This document shows, piece by piece, positions 1-64,000 of a stretch of DNA of 64,000 nucleotides; position 1 is the first letter of the stretch, and the number at the start of each line of letters is the position of its first letter. The stretch spans positions 64,001 to 128,000 of the forward strand of contig JBCBZJ010000005.1 in NCBI GenBank assembly GCA_039815375.1, in the 5' to 3' direction. The translations under genes were made by a program, and so were the position numbers. The notes under the pieces are model-generated. The model made no database searches, was not told where the DNA came from, and saw only the letters and a list, made by a program, of their open reading frames with translations. The DNA comes from Verrucomicrobiota bacterium (GTDB taxonomy: Bacteria; Verrucomicrobiota; Verrucomicrobiia; Opitutales; Coraliomargaritaceae).

Positions 1-2
1 GT

Positions 3-470
3 ATCGTTCTTGTGCCAGCTGCGTCGCCGCTCATGTTCATGCTTTTTCTTGGTAACTTCATGCGCGAATGTGGCGTTGTCGATCGTCTGAGTAAGGCTGC
101 ACAAAATGAGATCATCAATATTGTAACCGTCTTTCTTGGTGTCAGTGTCGGTATTACCATGGATGGCCACTACTTCCTGACTGCGCAGACACTTGGCATC
201 CTGGCCCTTGGTGTGTTGGCATTCGCTCTGGCGACTGCCTCAGGCATCTGGATGGCAAAGCTCCTGAACCTCTTTTCCAAAAACAAGATCAATCCGCTTA
301 TTGGCTCAGCGGGTGTGAGCGCTGTGCCTATGGCTGCTCGTGTTAGCCAGGTCGAAGGGCAGAAAGCCGACCCCGGAAACTTTCTCCTGATGCATGCAAT
401 GGGGCCAAACGTTGCTGGCGTCATCGGCACCGCGCTTGTGGCGGGTTTTTTTATGACAGTGCTTGGCTAG
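3..470 (+). CDS. oadB: Na+-translocating decarboxylase beta subunit (OadB/MmdB family), 5'-truncated by the window edge
   Basis: Hydrophobic helices with family motifs [19 protein letters not shown] and [15 protein letters not shown]. The frame is open to the left edge. Confidence 0.93.
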
Positions 471-516
471 TTGATGTATCTAAAATATAAATACAAAATC
501 GAAAATTAATACCGTT

Positions 517-2031
517 ATGTTGAGCACAACTGAAATTCCAGAGATGACTGCCGATGAGGCAGCTGCACTGATTAACGACGGTGATACAATTGGATTCAGC
601 GGTTTTACTCCTGCTGGTGCCGCTAAAGAAATCCCCAAGGCTATCGCCAAGAAGGCAAATGCCGAGCACCGGGCGGGTAAGTCTTTTAAAATCGGCGTGG
701 TCACCGGCGCGTCGACTGGAGACAGTCTGGACGGGGAGCTGGCACGGGCAAACGCGGTGCTTTTCCGCACACCATACCAAAGCGACAAGTTCCTTCGCGC
801 GCAGATCAATAAGGGCGAGACGCATTTCTTTGATATGCACCTTTCTATGCTCCCGCAGGCCGCGCGCTACGGATTTCTAGGTAACGTAAAATTCGCGGTT
901 ATAGAAGCAGCCTCTGTCAGTGCTGATGGTGAGATCGTACTCAGCACCAGCGTCGGTGCGACGAACACATTTTGTAATGTAGCCGACAAAATTCTTATTG
1001 AGCTTAATGATCAACACCCGCCTGAATTGAATGGTTTGCACGACATTTACGAGCCGCTCGATCCACCGTATCGGAGGGAGATTCCCGTCTACAAGGCCAG
1101 CGAGCGCATTGGTTCTCCGGTGTTGAAAGTCGACCCTGCCAAGATCGCAGGTATTGTTAGAACCAGTGCGCAGGATGAAGTAGGTGTATTCAAGAAAACC
1201 GATCCTGTTACTCAGAAGATCGGAGAAAACGTGGCTGATTTCCTGGCTGAAGAGCTCAAGGCCGGGCGCATCCCGAAAGAGTTTTTGCCGATCCAATCCG
1301 GGGTCGGGAATATCGCCAATGCGGTGTTGGGTGCTCTTGGCTCCAACGATGCGATCCCTCCCTTTGAAATGTATTCCGAAGTGATTCAGGACAGTGTTGT
1401 TGACCTGATGAAGAGTGGCGACATCAAGTTTGGTAGTGCCACTTCTCTGACTCTTTCACCTCCGGTTCTCAAGCAAGTTTATGAAGACCTTGAGTTCTTC
1501 AAAGATCGCATCCTGCTGCGCCCGCAGGAGATCTCCAATCACCCGGAAATTGTGCGCCGCTTGGGTATCATTTCCATCAACACGGCGATCGAGGCCGACA
1601 TCTGGGGCAACATTAACTCCACTCATGTGATGGGCTGCAATCTCATGAACGGCATCGGCGGTTCGGGTGACTTCACCCGTAATGCCTACATTTCCATTTT
1701 CACTTGTCCATCCACCGCGAAGGGTGGGGCGATTAGCACTATTGTGCCGATGGTCGCTCACCTCGACCACAGTGAACATAGCGTGCAGGTCATTATTACC
1801 GAGCAAGGTATTGCCGACCTTCGTGGGAAGGACCCGATTGAACGTGCTCGAGAAATTGTCGATAACTGCGCCCATCCCGATTATCGTGGTCAGCTACATG
1901 ACTATTTTGGCGATGTGAAAGACGGTCATACTCCGCAAACGCTTCGCACTGCGTTCGCCATGCACGAAGCTTTCATGGAAAAGAAAGACATGCGTGGTGT
2001 CGACTGGAGTAGTAAATACAGTAGTTCGTAG
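517..2031 (+). CDS. Succinate CoA-transferase / acetyl-CoA hydrolase family (ScpC/AarC/Ach1-like)
   Basis: Motifs GFSGFTPAG, QSGVGNIANAV, YSEVIQD (catalytic Glu), NGIGGSGDFTRNA, ITEQGIADLRG. Confidence 0.93.
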   Translation: MLSTTEIPEMTADEAAALINDGDTIGFSGFTPAGAAKEIPKAIAKKANAEHRAGKSFKIGVVTGASTGDSLDGELARANAVLFRTPYQSDKFLRAQINKGETHFFDMHLSMLPQAARYGFLGNVKFAVIEAASVSADGEIVLSTSVGATNTFCNVADKILIELNDQHPPELNGLHDIYEPLDPPYRREIPVYKASERIGSPVLKVDPAKIAGIVRTSAQDEVGVFKKTDPVTQKIGENVADFLAEELKAGRIPKEFLPIQSGVGNIANAVLGALGSNDAIPPFEMYSEVIQDSVVDLMKSGDIKFGSATSLTLSPPVLKQVYEDLEFFKDRILLRPQEISNHPEIVRRLGIISINTAIEADIWGNINSTHVMGCNLMNGIGGSGDFTRNAYISIFTCPSTAKGGAISTIVPMVAHLDHSEHSVQVIITEQGIADLRGKDPIERAREIVDNCAHPDYRGQLHDYFGDVKDGHTPQTLRTAFAMHEAFMEKKDMRGVDWSSKYSSS

Positions 2032-2144
2032 ATCATTTATTTGAATCATAGACTAGCAAAGATTAGCCTTCTGTTAGATTGATCCGTGCGCATCAGCAGT
2101 ATGTTTTTTTCATTCTGAATTCATCTTCAAGGCCAAGATCAACT

Positions 2145-3110
2145 GTGCGCAACCTGCCTGATATCGACCAACTTGTTGAAGGCGTTCTTGCTGGTGACCG
2201 GGCCGTGCTAGCCAAAGCGATTACGCTCGTCGAGAGTCGAGCGACCAGGCATGTTCCGCTGGCGCGCGAGTTGATTAGAAGGATCCTTCCGCATAGCGGG
2301 GGCGCCCTACGTATCGGTCTTACTGGCACCCCTGGTGCAGGAAAAAGCACTTTTATCGAAGCGATGGGGCTCTATCTCTGTGGTCTTGGAAAGAAGATTG
2401 CCGTGCTCGCTGTTGATCCGAGCAGCTCAATAACGGGTGGTAGCATTCTTGGCGACAAAACCCGTATGGAAGAACTCTGCCGCGAGGAAAACGTCTTTAT
2501 ACGGCCTTCACCTTCGGGCGATTCGCTTGGCGGTGTCGCGGCACGAACCCGGGAAGCCTTGCTCGTCTGTGAAGCGGCAGGTTATGGTGTGATTCTGGTC
2601 GAGACTGTTGGTGTTGGTCAGAGTGAAACCGCAGTCCGCACAATGACCGATTTCTTTTTATTGCTGCAGATCTCCGGTGGTGGTGACGAGTTGCAGGGTA
2701 TTAAGAAGGGTGTGATCGAGCTTGCTGATGCCATCGTCGTCAACAAAGCCGATGGCGAGAACAGAGTCCGTGCCCGTCAGGCCTGCGTTCAGTTTACCCG
2801 TGTGATGCAGGTGCTGCAACCTTTCACCTCCGGATGGACACCAAAAGCCTTAACCTGTTCTGCGCTCGAAAGAGAAGGTATCGAAGAGATTTGGAATCTC
2901 ATTCTCCGGTTCCGTGATCAGCTGAACGAGAGCGGGGTGTTTGAACAACGTCGTCGCGCGCAGAGCATCGACTGGTTCCGCTCACTCTTGCATCAATCGG
3001 TCATCAACCGCTTCATAGCCGAAAACAAGGAGCGTATTCAAAATATGGAGACGGCTATAGAACGTATTGAGCTGCCGGTGAGTAGTGCATTGGACGAATT
3101 ATTGAAATGA
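2145..3110 (+). CDS. meaB: Methylmalonyl-CoA mutase-associated GTPase MeaB/ArgK
   Basis: GLTGTPGAGKST, VDPSS..GGSILGDKTRM, ETVGVGQSE, VNKAD. Start placed at in-frame GTG 2145 (ORF open from 2079). Confidence 0.93.
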   Translation: MRNLPDIDQLVEGVLAGDRAVLAKAITLVESRATRHVPLARELIRRILPHSGGALRIGLTGTPGAGKSTFIEAMGLYLCGLGKKIAVLAVDPSSSITGGSILGDKTRMEELCREENVFIRPSPSGDSLGGVAARTREALLVCEAAGYGVILVETVGVGQSETAVRTMTDFFLLLQISGGGDELQGIKKGVIELADAIVVNKADGENRVRARQACVQFTRVMQVLQPFTSGWTPKALTCSALEREGIEEIWNLILRFRDQLNESGVFEQRRRAQSIDWFRSLLHQSVINRFIAENKERIQNMETAIERIELPVSSALDELLK

Positions 3111-3674
3111 GCGCCTCGCGTTCGAATGGGTTTCGCGATCAATAATGGATCGGATCTCCTTGGCGAGTGGCAGCGCATCGGTGTATTGCTTCCCGTAATC
3201 GAGGTTGAAGGCGTAGTCGAATCCCTCCGGGTTTTTGCCCTGATTGTGTTGAATAAGTGTTTCGATTTTATCGAAGGCCTTGGCGATGCGAGCTTCTGTT
3301 GATTCGACATTTTCGTATTCGTCCCAGAGCGAGAGAAATTCCGTCTGCATTGTATCCGGTAATACATCTAAAAGAGATCTGAAATCGTTTCGCTCTTTAT
3401 CGGATTTAGGAGCTGTCGCGTCCTGTTCAGGAGCCGGTATATCGCCATCAATCGCCTCCCCGAGATCATGGAGAATACAGATCTTGAGCAGCTTCAGCAG
3501 GTCGATGCCTTCCAGCGCATCGGAAAAGACAAGAATCAATAGCGTCAGGCGCCAGGTGTGCTCCGCTACACTCTCTGGTCGGCCTTCAGTGGTGTGTGCA
3601 CTACGAAGTGTATCTTTAAGGCGTTCAGCGCTTTGTATGAACTTCAGGCGTCTCAGATATTCGATTTCTTCCAT
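3099..3674 (-). CDS. HD-domain phosphohydrolase (YfbR/HDDC2-like)
   Basis: ESVAEHTWR...ILHDLGEA...DKIE pattern typical of the HD_3 family. Confidence 0.88.
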   Translation of the reverse strand: MEEIEYLRRLKFIQSAERLKDTLRSAHTTEGRPESVAEHTWRLTLLILVFSDALEGIDLLKLLKICILHDLGEAIDGDIPAPEQDATAPKSDKERNDFRSLLDVLPDTMQTEFLSLWDEYENVESTEARIAKAFDKIETLIQHNQGKNPEGFDYAFNLDYGKQYTDALPLAKEIRSIIDRETHSNARRSFQ

Positions 3675-3755
3675 TCTGTAAGGTATTGGCTGGCAGGTTT
3701 TGAAACGACTTGTGGTGCAGAACGAATCCTGCGTTCTCTCTTCTCACGCGTCATG

Positions 3756-5384
3756 CTACTGGGCTTTGGTTTTGGTGTGGTTCTTATTTGGCATTGGGCC
3801 GGCCATGGGAGGTGTTTCGAAGAAGCGCCCATCATCTATCAAACGCGGGTCTTCGGTCTCGGCGAGCTCGGTCATCAATTGTTTTCGGAGCGCTGTCACA
3901 ACCGACGCGTATGCCGGATCGGCGGCGAGATTTTCCATTTGGTCCGGATCTTTATTAAGGTCGAAGAGTTCTTCGCGAGGGCGTTTACCATAGGCGTTTT
4001 CAAAGAAGGGTTTCACTGCGGTATCATTTCGATTACTCACGATCCAGGCTTTAGTTGGACCGGCGTCCTCGTCCGGTAGCGTGACGAAGGTATTCATGGT
4101 CAGTTGCTCAACACTTGGCTCAGGTCCCGACTCCAGCCCATATGGATCGCCAAGGGGAAAACGGTCAGGTTTGAAGTTGATAACAAATAGGTAGTCCTTG
4201 GTCCTGATGGCTCTTTGGGGATAGGGTAGCATTCCAGCGCGTGCTTTTGCTACGTGCCGTTCTCGGCCTAAGAAAACGCTAGTTCGTTTCTTGTCGACCA
4301 AGCCGCTCTCTTCCGACTCCAAGGTCGGCCAGATCGATTGGCTGGTCATCACCTCAGGAGGGTCGACTTTTCCAGCTTGAAGAAAGGTTGCGGCAAGATC
4401 CGGTAAAGAAACAAAATCATCGACAATACGGCCACCTTGGACTCCGGGCCCTTTGATCGCGAGCGATACCCGTGTGCCGAAATCATAGAGATTACACTTT
4501 CCGTGAGGAAAACCTGCAGGTCCGTGGTCGCCTGAGATCGCGATCAGTGTATTTTTGTATTCGCCGGTTCGTTTCAGTTCCTCAACGAGAATGCCGAGTG
4601 CCATGTCGAAGGCCATTGCTTCGCCCAGATAATCGGCTAAATCCTGCCTTATTTCGTGAACATCAGGGAGAAAGGCAGGCATCTTGCCTTCGAGCTCGTC
4701 GGGATCAATTTTCCAGAGTGCCTTTCCCGAACCTCTAGTCCACTTCCTATGAACGTTTGTGGGACCAAACCAATAGGCAAAGGGTTGACTGTCTTTACGG
4801 GCTGCGAGCATGCCGCGGAAGTTTCGGCGAATTTCTTCCCCCATTACTTCTTTGGCTTCAGCAAGAGACATGTCTTCTGCTATCAACCTTGTGACCGACT
4901 GTGAGAAGTTGTTGTATCTTCTTCCGCCCTTAACGTGAGCATGTTTCGACGGATAGAAAGGTGCGTTAATAGGACGGCCTGGCCCCCAAACTTTCCATGT
5001 GTAGGCGATGTGGTATCCATTCTTTTCAAGCAGAATAGGCCAAGACTGAAGCGAATCATCCCAAACTGCACCTTGGAGAATTGATGCTGTTCCGGTGCGC
5101 CAGAAATGCTGACCGGTGAGGATGGAGCTGCGGCAAGGTGTGCAGGAAGGAGCGTTTACGAAGGCGTTCGTGAAGAGAACTCCTTCGGCTGCGAGTGCGT
5201 CAAAATTCGGCGTTCGGATCGCGTCATTGATGGTTCCCGATCCGTCAAGCTTGGCGTAGATTGACGCATGCCGCCCCCAGTCATCAGCGAAGGCAAAAAG
5301 GATATTCGGGCGCTCCTGAGTCCATCCGATTGAAGCAGCGAGCGATGTAAAGAGGATAAGTAATTTGTGAAGGAAACGGCACAT
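3756..5384 (-). CDS. Exported formylglycine-dependent sulfatase
   Basis: N-terminal signal peptide, PNILFAFADD, CTPCR (CxPxR) followed by SSILTG, GDHG, ELFDLNKDP. Confidence 0.93.
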   Translation of the reverse strand: MCRFLHKLLILFTSLAASIGWTQERPNILFAFADDWGRHASIYAKLDGSGTINDAIRTPNFDALAAEGVLFTNAFVNAPSCTPCRSSILTGQHFWRTGTASILQGAVWDDSLQSWPILLEKNGYHIAYTWKVWGPGRPINAPFYPSKHAHVKGGRRYNNFSQSVTRLIAEDMSLAEAKEVMGEEIRRNFRGMLAARKDSQPFAYWFGPTNVHRKWTRGSGKALWKIDPDELEGKMPAFLPDVHEIRQDLADYLGEAMAFDMALGILVEELKRTGEYKNTLIAISGDHGPAGFPHGKCNLYDFGTRVSLAIKGPGVQGGRIVDDFVSLPDLAATFLQAGKVDPPEVMTSQSIWPTLESEESGLVDKKRTSVFLGRERHVAKARAGMLPYPQRAIRTKDYLFVINFKPDRFPLGDPYGLESGPEPSVEQLTMNTFVTLPDEDAGPTKAWIVSNRNDTAVKPFFENAYGKRPREELFDLNKDPDQMENLAADPAYASVVTALRKQLMTELAETEDPRLIDDGRFFETPPMAGPMPNKNHTKTKAQ

Positions 5385-5408
5385 GTGGAACGCTCCGCTT
5401 ACTCTCTT

Positions 5409-6005
5409 TCAGCTAAGCGCTATTTTGATTAGCGCTTCAGTTGTGGCTTCTCCGCCGAGTTGATTGGTGGCCTTTCGGACGAGCTTATCAGCGTCGGCAG
5501 GCTTGTAGCCAAGGATCATGAGACTGCTGACGGCATCCTGAAAGGCGCTGGGCTCCGTTGAGGAAGACGCATTGCTTGCAACAGCTTCGCTTGAAGTCGG
5601 CAAGCCAACCTTATCCTTAAGCTCAATGACAAGTCGCTCCGCGGTTTTCTTGCCGATGCCTGGGCACTTTGCGAGTAGGGCGACATCGGAACCGGCGATA
5701 GCGCTGCGAAGCAGTTCGGGTGACATGCGGCTTAGCATACTGATCGCGATCTTAGGGCCGATGCCGGATACTTTTTCGACTAGCAGTCGAAAGAAATCGC
5801 GGTCGTCGCGAGTGGCAAAGCCATAGAGTGTAGCGTTGTCCTCACGGTAGACTGCGTGGATAAAAAGACGACACTCCTGACCAGTCTGTGGGATCTTTTC
5901 GGCAGTCGTGATAGGGATGTTGACCTCGTAGCCAACGCCGCCTGCTTCAATCACGACTTGTAGCGGAGTGCTTTCGAGAACGGTGCCTTTTAGACGGGAA
6001 ATCAT
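5409..6005 (-). CDS. ruvA: Holliday junction branch migration protein RuvA
   Basis: MISRLKG start, GVGYEV, LYGF, HhH motifs VSGIGPKIA and PGIGKKTAERL, C-terminal LGY. Confidence 0.95.
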   Translation of the reverse strand: MISRLKGTVLESTPLQVVIEAGGVGYEVNIPITTAEKIPQTGQECRLFIHAVYREDNATLYGFATRDDRDFFRLLVEKVSGIGPKIAISMLSRMSPELLRSAIAGSDVALLAKCPGIGKKTAERLVIELKDKVGLPTSSEAVASNASSSTEPSAFQDAVSSLMILGYKPADADKLVRKATNQLGGEATTEALIKIALS

Positions 6006-6086
6006 GTGTTGGAAGCATTCATGAATCACAGATTACACGGATCTATCCATGCATGTTTTACTCTGTGTTTATCTTTGGTTGATTAT

Positions 6087-6824
6087 TTAGTTGGTGAGTC
6101 CGAGCACGTCTTCCATATTGTAAATAGCAGGCACTTTGCCAACAGCCCAGTGGGCGGCGCGGACGGCACCTTGGGCAAAAATCTTTCGGTCTGTCGCCTT
6201 GTGGGTGAGCTCAATGCGTTCGCCGTCGCCAATGAAATAGACGGTGTGTTCGCCGACGATATCGCCGCCGCGGATGGCATGGACGCCGATCTCTTTCTCC
6301 GGACGTGCGCCGATCAGGCCTTCGCGGCCGTGAATGACATTTTCGTCGGTATAGGCGTAGGCATCTTTCAGGATTTGAATGAGTCGCTCGGCCGTGCCGC
6401 TCGGTGCATCTTTCTTGTGACGGTGATGCATTTCCATTACCTCAGGCTCATACTTATCGCTGAGGATTCCGGCAGCCTTACGGGTCAGGTAATTCAAGGT
6501 ATTGACGCCGACCGAGTAGTTGCCTGCCCAGACAACAGGAATCTTTCCCTCAACGGCAGTGAGAATTGCACTGCGTTCTTGCGGTGTGTGGCCCGTAGTC
6601 CCGATGACGAGGGGTAGGTTGTTCTCGGCGGCAAGCGCAGCGATTCCGGCCGTTGCTTCGTGGAAGCTGAAGTCGATAACCGCTTCACATTCGACAATCG
6701 CTGCAGACGCGTCGTCGCCCGCATCGCAGGCAGCAGCAATGACAGCATCGTTGGCTTCGGCGTGGTCGGCAATGGCGATGCCCATACGACCTCTGGACCC
6801 GTTGAGTAGTATTTTGAGCGGCAT
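6087..6824 (-). CDS. dapB: 4-hydroxy-tetrahydrodipicolinate reductase
   Basis: GRMG, VIGTTG, EMHHRHKKDAPSGTA, RGGDIVGEH. Confidence 0.96.
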   Translation of the reverse strand: MPLKILLNGSRGRMGIAIADHAEANDAVIAAACDAGDDASAAIVECEAVIDFSFHEATAGIAALAAENNLPLVIGTTGHTPQERSAILTAVEGKIPVVWAGNYSVGVNTLNYLTRKAAGILSDKYEPEVMEMHHRHKKDAPSGTAERLIQILKDAYAYTDENVIHGREGLIGARPEKEIGVHAIRGGDIVGEHTVYFIGDGERIELTHKATDRKIFAQGAVRAAHWAVGKVPAIYNMEDVLGLTN

Positions 6825-6826
6825 AG

Positions 6827-7717
6827 TTAGACGAGGCTGAGTTCAGCCATAAGCGCGTCGAGTATGGCGCGTGTCTCCGGCGTGAGTTGAGCGAGAGGGA
6901 GGCGGACTTCGTCGGATACGATGACACCGGCTTTTTGCAGGCAATACTTGATCGGCACAGGATTAGGCTCGAGGAAGATGGCCTTGAAGAAAGGATAATA
7001 TCTAAGGAAAGCTTCGCGTGCTGCGGCAAAGTCGTTGCGATTGGCTGCGGCAACGAGCTCAACCAGCGGGCCAACGATGAGATTGGATGCAACGCTGATG
7101 ACCCCAGTGGCACCCGCAGACATAAATGGCAGAATGAGTCCGTCGTCGCCGCTCATGACAGCGTAGTCGGGCCCAAGAGCGCGCACGTATTCGATGACTT
7201 TTGCACTCGAGCCCTCAGCCGCCTTCATGCAGCAAACATGTGGATACTTCTCATAGAGGCGGGCAGTCACGTCGACCGAGATCTCAATGCCGCATCGGGA
7301 AGGGATCGAGTAGAGGACGATTGGTTTTTCCGTGACTTCCGCAACGGCGCTAAAGTGCTGAAAAAGTCCTTCCTGGTTCGGCTTGTTATAATAAGGAGCA
7401 ACCACGAGAAATCCGTCCGCACCGGCCGCCTCGGCTTGCTTTGTCAGCTCAACAGCTTCGACGGTTGAGTTTGAACCTGTGCCTGCGATGACAGGGACTA
7501 CGCCGTTGGCTGCGTCTACAGTGGCGCGGACGACTTCGATATGCTCCTGATGATTCAGCGTCGGCGATTCACCTGTCGTGCCCATTGAGACGAGGCCGTT
7601 GATACCGTCTTTTATTTGATTCGTCACGAGCGACTCCAGTCCTTGGAAATCGACTCCTCCGTCGCGCATCGGTGTCGCGAGGGCGGTGAAAACGCCGGAA
7701 AATTGGTTTGAGTTCAT
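6827..7717 (-). CDS. dapA: 4-hydroxy-tetrahydrodipicolinate synthase
   Basis: GTTGESPTL, IAGTGSNST, PYYNKP, EPNPVPIK. Adjacent to dapB. Confidence 0.96.
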   Translation of the reverse strand: MNSNQFSGVFTALATPMRDGGVDFQGLESLVTNQIKDGINGLVSMGTTGESPTLNHQEHIEVVRATVDAANGVVPVIAGTGSNSTVEAVELTKQAEAAGADGFLVVAPYYNKPNQEGLFQHFSAVAEVTEKPIVLYSIPSRCGIEISVDVTARLYEKYPHVCCMKAAEGSSAKVIEYVRALGPDYAVMSGDDGLILPFMSAGATGVISVASNLIVGPLVELVAAANRNDFAAAREAFLRYYPFFKAIFLEPNPVPIKYCLQKAGVIVSDEVRLPLAQLTPETRAILDALMAELSLV

Positions 7718-7828
7718 GTTATCTTCAAAAAAGGATGTAAAAACAGGTGCAGATACGATTTCTCCCTAGCAGGTCCATAAGGTTCTGACTATTCAACAGA
7801 AAAATTTTTTCATCAATTACCACCTTTT

Positions 7829-8929
7829 ATGGCAGTCCTTGAAACAATACATGGTCTTCTGACTCTTGCGGTTGAGAATGGAGCCAGTGATATTCATATC
7901 AAATCGAACAAGCCGGCCTTCCTTCGATTAAGCGGACGCCTTGAGCCTGTCGAGATGGAGCCGATATCGCCGGAGGATGTGCAGGAGTTTATTGAGCAGA
8001 GTGTTCCTGAGCAGTTTTTTGAGGAATGGCAAAATAACCGGCAGGTCGACTATTCCTATCGGGTCGAGAATATTGGCCGTTTTCGTGTAAACGGATTCCT
8101 CCAACGTGGTATTCCAAGTGTGGTGATGCGCCATGTTAATGACCATCCACCTACTTTTGAGGACTTGAATATTGACGGGGGAACGTTGACGAATCTTTGT
8201 CGGGAGAAGGACGGTATCGTCCTTCTCTGCGGTGCTACGGGTTCTGGTAAGAGTTCTACGCTTGCTGCGATGATCAATCACATCAATCGGAACTACGATA
8301 AGCATATTGTTACGCTCGAGGATCCGATTGAGTTTACCTATACAGATGCGCAATCGATCATCAATCAACGCGAGGTCGGCATCGACTGTCCGGATTTTGC
8401 ATCCGGCATGAAAGCAGTGCTCCGCCAAGATCCCGATGTTATTCTGGTCGGTGAGATGCGGGACAAGCACACGTTCGAAACCGCACTACAAGCTTCCGAA
8501 ACGGGCCACCTTGTTTTTGGCACACTCCACGCCTCAAATGCGCAGCAGGCGATCCAGCGCCTTTTTGAATTTTTCCCGGAAGAACGCCGCGTCGCGCTTC
8601 AGAGGCAGATTGCGTCCGCCCTTTGCGCCACAATTACGCAGAAGTTATTGCCTGCTCTGGAGGGGGGAGGGCGTTATCCCGTTTCGGAATCATTCATTCT
8701 CGATTCCCTCGCACGTAAGACGATTATGGAGGGTAACTTTGAGAAAATTGAGGCTGTTATCGAAGCGAATGAAGACAATGGTTCGAAGACTTTTAATCAG
8801 GATCTGTATCGCTTGGTTAAAGCTGGTTTAATTACTCGTGACGATGCTCTTAGCAATTCGCCAAACCCGCGTCAGTTGGAAATGAACCTCAAGGGGATCT
8901 TTCTCAGCAGCGGTGGCATTGTGAACTAA
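7829..8929 (+). CDS. pilT: PilT/PilU-family type IV pilus retraction ATPase
   Basis: ASDIHI, Walker A GATGSGKSST, TLEDPIEF, LRQDPDVILVGEMRD, His box TGHLVFGTLH. Confidence 0.9.
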   Translation: MAVLETIHGLLTLAVENGASDIHIKSNKPAFLRLSGRLEPVEMEPISPEDVQEFIEQSVPEQFFEEWQNNRQVDYSYRVENIGRFRVNGFLQRGIPSVVMRHVNDHPPTFEDLNIDGGTLTNLCREKDGIVLLCGATGSGKSSTLAAMINHINRNYDKHIVTLEDPIEFTYTDAQSIINQREVGIDCPDFASGMKAVLRQDPDVILVGEMRDKHTFETALQASETGHLVFGTLHASNAQQAIQRLFEFFPEERRVALQRQIASALCATITQKLLPALEGGGRYPVSESFILDSLARKTIMEGNFEKIEAVIEANEDNGSKTFNQDLYRLVKAGLITRDDALSNSPNPRQLEMNLKGIFLSSGGIVN

Positions 8930-9810
8930 GCTTCCAGCACTTGCTCCAAACGCTGGATGAGTTCGCCTCGCAGAGGCATCGCTTCATCGCTTAGAATACG
9001 TTGGCGCTCTTCGTATATCTTTCGGCCGGCTGCGGTTTCGATTTGTACAGCCTCATAGCCGAGCGAGCGGCAATCGTAGGGACTGGCCTGCATGTCGAGC
9101 TGACGGGCGCGAACTGCCAACTCAAAGCACTGCCATAGCAATTCCGATCCGATCCAAGGCATGCATTGTCCGGATAGCTTATACAGGTCCATATTGGTGT
9201 GGAGGCAGCCGCACTGCTCGTTACTGATCCGTTCTGATTTAGTTGGCTGAATGCGGTTCATTGGCTGGGCACCTCGGCTGAAGAACCTAAAGGCGTCGAA
9301 GTGGCTGCAACTGATCGGTCGGCTGCGCACAAAAGCATCGATTTCCTCTTGAGAAAGACGAAGTGGTAAATTCTCGGCATGCCGTATCTCTCCACCAGTA
9401 TCTCCACGATAGACCATGGCCCATTCATGGACCCCAAAACAACCGTATTGTGGGGGACGACTGGCAATAGAGCGAGAAAGACGGAGTGCCATTTTCAAGC
9501 GGTGCTTCGTTGCCTGTTCCATCTGGTTAATATCCAAAGAACGGATCCGACCTGTTGTGGTGTAGTATCGCGATTGATAGCTGGGTTCCTCGTCGGCGTC
9601 CTCTAGTTCGCAGTCGAAACCAGGGTGCCAGCTTTCGAGCTGCGAGGCTTTCACCCGGTAGTATATGAAAAGAAAGTCAAGGATCGGATGAAGCGATCTA
9701 TTCGCCCTCCTTTCTCTGAAAGGTTCGGTCCATTCCTGCGCTCGTTTCAAGTGGCGAGCAGTTCGTTCTTGCCAGACATTTTTCTGCAAAGTTGTGACTG
9801 CTTCTAGCAT
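8926..9810 (-). CDS. Conserved Cys/His-rich protein of uncertain function (family often auto-labelled '3-methyladenine DNA glycosylase')
   Basis: Blocks HPILDFLFIYY, GCFGVHEWAMVY, CSHFDAFRFF, EQCGCLHTNMDLYK, LDMQASPYD. Family recognised from memory; function not established. Confidence 0.7.
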   Translation of the reverse strand: MLEAVTTLQKNVWQERTARHLKRAQEWTEPFRERRANRSLHPILDFLFIYYRVKASQLESWHPGFDCELEDADEEPSYQSRYYTTTGRIRSLDINQMEQATKHRLKMALRLSRSIASRPPQYGCFGVHEWAMVYRGDTGGEIRHAENLPLRLSQEEIDAFVRSRPISCSHFDAFRFFSRGAQPMNRIQPTKSERISNEQCGCLHTNMDLYKLSGQCMPWIGSELLWQCFELAVRARQLDMQASPYDCRSLGYEAVQIETAAGRKIYEERQRILSDEAMPLRGELIQRLEQVLEA

Positions 9811-9927
9811 CTTTGATTTAACTATGAATCGTTGATTATGAGATCGAATTCTTTTGTTTGGTAAGCGCCAACGTTTCTCCTTCAGCAAGTCAGTAAGAAA
9901 ATTAGGTTGGTCTGTTATTTAAGTAAT

Positions 9928-10028
9928 ATTACGTATTAATATACGAAAAAAAGTTTATTGAGTTCAAATTAAGAAACCAGATGTGAAAACATAAGGAGGG
10001 TATTTTCTTCATTTTTCATTACGTATTA
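9928..10028. promoter_or_regulatory. Two exact copies of ATTACGTATTA (9928-9938, 10018-10028) in an AT-rich divergent promoter region
   Basis: Read directly. The copies start 90 bp apart; the ACGT core is near-palindromic. Confidence 0.5.
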
Positions 10029-10222
10029 TAAGGGTATTTTTTCAGGCCTTATACTCATTTTTCCTCTATATTTGCTACTTTGACCCTATTAGTATAGCGG
10101 TCGGTTTAAGAAAGTGTAAAAAAACCACCGCTGGTGCATTGCGTCTTTACGCATATATGGCTTGCAAGGCATAAAGTAAGGCGTGAAGGGCTAAATCGGT
10201 TCTCTCACAAAACCCCTTACAC

Positions 10223-10570
10223 ATGACAAAATATCTGACATTGCTCAGCTCGAAATCTCAAAAGGATGAAGTTGTTGAGACGGAGCTACCGAAGCTTAAT
10301 TTGTTTAAGACGGTAGAAAGGTTAGAGCGTATGCGTTTCGTTCAATCCGCTTCCGGTTTGACTCGATTGTTGAGTTTTACCCCTTTGAAGTTTAGACAAC
10401 TCTGTCTCCCCGCACTGCTTGTTTTTAGTGAACTGAAAAGTGAATCGGTTCAGCTCTCTAAAACATTAGGCGCTTCGTGCTTTAAATGGTTGCCTCTGCC
10501 ACAGCTTAAATGGAGCGCAGTCTCACCGGCCATACCGGTTCCACTAGACGGTTTCAATGGCTCCGGTTGA
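10223..10570 (+). CDS. Small hypothetical protein, first ORF of the kinase-ParA unit
   Basis: ATG start after an A/C-rich leader, 115 aa, co-oriented and 44 bp before the kinase gene. No recognisable motif. Confidence 0.5.
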   Translation: MTKYLTLLSSKSQKDEVVETELPKLNLFKTVERLERMRFVQSASGLTRLLSFTPLKFRQLCLPALLVFSELKSESVQLSKTLGASCFKWLPLPQLKWSAVSPAIPVPLDGFNGSG

Positions 10571-10614
10571 GCCCAAATAACGCATCGAGCTTCAAGTATT
10601 AACCCCAAACTTAA

Positions 10615-11562
10615 ATGGATATTTCAAAAATGAGATTTACCGACGAAGTTTCTTCGCTCCAACCTGGTATGGCCATCGGCAACCTGCACATTGTCAGTTT
10701 TATCGGCAAGGGTGCAATTGGTGAAGTTTACCTCGCGCAGCACGAGATATTAGGAAAGCAATTTGCTATTAAGGTGATTCCGAAAGGTTTTTCCGGTAGT
10801 GATGGACCGACTGCATTTAAACAAGCAGCCCGTATTCAGACTAAACTGGATCATCCCCATATACTTCGGATCGATGATCTGGGAGAGGAGGAACTGTTTT
10901 ACTGGCTTCGGATGGAATACATCGAAGGCGAAGAAACCGCTGAAAAGGCTCGTATCCGCACACTTCAAGATTTGATGCGGAACAACAAGGGCCCGCTCAG
11001 CGAGGAGGAGGTAAACTACTACCTCTATTATCTCTTGCTCGGTATCGATTACGCCCACACCCAAGGTATCATTCACCAAGATCTTAAACCGGCTAACATC
11101 ATGATCGCGGAAGAGGGAGTAAAGATTGCCGAGCTCGGTGTCACCGAACTCATCGGGCACGCTTGGGATGACTTTCATATTCAGCGCCGCGAGGTCCGTC
11201 TTGATCCGACTCCGTTTGATCCTCTACCCGGCTACAGTCGTGCGCTTCCTTCTCTATTAACTGCATTTGAATACTACAGCCCTGAGCAGCGCGCTGGTAA
11301 ACAAGCTGATTTCGTTAGTAACCTTTACAGTGTTGGGCTCATTGCCTACCGCATGTTGACGGGTCGCCACAGTCTTTCGCTTGATATGCCCACCCGTGCT
11401 GTCAACGGGATCAATCCACGCTGGGATGCGTGGATTGCCCGTGCGCTGGCTTACGACACTGAAGACCGCTTCCAGTCTGCGGCTGAAATGCTGCGGGCAA
11501 TGCCCGGGCTCGAAACCGAAACCGCCGAGAACTCCGGCGCTGTCCAGGAGGTCGCAGGTTAG
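10615..11562 (+). CDS. Soluble Hanks-type Ser/Thr kinase-fold protein, probable pseudokinase
   Basis: GKGAIGEVY, FAIK, HQDLKPAN and YSPEQ are present. DFG reads ELG, the alphaC Glu reads Ala, and the subdomain IX Asp reads Asn. No TM helix. Confidence 0.88.
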   Translation: MDISKMRFTDEVSSLQPGMAIGNLHIVSFIGKGAIGEVYLAQHEILGKQFAIKVIPKGFSGSDGPTAFKQAARIQTKLDHPHILRIDDLGEEELFYWLRMEYIEGEETAEKARIRTLQDLMRNNKGPLSEEEVNYYLYYLLLGIDYAHTQGIIHQDLKPANIMIAEEGVKIAELGVTELIGHAWDDFHIQRREVRLDPTPFDPLPGYSRALPSLLTAFEYYSPEQRAGKQADFVSNLYSVGLIAYRMLTGRHSLSLDMPTRAVNGINPRWDAWIARALAYDTEDRFQSAAEMLRAMPGLETETAENSGAVQEVAG

Positions 11563-11600
11563 TTAATTTTTAAACTCAACCCATCCAACCTAACATCGTC

Positions 11601-12326
11601 ATGTCTATCCAACGCAAATTCAAAGTCACCACTACCGTCACTCAATATATGTGGGCTTCTTCGCGGAATGATGCCGCTAAATTCCAAGAGGAACTGATTC
11701 AAAAAGGAAAACTTGATATTATGCGTGATGGCGAAACGGATGTGAAGTTCTGCTTCACGGGTGGTCGCGATTTTGTTGAAGCGCCCGAGGATATTTCCAA
11801 GACACGTGATCCGGTCGATCAACCAAGACGTGGTGATTGGCTCGAAATCGCTCATGGTGATGTCAAAGCATTTGCACTTGTTCGTCGGCTTAGCAGGCGC
11901 AAGGTTTATTATTATGAAGCACTTTCCCGCACCGAACGTTCGGTTGATCGCGAGCGTTGGCAACGTTGGGCGACGCAACACTCGATCCATCCCTGCTACG
12001 ATGGAATCGTGCCTCCGTTCATTGTGGACGAAGTCATTCAGGCTCACGAAGAGCGTGGTATGCTCAGCGGATTCAATGCCACACCGGACTCTTCGCTGAT
12101 TCTCGAAATCCTCGATAAATATGGCTATGTGCCGGACGACTATGAGGTTGAGAACGGCTACTGGGCTGAGATTTACATCGACCGTGCGCTTTCCGACAAA
12201 ATTTTAGCTAGCCAGCAAGAGCCATCGATGAAGACTGGGACTGGTGGTGACGATGAGTTTGGTGATTTCTCTGTAGGGTTCTCCGAAGAGTTGCCTACTA
12301 TCGATGATTTTGAATCTAAATTCTAG
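11601..12326 (+). CDS. Hypothetical protein with acidic C-terminal tail
   Basis: 241-aa ORF with operon-like spacing, ending GGDDEFGDFSVGFSEELPTIDDFESKF. Confidence 0.8.
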   Translation: MSIQRKFKVTTTVTQYMWASSRNDAAKFQEELIQKGKLDIMRDGETDVKFCFTGGRDFVEAPEDISKTRDPVDQPRRGDWLEIAHGDVKAFALVRRLSRRKVYYYEALSRTERSVDRERWQRWATQHSIHPCYDGIVPPFIVDEVIQAHEERGMLSGFNATPDSSLILEILDKYGYVPDDYEVENGYWAEIYIDRALSDKILASQQEPSMKTGTGGDDEFGDFSVGFSEELPTIDDFESKF

Positions 12327-12375
12327 CGCTGAGACTAGCGCATACGCACATTTTCAATACTTTAAGGGATAGCCC

Positions 12376-13305
12376 ATGGCACGCAAACTAGCATTTATCA
12401 ATTACAAGGGTGGAGTCGGTAAGACTTCTCTCATTGTCAACATCGCTTCCTGCCTCGCGAAAAGCGGTAAACGTGTCCTTCTGTGTGACCTTGATACTCA
12501 GTCGAATTCCAGTATCTGGTTGATGCGTATTGAGCGCTGGAACCGTATTAATATGGAAAAGCGTGGCTCGGTTTACTCTATTTTTGATCCAGGCGAAGAT
12601 AGAATCAGCGATATTATCGTTAAGGACGTGCTTCAAGACAACCAAGGCAAAGCACTGTTACCGGGTCTGGATCTCCTGCCCACGACCTTTAACCTTATCG
12701 ACATAGAGAATGAGTATAAAATCAACCCGCAGAATCCTCATTACCTGATTTACAATGAGCAGATTCGTGAGGTCGAAAAAGACTACGACTTCATCCTCTA
12801 CGACTGCCCGCCCAATGTTCTCAACGCTTCTCAATGTGGCATATTCAGTGCCGACGAGCTCTACGTTCCAGCCAATCCCGATGCGCTCTCTCTCATTGGT
12901 TTTACTCTGATGATCGAGAAGCTTCTTCTATTCTACCGTCGTTCTGCCGGATTCCGTGTGCCTGAAATGGGCAACTTCGCTCGTGTTTCTGGAGTGATTT
13001 TCAACTCAATTAAAGCCAATGTCGACATAGGTGTGCCTAAGATGCGTATGCAGCTTCGTCTCAACCAGTTCAAGAAGCAGCGCTTGGTATCAAACGAAGC
13101 GAAGATTTACGATGCCTGTGTGCGCGACGCAACTATTGTTCGTCGGGCTGTGACACTTGGTTTGCCAGTCTGTCTGGTTGAAAGTCGTGATGTTATCGAT
13201 GGTGTTGGTAAGGATTACAACGATCTGGCAGAGGAGATACTGGCCCACGATGTCAATTCGCCTGCGGCCTCCCAAACGACGAACCCGATGGCTAGTGCAT
13301 CCTAA
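12376..13305 (+). CDS. ParA/Soj-family ATPase (orphan; no parB in window)
   Basis: Deviant Walker A KGGVGKTS, DLDTQSNSS, Walker B FILYDCPP. Confidence 0.93.
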   Translation: MARKLAFINYKGGVGKTSLIVNIASCLAKSGKRVLLCDLDTQSNSSIWLMRIERWNRINMEKRGSVYSIFDPGEDRISDIIVKDVLQDNQGKALLPGLDLLPTTFNLIDIENEYKINPQNPHYLIYNEQIREVEKDYDFILYDCPPNVLNASQCGIFSADELYVPANPDALSLIGFTLMIEKLLLFYRRSAGFRVPEMGNFARVSGVIFNSIKANVDIGVPKMRMQLRLNQFKKQRLVSNEAKIYDACVRDATIVRRAVTLGLPVCLVESRDVIDGVGKDYNDLAEEILAHDVNSPAASQTTNPMASAS

Positions 13306-13311
13306 TCTGAT

Positions 13312-14355
13312 ATGAGTAAATTTCTCCAAAAACAATCCATTCAGGAACCAAGTCAGGAACAAATTGAGGCCCTCGCTGCGCGTTGGGACAAAGTAGCCTA
13401 TCGCGCCCAAGGTTCTCCTTTTGAAGACCTCAGCATCGCTTGTCTGGCCAAGAATACAGGCACACGTGTCTGGCATAGGCCTGGTGCCAAGGTAAAGAAC
13501 GATACTATCGGGCGCTACATCTACTTCAGCTTTGAGGAACTTCTCGAGGTCGAGAAGCTCGACTTTAAAATCGCCGCACACTTAGTTGAAGTTTGCGAAG
13601 CAACTTTCCTTTTTGAAGAAGAGTGCGATGAAATCGGCACTTTTGATGAGATCGACATGCAGGCCTATAAGCAACGCATGCGTTTCGTGGAAGAGTTTGG
13701 GCTGAACCATGACTTCCCGGTGGCTCTCGCAAATCTCGAGCCCGAGCTGCGTGAACTCTGCACAGTTGAAGAGGTCGTTACCTTTATTGATTTAATGAGT
13801 TTCCTAGATCGGCTGACTGACGTCGCTTGGATCGGTGGAACGTATCGAAGCCTCCAAAACGCCTTTGCTCATGGCGATGAGAAGGGCCTAACAAGATACT
13901 TCCCCTATCGATTGGGCCATCGTGGCTTCCATTTACCGGAAGCACTTTCCTTTATTTTGAGCCGCCTAGCTCAGAAGGATTTGAACGAGGTGTTCGAGTA
14001 TCATGAACGCCGTCGCCGCCGGCATAGACTCGGTGGTAAGCGCATGGAAATGCCTGCTTGTGTTGAGAGCAGTCTACTGCCTGAGATTTTCAAATGCATG
14101 CACTATTTCGGTAGTCGACAGCCACGTCTGCTTGTTCGTTTGCATGATTCCGCTTACCTTTGCCGGGAGCTCATGTTTCTGAATGATCCTCAGACTGAGG
14201 GTGTATTGCATTGGTTAATACACCTTTCTCTTGGAGTCTTCCGTCCGAACCAATTCAAAGACCTTTCCGAAGAAATCAAGGCTGTGGGGAGCGCTCGGAA
14301 TGATGAACTCGTTCAAGAGCTTCGCCGTATGTTGTCGGACGAAGCTACAGCTTAA
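13312..14355 (+). CDS. Hypothetical protein with alpha-CTD/HhH-like segments
   Basis: 347-aa ORF 6 bp after parA. Two segments resemble the RNA polymerase alpha C-terminal domain by eye. Confidence 0.75.
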   Translation: MSKFLQKQSIQEPSQEQIEALAARWDKVAYRAQGSPFEDLSIACLAKNTGTRVWHRPGAKVKNDTIGRYIYFSFEELLEVEKLDFKIAAHLVEVCEATFLFEEECDEIGTFDEIDMQAYKQRMRFVEEFGLNHDFPVALANLEPELRELCTVEEVVTFIDLMSFLDRLTDVAWIGGTYRSLQNAFAHGDEKGLTRYFPYRLGHRGFHLPEALSFILSRLAQKDLNEVFEYHERRRRRHRLGGKRMEMPACVESSLLPEIFKCMHYFGSRQPRLLVRLHDSAYLCRELMFLNDPQTEGVLHWLIHLSLGVFRPNQFKDLSEEIKAVGSARNDELVQELRRMLSDEATA

Positions 14356-14368
14356 GCTGTAGCTTTTT
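14342..14368 (+). terminator. Perfect 24-bp palindrome plus T-run at a convergent gene junction
   Basis: AAGCTACAGCTTAAGCTGTAGCTT (14342-14365), followed by TTT on the + strand. Confidence 0.6.
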
Positions 14369-17300
14369 CGCCCGAACGATTCTTTGCGATCAGCATATAG
14401 ATGCTGGGCAAAAAGATTAAGGTAAAGATCGTTCCGATTGCCATACCGCCGACGAGGACAAGGCCGATCGAGTTACGTGCTGCGGCGCCAGCACCCGTGA
14501 CTAGTGTCAGCGGGAAATGACCGGCAACTGTCGCGACAGTTGTCATAAGGATCGGGCGTAGTCGCACCTCGGAAGCGCGTTGCACAGCATCGAGTTTTGA
14601 GAAGCCCTGGCGCTGGAGTTCATTGGCGAACTCGACAATGAGAATGCCGTTTTTCGCAACGAGTCCAACGAGAGTGACGAGTCCGACCTGCGAGTAAATA
14701 TTAAGCGAAGTCGTCCAGCCATTTGTCCAAAAGGGCATGGTTGGATCAAACATCTTCAGGAAGGTAAAGATGAGCGCACCAAACATAGCCAAAGGCACCG
14801 AGCCAAGTAGAATGATAAAGGGATCGCGAAAGCTGTTGAATTGGGCAGAGAGCACGAGGAAAATCAGCACTACAGCTAGCATGAAGGCAGGTAGGAAAGT
14901 ATTCCCTTCTTTTCTTAGCTGACGCGATTCTCCGGCATAGTCGATACGGTAACCGTCCGGTAGAATTTCATCGGCGGTCTCTTCGAGAAAAGCTAAGCCA
15001 CTTTCGAGTGGTCCCTTATAGACTCCGCTCATCTTGACCGCGTTAAATTGTTGGAAACGATTCAAGGAACGTGCTTTGACCGATTCTTCGATGGAAGCGA
15101 TAGTGCTAAGTTGAACGAGTTGTCCTTCCGGACCCTTGACGTAGATTTCTTCCAATTGATCCGGTGTGAGGCGTCCGATGCGCTCAATTTGGGGGATGAC
15201 CTTGTAGCTGCGTCCGTCGATGTTAAATCGGTTGACGTAAGCACCGCCGACGAGCGAGCCGAGATCGGCGCCAACATCGCGGAGGTCCAGACCAAGTGTG
15301 CTTACCATGTCACGGTCGATCTTAAATTCGCTCTGCGGTTGGTCGACTTTGGTATCGATGATTGGAGGGAAGGCAAAGTCGCCACTCTGCATCGCTCTGG
15401 TATTCAGCTGGTTAACATATTGGAGGATTTCCTCGGGCTCGTCCGTCGATGCGATGATGAATTCGATTGGAAAATCGCTTCCTCCTGGGAGTGCGGCGGG
15501 AGTAGCTGGGAAGATGTTGATCCCGGAAATCCGGCTGAGACGCTCTTGCGCGATCTGTTTGATGTCCTGGACGGTTCGATCACGCTGGCTCCACGGGCTA
15601 AGGATCATTCCACTGAAGCCGGAGTCAGGCAGTGTGACTTGGAAAGTATAATCGGTTTCTTCAAAACCGAAAAATATGCTGTTGGCGGATTCAGCGAAAC
15701 GACTCATCTCCTCCATGGAGAAATTTGCTGGGCCATCAACAATTCCGAAAATGACGCCTTGGTCCTCCTCGGGAGCGAGCTCTTTCGGTGAGAGCACGAA
15801 CATCGGGAGGCAGAGTAGGGTCAGTAAGATCCAAATCAGGTAGGTCGCCCAGCGGGTTGACAGGGCAACACGAAGAATCTTTCCATAGACCACGCGCAGC
15901 TTGTCGAAGCCTCTGTTGATATGAAGCGCGAGTCCTTTGTGGGCTCCTGCCTTGAGAACTTTGGAAGAGAGCATGGGGCTGAGGGTCAGCGCCACAATTG
16001 TCGAAACAATCACCGCCCCGGAGAGGGTGAGGGCAAACTCTCGGAATAGGGAACCGGTCAAGCCACCCTGGAAGCCGATTGGAAGATAAACCGCGATCAG
16101 AGTGAGTGTCGTAGCGATGACGGGACCGATCAATTCGCGCACTCCGGTGAGAGCAGCATCCGTTGCAGACATACCTTCCTCAAGATGGCGTTCGATGTTC
16201 TCTACTACAATGATAGCATCGTCCACCACGATGCCAACTGATAAGACGATCGCCAAGAGTGTGAGTAGATTGATCGTAAAGCCGAAGATCTGCATCAGGA
16301 AGATTCCACCGATAAGCGAAATCGGGATCGCGACAATCGGCACAAGCACGGTGCGGATACGGCCCATGAAAAGGAAAATCACAATCATCACGATCATGAG
16401 TGTTTCAACCAAAGTGATGGTAACCTCTTTGATCGATTCTTCGATATATATGGTGGAGTCGTAGCCGATGTTTGCCTCGAGCCCTTCAGGTAAGGTTTTC
16501 TTGATGTCCTCAAGTTCTTCGCGAACTGCCCGTATGACATCAACCGTATTGGCGTTCGGCATCACGAAAATGCCGAAGAAGACCGCCTTCTCTCCAGAAA
16601 AACGGACCTCAGCATCGTAATTCTCTCCACCCAATTCGACAGTGGCGATGTCTTTGATGCGGATGATTGTATCGCCCCTGTTGAATACTGCCAATTGCTT
16701 GAAGTCTTCGACGGAATTGAGGTCCGTATCTGCAGTAAGATTGATCGTAACGAGGTTTCCCTTAGTTCGGCCAACAGCGGAGAGGTAGTTGTTGGCAGCG
16801 AGTGCATCACGGACCTGTGCGGGATTGACCCCTAGCGAGGCCATACGATCTGCATCGAGCCAGATACGCATCGCAAAAGTTCTGCCGCCCAGAATTTCAG
16901 CTTCTTGCACGCCGGGAATTGCAGTAAGGCGGGGCTGGATCTCTCTCACCAGAAAGTCCGTTATCTCGTTTGCCTCCAATATACTTGATGCAAAGGAAAG
17001 GTAGGATGCGGCACGGTCTGTGTCAGCAGATTCAACCGTGATAATAGGGACTTCAGACTCGGGTGGCAGGTCTCCTCGAACCTCGTCAACCTTGGCGCTG
17101 ATTTCAGCAAGCGCCTTTGTCGAGTCATAGTTGAGCTCTAGGCGCGCGGTAATAGTTGAAACTCCGAGTGTGCTGCTCGAAGAAACATATTCGATCCCGT
17201 CAGCTGTAGCAATGGCCCGCTCAAGTGGAGTTGTAATGAACCCACGGACGAGTTCCGCGCCTGCCCCGGTGTAGACTGTAGTGACAGTGACTCTCGCATT

Positions 17301-17429
17301 TTCACTTTTTGGATATTGGCGGATAGTCAATGACGAGATGGCCTGCAAGCCCGCGATCACGATCACCATGCTCACAACAATCGAGAGCACAGGTCGTTTG
17401 ACGAAAATATCGGTAAAAGCAGTAGGCAT
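14352..17429 (-). CDS. RND efflux permease (AcrB/MexW-like)
   Basis: 1025 aa; GIVVDDAIIVVENI, KNGILIVEFA, RLRPILMT. Confidence 0.96.
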   Translation of the reverse strand: MPTAFTDIFVKRPVLSIVVSMVIVIAGLQAISSLTIRQYPKSENARVTVTTVYTGAGAELVRGFITTPLERAIATADGIEYVSSSSTLGVSTITARLELNYDSTKALAEISAKVDEVRGDLPPESEVPIITVESADTDRAASYLSFASSILEANEITDFLVREIQPRLTAIPGVQEAEILGGRTFAMRIWLDADRMASLGVNPAQVRDALAANNYLSAVGRTKGNLVTINLTADTDLNSVEDFKQLAVFNRGDTIIRIKDIATVELGGENYDAEVRFSGEKAVFFGIFVMPNANTVDVIRAVREELEDIKKTLPEGLEANIGYDSTIYIEESIKEVTITLVETLMIVMIVIFLFMGRIRTVLVPIVAIPISLIGGIFLMQIFGFTINLLTLLAIVLSVGIVVDDAIIVVENIERHLEEGMSATDAALTGVRELIGPVIATTLTLIAVYLPIGFQGGLTGSLFREFALTLSGAVIVSTIVALTLSPMLSSKVLKAGAHKGLALHINRGFDKLRVVYGKILRVALSTRWATYLIWILLTLLCLPMFVLSPKELAPEEDQGVIFGIVDGPANFSMEEMSRFAESANSIFFGFEETDYTFQVTLPDSGFSGMILSPWSQRDRTVQDIKQIAQERLSRISGINIFPATPAALPGGSDFPIEFIIASTDEPEEILQYVNQLNTRAMQSGDFAFPPIIDTKVDQPQSEFKIDRDMVSTLGLDLRDVGADLGSLVGGAYVNRFNIDGRSYKVIPQIERIGRLTPDQLEEIYVKGPEGQLVQLSTIASIEESVKARSLNRFQQFNAVKMSGVYKGPLESGLAFLEETADEILPDGYRIDYAGESRQLRKEGNTFLPAFMLAVVLIFLVLSAQFNSFRDPFIILLGSVPLAMFGALIFTFLKMFDPTMPFWTNGWTTSLNIYSQVGLVTLVGLVAKNGILIVEFANELQRQGFSKLDAVQRASEVRLRPILMTTVATVAGHFPLTLVTGAGAAARNSIGLVLVGGMAIGTIFTLIFLPSIYMLIAKNRSGEKATA

Positions 17430-17446
17430 CTTGAGTCGCGTGGCCT

Positions 17447-18571
17447 TTACGTGTTATCGGGTGTGGGCGCCAGCTCGGGTTTCGGAGCCATATCATTTTG
17501 GAGGCTGACCGGTGCCCCGTTGAAGAGTTTAAAGGTGCCTGCAGACACAACTTGCTCTCCAAGGCTCAAACCCTTGGTAATGCTGACATAGTCTCCTAGT
17601 GTGCGTCCCGTGCGAATGAATTTCTGAACAGCGACCTGCATGCCTTCTTCGCCGGACTCAATGACAAAGATCGAATTGCCGTAGGGAGCATAAACGATGG
17701 CCGTTGCCGGCACCGCGATGACGGTATCCTTTTCTGGAAGCACCACAGAGACTTTGACAAACAGGCCGGCCTTGAGGGAACCATCGGGATTGTCTAGTGT
17801 TCCCTGTAGCTCAACTGTCCGGGTGACCGGATCAACCTGCGGACTCATTGCAGTCACGACCCCTTCGAAGCGACGTCCGGCGTGAGCATCACTTTCAAGA
17901 ATGACCGGCATGCCGGCATCGACTTTGCCAAGGGCTTGCTGGGGGAGGGTAAAATTCACGTAGACCTGCTCGTTGGCCTGGATCGAAACAAGTGGTGCGC
18001 CCATCGCGACGTATTGACCCAGATTAACCTGCCGGATTCCAACCATACCTGTGAAGGGCGCACGGATGGTCTTTCGATCGATGATTGCCTGAATGTTCTC
18101 AACATTAGCGCTAGCTTGATCCAGCGTTGCGATGGCCCGATCGAGTTCGCTCTGCGAAACGTTGCCACTTTTCTGTAAACGTTTGGCACGCTCAAATTCG
18201 ATTTGGGCAAGTCTTGCACTGGCTTTGGCAGACTTCAACTCGGCCTTCTCGACATCGACGTCGAACTGAATGAGTAGGTCGCCGTCTTCAACCATTTGAC
18301 CGTTGGTGAAGTTAATCTCGTCGACTACGCCTGCGGCCTCCGTTTCGAGTGTAACTCCCTGAACCGGCTCGATTGAGCCGACGGCTTTGAGTTCATTGGA
18401 CCAGATCTGCTGTTGTGCCTTATAGCTGGAAACACTGACCGGCGGCAGCACCATTTCTTCCGCTGCCTTGGCCATGGCACCAAACTGCGAACCCTTTGTT
18501 GTGATGATCGCAAAAACCAGTAATCCAATCGCCACGAATAGCAGGACAACGAAAATGATCTTGTTTTTCAT
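17447..18571 (-). CDS. RND periplasmic adaptor (membrane fusion protein)
   Basis: N-terminal TM anchor, lipoyl/hairpin pattern IRAPFTGMVG, VDPVTRT. Directly upstream of the permease. Confidence 0.95.
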   Translation of the reverse strand: MKNKIIFVVLLFVAIGLLVFAIITTKGSQFGAMAKAAEEMVLPPVSVSSYKAQQQIWSNELKAVGSIEPVQGVTLETEAAGVVDEINFTNGQMVEDGDLLIQFDVDVEKAELKSAKASARLAQIEFERAKRLQKSGNVSQSELDRAIATLDQASANVENIQAIIDRKTIRAPFTGMVGIRQVNLGQYVAMGAPLVSIQANEQVYVNFTLPQQALGKVDAGMPVILESDAHAGRRFEGVVTAMSPQVDPVTRTVELQGTLDNPDGSLKAGLFVKVSVVLPEKDTVIAVPATAIVYAPYGNSIFVIESGEEGMQVAVQKFIRTGRTLGDYVSITKGLSLGEQVVSAGTFKLFNGAPVSLQNDMAPKPELAPTPDNT

Positions 18572-18768
18572 GTTCTGAATGATAACCGCCCGAGTAATCG
18601 CCCAAGCCTAGGACGCATTACTAAAGGGGCGGATTTTCTAAAATCAAACAATTGTTTGAATCTGACTGAAAAAAGTCACAGATTAATTGCTTCGAATTAG
18701 ATAAAAAATCCAAAAACTCAGTTGACGGGTAGAAGTCCGATTCCCTTAATCGCGCGTTTTCCGAGTGT

Positions 18769-18844
<76 letters not shown>

Positions 18845-18851
18845 CTTTTTT

Positions 18852-18876
18852 CCCACTTCCGGTGGGCTTTTTGTTT
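18852..18876 (+). terminator. Intrinsic terminator after tRNA-Phe
   Basis: CCCAC-ttccg-GTGGG followed by CTTTTTGTTT. Confidence 0.6.
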
Positions 18877-18928
18877 CCGAGGTATTTCAGAGGTTGCTTT
18901 AGTACTTCTTCACCTTAGTCCAAAAACC

Positions 18929-20332
18929 ATGTCGGGTCGAAAGATACTCAGCACCTACGAAAAAGCGCTCGCGATCAATTTAGATGCGAAACGTTACGGG
19001 GTGTTTGCAGAAATTGGCGCAGGTCAGGAAACAGCAAATTGGTTTTTTCGAGTATCCGGAAGTGCGGGAACCGTGGCTAAAACGATTTCGGCCTATGATA
19101 TGACGATGAGCGATGCGCTCTATGGCAAGTCGCAGCGCTACGTCTCCGAATCACGGCTGGGTTCCATGCTTGAATATGAGTATGAGATTTTGAGAGAGCG
19201 GTTGAGTGAAAGTCGTGGTGCAGATTCTACCTTCTTTGCCTTTTGCAATACGGTTCGTGCACGTGGCTATAATGATACGGGAGAGTGCTATGGCTGGTTG
19301 GGAATAAGGCTACAGCTCAAGCCGAAGACCGAGCCATGTGATATTGTGATCCATGTTCGCTTGTTGGATGAGACCAACTCCGACCAGATGGAGGCGTTGG
19401 GTAAAATCGGTGTCAACCTGATCTATGCCGCATTTTACTACCGCGATAGCTTGCAGGACTTCGTCGACTCACTGGCCGATGAAGTTTCCTCCGAGAGTAT
19501 GGAGGTTGATATGCTGCGCTTTTCCGGTGATGGCTTTCGCTATGTGGATAATCGACTTTGTGCGCTGCAGCTCGTCCAGAGTGGTTTGACCGACGCTGCC
19601 ATGTTCAATGAGTTTGGCAAAGTGGTTCAAGCTGCCGACGCACTTTACAAAAGACCTATCCTCCTTCTGCGCGGTAGCTTCAACCCTGTCCTTAAGTTGC
19701 ATTTAGACATGATTCGTCAGTCCCGTGCAGTTTTCTCGAGAGCGATGGCTGAGGAGCAACTTGAGCGCTCGATCGAAGTCTGTGAGATCAGCACGAACAA
19801 TTTGCTGCGTGATGACGGTGCGGTAGATCATGAGGATTTTATTGATCGGGCTGATGTGCTTCAAGCCCTGGGCAAAACCGTTTTGATTACCCGCAGCGCG
19901 GAGTTCCACCGTATCGCGACCTATCTAAGCCGGTATACTGCCGAACCGATTGCCATTATCCTCAGCATAGGTCTTTTGAACGAGCTCTTTAAAGAAAAGT
20001 GGTCGAAAAATCTGGCTGGCGGTATCCTCGAGTCCTTTGGCCGTCTATTTAAAAATAGAGTTCAGCTCTATGTTTATCCCTGGCATAATATGCACAGCAT
20101 GGAATTGGTGACTGCGGAGAACTTTAATGCTCCCGAGAATTGGGATCATTTCTATCAACACCTAATTCAAAATAAGCGAGTGATTCCAGTGGGTGTGGGC
20201 GACCCATCGCTGCTCGCTTACACGGGCCGCAAGATTGTAAAAATGATCGAGTCCAGCGATGGCGACTGGTCGAACTGGGTGCCTGAGGAAGCCCATGATA
20301 TGGTGCATCGCAAGATTGGCCGTGTAGGCTAG
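18929..20332 (+). CDS. Conserved protein with C-terminal nucleotidyltransferase-like motif (family often mislabelled 'TonB-dependent receptor')
   Basis: KALAINLD..YGVFAEIGAGQE, AKTISAYDM, LLRGSFNPVLKLH (HxGH-like position). No beta-barrel or signal peptide. ATG at 18929. Confidence 0.75.
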   Translation: MSGRKILSTYEKALAINLDAKRYGVFAEIGAGQETANWFFRVSGSAGTVAKTISAYDMTMSDALYGKSQRYVSESRLGSMLEYEYEILRERLSESRGADSTFFAFCNTVRARGYNDTGECYGWLGIRLQLKPKTEPCDIVIHVRLLDETNSDQMEALGKIGVNLIYAAFYYRDSLQDFVDSLADEVSSESMEVDMLRFSGDGFRYVDNRLCALQLVQSGLTDAAMFNEFGKVVQAADALYKRPILLLRGSFNPVLKLHLDMIRQSRAVFSRAMAEEQLERSIEVCEISTNNLLRDDGAVDHEDFIDRADVLQALGKTVLITRSAEFHRIATYLSRYTAEPIAIILSIGLLNELFKEKWSKNLAGGILESFGRLFKNRVQLYVYPWHNMHSMELVTAENFNAPENWDHFYQHLIQNKRVIPVGVGDPSLLAYTGRKIVKMIESSDGDWSNWVPEEAHDMVHRKIGRVG

Positions 20333-20333
20333 C

Positions 20334-21092
20334 ATGGCGGTTCTATGGAGTAATGTGGTCGACGGGAACCACTACGAAGTTCGTTCGGCTGGAGCGACCT
20401 TGCGGCTCTACCGCAATGGTGTAAACCACTCACAATGGAACCCGATTCGTCCTTTGGCAGGCTCGATTTGGGATTTGATTGTTTTACCCGCTCTGCAGCG
20501 ACCGCAAGGAAGCCTGCATGATGCTCTGATACTTGGCTTTGGTGCAGGCACTGTTGGTCGTCAATTACGAGATATAGTTGGTATTGAGCGAATCGTCGGT
20601 TTAGAGATGGACCCGATGCATCTTTCGATCGCGGACGGCTTTTTCGACTGCTCAGAGGGTTGTGAGCTGATCGCGGGAGATGCTGTCGAGTGGGTCTACG
20701 AGGAGGGAATAGAAGGCACTTATGATTTGGTTATTGATGACTTATACGCGGAAGAAGATGGAATTCCGGTCCGTAGTGCACCGTTGGATACAGATTGGTG
20801 TCGTAAATTAGCCGCTTTATTACGTCCCGGTGGCCTGTTGGTCTTTAATCTAATCGAGCCTGATAAAGTGAGCTCCATACCCCCCGTGCGTGATTCACAG
20901 TTAAACGAGAGATTCCCATTTAAGGTCGTGTATCATATTGACGGATACGAGAATCGGGTGCTTGCGCTAAGTGATGCCCCTTTTGCAGCCAAGGAGCTTG
21001 ATGCCGCGTTGAAGCAGACCTGTCAGCGCTTCCCGAGGTGCTACGGTGTGGCCAAGCGCTACCTGTCCTATGTGCCTCAGTCCTTTGGCTAA
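20334..21092 (+). CDS. Class I SAM-dependent methyltransferase, spermidine synthase-like
   Basis: LILGFGAGT, GLEMDP, GDAVEW, YDLVIDD, LRPGGLLV. Confidence 0.85.
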   Translation: MAVLWSNVVDGNHYEVRSAGATLRLYRNGVNHSQWNPIRPLAGSIWDLIVLPALQRPQGSLHDALILGFGAGTVGRQLRDIVGIERIVGLEMDPMHLSIADGFFDCSEGCELIAGDAVEWVYEEGIEGTYDLVIDDLYAEEDGIPVRSAPLDTDWCRKLAALLRPGGLLVFNLIEPDKVSSIPPVRDSQLNERFPFKVVYHIDGYENRVLALSDAPFAAKELDAALKQTCQRFPRCYGVAKRYLSYVPQSFG

Positions 21093-23014
21093 AGGGGTTC
21101 TCTTTTGAGCGAGGTAATTACAATCTGCCCATCCAGCACACCTTCAAAACGAAAGAGGTAGTTTTCGCCATTATACGTACGCTCGATCTTCTCACCTGAA
21201 CGGTAGGCAACCCCGTCTACGAAAATAGTCCCCTTATTTTCCGGGCTATTTCCTTCGAACCAGGCATCGACTTTGATCGACTTTGAGGCCGCATTCCAGA
21301 GTTCAGCTTCTCCCGGAGATCGAGGCACTTTAAAGATATATTCGTCGGTGAGTTTTGTGCTCAGTAAGTTACTCGGAAAATACTCGCTTTCGTCTTCCCA
21401 AATGATTTCCAGGTCCGCGAGTGGCTCAGGTTCTAGGCTGGAGGGGATCGGTAAAGGGGCATTTGGAAAGTCGCTGAATTGCCAGGTCGGCGTATAGTAA
21501 CTCACTTTACTTTCGCCGCTTGGTAGAGAGCCGTCCAAAGCTAGACTTGGATTGAAACTACTTTCTAGTGCAAATGATGCAGCATTTTGACTGGCAAATG
21601 TATTGTTCGGGATGAAGCCACCTAAGCTTCCATTCGTTGCAAGACTTGCGATTCGTGAAGAAAGGTCTGCATCGAGCCATTGCTTTTGTTCCACGCTTGC
21701 ACGAGCGGTGGCTGGCTCCTGAAAGATCACGATGTCCGTCAGCTTCTGGTCGATACTCTGGGTATTGGTGAATGCAAAGAATCTTGCAGGAGCAAATGAA
21801 CCCATACTCCCGGGCGAGAAATTGACGGGCATACGCTCGCTGCGATCCTCCGGCAAGTCCCCATCTTTCCGATAGGAAGGCACATCGGGATTTAGATTGA
21901 TGCCGTTTAATCTACCGCTGCCTCCGGTTGCGGATTCCAGACTCTGTGCCATACCCCTTAGGTCGGCTCTTCTAAACGTTTCGACGAGTTTGCCCGAGTT
22001 TGCCTGAAGATCTGAAATCTGGCTTCGGACTTTATACATCTCCTCATCAAAGGCTTCGTCGCCGAACATGTCCTTTAGGAGTCCGGCGAATTGCTCGCTG
22101 TTTTCGCCACCAATCTTAACGCCTTTGAGGTTTTTAGTAATCTGCCTAAGTGATTCCAGAGTCGGAGGCATATCATTTGGTTCAGTGCTGCCTTCGGGCA
22201 GATCATCCGTGAAACCATAGACCTTGTTCATATCCTTCATGAAGCTGGCTAGATTCTGCAGATCCTCAGGAGTGGCATTCTTAAGATTCTCGAGCGAGTA
22301 GCGGTTTTCGAGGTCCACGCCTTGCTCCTGCATAAACGCACTCATTGCTGCGCGATACTCGGCAAGCTCGTCCTCTGACATACTCTCCATAAAAGCTCTT
22401 CGCTCCTGAATGAAGTTGATTCCGGACGCGAGATCCTTCGATAAAACCTCCTGTTCTTTATCGGATGACAGAAAAGCAATTGTCGAGAGGGCTTCGCGCA
22501 GAATTCTACCGATGTTGTTGCGACTTTCACCTTGGTAGTTTTTAGCCTGTTCCATCAGCATTTTCGTCTTCTCGTTTGAAACACCGGCGTATTCCGCAAA
22601 ACGCTGGCCCTCCGGCATAATTTTGAGAGAGAGGATCGGCGTGTAGTGGGCGAGAGCTAACTGTGCTGCGACGATTGCGATAGAACTTAGGATGCTACCA
22701 ATTACCGGGATCGAGACTAATTTGAAGACCAGAACAAAAGAAGTCAGAAACAATATGATCGCGATCAAAGCCATGATCACAGTCAAATCGACCGATCCGA
22801 GATAGTGGGTGTTGTTGAGTAGGAAGACTCGGGTGATGACTAAGAGAGTCGCAATCATCAGACCAGTGAAGAGCTTCGCATCGCCAAAGCCTTTGGAGAG
22901 AAGCTTGCAGGCTAAGACGACGACTATCCCCAGAACAAAGACTGAAGTAAGGTGCAATAGCCCATCAAGTGCCAACACTACAAATTCGTTCGAGAGTAGG
23001 GCTTTAAAATTCAC
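21089..23014 (-). CDS. Hypothetical membrane protein (about 4 N-terminal TM helices, helical middle, small C-terminal beta domain)
   Basis: 641-aa ORF with a hydrophobic N-terminus. The C-terminus TIFVDGVAYRSGEKI resembles GspB/GspC-type beta domains. Confidence 0.75.
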   Translation of the reverse strand: MNFKALLSNEFVVLALDGLLHLTSVFVLGIVVVLACKLLSKGFGDAKLFTGLMIATLLVITRVFLLNNTHYLGSVDLTVIMALIAIILFLTSFVLVFKLVSIPVIGSILSSIAIVAAQLALAHYTPILSLKIMPEGQRFAEYAGVSNEKTKMLMEQAKNYQGESRNNIGRILREALSTIAFLSSDKEQEVLSKDLASGINFIQERRAFMESMSEDELAEYRAAMSAFMQEQGVDLENRYSLENLKNATPEDLQNLASFMKDMNKVYGFTDDLPEGSTEPNDMPPTLESLRQITKNLKGVKIGGENSEQFAGLLKDMFGDEAFDEEMYKVRSQISDLQANSGKLVETFRRADLRGMAQSLESATGGSGRLNGINLNPDVPSYRKDGDLPEDRSERMPVNFSPGSMGSFAPARFFAFTNTQSIDQKLTDIVIFQEPATARASVEQKQWLDADLSSRIASLATNGSLGGFIPNNTFASQNAASFALESSFNPSLALDGSLPSGESKVSYYTPTWQFSDFPNAPLPIPSSLEPEPLADLEIIWEDESEYFPSNLLSTKLTDEYIFKVPRSPGEAELWNAASKSIKVDAWFEGNSPENKGTIFVDGVAYRSGEKIERTYNGENYLFRFEGVLDGQIVITSLKREPL

Positions 23015-23159
23015 AGCAGTTCCTAAGACTTTGTTTTTGTCTTATTTTCTCGGCAAGCCCAAACGGAAACCTTGCTAAGGCGGTTTGTAGGCTACGGTAA
23101 AATTCTTAAGAAATCCCTTTACAGTGTCTCACGAGGGACCTTTAGTCCTCCGTTTCACT

Positions 23160-23241
<82 letters not shown>

Positions 23242-23245
23242 ATTT

Positions 23246-23276
23246 AAGGTCGTCACTGATGTGGCGGCCTTCTTTG
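23246..23276 (+). terminator. Hairpin/terminator after tRNA-fMet
   Basis: AAGGTCGTCAC-tgat-GTGGCGGCCTT (two G-U pairs), then CTTTG. Confidence 0.55.
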
Positions 23277-23284
23277 TGCATGTT

Positions 23285-23626
23285 GTGGATAATTCTTACA
23301 AAGTATACGTTTTAGAGAATCCAAATGGAAAGCGCTACATTGGTCTATCGGCTGATGTTGTCGAAAGGCTTCATCAGCACAACAATGGTGAATCGAAATG
23401 GACCTCTAGGTATTGCCCTTGGGAGTTGGTTTGGGCCAGCGATGAGTTGAGTCTTTCGGAAGCCCGTAAACTCGAAAACAAATTGAAGCGCCAAGGTCGA
23501 GGTTCAGGATTCTATTCGATAACCGGTCTGGACCGACTTAATCTAAGGCCTTTGTTGGAAGAAAAGGGTATTTCTGCATCTAAAGATCTGCAAACCGGTA
23601 AGTCTTTTCCGGCGCCGTTTCGTTGA
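23285..23626 (+). CDS. Small GIY-YIG nuclease (YhbQ/UPF0213-like)
   Basis: VYVL...RYIG...ERLHQHN...PWELV...ARKLE. Start uncertain (in-frame GTG at 23261, 23276 or 23285). Confidence 0.85.
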   Translation: MDNSYKVYVLENPNGKRYIGLSADVVERLHQHNNGESKWTSRYCPWELVWASDELSLSEARKLENKLKRQGRGSGFYSITGLDRLNLRPLLEEKGISASKDLQTGKSFPAPFR

Positions 23627-23939
23627 TGGCAAGGCGATCTTTGTTGATTGGAAGTGTCAGAACAATGGAAGGCTTGTCGTCGGACCGCCCCGTGTAAGTC
23701 AATTGTCCAAGCCATGGACTTTTTTTCTCGGTGAAGTTGTAACTGCGACTCTCAAGGTCTTTGCCTAGTGCGACCATTTTTCCACGACTCATTCCGGTTC
23801 CGGCAAAATCGAGTATGAGGTAGCCATTATCGCCCTTATCTTCATCGAAGACGCAATTTACTTCCGGCGTGTGCTTCTGGACGATGACCAGTAATTTAGA
23901 AGTTTTTTCAAGTCGGTGGCGCAGGCTTCGAGGCTTCAT
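23580..23939 (-). CDS. Hypothetical protein
   Basis: ATG at 23939 (MKPRSLRHRLEK); protein-like composition; fills the gap between flanking genes. Confidence 0.75.
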   Translation of the reverse strand: MKPRSLRHRLEKTSKLLVIVQKHTPEVNCVFDEDKGDNGYLILDFAGTGMSRGKMVALGKDLESRSYNFTEKKSPWLGQLTYTGRSDDKPSIVLTLPINKDRLAINETAPEKTYRFADL

Positions 23940-24012
23940 TGAGCGAATATGAATAGCAGAGTTTTGATAATCAAGATTCGCCTTTGTTCCCAATTATGCT
24001 TTAGTCATTCAA

Positions 24013-24552
24013 ATGATTTCTATACTCGTTGGAACCAACCGTCCTGACGCAAACAGCCGTAAAGTGGCTGGCAAGTTACTCGAGCTCTACCAGTCTGCCG
24101 GTTTTGATGCGCAGGTGATTGATCTTGAGGAGTTGCCTCCAGAGATCTTCAAGCCGGAAGCTTACAGCGATAAGCCGGCCTCCTTTAAACCTTTTGCCGA
24201 TGCGGTTCTCTCTTCATCAGGGCTTCACGTTGTGACACCAGAATACAACGGCGGTTTTCCGGGCGTATTAAAATACTTTATCGATATGTTACCCTTCCCC
24301 GAGAGTTTTGAAGGACGCCCTGTCGCTTTTAACGGAGTTGCTGCCGGTATGTTCGGTGCACTGCGTCCCATCGAGCAGCTACAACAGATTTTCGGTTATC
24401 GAAATGCCAATATCTTTCCGAACCGGGTTTTCATCATGAAGGTTCATGAGAGTTTCAATGATAGTGGTGAGATAGTAGATGAAAAGCTTCTCGCCCGTCT
24501 GGATTCCCAAGCCAAAGGGTTCGCCGGCTTTGTTGGTCAATTGAAAGGCTAG
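24013..24552 (+). CDS. NAD(P)H-dependent FMN reductase
   Basis: VGTNR..ANS and TPEYNGGFPGVLKYFID. Confidence 0.93.
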   Translation: MISILVGTNRPDANSRKVAGKLLELYQSAGFDAQVIDLEELPPEIFKPEAYSDKPASFKPFADAVLSSSGLHVVTPEYNGGFPGVLKYFIDMLPFPESFEGRPVAFNGVAAGMFGALRPIEQLQQIFGYRNANIFPNRVFIMKVHESFNDSGEIVDEKLLARLDSQAKGFAGFVGQLKG

Positions 24553-25421
24553 ATGTGCTGGAATAGTTGTTGTGCGTTCCAGCGGAAAAGCATCTCAAGT
24601 TCAGTATCCGACAGGCTGCCTTCGTTCTGGATCTGATCGATGAATTTTTTCATGTCTGCTTGTTTTTGTAGACGAGGGTACAGGCGTAAGGGGTAGTCGG
24701 AACCAAAGAGAATTTTCTCGGGCCCAACTCGTTCAATCACTTCGCGAAACTTGTCCACATCATAGAGCAGGGGATTGGCCGAAGAATCGAAGTAGAGATT
24801 TTTCGGCAATGGCTGATCGGTGAGCCACGGAATACCGCCGCCCCAGTGTGCCAGAATGATTTTCAGCTCGGGTGTTTTCTCAGCCATCCGTAAATAGTCA
24901 TCGAGAGGCGTTGCAACAGCACTGGGATGGTCGCCCGAATCGGCCGAAGCATGGAAGTTGACGGGCCAATCGTGCGTCGCGCACCATGTGGACATGCTCA
25001 GCCAATGTGGATCTTGTGAATCGAAGCCTTGAATTCCCGGGTGGAGTTCGCCGGCACCACAAAGGCCGAGCTCTTGAGCATATTCCAATTGCTCAATCAC
25101 ATCGACGTTCGGAAGAATCGATGCAAATCCAATAAAACGATCCGGTGCCTGCGCAACCCAATCTGAGATGATTCTATTGTGCCAACGACAAGTCGCTTCG
25201 TTTTCCCAATACCAGCCAAGCAAGGCGGCCTTATCGACACCGGCTCGGTCCATTTGGACCAACATTTGCTCGGGCGTGGCCCAGTCCTGAATACTCTTCC
25301 TGTCAGTCGGAGTAACGAGCTCGGCCCAATGGAGCTCATTGTTCGCCTCTGCCCATTTTCGTGGCGCCGAGCTCACCTCTTTGGGGTAGCAATGGGTATG
25401 GCAGTCGATGATCATGCTCAT
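24549..25421 (-). CDS. Amidohydrolase_2 family metallohydrolase
   Basis: IIDCHTH, IILAHWGGG, ILFGSDYP. Confidence 0.9.
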   Translation of the reverse strand: MSMIIDCHTHCYPKEVSSAPRKWAEANNELHWAELVTPTDRKSIQDWATPEQMLVQMDRAGVDKAALLGWYWENEATCRWHNRIISDWVAQAPDRFIGFASILPNVDVIEQLEYAQELGLCGAGELHPGIQGFDSQDPHWLSMSTWCATHDWPVNFHASADSGDHPSAVATPLDDYLRMAEKTPELKIILAHWGGGIPWLTDQPLPKNLYFDSSANPLLYDVDKFREVIERVGPEKILFGSDYPLRLYPRLQKQADMKKFIDQIQNEGSLSDTELEMLFRWNAQQLFQHI

Positions 25422-25467
25422 TCTTTTGAGGAATCTGCCTTTTTCGTTTCCATCTACAAGCACGCAC

Positions 25468-26280
25468 ATGCCTGAACTCGCTGAAGTTGAATATTATCGC
25501 AAGCAATGGTCACCCGGGATCGGACTGATGGTCCGATCGGTTCACTTAAATGAGAAGAAGAGGATTTTTCGAGGTGAGGACACTGAAGCCCTTCAAAGTA
25601 GTCTAGTCGGACAGACACTTGAGCGGTCAGAAACGCATGGAAAACAGATGCTATTTGTTCTTGGGGAGCGTCACTGGCTTGGTATTCATCTTGGCATGAC
25701 GGGAGAGACCTCCGTTCAACCCGTAGACTATAAGCGGCAGAAACACGATCATCTGGTTCTGGAAATGGAGTCGGGTCTAAGGCTCGTCTATTCGGACCCG
25801 CGTATGTTTGGGCGTATTCGCTATGCAACCGGTCTGGAGGCTCCCGATTGGTGGGCGATTCTTCCGCCGCAGATTTTATCCGAATCATTTACGATCGAAT
25901 ACATGCAGGCTTTTCTGAAACGGCGTGCCAAAGCTCCAATCAAAGCCGTCCTGCTCATGCAGGAGGCATTTCCTGGAGTCGGGAACTGGATGGCTGACGA
26001 GATTCTTTGGCGCTGTCGTATCTATCCTGCTGTGCCTGCCGGTTGCATCGGTTCGAGCAAGCGTATTGAATTGTTTGATACACTAAAGGAGGTCTGTCGC
26101 GAGGCCATCCGTGTGATTGGCACGGATTGGAACAGGCCTCCGGATAATTGGCTTTTCAACCACAGATGGAAAGACGGCGGCACATGTCCAGCTACGGGAA
26201 AGCCGTTGTGTCGGGAGCCCATCGGTGGCCGAACCACCTGTTGGTCACCTAGTTGGCAGACCTACCGTGGAAAAAGCTAA
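25468..26280 (+). CDS. Fpg/Nei-family DNA glycosylase
   Basis: N-terminal MPELAEVE, HGKQM, HLGMTG, DPRMFG, GVGNWMADEIL, GGRTT. Confidence 0.92.
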   Translation: MPELAEVEYYRKQWSPGIGLMVRSVHLNEKKRIFRGEDTEALQSSLVGQTLERSETHGKQMLFVLGERHWLGIHLGMTGETSVQPVDYKRQKHDHLVLEMESGLRLVYSDPRMFGRIRYATGLEAPDWWAILPPQILSESFTIEYMQAFLKRRAKAPIKAVLLMQEAFPGVGNWMADEILWRCRIYPAVPAGCIGSSKRIELFDTLKEVCREAIRVIGTDWNRPPDNWLFNHRWKDGGTCPATGKPLCREPIGGRTTCWSPSWQTYRGKS

Positions 26281-26322
26281 GTCTCAGCAGTTGTCATTCC
26301 TCCAGAATCGGCTTTGAATGCC

Positions 26323-27159
26323 ATGATGAACTGGCAAACTGCCCGCAAATTTGAAGACATCCTCTATGAAAAGTGTGATGGCATCGCTAAGGTGACGATT
26401 AATCGACCGCATCGTCGCAATGCCTTCACGCCGGACACAGTTGCAGAGATGATCGAAGCTTTCTCTGATGCGAAAGACGACACTTCGATCGGCGTTGTTC
26501 TGTTAACTGGCTTCAATCCGCAGACAGATGGAAGATTCGCCTTTTGTGCGGGTGGCGATCAGAAGATCCGTGGTCATAAGGCCGGCGGTTATGTCGGGAA
26601 GGACGGCGTGCCACGGCTTAATGTGCTTGATCTGCAAAAACTCATCCGCTCGATGCCCAAGGTTGTCATTGCACTCGTGGCGGGTTACGCAATTGGAGGC
26701 GGTCACGTTCTGCATGTCGTGTGTGACATGACCATTGCGGCGGACAATGCCGTTTTCGGTCAAACCGGCCCTAAGGTGGGTAGTTTCGACGGTGGCTTTG
26801 GTTCAAGTTATCTGGCTCGGATTATCGGTCAGAAGAAGGCACGTGAAATCTGGTATTTGTGCCGCCAATACAGTGCTCAGGAGGCACTCGATATGGGCTT
26901 GGTCAATAAGGTTGTGCCCTATGAGCTGCTCGAGTCAGAGGGCGTGCAATGGGCGAGTGAAATTTTGCAGCACAGTCCGCTGTCGATTCGCTGTTTGAAA
27001 GCTGCTTTTAATGCAGACGTTGACGGGCAGCAAGGACTGCAGGAGCTCGCCGGTAATGCAACGCTCCTTTACTATTTGACCGAAGAGGGCGAAGAGGGGC
27101 GAAAGGCCTGGAATGAAAAGCGCCCGCCCGAATATAAAAAGTATCCTTGGCTCCCATGA
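26323..27159 (+). CDS. menB: 1,4-dihydroxy-2-naphthoyl-CoA synthase
   Basis: [37 protein letters not shown]. Confidence 0.96.
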
Positions 27160-28655
27160 TTTTAATAAGATACCACCACTTGTTTCTTCTACTTTTAGTA
27201 TGTAGCCCTCTTTTTATCGGTTGCGCGGCCGAAGAGGAGACCAAATTCACAGTCGTTGCCTACAATGTGGAGAACTTCTTTGACATCGATGGAGTCGCGA
27301 TGTTTGACGACTACAAGGTTCCTGACGAGCCCGGTGCTTTTACCTACTCTCGCCATAAGCTTGCTACCAAACTGAACAATGCAGTTGCCGTTTTGAAGAC
27401 GCTGGACAGCGGTGCGGGGCCGGATGTTATTCTCTTTCAGGAGTTTGAAAACGACTTCACACCTGAATCCTCGGTAGAAGACTTCGATGCTTTTCTTTCT
27501 GCACACATCGAGACGACTGTAAACGAGATGCTTCTTGAAGGATGGAAGGAAGAGTTTGCCGGAATCCCTTCGGTCGCATGGATGGTCAAAGCAATGGCTG
27601 ACGCGGGAATGTCGGGTTATGAAGTGGCGGTTGCTCCGGTCAAGACCTTCGACTCGGGGATCGCCCATGTGAACGCGATCTTTTCACGATTTCCAATTCA
27701 GCAGGCCATCTCTCATCCCACACCGGATGCTCGGGATATCCTTGAGGCGCAACTATCAGTCAACGGGAACGCTATTTGGGTTTATTGCAATCATTGGAAG
27801 TCGGGTGCCTCAAGCCCTTCGAGGGAACCGATCCGGGTGGAAAATGCGAAGACTCTGCGTGCTCTGGTAGATGCACGGCTGGCGGAAGACCCGCAGGCTG
27901 ATATCATAATCGGCGGCGACTTGAACTCGCATTACAATCATTCAATTCTCTTTCCGGAAATCGAAACTGGAATAAACGACGTGCTTGGTTCTCACGGCAG
28001 CGAGGCCTTTGCCGAGAATGACCTCTACAATCTATGGTTTGAGCTTCCGGTTCCAGAGCGCTACTCTGAAGTCTGGAGAGGGCGCCGGGGCACACTCATG
28101 CATCTTCTCGTTTCTTCCGGGCTCTATGATGGAGCCGGGGTAAGTTACGTTGATCAGAGCTTCGATAAACTTGTAATCAAAGGGCTTAATGCGGATCAGC
28201 TTGGTCGGCCGCGTAGCTGGCACTTCGCAGGCAAAACTGGCGGTGGCGTTTCAGATCACTTTCCGGTTTTTGCCAAATTCTCGACGGCCTCATTTTCTCC
28301 TGTTGCTGATCTTTCAACTGGTCTTGATGCACCTGCCGAAGAGATTCCGCTTGGCTTCGAATCGGAAAATGTCCGTATCGGAGCGCTGCCGGATGGCGAA
28401 TATCTTGCCGAGCTAACGGATGACGAGCTGGCAGCGAAAGTGGACATACTGCACGTTGTGGAAGCAGAAGTAACCAGTTTCCGGCCTCTTCGATTACGAG
28501 TGAATCAGAATGACTGGGCTGCTTATGCGCCAGCGAGCCGTAATGTGGATCAGCTTCGTCGGATCGGACTTCGTAAAAAGACTCCGATGGTTGTCAGTCC
28601 GGGCTTCTGGAGGGGTGAGCGCCAGTTGATTGTCGAGGGAATAGTCACACGCTAG
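27156..28655 (+). CDS. Endonuclease/exonuclease/phosphatase-family lipoprotein
   Basis: Lipobox [34 protein letters not shown] overlap with the menB stop. Confidence 0.88.
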
Positions 28656-28711
28656 ACTTCTCGAAGTGGGCTTGCACCGATGCGCCATTTCGCGCAACTT
28701 CCACCGCTTCC

Positions 28712-30247
28712 ATGGATAAGAAGTTCTATATCACCACTGCCATCGATTATGCCAATGGCTCGCCACACCTCGGCCATGCCTATGAAAAAGTGCTGACGGA
28801 TATCGTTGCACGCTTTCGTCGAATGATGGGTGATGAGGTTAAATTTGTCACTGGTCTTGATGAGCATGGGCAGAAAGTTCAAATGTCGGCACAAAAGGCA
28901 GGAGTGCCACCGATTGAGATATGCGACCGTCTTGCAGAGGAGTTTCAGGCTCTCTGCAATCGCCTTGAAATTTCGAACGACGACTACATCCGTACCACAC
29001 AGGAGCGCCACAAGAGAGTGGTTCAGGACATTCTGCAAAAGCTCTACGACAAAGGAGAAATTTATAAAGCCGACTACAATGGTTACTACAGCGTCCGCCA
29101 GGAACAGTTTGTGACAGAGAAAGAGAAGGTCGATGGCGAGTGGCCCGAGATCTACGGTGATGTGGTCGAAGTCACTGAAACGAACTATTTTTTCAAGCTC
29201 GCGCAGTATCAGGATTGGTTACTCGATTTCATTCAGAGTAACGAGGACCTTATCTACCCGCGCTTTCGCAGTGCGGATGTGTTGCAGTTCCTTAAAGAGC
29301 CGCTCAATGATCTTTGCATTTCACGCCCGAAAGAACGTCTGGAATGGGGCATAGAACTTCCGTTCGATACCGGCTTCGTAACTTATGTCTGGTTCGATGC
29401 GCTTACCAACTACATCACCGCGGCCGGCTATGGTGCTGACGACTTTGAGCAACATTGGCCCGTTGACTACCATGTCATCGGTAAAGACATTTTAGTGCCG
29501 CCGCACGCAGTCTATTGGCCGATCATGCTCAAGGCGCTCGATATCCCACTGCCGAAGCATTTTCTAGTCCACGGTTGGTGGCTCAGCTCAGGTGCGAAAA
29601 TGTCTAAAAGCACAGGTGACGTGGTCAATCCGCTTGATCTCATCGATCAGTTCGGAGCCGATGCCTTCCGCTACTTTGTCACCCGCGAGATGAACGTTGG
29701 GCAGGACAGCGAATTTTCACAGGACTTATTCATGAGTCGCTATAACAGCGACCTCGCCAATGACCTAGGTAACCTCGTCAGCCGTTTGCTCAACATGGGC
29801 GGCCGCTATACCGAAAGCAAAGTTCCAGAGGCCAGACTTGAGGAAGCTCCTGAAAAAGAACTCAAGGCGCTTTGGAATACAACTGCTCAGGAGCTCATCC
29901 CGCTATACGAGGGTTTCCAATTCCACAAAGCGCTCGACCGGATCTTTACCTTTATCTCCGGTATCAACAAATATGCCGAGACTCGGGCACCCTGGAAGCT
30001 GGCAAAGTCAGATACACCTGAAGATCAGGAAGCGCTTAAGACCTCTCTGGCTACGATGGCAGAGGCACTGCGTCTTTCGGTTGTACTGCTCACTCCTGTT
30101 ATGCCCGATATTTCCTCAAAGGTGCGCAGCTTGATTGGCGCTGTGGACTTCGATTTAATTGAAGGACAATTGGAGTGGGGTAGTTCGCTCGAAGGTCAGG
30201 CACTCGGTGAAAAGACGATTCTCTTTCCCCGTCCAGAGAAAAGCTAG
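28712..30247 (+). CDS. metG: Methionine--tRNA ligase (short monomeric type)
   Basis: HLGH, GLDEHGQK, YVWFDAL, KMSKS, LANDLGNL. Confidence 0.97.
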   Translation: MDKKFYITTAIDYANGSPHLGHAYEKVLTDIVARFRRMMGDEVKFVTGLDEHGQKVQMSAQKAGVPPIEICDRLAEEFQALCNRLEISNDDYIRTTQERHKRVVQDILQKLYDKGEIYKADYNGYYSVRQEQFVTEKEKVDGEWPEIYGDVVEVTETNYFFKLAQYQDWLLDFIQSNEDLIYPRFRSADVLQFLKEPLNDLCISRPKERLEWGIELPFDTGFVTYVWFDALTNYITAAGYGADDFEQHWPVDYHVIGKDILVPPHAVYWPIMLKALDIPLPKHFLVHGWWLSSGAKMSKSTGDVVNPLDLIDQFGADAFRYFVTREMNVGQDSEFSQDLFMSRYNSDLANDLGNLVSRLLNMGGRYTESKVPEARLEEAPEKELKALWNTTAQELIPLYEGFQFHKALDRIFTFISGINKYAETRAPWKLAKSDTPEDQEALKTSLATMAEALRLSVVLLTPVMPDISSKVRSLIGAVDFDLIEGQLEWGSSLEGQALGEKTILFPRPEKS

Positions 30248-30258
30248 TGCAATTGTAG

Positions 30259-30288
30259 ATGAAGGGGCTGCTTCAAAGGCCTCTTCAT
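30259..30288. terminator. Hairpin between convergent genes
   Basis: ATGAAGGGGCT / GGCCTCTTCAT stem; no strong T-run. Confidence 0.4.
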
Positions 30289-30294
30289 GAACGC

Positions 30295-30549
30295 TTACTT
30301 CTTGTCATTTAAGCGATTGTTGCGGGTCTGTCGCCAGCTTTCGCGATGTTTGCGTATCCAGTCAAGGAGTGCACGCTCGAAGCCTATGTCCTTGCCGAGC
30401 TTCTCAGACTCCAGCCATTTGTGTTTTAAGATTTCTTCGCGTTCCGCGAGGAATTCCTGATAAAGACTGGAGCGTTGTGCAAAATCTTGCTTCGAACTGG
30501 GTGCAGCTACGGATGCGGGCATTTTTTTTTCGTTTTCGTCCTGACTCAT
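30295..30549 (-). CDS. Small DUF4032-like conserved protein
   Basis: SSLYQEFLAEREEILKHKWLESEK.G.DIGFERALLDW pattern, recalled from PVC bacteria. Confidence 0.8.
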   Translation of the reverse strand: MSQDENEKKMPASVAAPSSKQDFAQRSSLYQEFLAEREEILKHKWLESEKLGKDIGFERALLDWIRKHRESWRQTRNNRLNDKK

Positions 30550-30636
30550 GCAGATGTGGTGGCAATTTGTGACAGAATGGTAAAACTACCATTCTGAATC
30601 ACTTAGGCTAGTCCAAAAACACCACTAGGCTATTTT

Positions 30637-31710
30637 TTATGGAAGTTTTGCTAATATCGCCTCAGCCACTTTAAAAAATTCTTTTGCAGCATTGGACTCT
30701 GGGTCACTGATCACAATGGGTATGCCGTTGTCACCGCCTTGGCGGATGTGCGTGTCGAGTGGGATCTGACCTAAAAGACTGGCTTCCAAGCTCTTCGCGG
30801 TCTCCGTGCCGCCGCCTTCGCCAAAAATTGCCTGCTTCAAGCCATCTGGTCCTTCCAAATAGCTCATGTTTTCGACGACACCCAGGATCGGGACGCTGAC
30901 CTTGTCGAACATACGTGCTCCGCGGCGAGCTACATTGAACGCAGCAGGCTGAGGGGTGGTGACAATGACAGCGCCCTCCAGTGGTATCGTCTGCACGAGA
31001 GAAAGTTGAGCATCGCCCGTGCCGGGCGGAAGGTCGACAACAAGAATCTCCAGTTCGCCCCAGTCCACATTTTGCGCGAATTGCTGGATAGTCTTCATAA
31101 TCATCGGACCGCGCCAAACAACGGGGGTGTCTTCGTCGATCAAAAAGCCCATCGACATACTGCGAACACCGAAATTTTCGATCGGCATGATCATCTCTTT
31201 AGCAATCTCGGGCCGTCCGGCCGCACCGAGCATTAAGGGAATGGAAGGCCCGTAAATATCGCAGTCCATAATACCGACTCCCGGCTTTCCGGCTTCTTCA
31301 AGCTTCCGCTGAAGTGCGCATGCTAGATTGACAGTGACAGTGGACTTGCCGACACCACCTTTACCACTGGCTACCGCGATGGCGTATTTCACCTTTTGCA
31401 TCGAGGTTGCTCCGGTCGGCTGTGAGTTTGCCGAACCGGAGGCTGCGGGTGAGGGCTGCTGCTGTGGCTTGGAAATTTCCATTCGCACCTTGACCTCGTG
31501 AACACCCTCCAATGCACCGGCTGTCGCTTTTATGTCGGCGGCGATTTTCTCTGGCACTCTATCATCACCGGTCGTTATCTCAATTCCGATCAATGCGTTG
31601 CCGTCAGCGTCGATTTCGATATCACGGACCAACCCGAAAGAGACGATGTCTCGACTGAATCCGGGATATTTTACTTGCTTAAGGGCGTCTTTGATCTGGT
31701 TGCTGTCCAC
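30637..31710 (-). CDS. mrp: Fe-S cluster carrier ATPase Mrp/ApbC
   Basis: N-terminal DUF59, SGKGGVGKST, DIYGPSIP, WRGPM, DLPPGTGD, GVVENMS. Confidence 0.95.
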   Translation of the reverse strand: MDSNQIKDALKQVKYPGFSRDIVSFGLVRDIEIDADGNALIGIEITTGDDRVPEKIAADIKATAGALEGVHEVKVRMEISKPQQQPSPAASGSANSQPTGATSMQKVKYAIAVASGKGGVGKSTVTVNLACALQRKLEEAGKPGVGIMDCDIYGPSIPLMLGAAGRPEIAKEMIMPIENFGVRSMSMGFLIDEDTPVVWRGPMIMKTIQQFAQNVDWGELEILVVDLPPGTGDAQLSLVQTIPLEGAVIVTTPQPAAFNVARRGARMFDKVSVPILGVVENMSYLEGPDGLKQAIFGEGGGTETAKSLEASLLGQIPLDTHIRQGGDNGIPIVISDPESNAAKEFFKVAEAILAKLP

Positions 31711-31793
31711 GTTCTACAAATGGTTTAAAGCTCACTACACTGAAAGGCTTGTGGTCCGACACAAGCTGTATCGAATGTTTTTCAACAAATGCT

Positions 31794-31846
31794 GAATTAG
31801 TCGGTCCGAATTAGTCGGTTCTCTTGCGATTTGCATTTGCGATTTG
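31794..31846. repeat. Two pairs of tandem direct repeats in the mrp/tolB divergent region
   Basis: GAATTAGTCGGT at 31794 and 31808; TTGCGATTTG at 31824 and 31837. Confidence 0.75.
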
Positions 31847-31873
31847 ATCCACCATTCGGCTATCTCCCAAATC

Positions 31874-33061
31874 ATGCGTTTTCTTTCGTTTTCTGTTCTT
31901 TCGGTTCTCTCCTTTTTTATACTCTCAACAGGCGCTCAGGCTCAGATTTCGATCGGCGAGGCGATTCGGAAAGGGGATAAATTGGCAATTACGATCCAGG
32001 GCTCTGACTCGACCATTCGCACTCTGGCAAGACGGGCTTTCAGTCTGCATGGGGGCGTGATTGTCACAACTCCGGCGAATGCCGCGTTCACCGTCACGAT
32101 CGAACGGGCTGCGGGCGAATCTGCTCTTGTTACAGTTGGCTCTGGTCAACCTTATCGTGAGCAACTGCGCCGGACTATTTCTGGAAGTAGTTTTCAGAAT
32201 GCCGTCTTACGTGCCTGCGATCTAGTGGTCGAGGCAACCCTCAAGGAGAAGGGCTTTTTTGCCGGTAAGCTGGCTTTCGTTGGAAAACAACGAGGCATTT
32301 CCGAAATCTACACTTCAGATCTCCTCTTTAGTCAGGTGCGGCCACTGACACGTGACCGTTCACTCGTTACCGGTCCTTGCTGGTCGCCGGACGGTAGCCG
32401 CTTACTTTACACAACTTATTATAAAACTGGCTTTCCGGATATCTACTCGATCAACCTCGGCACCGGCCGCAAAGAACCGATCGCTACTTTCAAGGGCACC
32501 AACTCCGGTGGTGCTTACAGCCCTGACGGACGTCGTATCGCGATGGCACTTTCCGGCACTGGAAATTCTGAAATCTTCATCGCAGATAACCGTGGGAAAG
32601 ACGTCCGCCGCATCACCAGTAACCGGAGCCTTGAAGCGAGCCCGGACTGGTCGCCGGATGGTCGACGTCTTGTCTACACTTCCGACGCGCCCGGCAAGCC
32701 CCAGCTTTACATCATATCTGTTAATGGTGGTGCCGCGCAGCGCATTCCGACCAATATCAGTAGCTATTGCTCCGAGCCTGTCTGGAATCCGGTTGATGCA
32801 AACAAGATCGCATTCACCGCTTCGATTGGAGGCGGCTTTCAAATCGCGATTTATGATTTCGAGACCCGCACAAGCAAACAAATCACCTCCGGCGCGAGCT
32901 CTGTTGAACCGGTCTGGCTGCGTGATGGCCGCCATCTTGTTTTCACCAAGCGTGAAGGCGGACGTACCCGTCTCATGATCGTCGATTCGGAAACCGGTAA
33001 GGTCTCTGCCCTTCATCAGCCGGGTTTCGGCGACGCTTCGTCTGCTAGCTTCGTCTACTAG
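31874..33061 (+). CDS. tolB: TolB-like periplasmic beta-propeller
   Basis: Signal peptide; repeated WSPDG/YSPDG (PD40) motifs. Confidence 0.88.
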   Translation: MRFLSFSVLSVLSFFILSTGAQAQISIGEAIRKGDKLAITIQGSDSTIRTLARRAFSLHGGVIVTTPANAAFTVTIERAAGESALVTVGSGQPYREQLRRTISGSSFQNAVLRACDLVVEATLKEKGFFAGKLAFVGKQRGISEIYTSDLLFSQVRPLTRDRSLVTGPCWSPDGSRLLYTTYYKTGFPDIYSINLGTGRKEPIATFKGTNSGGAYSPDGRRIAMALSGTGNSEIFIADNRGKDVRRITSNRSLEASPDWSPDGRRLVYTSDAPGKPQLYIISVNGGAAQRIPTNISSYCSEPVWNPVDANKIAFTASIGGGFQIAIYDFETRTSKQITSGASSVEPVWLRDGRHLVFTKREGGRTRLMIVDSETGKVSALHQPGFGDASSASFVY

Positions 33062-33355
33062 ATTGCAGGGCGTCTGCTCTGGCAGTACCATCGGCATGGG
33101 TATTTGAAGATGCCAAGATTTTCGTTCCTGTTCAGAGTCCCTGGAAAACGCTCTGGGTCGAAGGTCCATTGTGCGCTCCAAGTTGGAACTGAGAGCTGCC
33201 AGCAGGCTTGAAACAAACTATAACTTGAATCTAAACACTTTGCTCTCTCATTCAAGCAGACCTAATTTCAGGGGGCAGGTCGTGTTCCTTTCTTTTTTCT
33301 CATACGGTGAAGCATTAGCGACGCCGAGGTCCTTTTCCATGCTTGCTGTTTCGAT

Positions 33356-33610
33356 CTAGTAGTGGTGTCGGAGTTGAGCGATCAATATCTCGTCTTCTTC
33401 AATGCGATAGACGATGCGATGTTCTTCATTTATTCTTCTAGACCAGAATCCTGTTAATGCATTTTTCAGTGGCTCAGGCTTTCCGATTCCTTCATGTAAA
33501 TTCCGGTCGATATCTCTAATCAGCTCATTTACTTTCCTGAGCATTCTTTTATCTGTCTTCTGCCAATAGAGATAATCTTCCCAAGCTCGATCCGAGAATA
33601 CTTTCTTCAT
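33356..33610 (-). CDS. yoeB: Txe/YoeB toxin
   Basis: AWEDYLYWQ, GIGKPEPLK, WSRRINEEHRIVY, RHHY end. Confidence 0.97.
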   Translation of the reverse strand: MKKVFSDRAWEDYLYWQKTDKRMLRKVNELIRDIDRNLHEGIGKPEPLKNALTGFWSRRINEEHRIVYRIEEDEILIAQLRHHY

Positions 33611-33858
33611 TCACCTAATTCTCTTTCCGATCCTTTCCCCGCGTTCAGTTGTTCGATAGATTCGATAAGTCTTTTTGCGTTTTTTGGACTGCGAAGAAGG
33701 TAAGTGGTCTCCTGCATCGATTCAAAATCCTCTAAAGAAATCATGACTACCGCATCAGTTCCTTTTTTTGTGATGATGACCGGATCGTGGTTCTCGCAAA
33801 CGTCTGTAATGGTGGTAGCAAGATTCTCTCTCGCGTGAGAATAGGTGATAGCGTTCAT
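33607..33858 (-). CDS. yefM: YefM/Phd antitoxin
   Basis: ITYSHARENLA...PVIIT...ETTYLLRSPKNAKRL; 4-bp overlap with yoeB. Confidence 0.96.
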   Translation of the reverse strand: MNAITYSHARENLATTITDVCENHDPVIITKKGTDAVVMISLEDFESMQETTYLLRSPKNAKRLIESIEQLNAGKGSERELGE

Positions 33859-33861
33859 GAT

Positions 33862-33894
33862 TGTCCAATATGTTGGACATGTTATAGCTGTCAA
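33862..33894 (-). promoter_or_regulatory. yefM-yoeB promoter with autoregulatory operator
   Basis: Minus strand TTGACA-16 bp-CATATT, overlapped by the inverted repeat TGTCCAA-4-TTGGACA (33862-33879). Confidence 0.75.
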
Positions 33895-33905
33895 ATTTTC
33901 TTTCT

Positions 33906-34014
33906 GCTCAACAGCGGGCCCGATAGCGCAACGAAGCAGCGCTATCGAGGAGAGGATTCACGGAGAGTAGCACTGCAGTGCTACTCGTAGTTGCCATCTC
34001 CCGTTTGGTTTGCA
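33906..34014 (-). repeat. Degenerate attC-like hairpin region
   Basis: AAC box in the last codons of the upstream ORF, GGAGA/TCTCC arms, perfect 22-bp palindrome 33965-33986, second hairpin 33921-33947, GTTGAGC box at 33912-33906. Confidence 0.5.
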
Positions 34015-34511
34015 CCCCATCGGTCGTTTTTCCAACCATTCATTTTAAATTTTTCCACCCTACGTTCATTACTAAAGAGAACATTACCATCCAATCCTTC
34101 TCCTTTCGTGTTGAATTCATCGAAGCTTGATAAAACAACCACCTCGTAAACCGGTTCTAGTGAGAAATCGGCATCTGGATCCGATGATTCTAGGTCCAAA
34201 TAATAATAAACCCCTGAACGAATCCCCCATGTTCCTTTATATAAAGTTTCCTTCCTTACATCATCATAGGTCTCATCCACAACACAGGCATAAGTTCCAT
34301 CATCGTGTCTTACAATCTCCCATCGAATCTCACGATTTTCGGCGGCCCACATTCCAACTGCCTGCAACTCTTCGGGATTCATTGGCTGGGATTTTCGAGC
34401 CCCATAAATTTCGGTAGCTTGATAGGATCTACTAAGCCCATTCTGAGTCCAGGGCACAAAGAAGCCGCAAGTAAGGAGGGCAAAAATAATCAGTATCGGT
34501 ATGCGCTTCAT
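33981..34511 (-). CDS. Hypothetical exported protein (cassette-like gene)
   Basis: ATG 34511 (MKRIPILIIFALLTC signal-like); AT-richer than the flanking core genes. Confidence 0.75.
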   Translation of the reverse strand: MKRIPILIIFALLTCGFFVPWTQNGLSRSYQATEIYGARKSQPMNPEELQAVGMWAAENREIRWEIVRHDDGTYACVVDETYDDVRKETLYKGTWGIRSGVYYYLDLESSDPDADFSLEPVYEVVVLSSFDEFNTKGEGLDGNVLFSNERRVEKFKMNGWKNDRWGANQTGDGNYE

Positions 34512-35134
34512 AGTAGTCGCGAACGTTTTCAGTCTTATGTAGGTATGAGTAAAAAGCATAGTAAATAGCAATTTAAATTAGGTTTGATCGAAATGATTCG
34601 GACTGCTGTCTGCTTCGCTAACCGTCGGGTTTGCATGCGGCGGCCTTCCGGCTGGTTGGCAAGATACCGTAAATTTTGTGCTGCTGCATGCGGCGGAAAC
34701 TATTGTGTATCCGTTATTGTTTTAACGCGGACAAGTCCGATATATTGCTTAGTTTATAAACGGTATTTAAGAGCCTGATTAGATTTAGGCTACAACTCAT
34801 CCTGGGCCCTTTATTTCCCAGGAAGGAGTCGTTTGGGTTGCTGGTGTAATGATGGCGCTTTGATGTGGTGGTATTTTTACCGGATTGATCTTAGATATTA
34901 GAGGTGCAAAGACGGATTTAAAAAATCATGTCGCCTGCATCTGACATATACGAGTGGTTCATAGTAGAGTATACAAGATTGGGCCTAAAGGAGTGCTGTT
35001 TCGATTGGGTAGCCTTGAACTGATGTTTTTGAGATAATATGCGCAGAAAGCATTTGAGGGCCCTTGAATTTGTAGTTTTCCGGTTGAGTGCTTGATTTCG
35101 AATCTTTTGCGGGGTTTGTTTTCAAATTCATCTC

Positions 35135-36175
35135 ATGAAATTCTCGAATGTTGCCATTGAATCGATCGCTTATGCCTTGCCGGAGGAGGTATGGACGTCT
35201 GCCGATCTCGAGGCAAAGCTGTCCGAGGTCTACCAGCGGCTTGGTTTACCAGAGGGCCGCTTGGAGTTAATGACGGGCATTCGTGAGCGACGTTTCTGGC
35301 CCAGGGGCACAAATCCTTCTGCCGCTTCAGCAAAGGCGGGGGAGGCGGTGTTTGCCAAGTCGTCGATTGATCGTAGCAAGATTGATTTGTTGATTCACTC
35401 GGCGGTTTGCCGCGACCGTCTGGAGCCGGCCACGGCAGCCTACGTGCATGGTTTGCTTAAGTTACCGGGGCAGACGCAGATTTTTGATGTCTCAAATGCC
35501 TGCCTCGGTTTTCTCAATGCGATGGTGATTGCCGGCAGTATGATCGAGAGTGGGCAGATCGAATACGCCCTGATTTGTTCGGGTGAAGACGGTCGGCCTC
35601 TGGTTGAGAATACGATCAGGCAGCTTAAAAATCCGGAGCTGACCCGGAAAACGATCAAGCCTTACTTTGCAAACCTGACCATTGGGGCAGGTGCGGTGGC
35701 TGCGGTCATTTGCCGGAAGGATCTCGCTCCTGTATCCCGCATTCAACTACGGGCTGCTGCAGTCGAAACGGACAGCTCCGCGAACGAGCTCTGTCAGGGA
35801 GACAGTGCCGGGGATGCACTGGAGATGTTGACTGATTCGGAGGAGCTGCTTGTGGCTGGAATCAATGTGGCCAAGCGAAACTGGGCACGTTTCACCGAAG
35901 TGGCAGGTTGGACGCCGGACTCTCCGGAACGCGTCTTCACGCACCAGGTGGGCAAGGCGCACACACGCGAACTCTTCAATGCGCTCGATCTGGATTTGAA
36001 AAAAGACTACACGACTTTTGAAACGCTGGGTAATGTCGGCTCGGTATCTTGCCCAATAACTCTGGCCTATGCAATCGAGGCTGGTGCCTACTCTCCGGGG
36101 GAGAAGGCAGCATTGCTCGGTATCGGCAGCGGTCTGAGCAGTATTATGATGGCCCTCGAGTGGCCCGAATCATGA
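35135..36175 (+). CDS. oleA: OleA head-to-head condensing thiolase (KAS III-like)
   Basis: TGIRERRFW, RDRLEPATA (OleA-type Glu), FDVSNACLGF (Cys), THQVG (His), LGNVGS (Asn). Coupled to an HLD-type hydrolase. Confidence 0.88.
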   Translation: MKFSNVAIESIAYALPEEVWTSADLEAKLSEVYQRLGLPEGRLELMTGIRERRFWPRGTNPSAASAKAGEAVFAKSSIDRSKIDLLIHSAVCRDRLEPATAAYVHGLLKLPGQTQIFDVSNACLGFLNAMVIAGSMIESGQIEYALICSGEDGRPLVENTIRQLKNPELTRKTIKPYFANLTIGAGAVAAVICRKDLAPVSRIQLRAAAVETDSSANELCQGDSAGDALEMLTDSEELLVAGINVAKRNWARFTEVAGWTPDSPERVFTHQVGKAHTRELFNALDLDLKKDYTTFETLGNVGSVSCPITLAYAIEAGAYSPGEKAALLGIGSGLSSIMMALEWPES

Positions 36176-37062
36176 AGCATTTAAGAGCCAGTGATTTGCC
36201 GCCTGATGTGCGGCTTGAGTATCCCTATGCTGGGAATCTTTTTGAGCAACCTGATGGGGTGATGATGCACTACCTCGACGAGGGTAGCGGACCGGTAGTG
36301 CTCATGCTCCATGGCAATCCGACCTGGTCTTTCTATTTTCGTAACCTTGTTGATGAATTGGTTGAGGCGGGTTTTCGTTGTATTGTGCCCGATCACGTGG
36401 GCTGTGGGCTATCCGACAAACCTCAGGAATATGATTACACGTTGGAGCGACGGATCGCCGATGTGCAAGGTCTGATGGAGCATCTCGGAATCTCCAGCTT
36501 CAGTCTAGTGGTCCACGATTGGGGCGGAGCGATCGGTTGCGGCCTAGCCACGCGTCGACCGGAAGCCCTTAAGAAGCTGGTTCTCCTCAACACTGCGGCC
36601 TTTGTATCAAAGCGAATCCCTTTGCGGATCTGGTTAGTGAAGCTGCCGATTATTGGGCAGGCCATCATCCGGGGTATCAACGGGTTTGCCGGACCGGCAG
36701 CGATCATGTCTGTCGAGAAGCCCCTGTCCCCTTCGGTGAAGCGTGGTTTTCTCTACCCTTACCGGCGATGGTCGGAACGCGTAGCAGTTTGGAATTTTGT
36801 AAAGGACATCCCTATGGACGAATCCCATCCTTCTTTCGCTCAACTTGCTGCGATTGAAGCGGGTCTGGGGTTACTTAAAAAAAAGCCGGTCCAAATGGTT
36901 TGGGGTGGAAAAGATTTTTGTTTCAATATGCATTTTCTAGATCGCTGGCGTGAGATCTTCCCCGAGGCGGAATGTTGCCTGCATGAAGATGCGGGACACT
37001 ACATTCTGGAAGACGGCGGCGTAGAGGCTATCGAGCAAATCACAGCGTTCCTGTCTCAATAG
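36172..37062 (+). CDS. oleB: OleB beta-lactone decarboxylase (haloalkane dehalogenase-like alpha/beta hydrolase)
   Basis: HGNPTWSFYFRNL, PDHVGCGLSDKP, VHDWGG, AGHYILED. ATGA overlap with the oleA stop. Confidence 0.85.
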   Translation: MKHLRASDLPPDVRLEYPYAGNLFEQPDGVMMHYLDEGSGPVVLMLHGNPTWSFYFRNLVDELVEAGFRCIVPDHVGCGLSDKPQEYDYTLERRIADVQGLMEHLGISSFSLVVHDWGGAIGCGLATRRPEALKKLVLLNTAAFVSKRIPLRIWLVKLPIIGQAIIRGINGFAGPAAIMSVEKPLSPSVKRGFLYPYRRWSERVAVWNFVKDIPMDESHPSFAQLAAIEAGLGLLKKKPVQMVWGGKDFCFNMHFLDRWREIFPEAECCLHEDAGHYILEDGGVEAIEQITAFLSQ

Positions 37063-37117
37063 TATACGTTATTTTACTCGTAAGGAACGGTGTAAATTAC
37101 GTAGTATGTCTTAGAAA

Positions 37118-39829
37118 GTGCCCGTTCCCCCAATAGATTCCACGAAGATGATGCTCCCCGATGCCTTTCCTTGGGGAATCGCTACGATTGGAGCTGATGG
37201 TGCGGTGCTGTCAACGAATGCGCACATGCAAACGCTCTACGGATGTGAAGAGGGAGTGCCTTTTGATAGTATATTCCACCTAAGCAGTGAGTCGTGTTGG
37301 CAAGGTCTATTCTCGAGATTAGCTCTTGGTGAGACATGGACCGGGCGCATCTATCCAGTCTACAAGAAACAGGGCATTGCGTCGGTCGAAGTAATGATGC
37401 AACGAGATCCGGATAAGAAGGGCCTGCTCTGGCTTTATACTTTGGAGCATCCCAAGGTAAACGGAGCGGTGCGCTTCAGTAGCCGTAGTGAGCTACAAAT
37501 GCTGCGTGTCCTTTTGGACAATACCTTGGAATACGTCTTTTTCCGAGATATGGATGGGCATTTTATTCTGACTAATCAGGCGTTTCGGATGGCTGTGTCT
37601 GACGAGGAAAAGTCGCCAGGGGTAGATTATCTCTTTGATGATTTTGTCTCCGCAGAGAGTGCGAACTGGCTGCGTGAGCTCGACCGGGAAGTCCTTTCCT
37701 CGAGCCGTCCTGTTGTGAATCTGGTGTCCCGCGTGACCTTTAACAGCGGACTGGACCATTGGTTGCAGCTCTCCACCGTTCCGGTGCGGAACGGTGAAGG
37801 CGAAATGATCGGGCTACTTAGTGTCGCCCGCGATATAAGCGAGTTAAAGCGAACGGAGAAAGAACTGCGCTACGCGATCGACCAAGCGAAGGAGGCCAGT
37901 CGGTCGAAGGGAGAGTTTCTTGCTGCCATGAGCCATGAAATTCGCACCCCGATCAATGGCATCATCGGTGCCTCAGAGCTTTGTCAGGAGACACGGCTTG
38001 ATGCAGAACAACGCGGTTATCTCGACACGATCATTCAATGTGGAGGCACTTTGTTGGCGTTGGTGAACGACGTTCTCGACTTCTCCAAGATTGAGGCCGG
38101 CCAGCTAAGTCTGGAGAAGCTGAACTTTTCGCCTCGTTCCTTGATGGAAAATGTAGCCGAAGGTTTTGTGCAGGAGATTCGGAAGAAGGGGATCGAGCTG
38201 ATTACCGCTTACGACGACGATTTACCTCCCTATTTGATGGGAGATCCAACCCGGCTGAAACAGATTCTCTACAACCTCATCGGCAATGCGGTTAAGTTCA
38301 CCGAAGCCGGAGAGATTGTCATGCGTGCGAAGACGAAAACCCTCACGGATGATCAGGCCAAAGTTGAGTTTTCCGTTAGCGATACCGGCATCGGCATTTC
38401 CGAAGCTCGGCAGGATGCCATATTCCTCAGCTTCACTCAGGCAGATATGTCGACCACACGTAAATACGGTGGTACTGGCTTAGGCCTTTCCATCTGCCGG
38501 GAGCTCGTCAACCTCATGGAAGGTGATATCTCTGTTACCAGCACGATTGGAAAGGGCTCAACTTTCAAATTCGAAGTCACATTCGATGTAACGGTTCATC
38601 CCGGCGTTGAGGCAATTCCTTTTAACCCCGAGCTTGCAGGTCTGCGCGTGCTCATCGTCGATGACAATTCGACCAACCGAGATATCTACAGGCAAATGTG
38701 TGCGGGCTGGGGCTATCGCAGCGTGACCGCAAAAGATGGGATGACGGCACTTACCAAACTGGAGGATGCTGTGCGCGACGATGATGTCTTTGCTCTCGTC
38801 ATTCTCGACCAACAAATGCCGGGACTTACCGGCCTGGATCTTGCCAGCTTGATCAAGTCACGGCCCGACTTGCGAAAGACCGAGCTGCTTATGCTTTCTT
38901 CTTCGCTCGATCGTCAGGAGTCGCTCCGGGCAACCGAGATTGGCATAGCCCGCGCGCTTTCCAAGCCAGTTAAACGTAATACCTTACTGGAAGTCATTTT
39001 AGAGACCTTTGGGATCCATAGCGCAGAGGGGGTAAAGGCTGATGATAAACCCAAGGCATTTTTGGATGAAGACATCCCTTTGAGCGTTTTGCTAGTCGAG
39101 GACAATCCTGTTAACCAAACGGTTGCGACAAAGCGCCTGAAGAAGCTGGGGCATGATGTCACACTTGCCGAGGATGGGTATCAGGCGGTAGAGCTAACGA
39201 AAAAACATCGTTTTGACAGTATTCTCATGGACATTCAGATGCCGGGTATGGATGGTTACGAGGCAACTGCCATGATCCGTAGGCATGAAAAGGAGAATGA
39301 TCTGGCACACCACCATATTATTGCAATGACAGCACACGCTATGAAGGGAGACGAGGAGCGTTGTCTGGAGGCAGGAATGGATGATTATATCTCCAAGCCA
39401 TTCAACGTGGAGCGACTGAAACAACTACTTCAATCTGCGGTCACCGCGCAAAGGACCGGGGTGCTGCACAAAAGCTCGCATCAGAGTTTTTCAGATTTCC
39501 TGGGATCACTCAATAGCGAGGACCGAGAAGATGTGCTCGCCGCCGCCCAAATCTTCCTGAAGACCTTTCCTGATGATCTCGATAAGCTAAAAGAAGCTGC
39601 GGAGCAGCAAAATTACGAACAAGTTCACTTTGTCACTCATAACTTGAAGAGTGTTGCGGGTATTTTTGGCAACCAAGACTGTGTTTCGCTGGCAATCAAT
39701 CTTGAGCATGCCTGTAACCAGAGAAAAGAATCTGACATGAGAGGCTACTCTAAGGAATTTATAGCTGCTATGCAGTTGCTTTCGCAGGAGGTCGGTGCCG
39801 AACTCCATGAAGTAGAGGAAGAAGCGTAG
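37118..39829 (+). CDS. Soluble hybrid sensor histidine kinase (PAS-HisKA-HATPase-REC-REC-HPt)
   Basis: [30 protein letters not shown], two receiver Asp motifs (LDQQMP, MDIQMP), HPt HNLKS. No TM segment. Confidence 0.95.
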
Positions 39830-39888
39830 AAAATTTCCCCTTTTGCCTTTTGCATTTTGGGATTTTTCCGCCTTAACTCCGCTTCCTT

Positions 39889-40371
39889 ATGAGTTCCGTC
39901 CTAAAGCTGCTCCTCGAAGGTGAGCGTCTCGATACTGCGCAAATGGCGCAAGTGCTCGGCATGTCCGAGACTGATATCGAGGCCGAAATTGCACGCCTCG
40001 AAGCCGAGGGTATTCTCCTCGGCTGGCGTCCTGTTCTGAATTCGGAACGAGCGCAGGAGAATATCGTTCGAGCGGTTATCGAGGTCAAGATCAGCCCGGA
40101 ACGTGATGGCGGTTTCGACCGTTTAGCCACGCGTATTGCACGTTTTGATGCAGTCGAGTCCTGCTACCTCATGTCCGGTGGTTACGATCTTTTGATCTTC
40201 GCCACGGGTAAGGACCTGCGCGATGTGGCGACGTTTGTATCTGAGCGACTGGCTAGTGTCGAAGGCGTCCTTTCGACTGCGACACACTTCATGCTTCGGG
40301 CTTACAAGGAGCAGGGGCACCTCTTGCTATCTTCAAACGAGAGCAGCGATAAACCAGCCGTAAGTCCGTAA
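39889..40371 (+). CDS. Lrp/AsnC-family transcriptional regulator
   Basis: N-terminal HTH; YLMSGGYDL and TATHF, as in the YugG-type subfamily. Confidence 0.9.
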   Translation: MSSVLKLLLEGERLDTAQMAQVLGMSETDIEAEIARLEAEGILLGWRPVLNSERAQENIVRAVIEVKISPERDGGFDRLATRIARFDAVESCYLMSGGYDLLIFATGKDLRDVATFVSERLASVEGVLSTATHFMLRAYKEQGHLLLSSNESSDKPAVSP

Positions 40372-41543
40372 TGAGCGAGCCTGGTCAACAATTTGTGGCA
40401 GACCATGTATCCGGTTTGCCTCGCTCTGGTATTCGCGATTTTTTTGCTATCGTGCAGGCCATGCCGCAGGCGATCTCGCTTGGTATCGGTGAGCCCGACT
40501 TCGTCACACCCTGGCATATCCGCGAGGCAGCGATCTTTGCGCTCGAAAAAGGAAAGACCAGTTACACGGACAATCTCGGGCTGATTCGCTTGCGTCGTGA
40601 GATCAGCACTTACGTTGAGAACAACTTCGGCATCAGCTACCACCCGGAAAAAGAAGTGCTGGTTGCGGTGGGTGTTTCAGAAGCTTTGGACATTGCACTA
40701 CGCGCTGTCTTGAATCCCGGTGATAAAGTTATTTACCACGAGCCTTGCTACGTTTCTTACAGCCCGAGTATCAAGCTCGCTTACGCTGAGCCGATAGCGG
40801 TCGCCACCTCCGCCAAGGATGAGTTTGGTATTGATCCGGACCGCGTGATCGAAGCATGGGAGCCTGGCGTGAAAGTGCTTCTTCTCAACTTCCCAACGAA
40901 CCCGACCGGTGGTGTGACCGAAAAAAGCAAACTCGATAAGCTTGCCAAGTTTGCGGTGGAGAAAGATCTGCTTGTGATTAGCGATGAGATTTACTCGGAG
41001 CTGACTTTTGATGGCCAGCACACCAGTATTGCTTCACTCCCGGGCATGCAGGACCGCACGATTTTCCTGCATGGTTTCTCAAAAGCCTTTGCGATGACGG
41101 GTTTCCGCATCGGCTACGCATGCGGTCCCCAGGTTCTGATTGAAGCGATGATGAAGGTGCACCAATACAGTATGCTCTGCGCACCGATCCTGTCGCAGGA
41201 GTCAGCCATCGAGGCGCTGAAGAATGGTGCGCCTTCTGTTAAAAAGATGAAGGATGCATATCAGCGACGCCGTGACTTAATCGTTCGCCGCTTTAACGAG
41301 ATTGGTTTGGAATGTCATTTGCCGAAGGGCTCCTTCTATGCTTTTCCCTCAGTCCGGAATACTGGCCTAAGTTCGATGGACTTTTGTAAGGGCCTGCTCG
41401 AAAAGGAGGAAGTCGCGATTGTCCCGGGAACTGCTTTCGGTGAGTCCGGGGCAGGCTTCGCGCGGGCTAGTTTCTCTACAAGTTACGAACGCATTCTCGA
41501 AGCAACTAACCGTATTGACCGTTACGTTGATTCGTTGGAATGA
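40371..41543 (+). CDS. PLP-dependent aminotransferase class I/II (YugH/AlaT-like)
   Basis: LGIGEPDF, PTNPTG, SDEIYSEL, FSKAFAMTGFRIGY. Confidence 0.93.
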   Translation: MSEPGQQFVADHVSGLPRSGIRDFFAIVQAMPQAISLGIGEPDFVTPWHIREAAIFALEKGKTSYTDNLGLIRLRREISTYVENNFGISYHPEKEVLVAVGVSEALDIALRAVLNPGDKVIYHEPCYVSYSPSIKLAYAEPIAVATSAKDEFGIDPDRVIEAWEPGVKVLLLNFPTNPTGGVTEKSKLDKLAKFAVEKDLLVISDEIYSELTFDGQHTSIASLPGMQDRTIFLHGFSKAFAMTGFRIGYACGPQVLIEAMMKVHQYSMLCAPILSQESAIEALKNGAPSVKKMKDAYQRRRDLIVRRFNEIGLECHLPKGSFYAFPSVRNTGLSSMDFCKGLLEKEEVAIVPGTAFGESGAGFARASFSTSYERILEATNRIDRYVDSLE

Positions 41544-41634
41544 TGAAGCGGTTTTTTAATGCGCAGATTTGTTGCTTCTATCTGCGAAAGTCCGTGTAAT
41601 CTGCGGGTAGAAAAGTAACACTCTCGCCAAAGTT

Positions 41635-43185
41635 ATGATCGATCCGTCCAGAACCGTTGCCCTCGTCGGGCGTCCCAACGTGGGGAAGAGCCGTTTGTTC
41701 AATCGGCTTTGCGGACGGCGCTTATCCATCGTGCATGACATGCCGGGCGTGACGCGTGACCTCATCTCAGCAGAAGTGCACGACGATTATGTGCTGCTCG
41801 ACACAGGTGGTATTGGGATGGAGCTGGAAATGACGCCTAAGAAGATTGCAAATGCAGCGGAGGATCAGGTCGAATTTGCGATTCAGGCTGCCAGTGTGAT
41901 TCTCTTCGTGGTTGATGTGCGCAGTGGCATCACTGCGCTTGATGAGATAGTGGCAGAAAAGCTTCGCCGCTACGGCAAGCAGGTTATACTTGTTGCCAAT
42001 AAGGTGGACTCGGAAGACGAATCTACTTCTGCAGACGAGTTTAATCGTCTTGGCTTGGGCTGGCCTTATGCAGTCTCGGCTGAGCATGGTCGTGGCATTA
42101 CTGACCTTAACAAAGCGATCGAAGAGATGCTCGGGCCAAAGCCCGAAGGTTCCGAAACGGATAAAGAAAAGCGTATTCGTATCTCCCTGATTGGGCGCCC
42201 GAATGTCGGTAAGTCCTCGATCGGCAACCGTTTGCTCGATTCAAACCGACTGATCGTTAGTGACGTGCCAGGCACGACTCGTGACTCCGTAGAGCTCGAT
42301 CTCGACTACCAGCATCCGGATGGCGAGCTGCTGAAGTTTCGGCTTGCTGACACCGCTGGTCTACGAATGAAACGCAAGGTCGATAGTCCGGTCGAATATT
42401 TCTCGGGTGTCCGCACGCAGCATGCGATGGAACGCTCCGATGTGGTCTTTCTGGTCATCGATGCCGTCGATGGTGTGACAAAGCAGGATCAGTCTCTGGC
42501 AGGTGAAGTACTTGATACGGGTAAGGCGCTCATTGTTGTCGTCAACAAATGGGATCTTATTATCGAGCGTTGGGAAGAGGAGCCGATCGAAGGCTATAAG
42601 AACCTGAAGCATTTCCTGAAGAGCTACGAAGAGTCACTCCGTAAGCAGATGTTTTTCCTGCCGGATCCGCCAGTGTTGTTTGTCTCGGCAATGACCGGAT
42701 TCAAAATCGAGTCATTGCTTGAGACCGCAGCCTCGGTTGAAGCGACACTCGATATGAAGCTTCCAACTGGTAAGCTTAATAATGTAATTCATGGACTATT
42801 TGAGGCGCGTTCACCTAAGCTTGTCGGCACCAAACGGTTTAAAGTCTTTTATTCGGTCCAGGTTGATTCACGTCCACTAAGGATTCGTTTCTATTGCAAT
42901 CGCGTCGAACGTCTCGACCCCGGTTACCGGCGTTATTTGGAGAAGGCGATCATCCACGAGTTCAGGTTGAGCGGCTGTCCCGTGCGCTTCGAGCTTGTCG
43001 GAAAAGATAAACGCTACGAGGGTGGGGAAGGTGAACTTGCTCCACGCCAGAGCGATACGATTCAGAACAAGAATCGCGTTCGCAAGATGGGTGAGGATGC
43101 GGCCCAGCTCGACCGCAAGCATCCTGAGCGCCGAAAGAGAATTACCCAAAGCAAAGCAGCCCACAACCGCGGCAAAATGCGATAA
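41635..43185 (+). CDS. der: Ribosome biogenesis GTPase Der/EngA
   Basis: Two GRPNVGKS G-domains, DTGG/DTAG, NKVD/NKWD, KH-like C-domain and a basic tail. Confidence 0.96.
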   Translation: MIDPSRTVALVGRPNVGKSRLFNRLCGRRLSIVHDMPGVTRDLISAEVHDDYVLLDTGGIGMELEMTPKKIANAAEDQVEFAIQAASVILFVVDVRSGITALDEIVAEKLRRYGKQVILVANKVDSEDESTSADEFNRLGLGWPYAVSAEHGRGITDLNKAIEEMLGPKPEGSETDKEKRIRISLIGRPNVGKSSIGNRLLDSNRLIVSDVPGTTRDSVELDLDYQHPDGELLKFRLADTAGLRMKRKVDSPVEYFSGVRTQHAMERSDVVFLVIDAVDGVTKQDQSLAGEVLDTGKALIVVVNKWDLIIERWEEEPIEGYKNLKHFLKSYEESLRKQMFFLPDPPVLFVSAMTGFKIESLLETAASVEATLDMKLPTGKLNNVIHGLFEARSPKLVGTKRFKVFYSVQVDSRPLRIRFYCNRVERLDPGYRRYLEKAIIHEFRLSGCPVRFELVGKDKRYEGGEGELAPRQSDTIQNKNRVRKMGEDAAQLDRKHPERRKRITQSKAAHNRGKMR

Positions 43186-43217
43186 GACTGCTTATATTTT
43201 TCCAACCAGATTCACAA

Positions 43218-44078
43218 ATGAAAAGATCTCTACCCAAAGTGAAACGCCTGGAAGTAAAGGATGAGAGCAAGAAACGGATTCCATTCATCTTCTTGTTCTT
43301 CTCGGGTGTGGCCGTGCTCTTAGTCGTCTTTGCGGCCTATACAGTATTCCGTTCGGAGCCGGCCAGAGAGGTGACTCCGTTACAGGCGGAGCTCAAGCCA
43401 CAGCGCAATTTAGAGGAGCTTGTTGATAAGCAAGTCTTCAAGCGGGCCTATATCGAAGCAAATGGTGGTTTTAATCATCTGCAGAATTTGACCACCTTAA
43501 AAATGAACGGGAGATTGAGGTTGAAGGACGATGACGTTGATTTCGACTTCTTCATTCTAAAGAGACGGCCCGACATGATGTTAATGACTTATAAGTTCGG
43601 GGCCTATGACCTTACTTATGGCAGCAAAGATGGAAAATTCTGGATGCGCCAATCCTATCCGGAGAAGCCGGATAAAATCACTGATGTGTCAGAGGAAAAA
43701 CAAGCCAATCTTGCTCCTTCGATTAATATGTTCGGTCCGTTGCTTAGCGCCTATCTCGATCAATCAGATTCTATCGAGTCGATCGAATTGGCGGATTGGG
43801 AAGGTCACGCTTGTTTGCATATCGTAATGAAAAGTCTGGATGACGGTAGCACTACTGAACTCTACGTTGATGGGGATAGTCTTCAGATTTTAGTTCAAAT
43901 CGTAGGACTTGCATCCGGAGAGACTACTATGATGACTTTTTCCGATTATGTTCATGTCAATAAAGTGAACATACCATTTACTTCTGTGTTAGAAAAAGGC
44001 GGTAAAGAAATTAATCGGATATTTCTGGATAGCGTGCAGTTTAATGTTGGTGCAAGCTCGTCGCTTTTTGAAAATTAG
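43218..44078 (+). CDS. Membrane-anchored hypothetical protein (LolA-like beta fold possible)
   Basis: Single TM helix, then AYIEANGG..LQNLTTLKMNG and FSDY..VN..IPF patterns. Confidence 0.7.
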   Translation: MKRSLPKVKRLEVKDESKKRIPFIFLFFSGVAVLLVVFAAYTVFRSEPAREVTPLQAELKPQRNLEELVDKQVFKRAYIEANGGFNHLQNLTTLKMNGRLRLKDDDVDFDFFILKRRPDMMLMTYKFGAYDLTYGSKDGKFWMRQSYPEKPDKITDVSEEKQANLAPSINMFGPLLSAYLDQSDSIESIELADWEGHACLHIVMKSLDDGSTTELYVDGDSLQILVQIVGLASGETTMMTFSDYVHVNKVNIPFTSVLEKGGKEINRIFLDSVQFNVGASSSLFEN

Positions 44079-44201
44079 TTCCAGTTGTCATTTTGGTGTT
44101 CGGGGTTTCACTTTAATTCGAATCAGACTGTTGGAGTAGAGCTTTGCAGTGACCAGAGTGAGCAAAGATCCGATTAGGTAGTGCTTGCTAAGAATGCTTT
44201 T

Positions 44202-44474
44202 TCAGTAAGCCCCCACATAGAGATTCAGTGTTTCTCTATCGTAGGTGATCGCAGTGAAATGCCATCGCTTATTATTGAGATAGGTTGTCGAAATTGCCTT
44301 GTGGAACTGGTCATCGAAAAGTCCCCGCTTTGGCTTAACCGCAAGCTGAACGAATGCTGATTGAGCTGCTTCCTGAGCGTCTTCTTTGTCTTGGAGTATG
44401 CGGTAAGACACAGACATAACAAAAGGGCTGTATTTTTCTATCAACCGTGTAAAGCTTGCCTGCCTGTGTGCCAA
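44202..44474 (-). pseudogene. Remnant: ECF sigma region-2 fragment joined to a LamG-like fragment
   Basis: FTRLIEKYSPFVMSVSYRILQDKEDAQEAAQSAFVQL followed by LNNKRWHFTAITYDRETLNLYV. Confidence 0.55.
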
Positions 44475-44603
44475 ATTTGGTAAATTAGCAGAGAAGGTCG
44501 AAGTCAGTATCTGAATGCGTATTCACGGATCGGTTCAATGGTATGCTTGCCCATAGTCCCGACGCAAACCTCCACCTTCACACATAAAATAGAAAAAACG
44601 GGT

Positions 44604-46028
<1,425 letters not shown>

Positions 46029-46037
46029 GTGTTGCTT

Positions 46038-46070
46038 ATAAAAAAGGCAACGGCGCAAACCGTTGCCTTT
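46038..46070 (-). terminator. Intrinsic terminator between the ACP and oxidoreductase genes
   Basis: Perfect 11-bp stem AAAGGCAACGG/CCGTTGCCTTT with a 6-nt loop and a T-run on the minus strand. Confidence 0.8.
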
Positions 46071-46090
46071 AGCTAAAAAAACTACTGCGA

Positions 46091-46342
46091 CTACTTTTCG
46101 TTGAATTTCGGAGTGAGGTAGTTTGCGCAACTGTCGAGTGAGGCGAGCTCGGGGTAGTCGGCTTCCGGCACTTCGATACCGTGCTGTTTACGCAGTTCCA
46201 TTACAATATCGAGAAAGTCCATGGAATCGAGGTCCATTTGGTCGCGGAGGGCGACTTCGCTCTTCAGGTCAGAGGTGTCCTCGTCGGGAGCGATTTCGTT
46301 GATGATATCGATAACGATTTGTTTTACTTCGTTTTCTGTCAT
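46091..46342 (-). CDS. Acyl carrier protein (non-AcpP subtype)
   Basis: 83 aa, acidic; DLDSMDFLDIVMEL phosphopantetheine site. Confidence 0.93.
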   Translation of the reverse strand: MTENEVKQIVIDIINEIAPDEDTSDLKSEVALRDQMDLDSMDFLDIVMELRKQHGIEVPEADYPELASLDSCANYLTPKFNEK

Positions 46343-46371
46343 TTTGGTAAATATAGTCGGTATGTCGGGGC

Positions 46372-47607
<1,236 letters not shown>

Positions 47608-47733
47608 GAATAAGCGATCATTCATAGCATTTCGAGCTACATGTCTGTCAACCTTCTAAACAAATTTGAATCAGGCAAAAATATCAGAGCATTTTGGTTT
47701 CGACACTCTCCATGGAGACAATAGGACCATTTT

Positions 47734-48723
47734 ATGAATGTCTTAGTTGTTGGAGGAGCTGGCTACATCGGTAGCCATTGCGTGCGTCAACTGTGTGCGG
47801 CTGGGCATCGTCCGATTGTTTTAGATAACCTTGTTTTTGGGCACCGCAAGGCGGTCGACCCTTCGATTCCTTTCTACGATGGAGACCTCGGCGACCCCGA
47901 AATCGTCGCTCCAATTCTGAAGACCGAATCCATCGACCTGGTCATGCATTTTGCGGCCTTCGCCTATGTCGGCGAATCCGTGACCGAGCCCCGTAAATAC
48001 TATCAGAACAACTTTGTTGCGACTCTCCGCCTGCTCGAGACCATGCTCGACAACGGAGTGACCAAGTTCGTCTTCTCCTCGACCTGTGCGACCTATGGCG
48101 AGCCCGAGAAGCTGCCTATAGTTGAGACGCTCGGTCAGGCGCCCATCAATCCCTACGGTCAAACCAAGCTCGATGTGGAGAACTGCCTCAAAGCCTTTGC
48201 TCACGCCTACGGCCTGAGCTTTGCAGCATTCCGCTATTTCAACGCAGCGGGCGCAGCCGAAGACGGCACTATCGGTGAAGACCATAATCCGGAAACGCAT
48301 CTTATACCTCTCGTCATCGATGCTGCAACCGGCCGCCGCGACAACATTAAGATCTTTGGCACTGATTACGAAACGCCTGACGGCACCTGCCTCCGCGACT
48401 ACGTCCATGTCGACGATCTTTCCCGCGCCCATATCGCGGTCTTTGACAAACTCGCCGAGCCGGGAGCACAGTATTTCTATAACCTCGGCACCGGCACACC
48501 GAATTCGGTGCGCGAGATTATCAATGCTGTGGAAGAAGTCACCGGCCTAAAGGTGCCTTTAATTGAGGACGCCCGCCGCGCTGGTGATCCACCAGCGCTT
48601 TACGCGGATTCCAGCAAGGCGCAGTCCGAGCTTGGCTGGGAGATTAAATATACTGATGTGAAAGATATCATCGCGACCGCCTGGAAGTGGCATGAAGCCA
48701 ATCCTGACGGCTACGGGGACTAA
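47734..48723 (+). CDS. galE: UDP-glucose 4-epimerase
   Basis: GGAGYIGSH, FSSTCATYG, PYGQTK, RYFNAAGA, RDYVHV. Confidence 0.95.
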   Translation: MNVLVVGGAGYIGSHCVRQLCAAGHRPIVLDNLVFGHRKAVDPSIPFYDGDLGDPEIVAPILKTESIDLVMHFAAFAYVGESVTEPRKYYQNNFVATLRLLETMLDNGVTKFVFSSTCATYGEPEKLPIVETLGQAPINPYGQTKLDVENCLKAFAHAYGLSFAAFRYFNAAGAAEDGTIGEDHNPETHLIPLVIDAATGRRDNIKIFGTDYETPDGTCLRDYVHVDDLSRAHIAVFDKLAEPGAQYFYNLGTGTPNSVREIINAVEEVTGLKVPLIEDARRAGDPPALYADSSKAQSELGWEIKYTDVKDIIATAWKWHEANPDGYGD

Positions 48724-48879
48724 ACGAGACTACTTTATTTTTCTGAGGACCATTTTGGGGGTCCTTGCTACCTTTCTCGCTGCCTACTCGCTTTGTGCGG
48801 ACGAAGAGAATTCGTTTTTCGGGTTCATGGGAATTGGGCTGCTTTAATTCCACTTAACCCGGATTCGACTAGGAGGTGC

Positions 48880-50361
48880 CTAAGATTGACTCAAAAATTC
48901 GACAAGGCGCTCGGCAGTGAGTAAACCGATGCCGTCGAGTTCGGTGAGTTGTTCCACTGTGGCTGCACGTAGTTTCTGGAGCGAGCCGAAGTGATGCAGA
49001 AGTTGACTTTTGCGCTCTTGGCCAAGTCCTTTGAAGTCGTCGAGGATTGATTCTTTCAGACGCTTGCTCCGTAGTTCCGCGTTGAAGGTGTTGGCAAAGT
49101 GGTGGGCTTCGTCACGGATGTGTTGGAGGAGACGCAGGGCTGGGTCGTTTCGTTTCAGGTTGAGCGGATCACGGCCATCACTAAAGATGATCGTCTCGTT
49201 TTTCTTCGCCAGTCCGATAAGTTCGGGTGGTTCCAGCCCCTGCGAAAGAAAGGCCCTCAGGGCGGCTGTCACTTGCCCGGCGCCTCCGTCGATTACGATC
49301 AGATCCGGAAAGGCTTTGCCTTCGTCGGAGAGCCGACGGTAGCGACGGCCGACGACTTCTTCCATTGCTCGGAAATCGTCATTCCCGATAAAGGATTTGA
49401 TCTTGAATCGTCGGTAGCTCTTCCGGTCGGGGCGGGCATTTTTGAAGGCGACCATAGAAGCGACGCAAAAACTCCCTGAGATGTGGGAAATATCGAAACA
49501 CTCCATCCGCTTCGGGAGCGCACCCAGCTTGAGCTTCTTTCGGATACTTTCGATCACTTGACTGTCATTTTGGGTGTAAACCATGTTGCGCTCGAATTTA
49601 CGTGTGCGCGCAGTGGTTTGTTCCAATGCAGAGATCCGGTCGCGGATCGAGGCGGCTTCTTCGTAGTTCCGCTTCTCTGCGGCGAGCTTCATCTGCTCCT
49701 TGAGCTCGACCAGCCATTCACGCGCCTTGCCTTCCAGAAATTCGCAGGCCGCTTCCATACGTTTCTGATACTCCTGCTCTGTGATTTCGTTGGAGTGCTC
49801 GTAGATTTCCTGTCGCGCATCGTCGTAGAGTCGCCAGACTCCGTTGCCGAGCTCCACCGGCTTGGCATCGTTCAAGAGGATGCCGAATTCGCGTCGCAGC
49901 TCCGCGAGTGTTTTTCGTAGATGGCCCGAATGCGCGAACGGTCCATAGTAGCGCGAGCTGCTGTCGGTCCGGTTGCGGGTAAGCCGAAAGCGCGGCAAGG
50001 TCTCACGCAAGTCGACGCGGACAAGAAGAAAGCGTTTGTCGTCGGTAAAGTCAGTGTTGTAGCGTGGCTTATATTTCTTGATCAGCTGGCCTTCAAGAAG
50101 CAGTGCTTCAGCCTCAGACTTGACAAGTATTGTCTCGAAATCATGGATTAGATCGATCATCGCCTTCACTTTTGGTTGGGCGATGGCCATTTTCCTGGAA
50201 GCCTGAAAATAGGTGGATACGCGTTTCTTCAGATCTTTAGCTTTTCCCACGTAGATCGTTTGTCCGAGACGATCTTTCATTAGATAGACCCCGGGTTTGT
50301 GCGGTAGACGCCGCACATGTTCCTTCAGCTTGCTTAAGATATTTTCGCCTATGTCTGGCAT
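48880..50361 (-). CDS. uvrC: Excinuclease ABC subunit C (short form)
   Basis: PGVYLM..IYVGKAKDL, UVR motif, ECFDISH, DLIVIDGG, IRDEAH, HhH tail. Confidence 0.94.
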   Translation of the reverse strand: MPDIGENILSKLKEHVRRLPHKPGVYLMKDRLGQTIYVGKAKDLKKRVSTYFQASRKMAIAQPKVKAMIDLIHDFETILVKSEAEALLLEGQLIKKYKPRYNTDFTDDKRFLLVRVDLRETLPRFRLTRNRTDSSSRYYGPFAHSGHLRKTLAELRREFGILLNDAKPVELGNGVWRLYDDARQEIYEHSNEITEQEYQKRMEAACEFLEGKAREWLVELKEQMKLAAEKRNYEEAASIRDRISALEQTTARTRKFERNMVYTQNDSQVIESIRKKLKLGALPKRMECFDISHISGSFCVASMVAFKNARPDRKSYRRFKIKSFIGNDDFRAMEEVVGRRYRRLSDEGKAFPDLIVIDGGAGQVTAALRAFLSQGLEPPELIGLAKKNETIIFSDGRDPLNLKRNDPALRLLQHIRDEAHHFANTFNAELRSKRLKESILDDFKGLGQERKSQLLHHFGSLQKLRAATVEQLTELDGIGLLTAERLVEFLSQS

Positions 50362-50407
50362 TTGTAACAATTTGGTGTAGCTTTTTCTGTTTTAGGCAAA
50401 CGAACTG

Positions 50408-51703
50408 ATGTCCAAAGCACCGATTGTAGAAGTGATTAATTTCGGCGACGAGCTACTCGTCGGCATCCGCGAAAACTCCCACCTGACTTATCTCGGTGAG
50501 CAGCTCGTGCGCTATGGCCTGCCTATTCAACGCAGCCGTGTAATTACAGACGAGGCCTTAGAAATCAAGCGTGCGTTCCTTGATGCTTGGGCACATGCCG
50601 ACATTGTCATCACAACGGGCGGACTGGGACCGACGGCGGACGACATGACGCGTGAAAATGTGGCCGAGGCACTCGATGCGGAATTAGTTTATTCTTCGGC
50701 GATACAGGCTGAAATCGAGGCACGGTTTAATTTATTGGGGCGGAAGATGGCAGCACACCACAAAAAGCAGTGCTACTGTTTTGCCGAAGGCAGTGTGTTG
50801 CATAACGAGCGTGGAACGGCCCCCGGGCTGATTCTGCAGCGTGACGGGAAAATGTTGGTGATGCTGCCCGGCCCTACGCACGAGCTGAAGCCAATGTTTG
50901 AAAAACAGGTTATCCCAAGACTGCAGGAGGTCGGTGCTCTAACTGAGGAAGAGGCTTACCTGCAACTTCGCACTTGCGGTGCAGGTGAGTCTGCGGTCGA
51001 GGAACGGTTGCAGCCAATTGTCGAAAAGTATTCCGGCCTAACAGTCGCTTTTTGTGTGCATTATGGCTTGGTCGATGTGCGTATTAGTAGCAAAGACCGC
51101 ACGATCCCAATGATTCAGCTTCAGAAGATCGGACAGGAAATGCGTGAGGTCCTGGCCGAAGATTTTGTCTGCTTCGGTCATTGCTCGCTCGCTCGAGTCG
51201 TTTTCCACGAGTTGCGTGCTCTGGACCGGACCTTGGCAGTTGCTGAGTCCTGCACGGGTGGATTACTCTCTGATGCATTTACTAATATTCCGGGTGCATC
51301 GAAAATTTTTGCCGGTGGTGTGGTCTGCTACACAAACGATGTAAAAGTCTCCAAAGTCGGTGTGCCCGAGTCGATTATTGAGCAGCACGGTGCCGTCAGC
51401 GCTGAATGTGCGATTGCCATGGCTTCCGGTATCGCAGAGCGCCTTTCAACGGACTATGGCCTTAGCGTGACAGGCTATGCCGGACCCGAAGGGGGCGATG
51501 AAAAAAATCCTGTTGGAACCATTCATCTAGGCTATCATTCACCAGTGGGAGTCTGGGCCAAGACGGTTCGTTATACCGGTGGCCGTCTCGATGTGAAAGC
51601 CCGCGCAGTGCATGCGGCACTCGATTGGATTCGTAGAAAATTGCGAAAATACAAGGTCGAGGAGTTTCTTTGCTTCGGCGCGCGTGACTATTCGGCCGAT
51701 TAG
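50408..51703 (+). CDS. cinA: CinA (MoCF domain plus NMN deamidase PncC)
   Basis: GDELLVG, TTGGLGPTADD, AESCTGG, HGAVS, TGYAGP. Confidence 0.94.
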   Translation: MSKAPIVEVINFGDELLVGIRENSHLTYLGEQLVRYGLPIQRSRVITDEALEIKRAFLDAWAHADIVITTGGLGPTADDMTRENVAEALDAELVYSSAIQAEIEARFNLLGRKMAAHHKKQCYCFAEGSVLHNERGTAPGLILQRDGKMLVMLPGPTHELKPMFEKQVIPRLQEVGALTEEEAYLQLRTCGAGESAVEERLQPIVEKYSGLTVAFCVHYGLVDVRISSKDRTIPMIQLQKIGQEMREVLAEDFVCFGHCSLARVVFHELRALDRTLAVAESCTGGLLSDAFTNIPGASKIFAGGVVCYTNDVKVSKVGVPESIIEQHGAVSAECAIAMASGIAERLSTDYGLSVTGYAGPEGGDEKNPVGTIHLGYHSPVGVWAKTVRYTGGRLDVKARAVHAALDWIRRKLRKYKVEEFLCFGARDYSAD

Positions 51704-51765
51704 AAGCCTAGAAGCCCAAGAGTGGGCTTGTCTTTAGTGGCTTGTTGAGGACTTACTTTCTGAAT

Positions 51766-52542
51766 ATGTCGGACTATGAATCGCGTTTCAGTGCTATTGG
51801 TCGACTCTACGGGGCCGAGGGTCTCGCGCGTATTCGTAAGGCCCGCGTCTGCGTGATCGGACTCGGCGGTGTCGGCTCCTGGGTAGTCGAAGCACTGGCG
51901 CGGAGCGGGATCGGTGGGTTAACACTTGTCGACATGGACGAGGTCTGCCTCAGCAACGTGAACCGCCAGATACATGCGATGGATGGCACGGTAGGTCAAA
52001 GTAAGGCCAGTGCATTGGCCGTGCGGGTAGGGAACATCGCGCCGGAGTGCCAGGTTACCGTCGAAGAAGTCTTTTTTACGGAGGCTACGATGGATCGCCT
52101 GCTTGCGCCGCAATATGATTACATTGTCGATGCGATCGACGCGACCAGACATAAGTGTCTGCTCATTGCGGAAGCTCGTAAACGTGGTCTCCAACTCATC
52201 ACATGCGGCGGAGCCGGTGGCTGCATCGAACCAGCCCGAATCAAGATCCAAGATCTCTCACGCACGATCAACGATCCGCTTCTGCTCCAGGTGCGCAAAA
52301 AGCTTCGTCGTGAATACGGATTTCCGAGAAAGTCCCGCCAGAAGTTCAAGATCGACTGTGTCTATTCCGATGAGCTGCCCGTCTTTCCGCAGGCCGATGG
52401 ATCGGTCTCTTCTGAACGCGAGTCCGGCGGGGATTATCGCTTGAATTGCGATGTTGGCTTTGGCTCCGCGACCTACGTGACCGGCACAGTCGGATTCTTC
52501 CTTGCGGGCGAAGTGGTGAAACGTATTTCGAAAGCCAATTAG
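51766..52542 (+). CDS. tcdA: tRNA threonylcarbamoyladenosine dehydratase (ThiF family)
   Basis: RFSAIGRLYG, GLGGVGSW, SNVNRQIHA, DPLL..VRKKLR, LNCDVGFGS. Confidence 0.9.
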   Translation: MSDYESRFSAIGRLYGAEGLARIRKARVCVIGLGGVGSWVVEALARSGIGGLTLVDMDEVCLSNVNRQIHAMDGTVGQSKASALAVRVGNIAPECQVTVEEVFFTEATMDRLLAPQYDYIVDAIDATRHKCLLIAEARKRGLQLITCGGAGGCIEPARIKIQDLSRTINDPLLLQVRKKLRREYGFPRKSRQKFKIDCVYSDELPVFPQADGSVSSERESGGDYRLNCDVGFGSATYVTGTVGFFLAGEVVKRISKAN

Positions 52543-52840
52543 GCTGGATTTGCCATTGTAGGCTTCTCACCTCGATCATTGTGGACGAAGTCTGTTTGGA
52601 TGCGTAGGCAGCTGTATTTTCCTAAGAACCTGATCATCGGGCGACATGAAATCTGGGTTTGGCGCCGGAAGCAATTATGCTAACTTAAACTTGTCTAGTC
52701 ATATTTTCTTCTTATTTTATTTGTTGAAATACTTAGTGAATCTGAGTGAAACACCTCTGGCCTTGTGAAAAAAGATTTAAGCTGCTTATTCTGGCACGGA
52801 AATCTTGAGCTGCTTGGCGAAGCGCTTAGGAATTTTTTCA

Positions 52841-53134
52841 GTGACTCAACATCTAAATAATCCACCCTCAATTTCCTGGTCGCACAGCGACAGCACGGCT
52901 GATTTTTACGAGCTACCGACTGACGGAAAAGAAATACACCAAGCCCTGGATTGGTTGCTTCAGCATTACGAAAGCGTGAAACTCTGGATGGGGGTCGAGA
53001 GTTGTGACGGTGCAGAGCTTTTTCTCAGCGCCTTTCCTTCAAAGAAAGAGGAGGTTGTAAGTCGACTTGCCGCACATGCGGAGCAACTGGAAATCTTTGA
53101 TCAGTTGGCAGCGAAGCCCGAACTCGCCCGTTAA
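52841..53134 (+). CDS. Small hypothetical protein
   Basis: ORF co-oriented with the downstream genes; in-frame GTG at 52841; no motif. Confidence 0.45.
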   Translation: MTQHLNNPPSISWSHSDSTADFYELPTDGKEIHQALDWLLQHYESVKLWMGVESCDGAELFLSAFPSKKEEVVSRLAAHAEQLEIFDQLAAKPELAR

Positions 53135-53184
53135 AGATTTACACTTGAACAAAAGCATGTGCTGCTTTTGCTCTCTTTCTGTCT

Positions 53185-53853
53185 ATGGAAGGTCTTTTAT
53201 TTGTCGGCGTCATTATTGTTGTCGGTGTTGTCTTCTACTTCAACTACATCAGGGCGAAGAAACGCCGCGAGGGCATGCAGGCACTGGCTTCCGAGCTCGG
53301 TCTTCGATTTAATCCTGAAAAGAACCGCAGCCTTGCCGACAAATTCGGTTTCCTTAATCATATGGATGATGGGCATCGCCGTTATGCATTCAACGTGCTT
53401 TCCGGCAGTATCGATGGGCATGAGGCCTGTATTTTCGACTATCATTACGAGACCTACTCAACCGACAGCGAAGGGCGCCGAAGAACCCGCCACTACTACT
53501 TTTCGATTTTTACGATCCAGCTTCCGGCCTTTTTTCCAGAACTGGTTATCACACGCGAGGGTATCTTCGCAAAGATTGGGCAGGCGATGGGCTTCGATGA
53601 TATCGACTTCGAGTCGGTCGAGTTCTCCAAGCGTTATAGTGTGAAATCGAAGGATAAGAAATTCGCCTACGACTTCTGCAACGTGAAAATGATAGATTAC
53701 CTGCTTGAGCAGGAGGATTTGATTATTGAGGTCGATGGTAGCACGCTGGCCCTGACTTTCAAAGGCAAGCTGGCCATCGAGCGCATACGCCCCAACATTG
53801 ATCGTTTACTGAATATTCGTTCGCTCATCCCGAATTACACCTTCTCTAATTAG
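53185..53853 (+). CDS. Membrane-anchored LemA-associated protein (DUF3137-like)
   Basis: N-terminal TM helix; FDYHYET and DIDFESVEFSKRYSV; 6 bp before lemA. Confidence 0.75.
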   Translation: MEGLLFVGVIIVVGVVFYFNYIRAKKRREGMQALASELGLRFNPEKNRSLADKFGFLNHMDDGHRRYAFNVLSGSIDGHEACIFDYHYETYSTDSEGRRRTRHYYFSIFTIQLPAFFPELVITREGIFAKIGQAMGFDDIDFESVEFSKRYSVKSKDKKFAYDFCNVKMIDYLLEQEDLIIEVDGSTLALTFKGKLAIERIRPNIDRLLNIRSLIPNYTFSN

Positions 53854-53859
53854 TCTGTC

Positions 53860-54420
53860 ATGGTTGGTCTCATTGTTACTCTTGCTATTATTGCTCTTCC
53901 CGTGGTTTTCCTGATCACGATTTACAACGGCCTCGTCTCAATCCGGAATCACATTAAAGATGCGTGGGCCAATATTGATACCGAGCTCAAGCGTCGCTAC
54001 GACCTTATCCCCAACCTCGTTGAAACCGCCAAGGGTTATGCTAAACACGAGAGTGAGACACTTGAGAAGGTTATTGCCTTAAGGAACCAGTGTCAGGTCA
54101 ATAACGGCTCCCCATCCCAGCAAGCTACCACTGAAAAATTGCTCGTGTCCAGCATCGGTGGGCTCTTCGCGTTGGCCGAAAATTATCCTGATCTGAAAGC
54201 AGACAAGAATTTCATGCAGCTCCAGCAGGAACTTACCAATACCGAGGATCGTATTCAGTCTGCGCGTCGTTTCTACAACGGCAACGTCCGTGACTATCGC
54301 AATAAGGCACAGACTTTTCCCGGCAATATTGTAGCGAACATGTTTGGCTTCCCGCCCGAAGCGGAAGAGTTCTTCGAAGTTGAGCCGGTCGAACGCGAGC
54401 CGGTCAACGTGCAGTTTTAG
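53860..54420 (+). CDS. lemA: LemA family protein
   Basis: IYNGLV, LKRRYDLIPNLVE, ENYPDLKA, ARRFYN. Confidence 0.95.
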   Translation: MVGLIVTLAIIALPVVFLITIYNGLVSIRNHIKDAWANIDTELKRRYDLIPNLVETAKGYAKHESETLEKVIALRNQCQVNNGSPSQQATTEKLLVSSIGGLFALAENYPDLKADKNFMQLQQELTNTEDRIQSARRFYNGNVRDYRNKAQTFPGNIVANMFGFPPEAEEFFEVEPVEREPVNVQF

Positions 54421-54585
54421 TCCTCAGACTTTCTTATGCTAGGTCCCATACGACGATAGCAAACAATGATGAGAATCAGCCTTTGCGCTTTTGGTTATCA
54501 CAAGTCCGGTTTATGAAAAAAGAGTCGAGCCGGCGTTGCTATGAAGCAACGTGCCGAAGTTCCGAAGGATCGCCTCGAAGTCAGG

Positions 54586-54647
54586 TCAGTGTTGAGTGCA
54601 GACGCGCCAATTGAAGCTTAGGCGTTTTCTACTCCGGCTTGTTCGGT
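54586..54647 (-). repeat. Degenerate attC-like hairpin
   Basis: Minus strand CCGAAC-aagccg-GAGTAGAAAACGCC...GGCGCGTCTGCACTC-AACACT, overlapping the stop of the FloA-like ORF. Confidence 0.45.
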
Positions 54648-54980
54648 ACCCTTGGTTAGAAATTCATCCGCATCTTGAATACCTTCAGAGTGCATGATTT
54701 TCAGTTTTTCAGTGAATGAAATGTTATCCTGATATTTAGACATCAACTGCCCGGCGCAAGCAGTTTGAGCATTCAGTTTCATTCCATTTTCTTTCGTGAA
54801 AATTATGGAGTTCATAAGGTCTTCGATATCTCCGCCGGCGAGATAGTGAGCCTGAAGAAAGAGGTGATCTACATCCAGAGAATGCTTTTGGGCCTTCTTC
54901 AATTCTCTTTTTACCTTCCCTACAGGGACACCACGGAGACGCATCATTAATGTCTCAAAAAATGGGATAGAGTATTTCAT
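54618..54980 (-). CDS. Short FloA/YqfA (UPF0365)-like domain protein
   Basis: MMRLRGVP...LQAHYLAGGDI matches the FloA core MRLR.VPP...LEAHYLAGGNV. No TM anchor or coiled-coil tail. Confidence 0.65.
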   Translation of the reverse strand: MKYSIPFFETLMMRLRGVPVGKVKRELKKAQKHSLDVDHLFLQAHYLAGGDIEDLMNSIIFTKENGMKLNAQTACAGQLMSKYQDNISFTEKLKIMHSEGIQDADEFLTKGTEQAGVENA

Positions 54981-55165
54981 TCCCTTTTGCGCCAAGCTAA
55001 GTAACCCTCAAGGTTAACAAAATTCCGCTCCTGAAATCATAGTTCATCACTCACCTCCCAAGTTTCTGGCTGGCAAGGCAATTGATAGCGCGATCAATAC
55101 GAAATTTAGAATCTGCAAAGGCATTCTTAACATTTTCAGCAAACGTAATTGAGACCACTGATTCG

Positions 55166-55555
55166 TTATGCCTGATTTTTCGACAAGGCTATATTCTTCA
55201 ATCCTGCTTTACTACAGAGTTCGATCACAGAAGCTAAATCGTTGTGTGAAATCGTGGATTCAGCCCGAATCAGAATTTTTGCATCGTCCGGTAATTCCGT
55301 AAGTACTTTCTCTAATGCTTTTAAAGAGATCGGCTTGCCGCGAGTGCTTAATCCCTCCGAGGTGATCGATACTACAAAAACGTTCTCTTCTCCAAGGGCA
55401 GCGAGCTTCTCTTTGAGGGCTGCGACAATGAGTTCATGCTTAATAATCTCTTGGCGTAGAAGTTCAGTTTCATCTTGTATTTCGATGCTCTCTGCATTGA
55501 GCAAGCAAGCAGATAGTGCGATTGTCGTGATAAAGCTGAGTATCCTTTTTTTCAT
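55166..55555 (-). CDS. Exported protein with coiled coil and ExbD/TolR-like C-terminal domain
   Basis: Signal peptide; ILIRAESTISHNDLASVIELCSKAGLKNIAL is an ExbD-type tail. Confidence 0.7.
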   Translation of the reverse strand: MKKRILSFITTIALSACLLNAESIEIQDETELLRQEIIKHELIVAALKEKLAALGEENVFVVSITSEGLSTRGKPISLKALEKVLTELPDDAKILIRAESTISHNDLASVIELCSKAGLKNIALSKNQA

Positions 55556-55648
55556 TTTTGTTTTTCGTGTATTCTATCGGATAAACAGGTTGAGCCGTAG
55601 ACTTAGGCCTTGTCTGATCTGCTGGTAGTTCTGCCGGTTAATTACGAA

Positions 55649-56797
55649 TTAGTGTTTTTTGATTTCCTCGAAGGCCCAGTCGAGCCAGGGGAGGAGGGCC
55701 TCGATGTCAGCGGTGTCGACGGTGGCACCGCCCCAGATGCGGATACCGGCCGGGGCGTCCCGGTAGCTACCAAAATCGTAGCCGACATCTTCTTTCTCGA
55801 GGAGGCTGACAAGCTGCTTCGCTTTGGCGGCCTGCTCCTCAGCGGACAGAGCTTGATACCAGTCGGCGGTGATCTTGAGGCAGATCGAAGTGTTGGAGCG
55901 CGTGGCGGGTTCCTCTGCCAGGAAATCGATCCAGTCACGAGTGTCGGCCCAGTCGGCGATGGCCTGAAGGTTGGCTTCGGAGCGAGCGATAAGGGCAGGT
56001 AGTCCTCCGATCTCTTCGGCCCATTTGAGGCCGTCAAACGCGTCTTCGACGCAAAGCATGGAAACGGTGTTGATGGTCGCTCCAGAGAAGATGCCGGAAA
56101 TGAGTTTGCCGCCCTTCGTCATACGGAAGATTTTGGGCAGCGGCCAGGCGGGTGTGTAGCTCTCGAGGCGCTCAACCGCGCGAGGGCTGAGCACGATCAT
56201 GCCGTGGGCTGCCTCACCACCCATGACTTTTTGCCAGGACCAGGTAACGACGTCGCATTTACTGTAGTCGACATCCATGGCGAAAACGGCTGAAGTGGCA
56301 TCGCAAATGGTGAGTCCAGCACGGTCCTCCGGAATCCAGTCGAGGTTGGGAACTTTCACACCGGAGGTGGTGCCATTGTAGGTGAAGACGACGTCGTTGT
56401 TGAAATCGACTTTGCTGAAATCCGGGAGCTGGCCGTAGTCGGCCACAAGCTTACGAGCGTTGTCGAGCTTGAGCTGTTTGATGGCGTCGGTGACCCAGCC
56501 GGAGCCAAAGGACTCCCAGGCGATCAGGTCGACTCCGCGGGCGCCGAGTAGGGACCACATGGCCATTTCGACGGCGCCTGTATCGGATGCGGGGACGATG
56601 CCGCAGACATAGTCTTTGGGGATGCCGAGGACGGACTTTGACTTTTCAATGACTTCCTGGATACGAGCCTTGGCGGGTTTGGCGCGATGAGAGCGGCCTA
56701 CGAGAGCGCCTTCAAGGGCCTCGAAGGACCAGCCGGGGCGCTTCGAGCAGGGGCCGGATGAAAAGAACGGGCGGGCGGGCTTTACTGTTGGTTTCAT
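55649..56797 (-). CDS. serC: Phosphoserine aminotransferase (Methanosarcina/alphaproteobacterial type)
   Basis: [47 protein letters not shown]. Confidence 0.95.
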
Positions 56798-56935
56798 TGA
56801 AGGATGAGAGTGAGAGTAGTTGATTCAAAGATGTCGAGTGCGCTTCTGTTGGAACCTAAAATTTTGTGCTTTGCTAATTCTACACCGTCAAATTGGTTTC
56901 CGGAGGTAGTGTGGCACTATCCTCGGTCTGCATCG

Positions 56936-57090
56936 AGTCTCCCTGGCTGGATTTTCAAGTGCGTCCGCGCGGACCGAGACGAACCTGTCCTACCTTGAAT
57001 AGATCAGGTCATGGCTGCATGTGGTTGGATGGATACTGTCCCAAAAGGCATACTCGGAGGTTTACCTACGCTGGAGAGCAAGGGATCACT
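56936..57090 (+). ncRNA. Candidate 6S (SsrS)-like RNA
   Basis: Long rod: TCCCT/AGGGA closing stem, TTCAAGTG/CGCTGGAG, central bubble, CCGAG/CTCGG, and an ACCTTGAA..TCAGGT hairpin, in an intergenic gap with no credible ORF. Confidence 0.5.
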
Positions 57091-57234
57091 AACGTTGGTA
57101 AATCCGTAACTTGCATCGAAGACAATGATCCGGTCTGCCGAGAGAGTCGTGCAGGTGATGATTAATGCGATGCAATGGCGCGCGACCATGGCGAAGCACA
57201 CAGTCTGCATCTCTGGTCCTACCACTCCTGTCGC

Positions 57235-58290
57235 TTATTCCTGATGACTAATTAGATTACGTCGGCGGAGTTGTAACCAGAGATTCCAGGCATGGCCTTT
57301 TAGGATTTGGCGGGCGTGCTCAATCTCTGCCTTACGGGCAGCGAGGTTTTCGTTGGCAATGTTGGAAAGGTCGTCGAGGTTGTAAAGGTATACGTTGTCC
57401 AGCTCTTCGACAGCAGGATCGATGTCGCGCGGTAAGGCCAGATCAATGAGGAATAGTGGCCGGTCGGGGCGCGCGCGCATGGCGTGGCGGATCGCATCCT
57501 TGCTCAACAGCGAGCCTGGTGCAGCGGTCGAGCCAATGACGACGTCGTAGTTGTGGAGCTGGCTGAGGAAGTCCTCAAAGTCGATGGCCGAGCCATTGAG
57601 CTCGTGGGCGAGACGGTGGGCATTTTCGAAGGTGCGGCTGCTCACGGCGATGTCTCTGACGCCTCGGCTCTTGAGGGCCTGCGCGGTTTTTTCGCCGACT
57701 TCACCACTGCCAAGCAGGAGGACCCGGCTCTTGTTGAGTTTGCCAAAGATCCGGCTGGCAAGGTCGACTGCAACATTGCCTATACTGACTTGTCCGCGGG
57801 TGATTCCCGTTTTAGTGCGTGCGGATTTCGCTGCCTGGAAGCTTTTCTCGAAAAGACGGTTCAGGACTGTGCCGGTGCTTTTGGCTGCTTTGGCTGCTGC
57901 GTAGGCTTCCTTCATTTGGCCGAGGATTTCGGTTTCACCGACCATCTGCGAGTCGAGCCCGGCGGAGACCTCGAGTGCGTGTTGCAGGACGTCGAGATTG
58001 GTGTGCCAGAAAGAGTGCTGGTCAAAGAGGCTGCGGTCGATGCCTTGGCTGGAGCAGAGTTTCTGACGAATATTGCCTTCGAAACCATTCTTGCTGGACG
58101 CTATGCCGTAGATCTCGAGGCGGTTGCAGGTGTTGAGCACCAGACATTCGCGAATCTCGGGATCTTCGCTCAGAATTGATTGGAGCTCGCCGATTTGTTC
58201 ATTGTCCAGAGTGAAACGTTCACGCATGTTGAGTGGGGCTTCATGATGGGAACTGCCCAGAACAAACAACGACTGTAAAACATCACTCAA
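57235..58290 (-). CDS. hemA: Glutamyl-tRNA reductase (short, no full dimerisation domain)
   Basis: [41 protein letters not shown]. Confidence 0.94.
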
Positions 58291-58310
58291 ATCAGTAGAA
58301 GATGGTAGGT

Positions 58311-59177
58311 TTAAAGGTCTGTTGGAGGCGGCACATTGGTTTCAGCCGGAGTATGATGGTGTTCTCTTGCAGATTCGACGGGCCATAGGGAGGCAATTGC
58401 CAAAGCAAATAGAATAATCGAGGCGAGGGCATGACGTCGGGTAACGAGTTTCTTTTGGATTCGTAATATCACTACGATCAGGTAGCCGAACCAGACGATA
58501 CAAGTAGCGGTCAATTTAAAGATGGGCACGAGCTCGAGATTGTTGATCCAAAAAACTGCACCAAAAACGAGTGCTGCAGTGAGGACGATGACGCCGGTAA
58601 GCAGTAGGCGTTTGGCCATGAGGTCAAGTTGTTGGACCGAGGGTAGGTATTGGTAGACGCCGCCAAACTGTTTTTTCTTCAAGCCGTGCTGCTGCATCAG
58701 AAACATAATCGAGACGAGCGCAAGGATAGCAAAGACCCCGTAGCTAAAGATGGCGAGGGCCGCGTGTAGTTCGATCCATGGATTGCCTCCGAAGATACCA
58801 GCCGGATAAGGTTGATCCCATCCCGGAACGAGAAGCGATACACCGGAAAGCAGCGCGGCAAGCCCTACGGTGAAGAAGCCGAGCAAGCGGAGCCTGAAGG
58901 CCGGGCCGACGACGAAGAAGAGCATCATGATAGACCATGAGATGAACTGAGCGATCTCGAAGCTGTTGCCGAGCGGGCAGGCCTTGATTTCTGCTCCGCG
59001 CAGGTTAAGGCCGAGGGTCTGAAAAAGGAAGCCACCAGTCAGCAGCGTAAACATGACTGCACGCAAATAAGTCTTGCGCAACATAAGCATCCCCAACCCG
59101 AGTAGGAAGGCGACAGCGTAGATTCCGGCCCCGATGGCAAAGGCCGTCCGGTCCGTCATGACGAGTTCGCTCAACAT
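58311..59177 (-). CDS. CcsA/HemX-like cytochrome c assembly-family membrane protein
   Basis: About 8 TM helices, [17 protein letters not shown]; next to hemA. Confidence 0.8.
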
Positions 59178-59216
59178 GGATGTGAGTTGAAGTAGCAAAT
59201 ACCTTGGTGGCAATCG

Positions 59217-60284
59217 CTAACGCTCGACATAGGCAGGTGGTGTGGCCTTGGCTGTTTCGTAGGTTCCAGCCTGCCATTGGTGAACTTTGCCAGCGAGAAA
59301 ATCAATAAATGCGGGCGACTCGTTGAGACAGGGAATCTGCTCAAAGTCTTCGCCACCGGCTTCGAGGAAGCTGTCTCGGCCCTGCATGGAGATTTCCTCA
59401 AGAGTTTCCAGACAGTCTGCAGTAAAGGCCGGACACATGACCTTGACCTTTTTATTCCCCTGTTCAGCAAGCTCTTCGAGAGTCTTATCTGTATAGGGCT
59501 GAAGCCAGGGCTCGCGACCGAGACGGCTTTGGAAGGTAAGCATATATTTGTCCTCGGGGATGCCTGCTGCTGCAACAAATTTCTCAACTGTCATCGCACA
59601 CTGGTGACGATAGCATGTGGCATGGGCCGGGTGGCAGGTGTTGCAACAGTCATGAGTGGTGAGACAGTGGTCGTGCGACGGGTCACCTTTGACGAGATGG
59701 CGCTGCGGAATGCCGTGGAAGGAGAAGACTAGCTTGTCGAAATCATAGTCCTTGATCGAAGGCATGGCCCGAGCAACCAGACTCTCAATGTAGCCTTGGT
59801 CTTGGTAGAAAGGTGGTAGCAGGGTGGTCTTGAGGTCGGGTTTTTGATCACGAATGGCTTCCATTAAAGCGGCTACTGCAGTTTCGTAGCTCGACATCGC
59901 GTAGTGTGGATACATGGGGATGATGAAGAGGTCGTCTACTCCCTGATCCAAAAGGCTGCGAAGAGCGTCGGGCGTGGAAGGGTTTCCATAGCGCATGCCA
60001 AGCTCGACCGGGATGTCGAGTTTCTCGACGAGAGCATTCTGCTGAGCACGGGAAGTGAGGATCAGCGGCGAGCCTTCATCGGTCCAGATTTCCTCATAGG
60101 CCTCTGCGGATTCGCGGGGGCGGGTTGGCAATATGAGGCAATTGACGAGGAACCAGCGTATCGGGTAGGGTGCATCAAGCACGCGACCGTCCATTAAGAA
60201 TTCGCGCAGGTAGCTACGTACGTCGCTGACTTCGGTCGAGTCGGGTGAGCCGAGATTAAGTAATATGACGCCTTGTTGAGACAT
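59217..60284 (-). CDS. hemH: Protoporphyrin ferrochelatase
   Basis: [43 protein letters not shown]. Confidence 0.96.
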
Positions 60285-60427
60285 AATTTAAGAGAAGGAT
60301 GGTGTGTTTGATTTTGTCAAACCAATGGCCGAGTAAGTGCTCGGGCCATGGTTTGTGAGATTTCGTTCCAGAACTAATCAGGAAAAGATCGAAAAACTTA
60401 AACTAATAGATTCGACCGAGTATTTGA

Positions 60428-62917
<2,490 letters not shown>

Positions 62918-62947
62918 GTCTTTTTCGCAATACCCGTTGAAAATTTC

Positions 62948-62981
62948 GCCCCGACCGAACTTGTTTTGGTCGGGGTTTTTT
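62948..62981 (+). terminator. Intrinsic terminator after katG
   Basis: CCCCGACC...GGTCGGGG stem followed by TTTTTT. Confidence 0.85.
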
Positions 62982-63155
62982 ATGGAATGAGCATGGAACA
63001 GTGTGCTTGTTCAGTGAAGATTTTCTCCCTCCGGCATATCTGCTATTTGGACGGTTCCAGAGGGCGTGTGAGTCGATGAGCGAGTATGTTGATCCCCTTT
63101 TATCGCCCTCCCAAGCCAAGCCGTTCTGCGAGGCAATGAAGTTCCCGCTCTGATT

Positions 63156-63899
63156 TTAGAGGCTGAATACAGTCATAATTCCAGACATGGCCAGCCAAGC
63201 CAAAGCCATAGAGATTCCGCGAGATAAAATAGCGATCCATGCTGCTGTGGTCCATGTCCGCACAAAGGTCATTCGTTTTACGAGAAAAATTAGCATAACG
63301 AATCCGGGAATCGAGCGAATAGGATTTTGCAGATCGGTGTTTAGAGTATAGTCAAAAAGTCCGCCGATGAAAGCGACACCCAGACTCATTAGGACCAGCT
63401 GCCAAGTGGCAGGCGAGTATGCAGAGATTTGAAAAGTGATCGCCAGCACAGCGAGAGTAAGAGCAAATTCCAGAAACAGTCCAATCGTGATAACGCGGTG
63501 CTGATCTGAGGGAGCTTTCAACCAGCCCTTATCAATTGCCTTCTGCTCGGCTTCGAGTACTTCTTTTAGGCTCTCCAGATGTCTGCTGCTTTCGTAGCTT
63601 TCGCTGATCGGAGCCAAGGCCTCTTCGACCTCCTTAATACTTGCTGCGATCGTTTGCTCACCCCGGTTTGTTTGAAGGTCAATGTCGAAAAGTGGCTCTT
63701 CGGGTTCTTCCAGAGAAAGTCCTAAATCAAGCAATTCAACCCCTGGGATCGGTTGGATTTCTCCGCTGCCGATTTCCATATTTGCCTTACTCTGATCTAT
63801 TGCAGCTTTTGCACTCTCAAAGGACAGATTTACCTCGGGAGCTTGAGCGTGAACGACTCCGAAGCCCGTGAACAGGGCGATGAGTAGGGTGCGAAACAT
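63156..63899 (-). CDS. Hypothetical membrane protein
   Basis: Signal peptide, acidic soluble region, about 4 C-terminal TM helices. Confidence 0.75.
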   Translation of the reverse strand: MFRTLLIALFTGFGVVHAQAPEVNLSFESAKAAIDQSKANMEIGSGEIQPIPGVELLDLGLSLEEPEEPLFDIDLQTNRGEQTIAASIKEVEEALAPISESYESSRHLESLKEVLEAEQKAIDKGWLKAPSDQHRVITIGLFLEFALTLAVLAITFQISAYSPATWQLVLMSLGVAFIGGLFDYTLNTDLQNPIRSIPGFVMLIFLVKRMTFVRTWTTAAWIAILSRGISMALAWLAMSGIMTVFSL

Positions 63900-64000
63900 A
63901 GATAAACTTTCTGATTAGGTGAATCAAATTACGGGGAACATCTGGATTGGCACAATTCAAATTTCCTTAATTTGTATAATCAGCAAGTGTTAGGTCTGTT

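Follow-up and report, generated by a model that had tools for sequence, protein, structure and literature searches.

Organization of the gene cluster

In the window, i.e. the whole stretch of 64,000 nucleotides of Verrucomicrobiota DNA that was analyzed, five ORFs follow each other on the + strand: ORF1 (positions 10223-10570, 115 aa), the kinase-fold gene ORF2 (10615-11562, 315 aa), ORF3 (11601-12326, 241 aa), the ParA gene ORF4 (12376-13305, 309 aa) and ORF5 (13312-14355, 347 aa). The preliminary description of five co-oriented ORFs with intergenic gaps of 44, 38, 49 and 6 bp, none of them encoding an obvious transmembrane (TM) helix, holds, the 19-residue hydropathy windows peaking at 1.42 or less in all five proteins. 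Among sequencing runs, none from RNA is listed as containing the cluster. The window agrees with DNA contigs of the run that is its possible source; indels are listed for none of the runs, and no strain variation informative on ORF1 came from them.

The AT-rich control region noted ahead of the cluster is a spacer of 412 bp (9811-10222) with a GC content of 34.7% compared to 50.9% in the window. It contains on the + strand a bipartite element (10105-10150) formed by an A/T-rich box with a GTAAAA end, a spacer of about 24 bp and CTTTAC. Of 17 aligned loci, 13 have the element ahead of the first gene of the cluster (gene 1), among them both ORF1 and an unlinked copy of gene 1 elsewhere in this genome. 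A looser version occurs seven times in the genome. The element is likely the operon promoter or an operator; a promoter scan upstream of ORF1 yielded no + strand sigma-70 site and no excess over shuffles. At the other end of the cluster, the hairpin reported earlier is a perfect 24-bp palindrome (14342-14365, no strand assigned; fold z -5.1), which is formed where ORF5 and a convergent RND gene overlap at their ends and spans both stop codons. It is a possible bidirectional terminator; the RND neighbor is common to just two of 20 family loci. The absence of parS and parB nearby was also borne out: what we take to be the parS consensus gives no matches in the window at three mismatches (chance expectation 1.4), and parB is encoded on another contig (C37).

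Conservation and co-occurrence

Synteny exists for four of the five genes, which are a conserved operon of marine Verrucomicrobia: kinase, ORF3, ParA and ORF5 follow each other in this order at 17 of 20 family loci; the full five-gene order is present in two Thalassobacterium genomes. The core of ParA and ORF5 was found only in Opitutales, in line with the earlier suggestion of a native, lineage-specific cluster. The same 29 of 61 Opitutales genomes yield matches to both the ParA clade and intact ORF5, and in each of the 65 distinct pairs taken from the fetched loci the two genes lie side by side. Twenty-three of these 29 genomes harbor ORF3, 21 the kinase, 20 the seven-TM (7TM) protein encoded by gene 1 and 25 an unlinked Pro-rich coiled-coil protein (in this genome at G000:C37:118660-119241), and all four are missing from the 32 ParA-negative genomes even if unlinked copies are counted; these counts come from related genomes and are not independent. 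The 32 genomes in which the system was not found include 15 of the 37 in the family (median size about 2.0 Mb versus 3.1 Mb).

The coiled-coil protein has a Pro-rich region followed by the coiled coil; a strict basic N-terminal motif is found in seven of its 25 rows (3% in the control), several rows starting at internal ATGs. FtsZ was detected in five of five genomes; MinC and MinE were detected in none of five genomes each, with positive controls. The negative genome G034 contains FtsZ but neither the system nor a detectable MinC, and the system is therefore not essential for division. An MreB anticorrelation was rejected, MreB being present in 78 of 80.

The ParA-like ATPase

The product of ORF4 matches AAA_31 (E 8e-35), with CbiA also above the cut-off. 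Residues K11, G12-T17 (KGGVGKT), D38, D40 and D143-P146 (DCPP) are invariant in 57 ParA rows, i.e. the protein has the deviant Walker A motif of the ParA/MinD family with the signature Lys, the catalytic Asp and the switch II DxPP. It is a member of an Opitutales-specific clade, with 78-92% identity within clade A, across the family, and about 60% to clade B. The ATPase fold and motifs are the same as those of chromosomal ParABS (Soj/Spo0J), and the best sequence matches in the PDB are to Soj/ParA structures (E 4e-12 to 2e-11). In contrast to ParABS, neither parB nor parS is adjacent, and the genome has a separate Soj, on contig C62, and ParB. The protein described earlier as an orphan ParA is indeed distinct from this pair: its identity to Soj is 22-24%, and it is placed off Soj, with a long branch between it and the genome's own Soj, on a quick tree with two Soj rows as the outgroup and no MinD, McdA, ParC or PomZ references. 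In a plasmid search, the 25 matches listed were all below 30% identity and the 5000 counted all below 60%.

According to passages of PMC10241942, ParA-like ATPases bind the nucleoid through basic C-terminal residues and MinD-like ones have a membrane-targeting sequence, each working with a partner. Here, K213, R224, R228, R250, R256 and R257 are near-invariant, residues 205-265 have a net charge of +7, and the C-terminal tail is variable and without a membrane helix. This basic C-terminal surface would place the ATPase in the nucleoid-type subgroup. A complex prediction for ParA with ORF5, run without folded controls, scored 0.30 against a mark of 0.32 and speaks neither for nor against an interaction.

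The pseudokinase and ORF3

The product of ORF2 has a Hanks-type fold (Pkinase match, E 1e-32) and no TM or sensor domain. In 17 aligned rows, the beta3 Lys is kept in all and the catalytic-loop Asp in 16, while the DFG Asp is replaced by Glu (DFG to ELG) and the alphaC Glu by Ala or Ser in all 17; the divergent relative L160 retains the DFG Asp and has Asn in place of the catalytic HRD Asp. As passages of a recent review define pseudokinases by loss of the beta3 Lys, the HRD Asp or the DFG Asp (PMC12599244), the protein is by sequence a pseudokinase, as had been proposed. ATP binding or residual kinase activity is possible, because the Gly-rich loop, the Lys, the catalytic Asp and the Asn are retained.

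ORF3 represents an undescribed protein family, without a match in Pfam, NCBIfam or PADLOC. It comprises a predicted SH3/Tudor-like barrel (residues ~69-133), a helical domain and a disordered tail with a conserved end; the net charge of the tail, -8, agrees with the acidic-tail protein announced earlier. There are 147 homologs, those with a source name being from Opitutales or Verrucomicrobiota; one is contained in a Coraliomargarita akajimensis record. The structure model (pLDDT 81) has no clear fold match, the best ones being to a common barrel (Z 4.4-6.1; Foldseek E >0.04). A longer fused form was not found, which is a weak negative, and the ESM Atlas gave only sub-0.9 clusters without names.

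A kinase next to an NTPase may also suggest anti-phage defense. The kinase scores on the PADLOC kinase models PD-T4-6 and mad6, and distant alpha-CTD/sigma-4 relatives occur as fusions with very large proteins or with a PADLOC-matching DUF4357 domain. However, what the models recognize in the kinase is its generic fold, ORF3 and ORF5 match no model, and the PADLOC 2.0 check gave only generic kinase and weak Walker A matches and no system-specific gene set. Moreover, no mobile genes flank the loci, the coding GC of the cluster is close to that of the genome, ParA is strongly conserved across the family, and ORF5 is confined to one order in our search and unmatched in 50,697 phage records. Defense, already ranked low in the preliminary description, is thus highly improbable.

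The first gene and opsin-like membrane proteins

ORF1 had been counted as a fifth gene encoding a partner, and this was not confirmed. Homologs were found by tblastn in none of 40 related loci and none of 28 GTDB loci, a search of 5.8 billion proteins (those of 63-202 aa) matched only ORF1 itself, and its per-codon coding score is 0.005 versus 0.18-0.25 for the other four ORFs. The start of ORF1 has the same spacing behind the bipartite element as gene 1 of the relatives, and the first codons align in register. A remnant of gene 1 recognizable by sequence was rejected: ORF1 has rank 800 of 4354 with the profile, the C-terminal motif occurs in no frame, and protein alignments with gene 1 are no better than shuffles, leaving position as the sole link. 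ORF1 is probably a decayed or non-coding sequence that fills the place of a membrane-anchor gene.

In the relatives, this slot holds a membrane-protein gene, usually for a lysine-less opsin-like 7TM protein, an intact copy of which lies unlinked to the cluster in this genome (G000:C56); a single-pass protein replaces it in three loci. Either type ends in a KPK-type basic C-terminal tail in all 27 GTDB loci with gene 1 visible. The seven helices A-G align with those of a true microbial rhodopsin (hhalign probability 93%, E 3.5e-7, 202 columns), as in a type 1 opsin fold, while the helix G Schiff-base lysine for retinal binding is absent from all aligned members. Bac_rhodopsin matched one gene 1 member (E 0.018) and none of six other 7TM members, and the 7TM profile reached rhodopsins in the PDB at E 6-8 only. 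Lysine-less opsin-related proteins are known from haloarchaea and fungi (Becker et al. 2016, PMC4915679; the main text mentions neither Verrucomicrobia nor Opitutae). Gene 1 resembles them in aligning over helices A-G without the helix G lysine, but differs in its long tails and its linkage to a pseudokinase and ParA. As described in passages of PMC10284914, a rhodopsin survey of the phylum filtered out lysine-less sequences. The view of the module as purely cytoplasmic is not supported, given these membrane proteins, the ORF5 paralogs with a membrane-targeting tail and the unlinked coiled-coil protein that tracks the system.

ORF5

The alpha-CTD-like ancestry ascribed to ORF5 was demonstrated via intermediate relatives: its profile reaches RNA_pol_A_CTD and Sigma70_r4 proteins at E 1e-15 to 1e-30, which map to residues 140-181 and 216-253, while direct comparison with the RpoA CTD of the genome is weak (hhalign probability 0.5-3%). 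ORF5 itself has no Pfam match, its profile found nothing significant among PDB sequences, and the ESM Atlas gave no usable match. The all-helical model (pLDDT 91) has no clear fold match (Foldseek E >0.3, best Z 5.5), and alpha-CTD is not among the fold matches listed. Since whole models were searched and single domains left out, a new fold is not shown for ORF3 or ORF5.

The DNA-contact motifs are not intact, the HhH segment being nine columns shorter and the HTH recognition helix replaced. Residues 1-110 have a net charge of -6 and lack the basic N-terminus typical of activators. Two clades differ in their basic regions: a polybasic loop (residues 231-246) with a net charge of at least +3 is present in 21 of 22 clade-A rows versus one of 31 clade-B rows, and a basic aromatic C-terminal helix in 38 of 39 clade-B proteins versus none of 32 in clade A. 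The latter tail, a basic, Phe-rich amphipathic helix, is presumably of the MinD type. The clade-B proteins are older paralogs, and clade A, to which the ORF5 studied here belongs, has the loop in place of the tail. ORF5 is a putative ParA partner derived from alpha-CTD-like/sigma70-region-4 proteins.

This ancestry could also indicate a transcription switch, in which ORF5 acts on RNA polymerase or promoters, the ParA-like ATPase counteracts it in an ATP-dependent way, like the anti-activator FleN with FleQ, and the membrane tail or a 7TM-pseudokinase unit sequesters it upon a signal. Besides the domains of its relatives, clade-A ORF5 has an Arg-rich patch at the position of the former sigma-4 helix-turn-helix, the ORF3 barrel is weakly similar, among many others, to the RNA-polymerase-binding CarD and UvrD C-terminal domains (Z 4.5-4.8), and haloarchaeal lysine-less opsins adjoin signal transducers (passages of PMC4915679). 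In both clades, however, the HhH segment and the sigma-4 recognition helix have decayed, both alpha-CTD-like regions are acidic, the direct RpoA match is weak, and the tight co-occurrence of the coiled-coil protein is left unexplained. We consider such a switch unlikely.

Proposed function

On balance, ParA and ORF5 are probably a nucleoid-to-membrane positioning machine similar to PomXYZ, which positions the division site in Myxococcus xanthus. The operon likely positions a membrane-attached structure in the cell, possibly the division site. ATP-bound ParA dimers would coat the nucleoid via their basic C-terminal face and displace, or keep in place, an assembly predicted to be attached to the membrane, which is most likely a landmark of the division site or pole. 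As the adaptor, ORF5 would reach the membrane by its amphipathic tail in clade B and, in clade A, by the polybasic loop or the gene 1 membrane protein. The unlinked coiled-coil protein may be a scaffold like PomX and activate the ATPase. The pseudokinase, ORF3 and the gene 1 protein, which is 7TM or single-pass and has a basic cytoplasmic tail, would have been added later and would anchor or gate the ParA-ORF5 core by binding, not phosphorylation.

Like PomXYZ, the system here has an orphan ParA of the nucleoid type and several partners dedicated to it, and it occurs in cells that have FtsZ but yielded neither MinC nor MinE. PomX consists of a basic peptide, an Ala/Pro-rich region and a coiled coil, in this order, and the Pro-rich then coiled-coil layout of one partner here is an architectural resemblance to it (passages of PMC7993993). 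In contrast to PomXYZ, the main partner is derived from alpha-CTD/sigma-4 proteins and has a membrane tail or a polybasic loop, there are in addition a pseudokinase, a barrel protein and an opsin-like membrane protein, and about half of the Opitutales genomes searched lack the system. The clade-B system shares a basic Phe-rich C-terminal amphipathic helix with MinCDE/FlhG, but the helix is on ORF5, not on the ATPase, which lacks the MinD membrane helix, and MinC and MinE were each not found in five of five genomes.

The cargo is the least certain step: a division site or pole is a tentative choice, another membrane complex or chromosome anchoring is less probable, and microcompartments are least so. 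No conserved cargo gene lies beside either locus, the flanks being changing housekeeping genes. Spacing of the sugar-degrading bacterial microcompartments (BMC) of Opitutales would parallel McdAB, which also has an orphan ParA with an adjacent unrelated partner. Shell genes are present in 23 of 29 positive versus six of 32 negative genomes, and in G008 the kinase and ORF3 directly follow a BMC gene cluster. However, six of the 29 positive genomes, five of them 97-99% complete, lack shell genes, ParA-ORF5 is beside a BMC cluster in none of the loci with genes listed (in G008 it is on another contig), the partner is a folded helical protein of 320-350 aa, a shell adaptor is not expected to carry a membrane tail, and BMC genes and the system both rise with genome size. 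We regard this explanation as quite improbable. Type IV pili were rejected as cargo, PilM being over the cut-off in 48 of 61 genomes including most negative ones, and so were chemotaxis arrays, CheW not being found in two of five positive genomes; all three cargoes fit poorly.

In its widest form, which we hold to be rather unlikely, the proposal is an undescribed system for the division site or polarity that extends across the order Opitutales, with the two known ParA/MinD matrices split between a ParA that binds the nucleoid and a partner that is derived from RNA polymerase domains and has the membrane helix of MinD, and with one branch under an opsin-derived, retinal-free membrane protein signaling via a pseudokinase. 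We found neither a description of the cluster, in main-text passages of mainly the open literature, nor papers on septum placement or cell organization in Opitutales.

Opitutales are widespread marine and freshwater bacteria, and the module provides named, testable candidates for their cell organization in cultured, harmless genera. With it, the ParA/MinD systems would gain a new class of partners; it would also exemplify the reuse of alpha-CTD/sigma-4 domains outside transcription and contribute a bacterial family of lysine-less opsins as well as a pseudokinase family from a phylum without mention in the passages of the recent review (PMC12599244).

Conservation of the gene cluster

The gene cluster at 10223..14355 of the window is real. 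Re-examination of the window found the five plus-strand ORFs (ORF1, the kinase, ORF3, ParA and ORF5), the gaps between them, the AT-rich spacer of 412 bp and the palindrome at the end as in the preliminary description; only the kinase and ParA had Pfam matches. The proposed check of synteny across relatives showed that the order of four genes is kept. ORF5 has 21 close matches outside the window's genome; of the 20 whose surroundings were examined, 17 lie in loci with kinase–ORF3–ParA–ORF5 (one of the exceptions is cut by a contig end so that it begins within ORF3, and the other two have ParA–ORF5 without the rest). All four genes were visible in 25 of 28 loci from a GTDB scan with the kinase (30 loci, two distant kinases being excluded), the remaining three being truncated by a contig end; the two sets, which overlap, are not independent.

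The flanks of the cluster loci consist of varying housekeeping genes, and no mobile elements were seen in those examined. Anti-phage defence, already regarded as the less likely alternative, is an unlikely function. Upstream of the cluster lies a divergent gene (8926-9810, minus strand) with no Pfam or NCBIfam family and unlinked in relatives; it adjoins a PilT-like ATPase gene (7829-8929, plus strand). In one relative (G008) a microcompartment gene cluster is followed directly by the kinase and ORF3 (L095:1-8301, contig C50), and ParA–ORF5 lie on another contig, next to the RND genes that also neighbor them in the window. Two contigs titled Yoonia and Polaribacter (L149 and L154) contain the cluster at 70-84% identity, for which mis-binning is more likely than transfer.

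ORF1 and the first gene of relatives

The claim that ORF1 is a genuine fifth gene was not sustained. No homolog was found in either set of synteny loci or among database proteins of 63-202 aa, and its codon score is that of non-coding sequence (0.005 vs 0.18-0.25 for the other four ORFs), a score not decisive alone, as the true gene 1 itself scores low in its disordered N-terminal tail. In relatives the same slot was occupied by a membrane protein with a basic KPK-type C-terminal tail in all 27 visible cases. Most of these gene-1 proteins have seven helices (7TM) and can be aligned with the true rhodopsin of this genome (93%, E 3.5e-7), with the retinal lysine absent from those aligned; three loci (L035, L150 and L159) have a single-pass version that bears this tail too. 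In L035 (4295-5751) two genes stand for gene 1, encoding a tail-less 7TM protein of 223 aa and a single-pass protein of 180 aa with both conserved tails.

The window's genome has an intact 7TM copy on another contig (C56), preceded by the same upstream element as ORF1. Since ORF1 scores as non-coding, has no homolog, holds the gene-1 slot and shares this element, it is best read, from its position, as a remainder left after gene 1 relocated; its sequence similarity to gene 1 is not above chance.

The rhodopsin locus of this genome (L078:8746-16304, contig C10) encodes a rhodopsin that has a DTK motif and the retinal lysine. Carotenoid and blh genes lie downstream of the rhodopsin gene; upstream are a gene for a coiled-coil protein and two small genes resembling roadblock, with a single weak Robl_LC7 match (E 0.14). 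Among solved structures, 4hyj is the nearest to the rhodopsin (E 5e-52).

ParA and the paralogous locus

That ParA is an orphan was confirmed: it belongs to a clade of its own with 22-24% identity to Soj, and the Soj and ParB genes of this genome are located away from the cluster. The latter two are on different contigs (parB at C37:261215-261748), and Soj (L073:10074-11835) adjoins a gene that appears tyrosine-recombinase-like from its sequence. The aligned rows share every ATPase motif without variation and a conserved, basic C-terminal face, and they lack a membrane helix. Judged by sequence, this ParA is of the nucleoid type as described in PMC10241942. Third, fast-evolving copies of the clade, with no ORF5 neighbor, occur in L097:7543-8496 and L098:6558-7472 (genomes G018 and G017).

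An older paralogous locus (clade B) is found across Opitutales; its ParA, about 60% identical to that of the window, is followed by an ORF5 and usually by a Pro-rich coiled-coil gene, which in this genome is on C37. A basic aromatic C-terminal helix is present on ORF5 in 38 of 39 clade-B proteins vs none of 32 in the window's clade (A), whereas a polybasic loop is present in 21 of 22 clade-A and one of 31 clade-B proteins. The divergent locus L160 is intermediate, with the five-gene order plus the ORF5 tail. The window's genome has a clade-B ParA pseudogene with a deleted Walker A region and frameshifts, behind which the ORF5 paralog is intact (L051:7688-9057, contig C63); in L065, L067, L068, L069 and L070 clade-B-type ORF5 has no adjoining ParA.

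In a panel of 61 genomes, ParA and intact ORF5 matched the identical 29 genomes, and only among these were ORF3 (23), the 7TM protein (20), the kinase (21) and the coiled-coil protein (25) found; related genomes in these counts are not independent, and absence tracks small genome size.

Pseudokinase, ORF3 and ORF5

By sequence the kinase is a pseudokinase as defined in PMC12599244, as had been proposed. It retains the glycine loop, the beta3 lysine and the catalytic Asp and Asn, and in the aligned rows DFG is replaced by ELG or EFG (17 of 17) and the alphaC glutamate is lost. In L160 the DFG aspartate is kept and the catalytic aspartate is lost. These two different lesions, together with a near-invariant activation segment, suggest that the kinase may be selected for a binding surface rather than for catalysis.

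ORF3, described earlier as an acidic-tail protein, belongs to an undescribed family whose members combine a small predicted beta-barrel with a helical domain and an acidic tail; its named homologs come from Coraliomargarita and related Opitutales. Outside the window's family, the two genomes in which ORF3 was found are also those with the 7TM protein, the two genes being unlinked there; this suggests that they work together. Contact between the basic tail of the 7TM protein and the acidic tail of ORF3 is a guess.

The model of ORF5 is a confidently folded helical protein, for which fold searches found no clear structural match. A profile search yielded 259 representatives (E <= 0.001); among 26 scanned, picked as long or distant, ten matched Sigma70_r4 and six RNA_pol_A_CTD (E <= 0.05, several below the curated cut-off). 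On ORF5 the matched regions fall at residues 140-181 and 216-253, in which the DNA-contact motifs have eroded. The alpha-CTD likeness stands as ancestry through such relatives, but direct comparison with the RpoA CTD gave a weak match. The chief alternative to a positioning function is a transcriptional switch. The alpha-CTD/sigma-4 module is also found N-terminally in proteins of 1600 aa and following a DUF4357 domain (P0258, P0274 and P0268). The ORF5 family was present in 43 of 301 Verrucomicrobiota genomes, all of the window's order, one as a stop-ridden fragment. In the 2.3-Mb genome G016 only a stop-ridden ORF5 remnant is left (L030:1501-1713), which points to the system having been lost recently.

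Possible function

No description of this gene cluster was found in the literature searched, and on the features tested it does not belong to ParABS, MinCDE or McdAB. As candidate cargo, pili and chemotaxis arrays fit poorly: genes for pili, like MreB, were near-universal in the genomes examined, and CheW was not found in two of five carriers. BMC genes were present in 23 of 29 carriers and missing from five near-complete ones. In the five genomes tested for each, FtsZ was present and neither MinC nor MinE was found; as the other candidates fit poorly, the leading guess for the cargo is a division or pole landmark, a reading weakened by the absence of the system from 32 of the 61 panel genomes.

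The anatomy would fit a ParA positioning machine working in the same manner as known orphan-ParA systems and joining nucleoid and membrane, a chain whose binding steps we infer throughout. The coiled-coil protein, unlinked to the cluster, may act as a PomX-like component, resembling in its layout the PomX described in PMC7993993; the membrane protein, the pseudokinase and ORF3 would be an add-on to this ParA machine.
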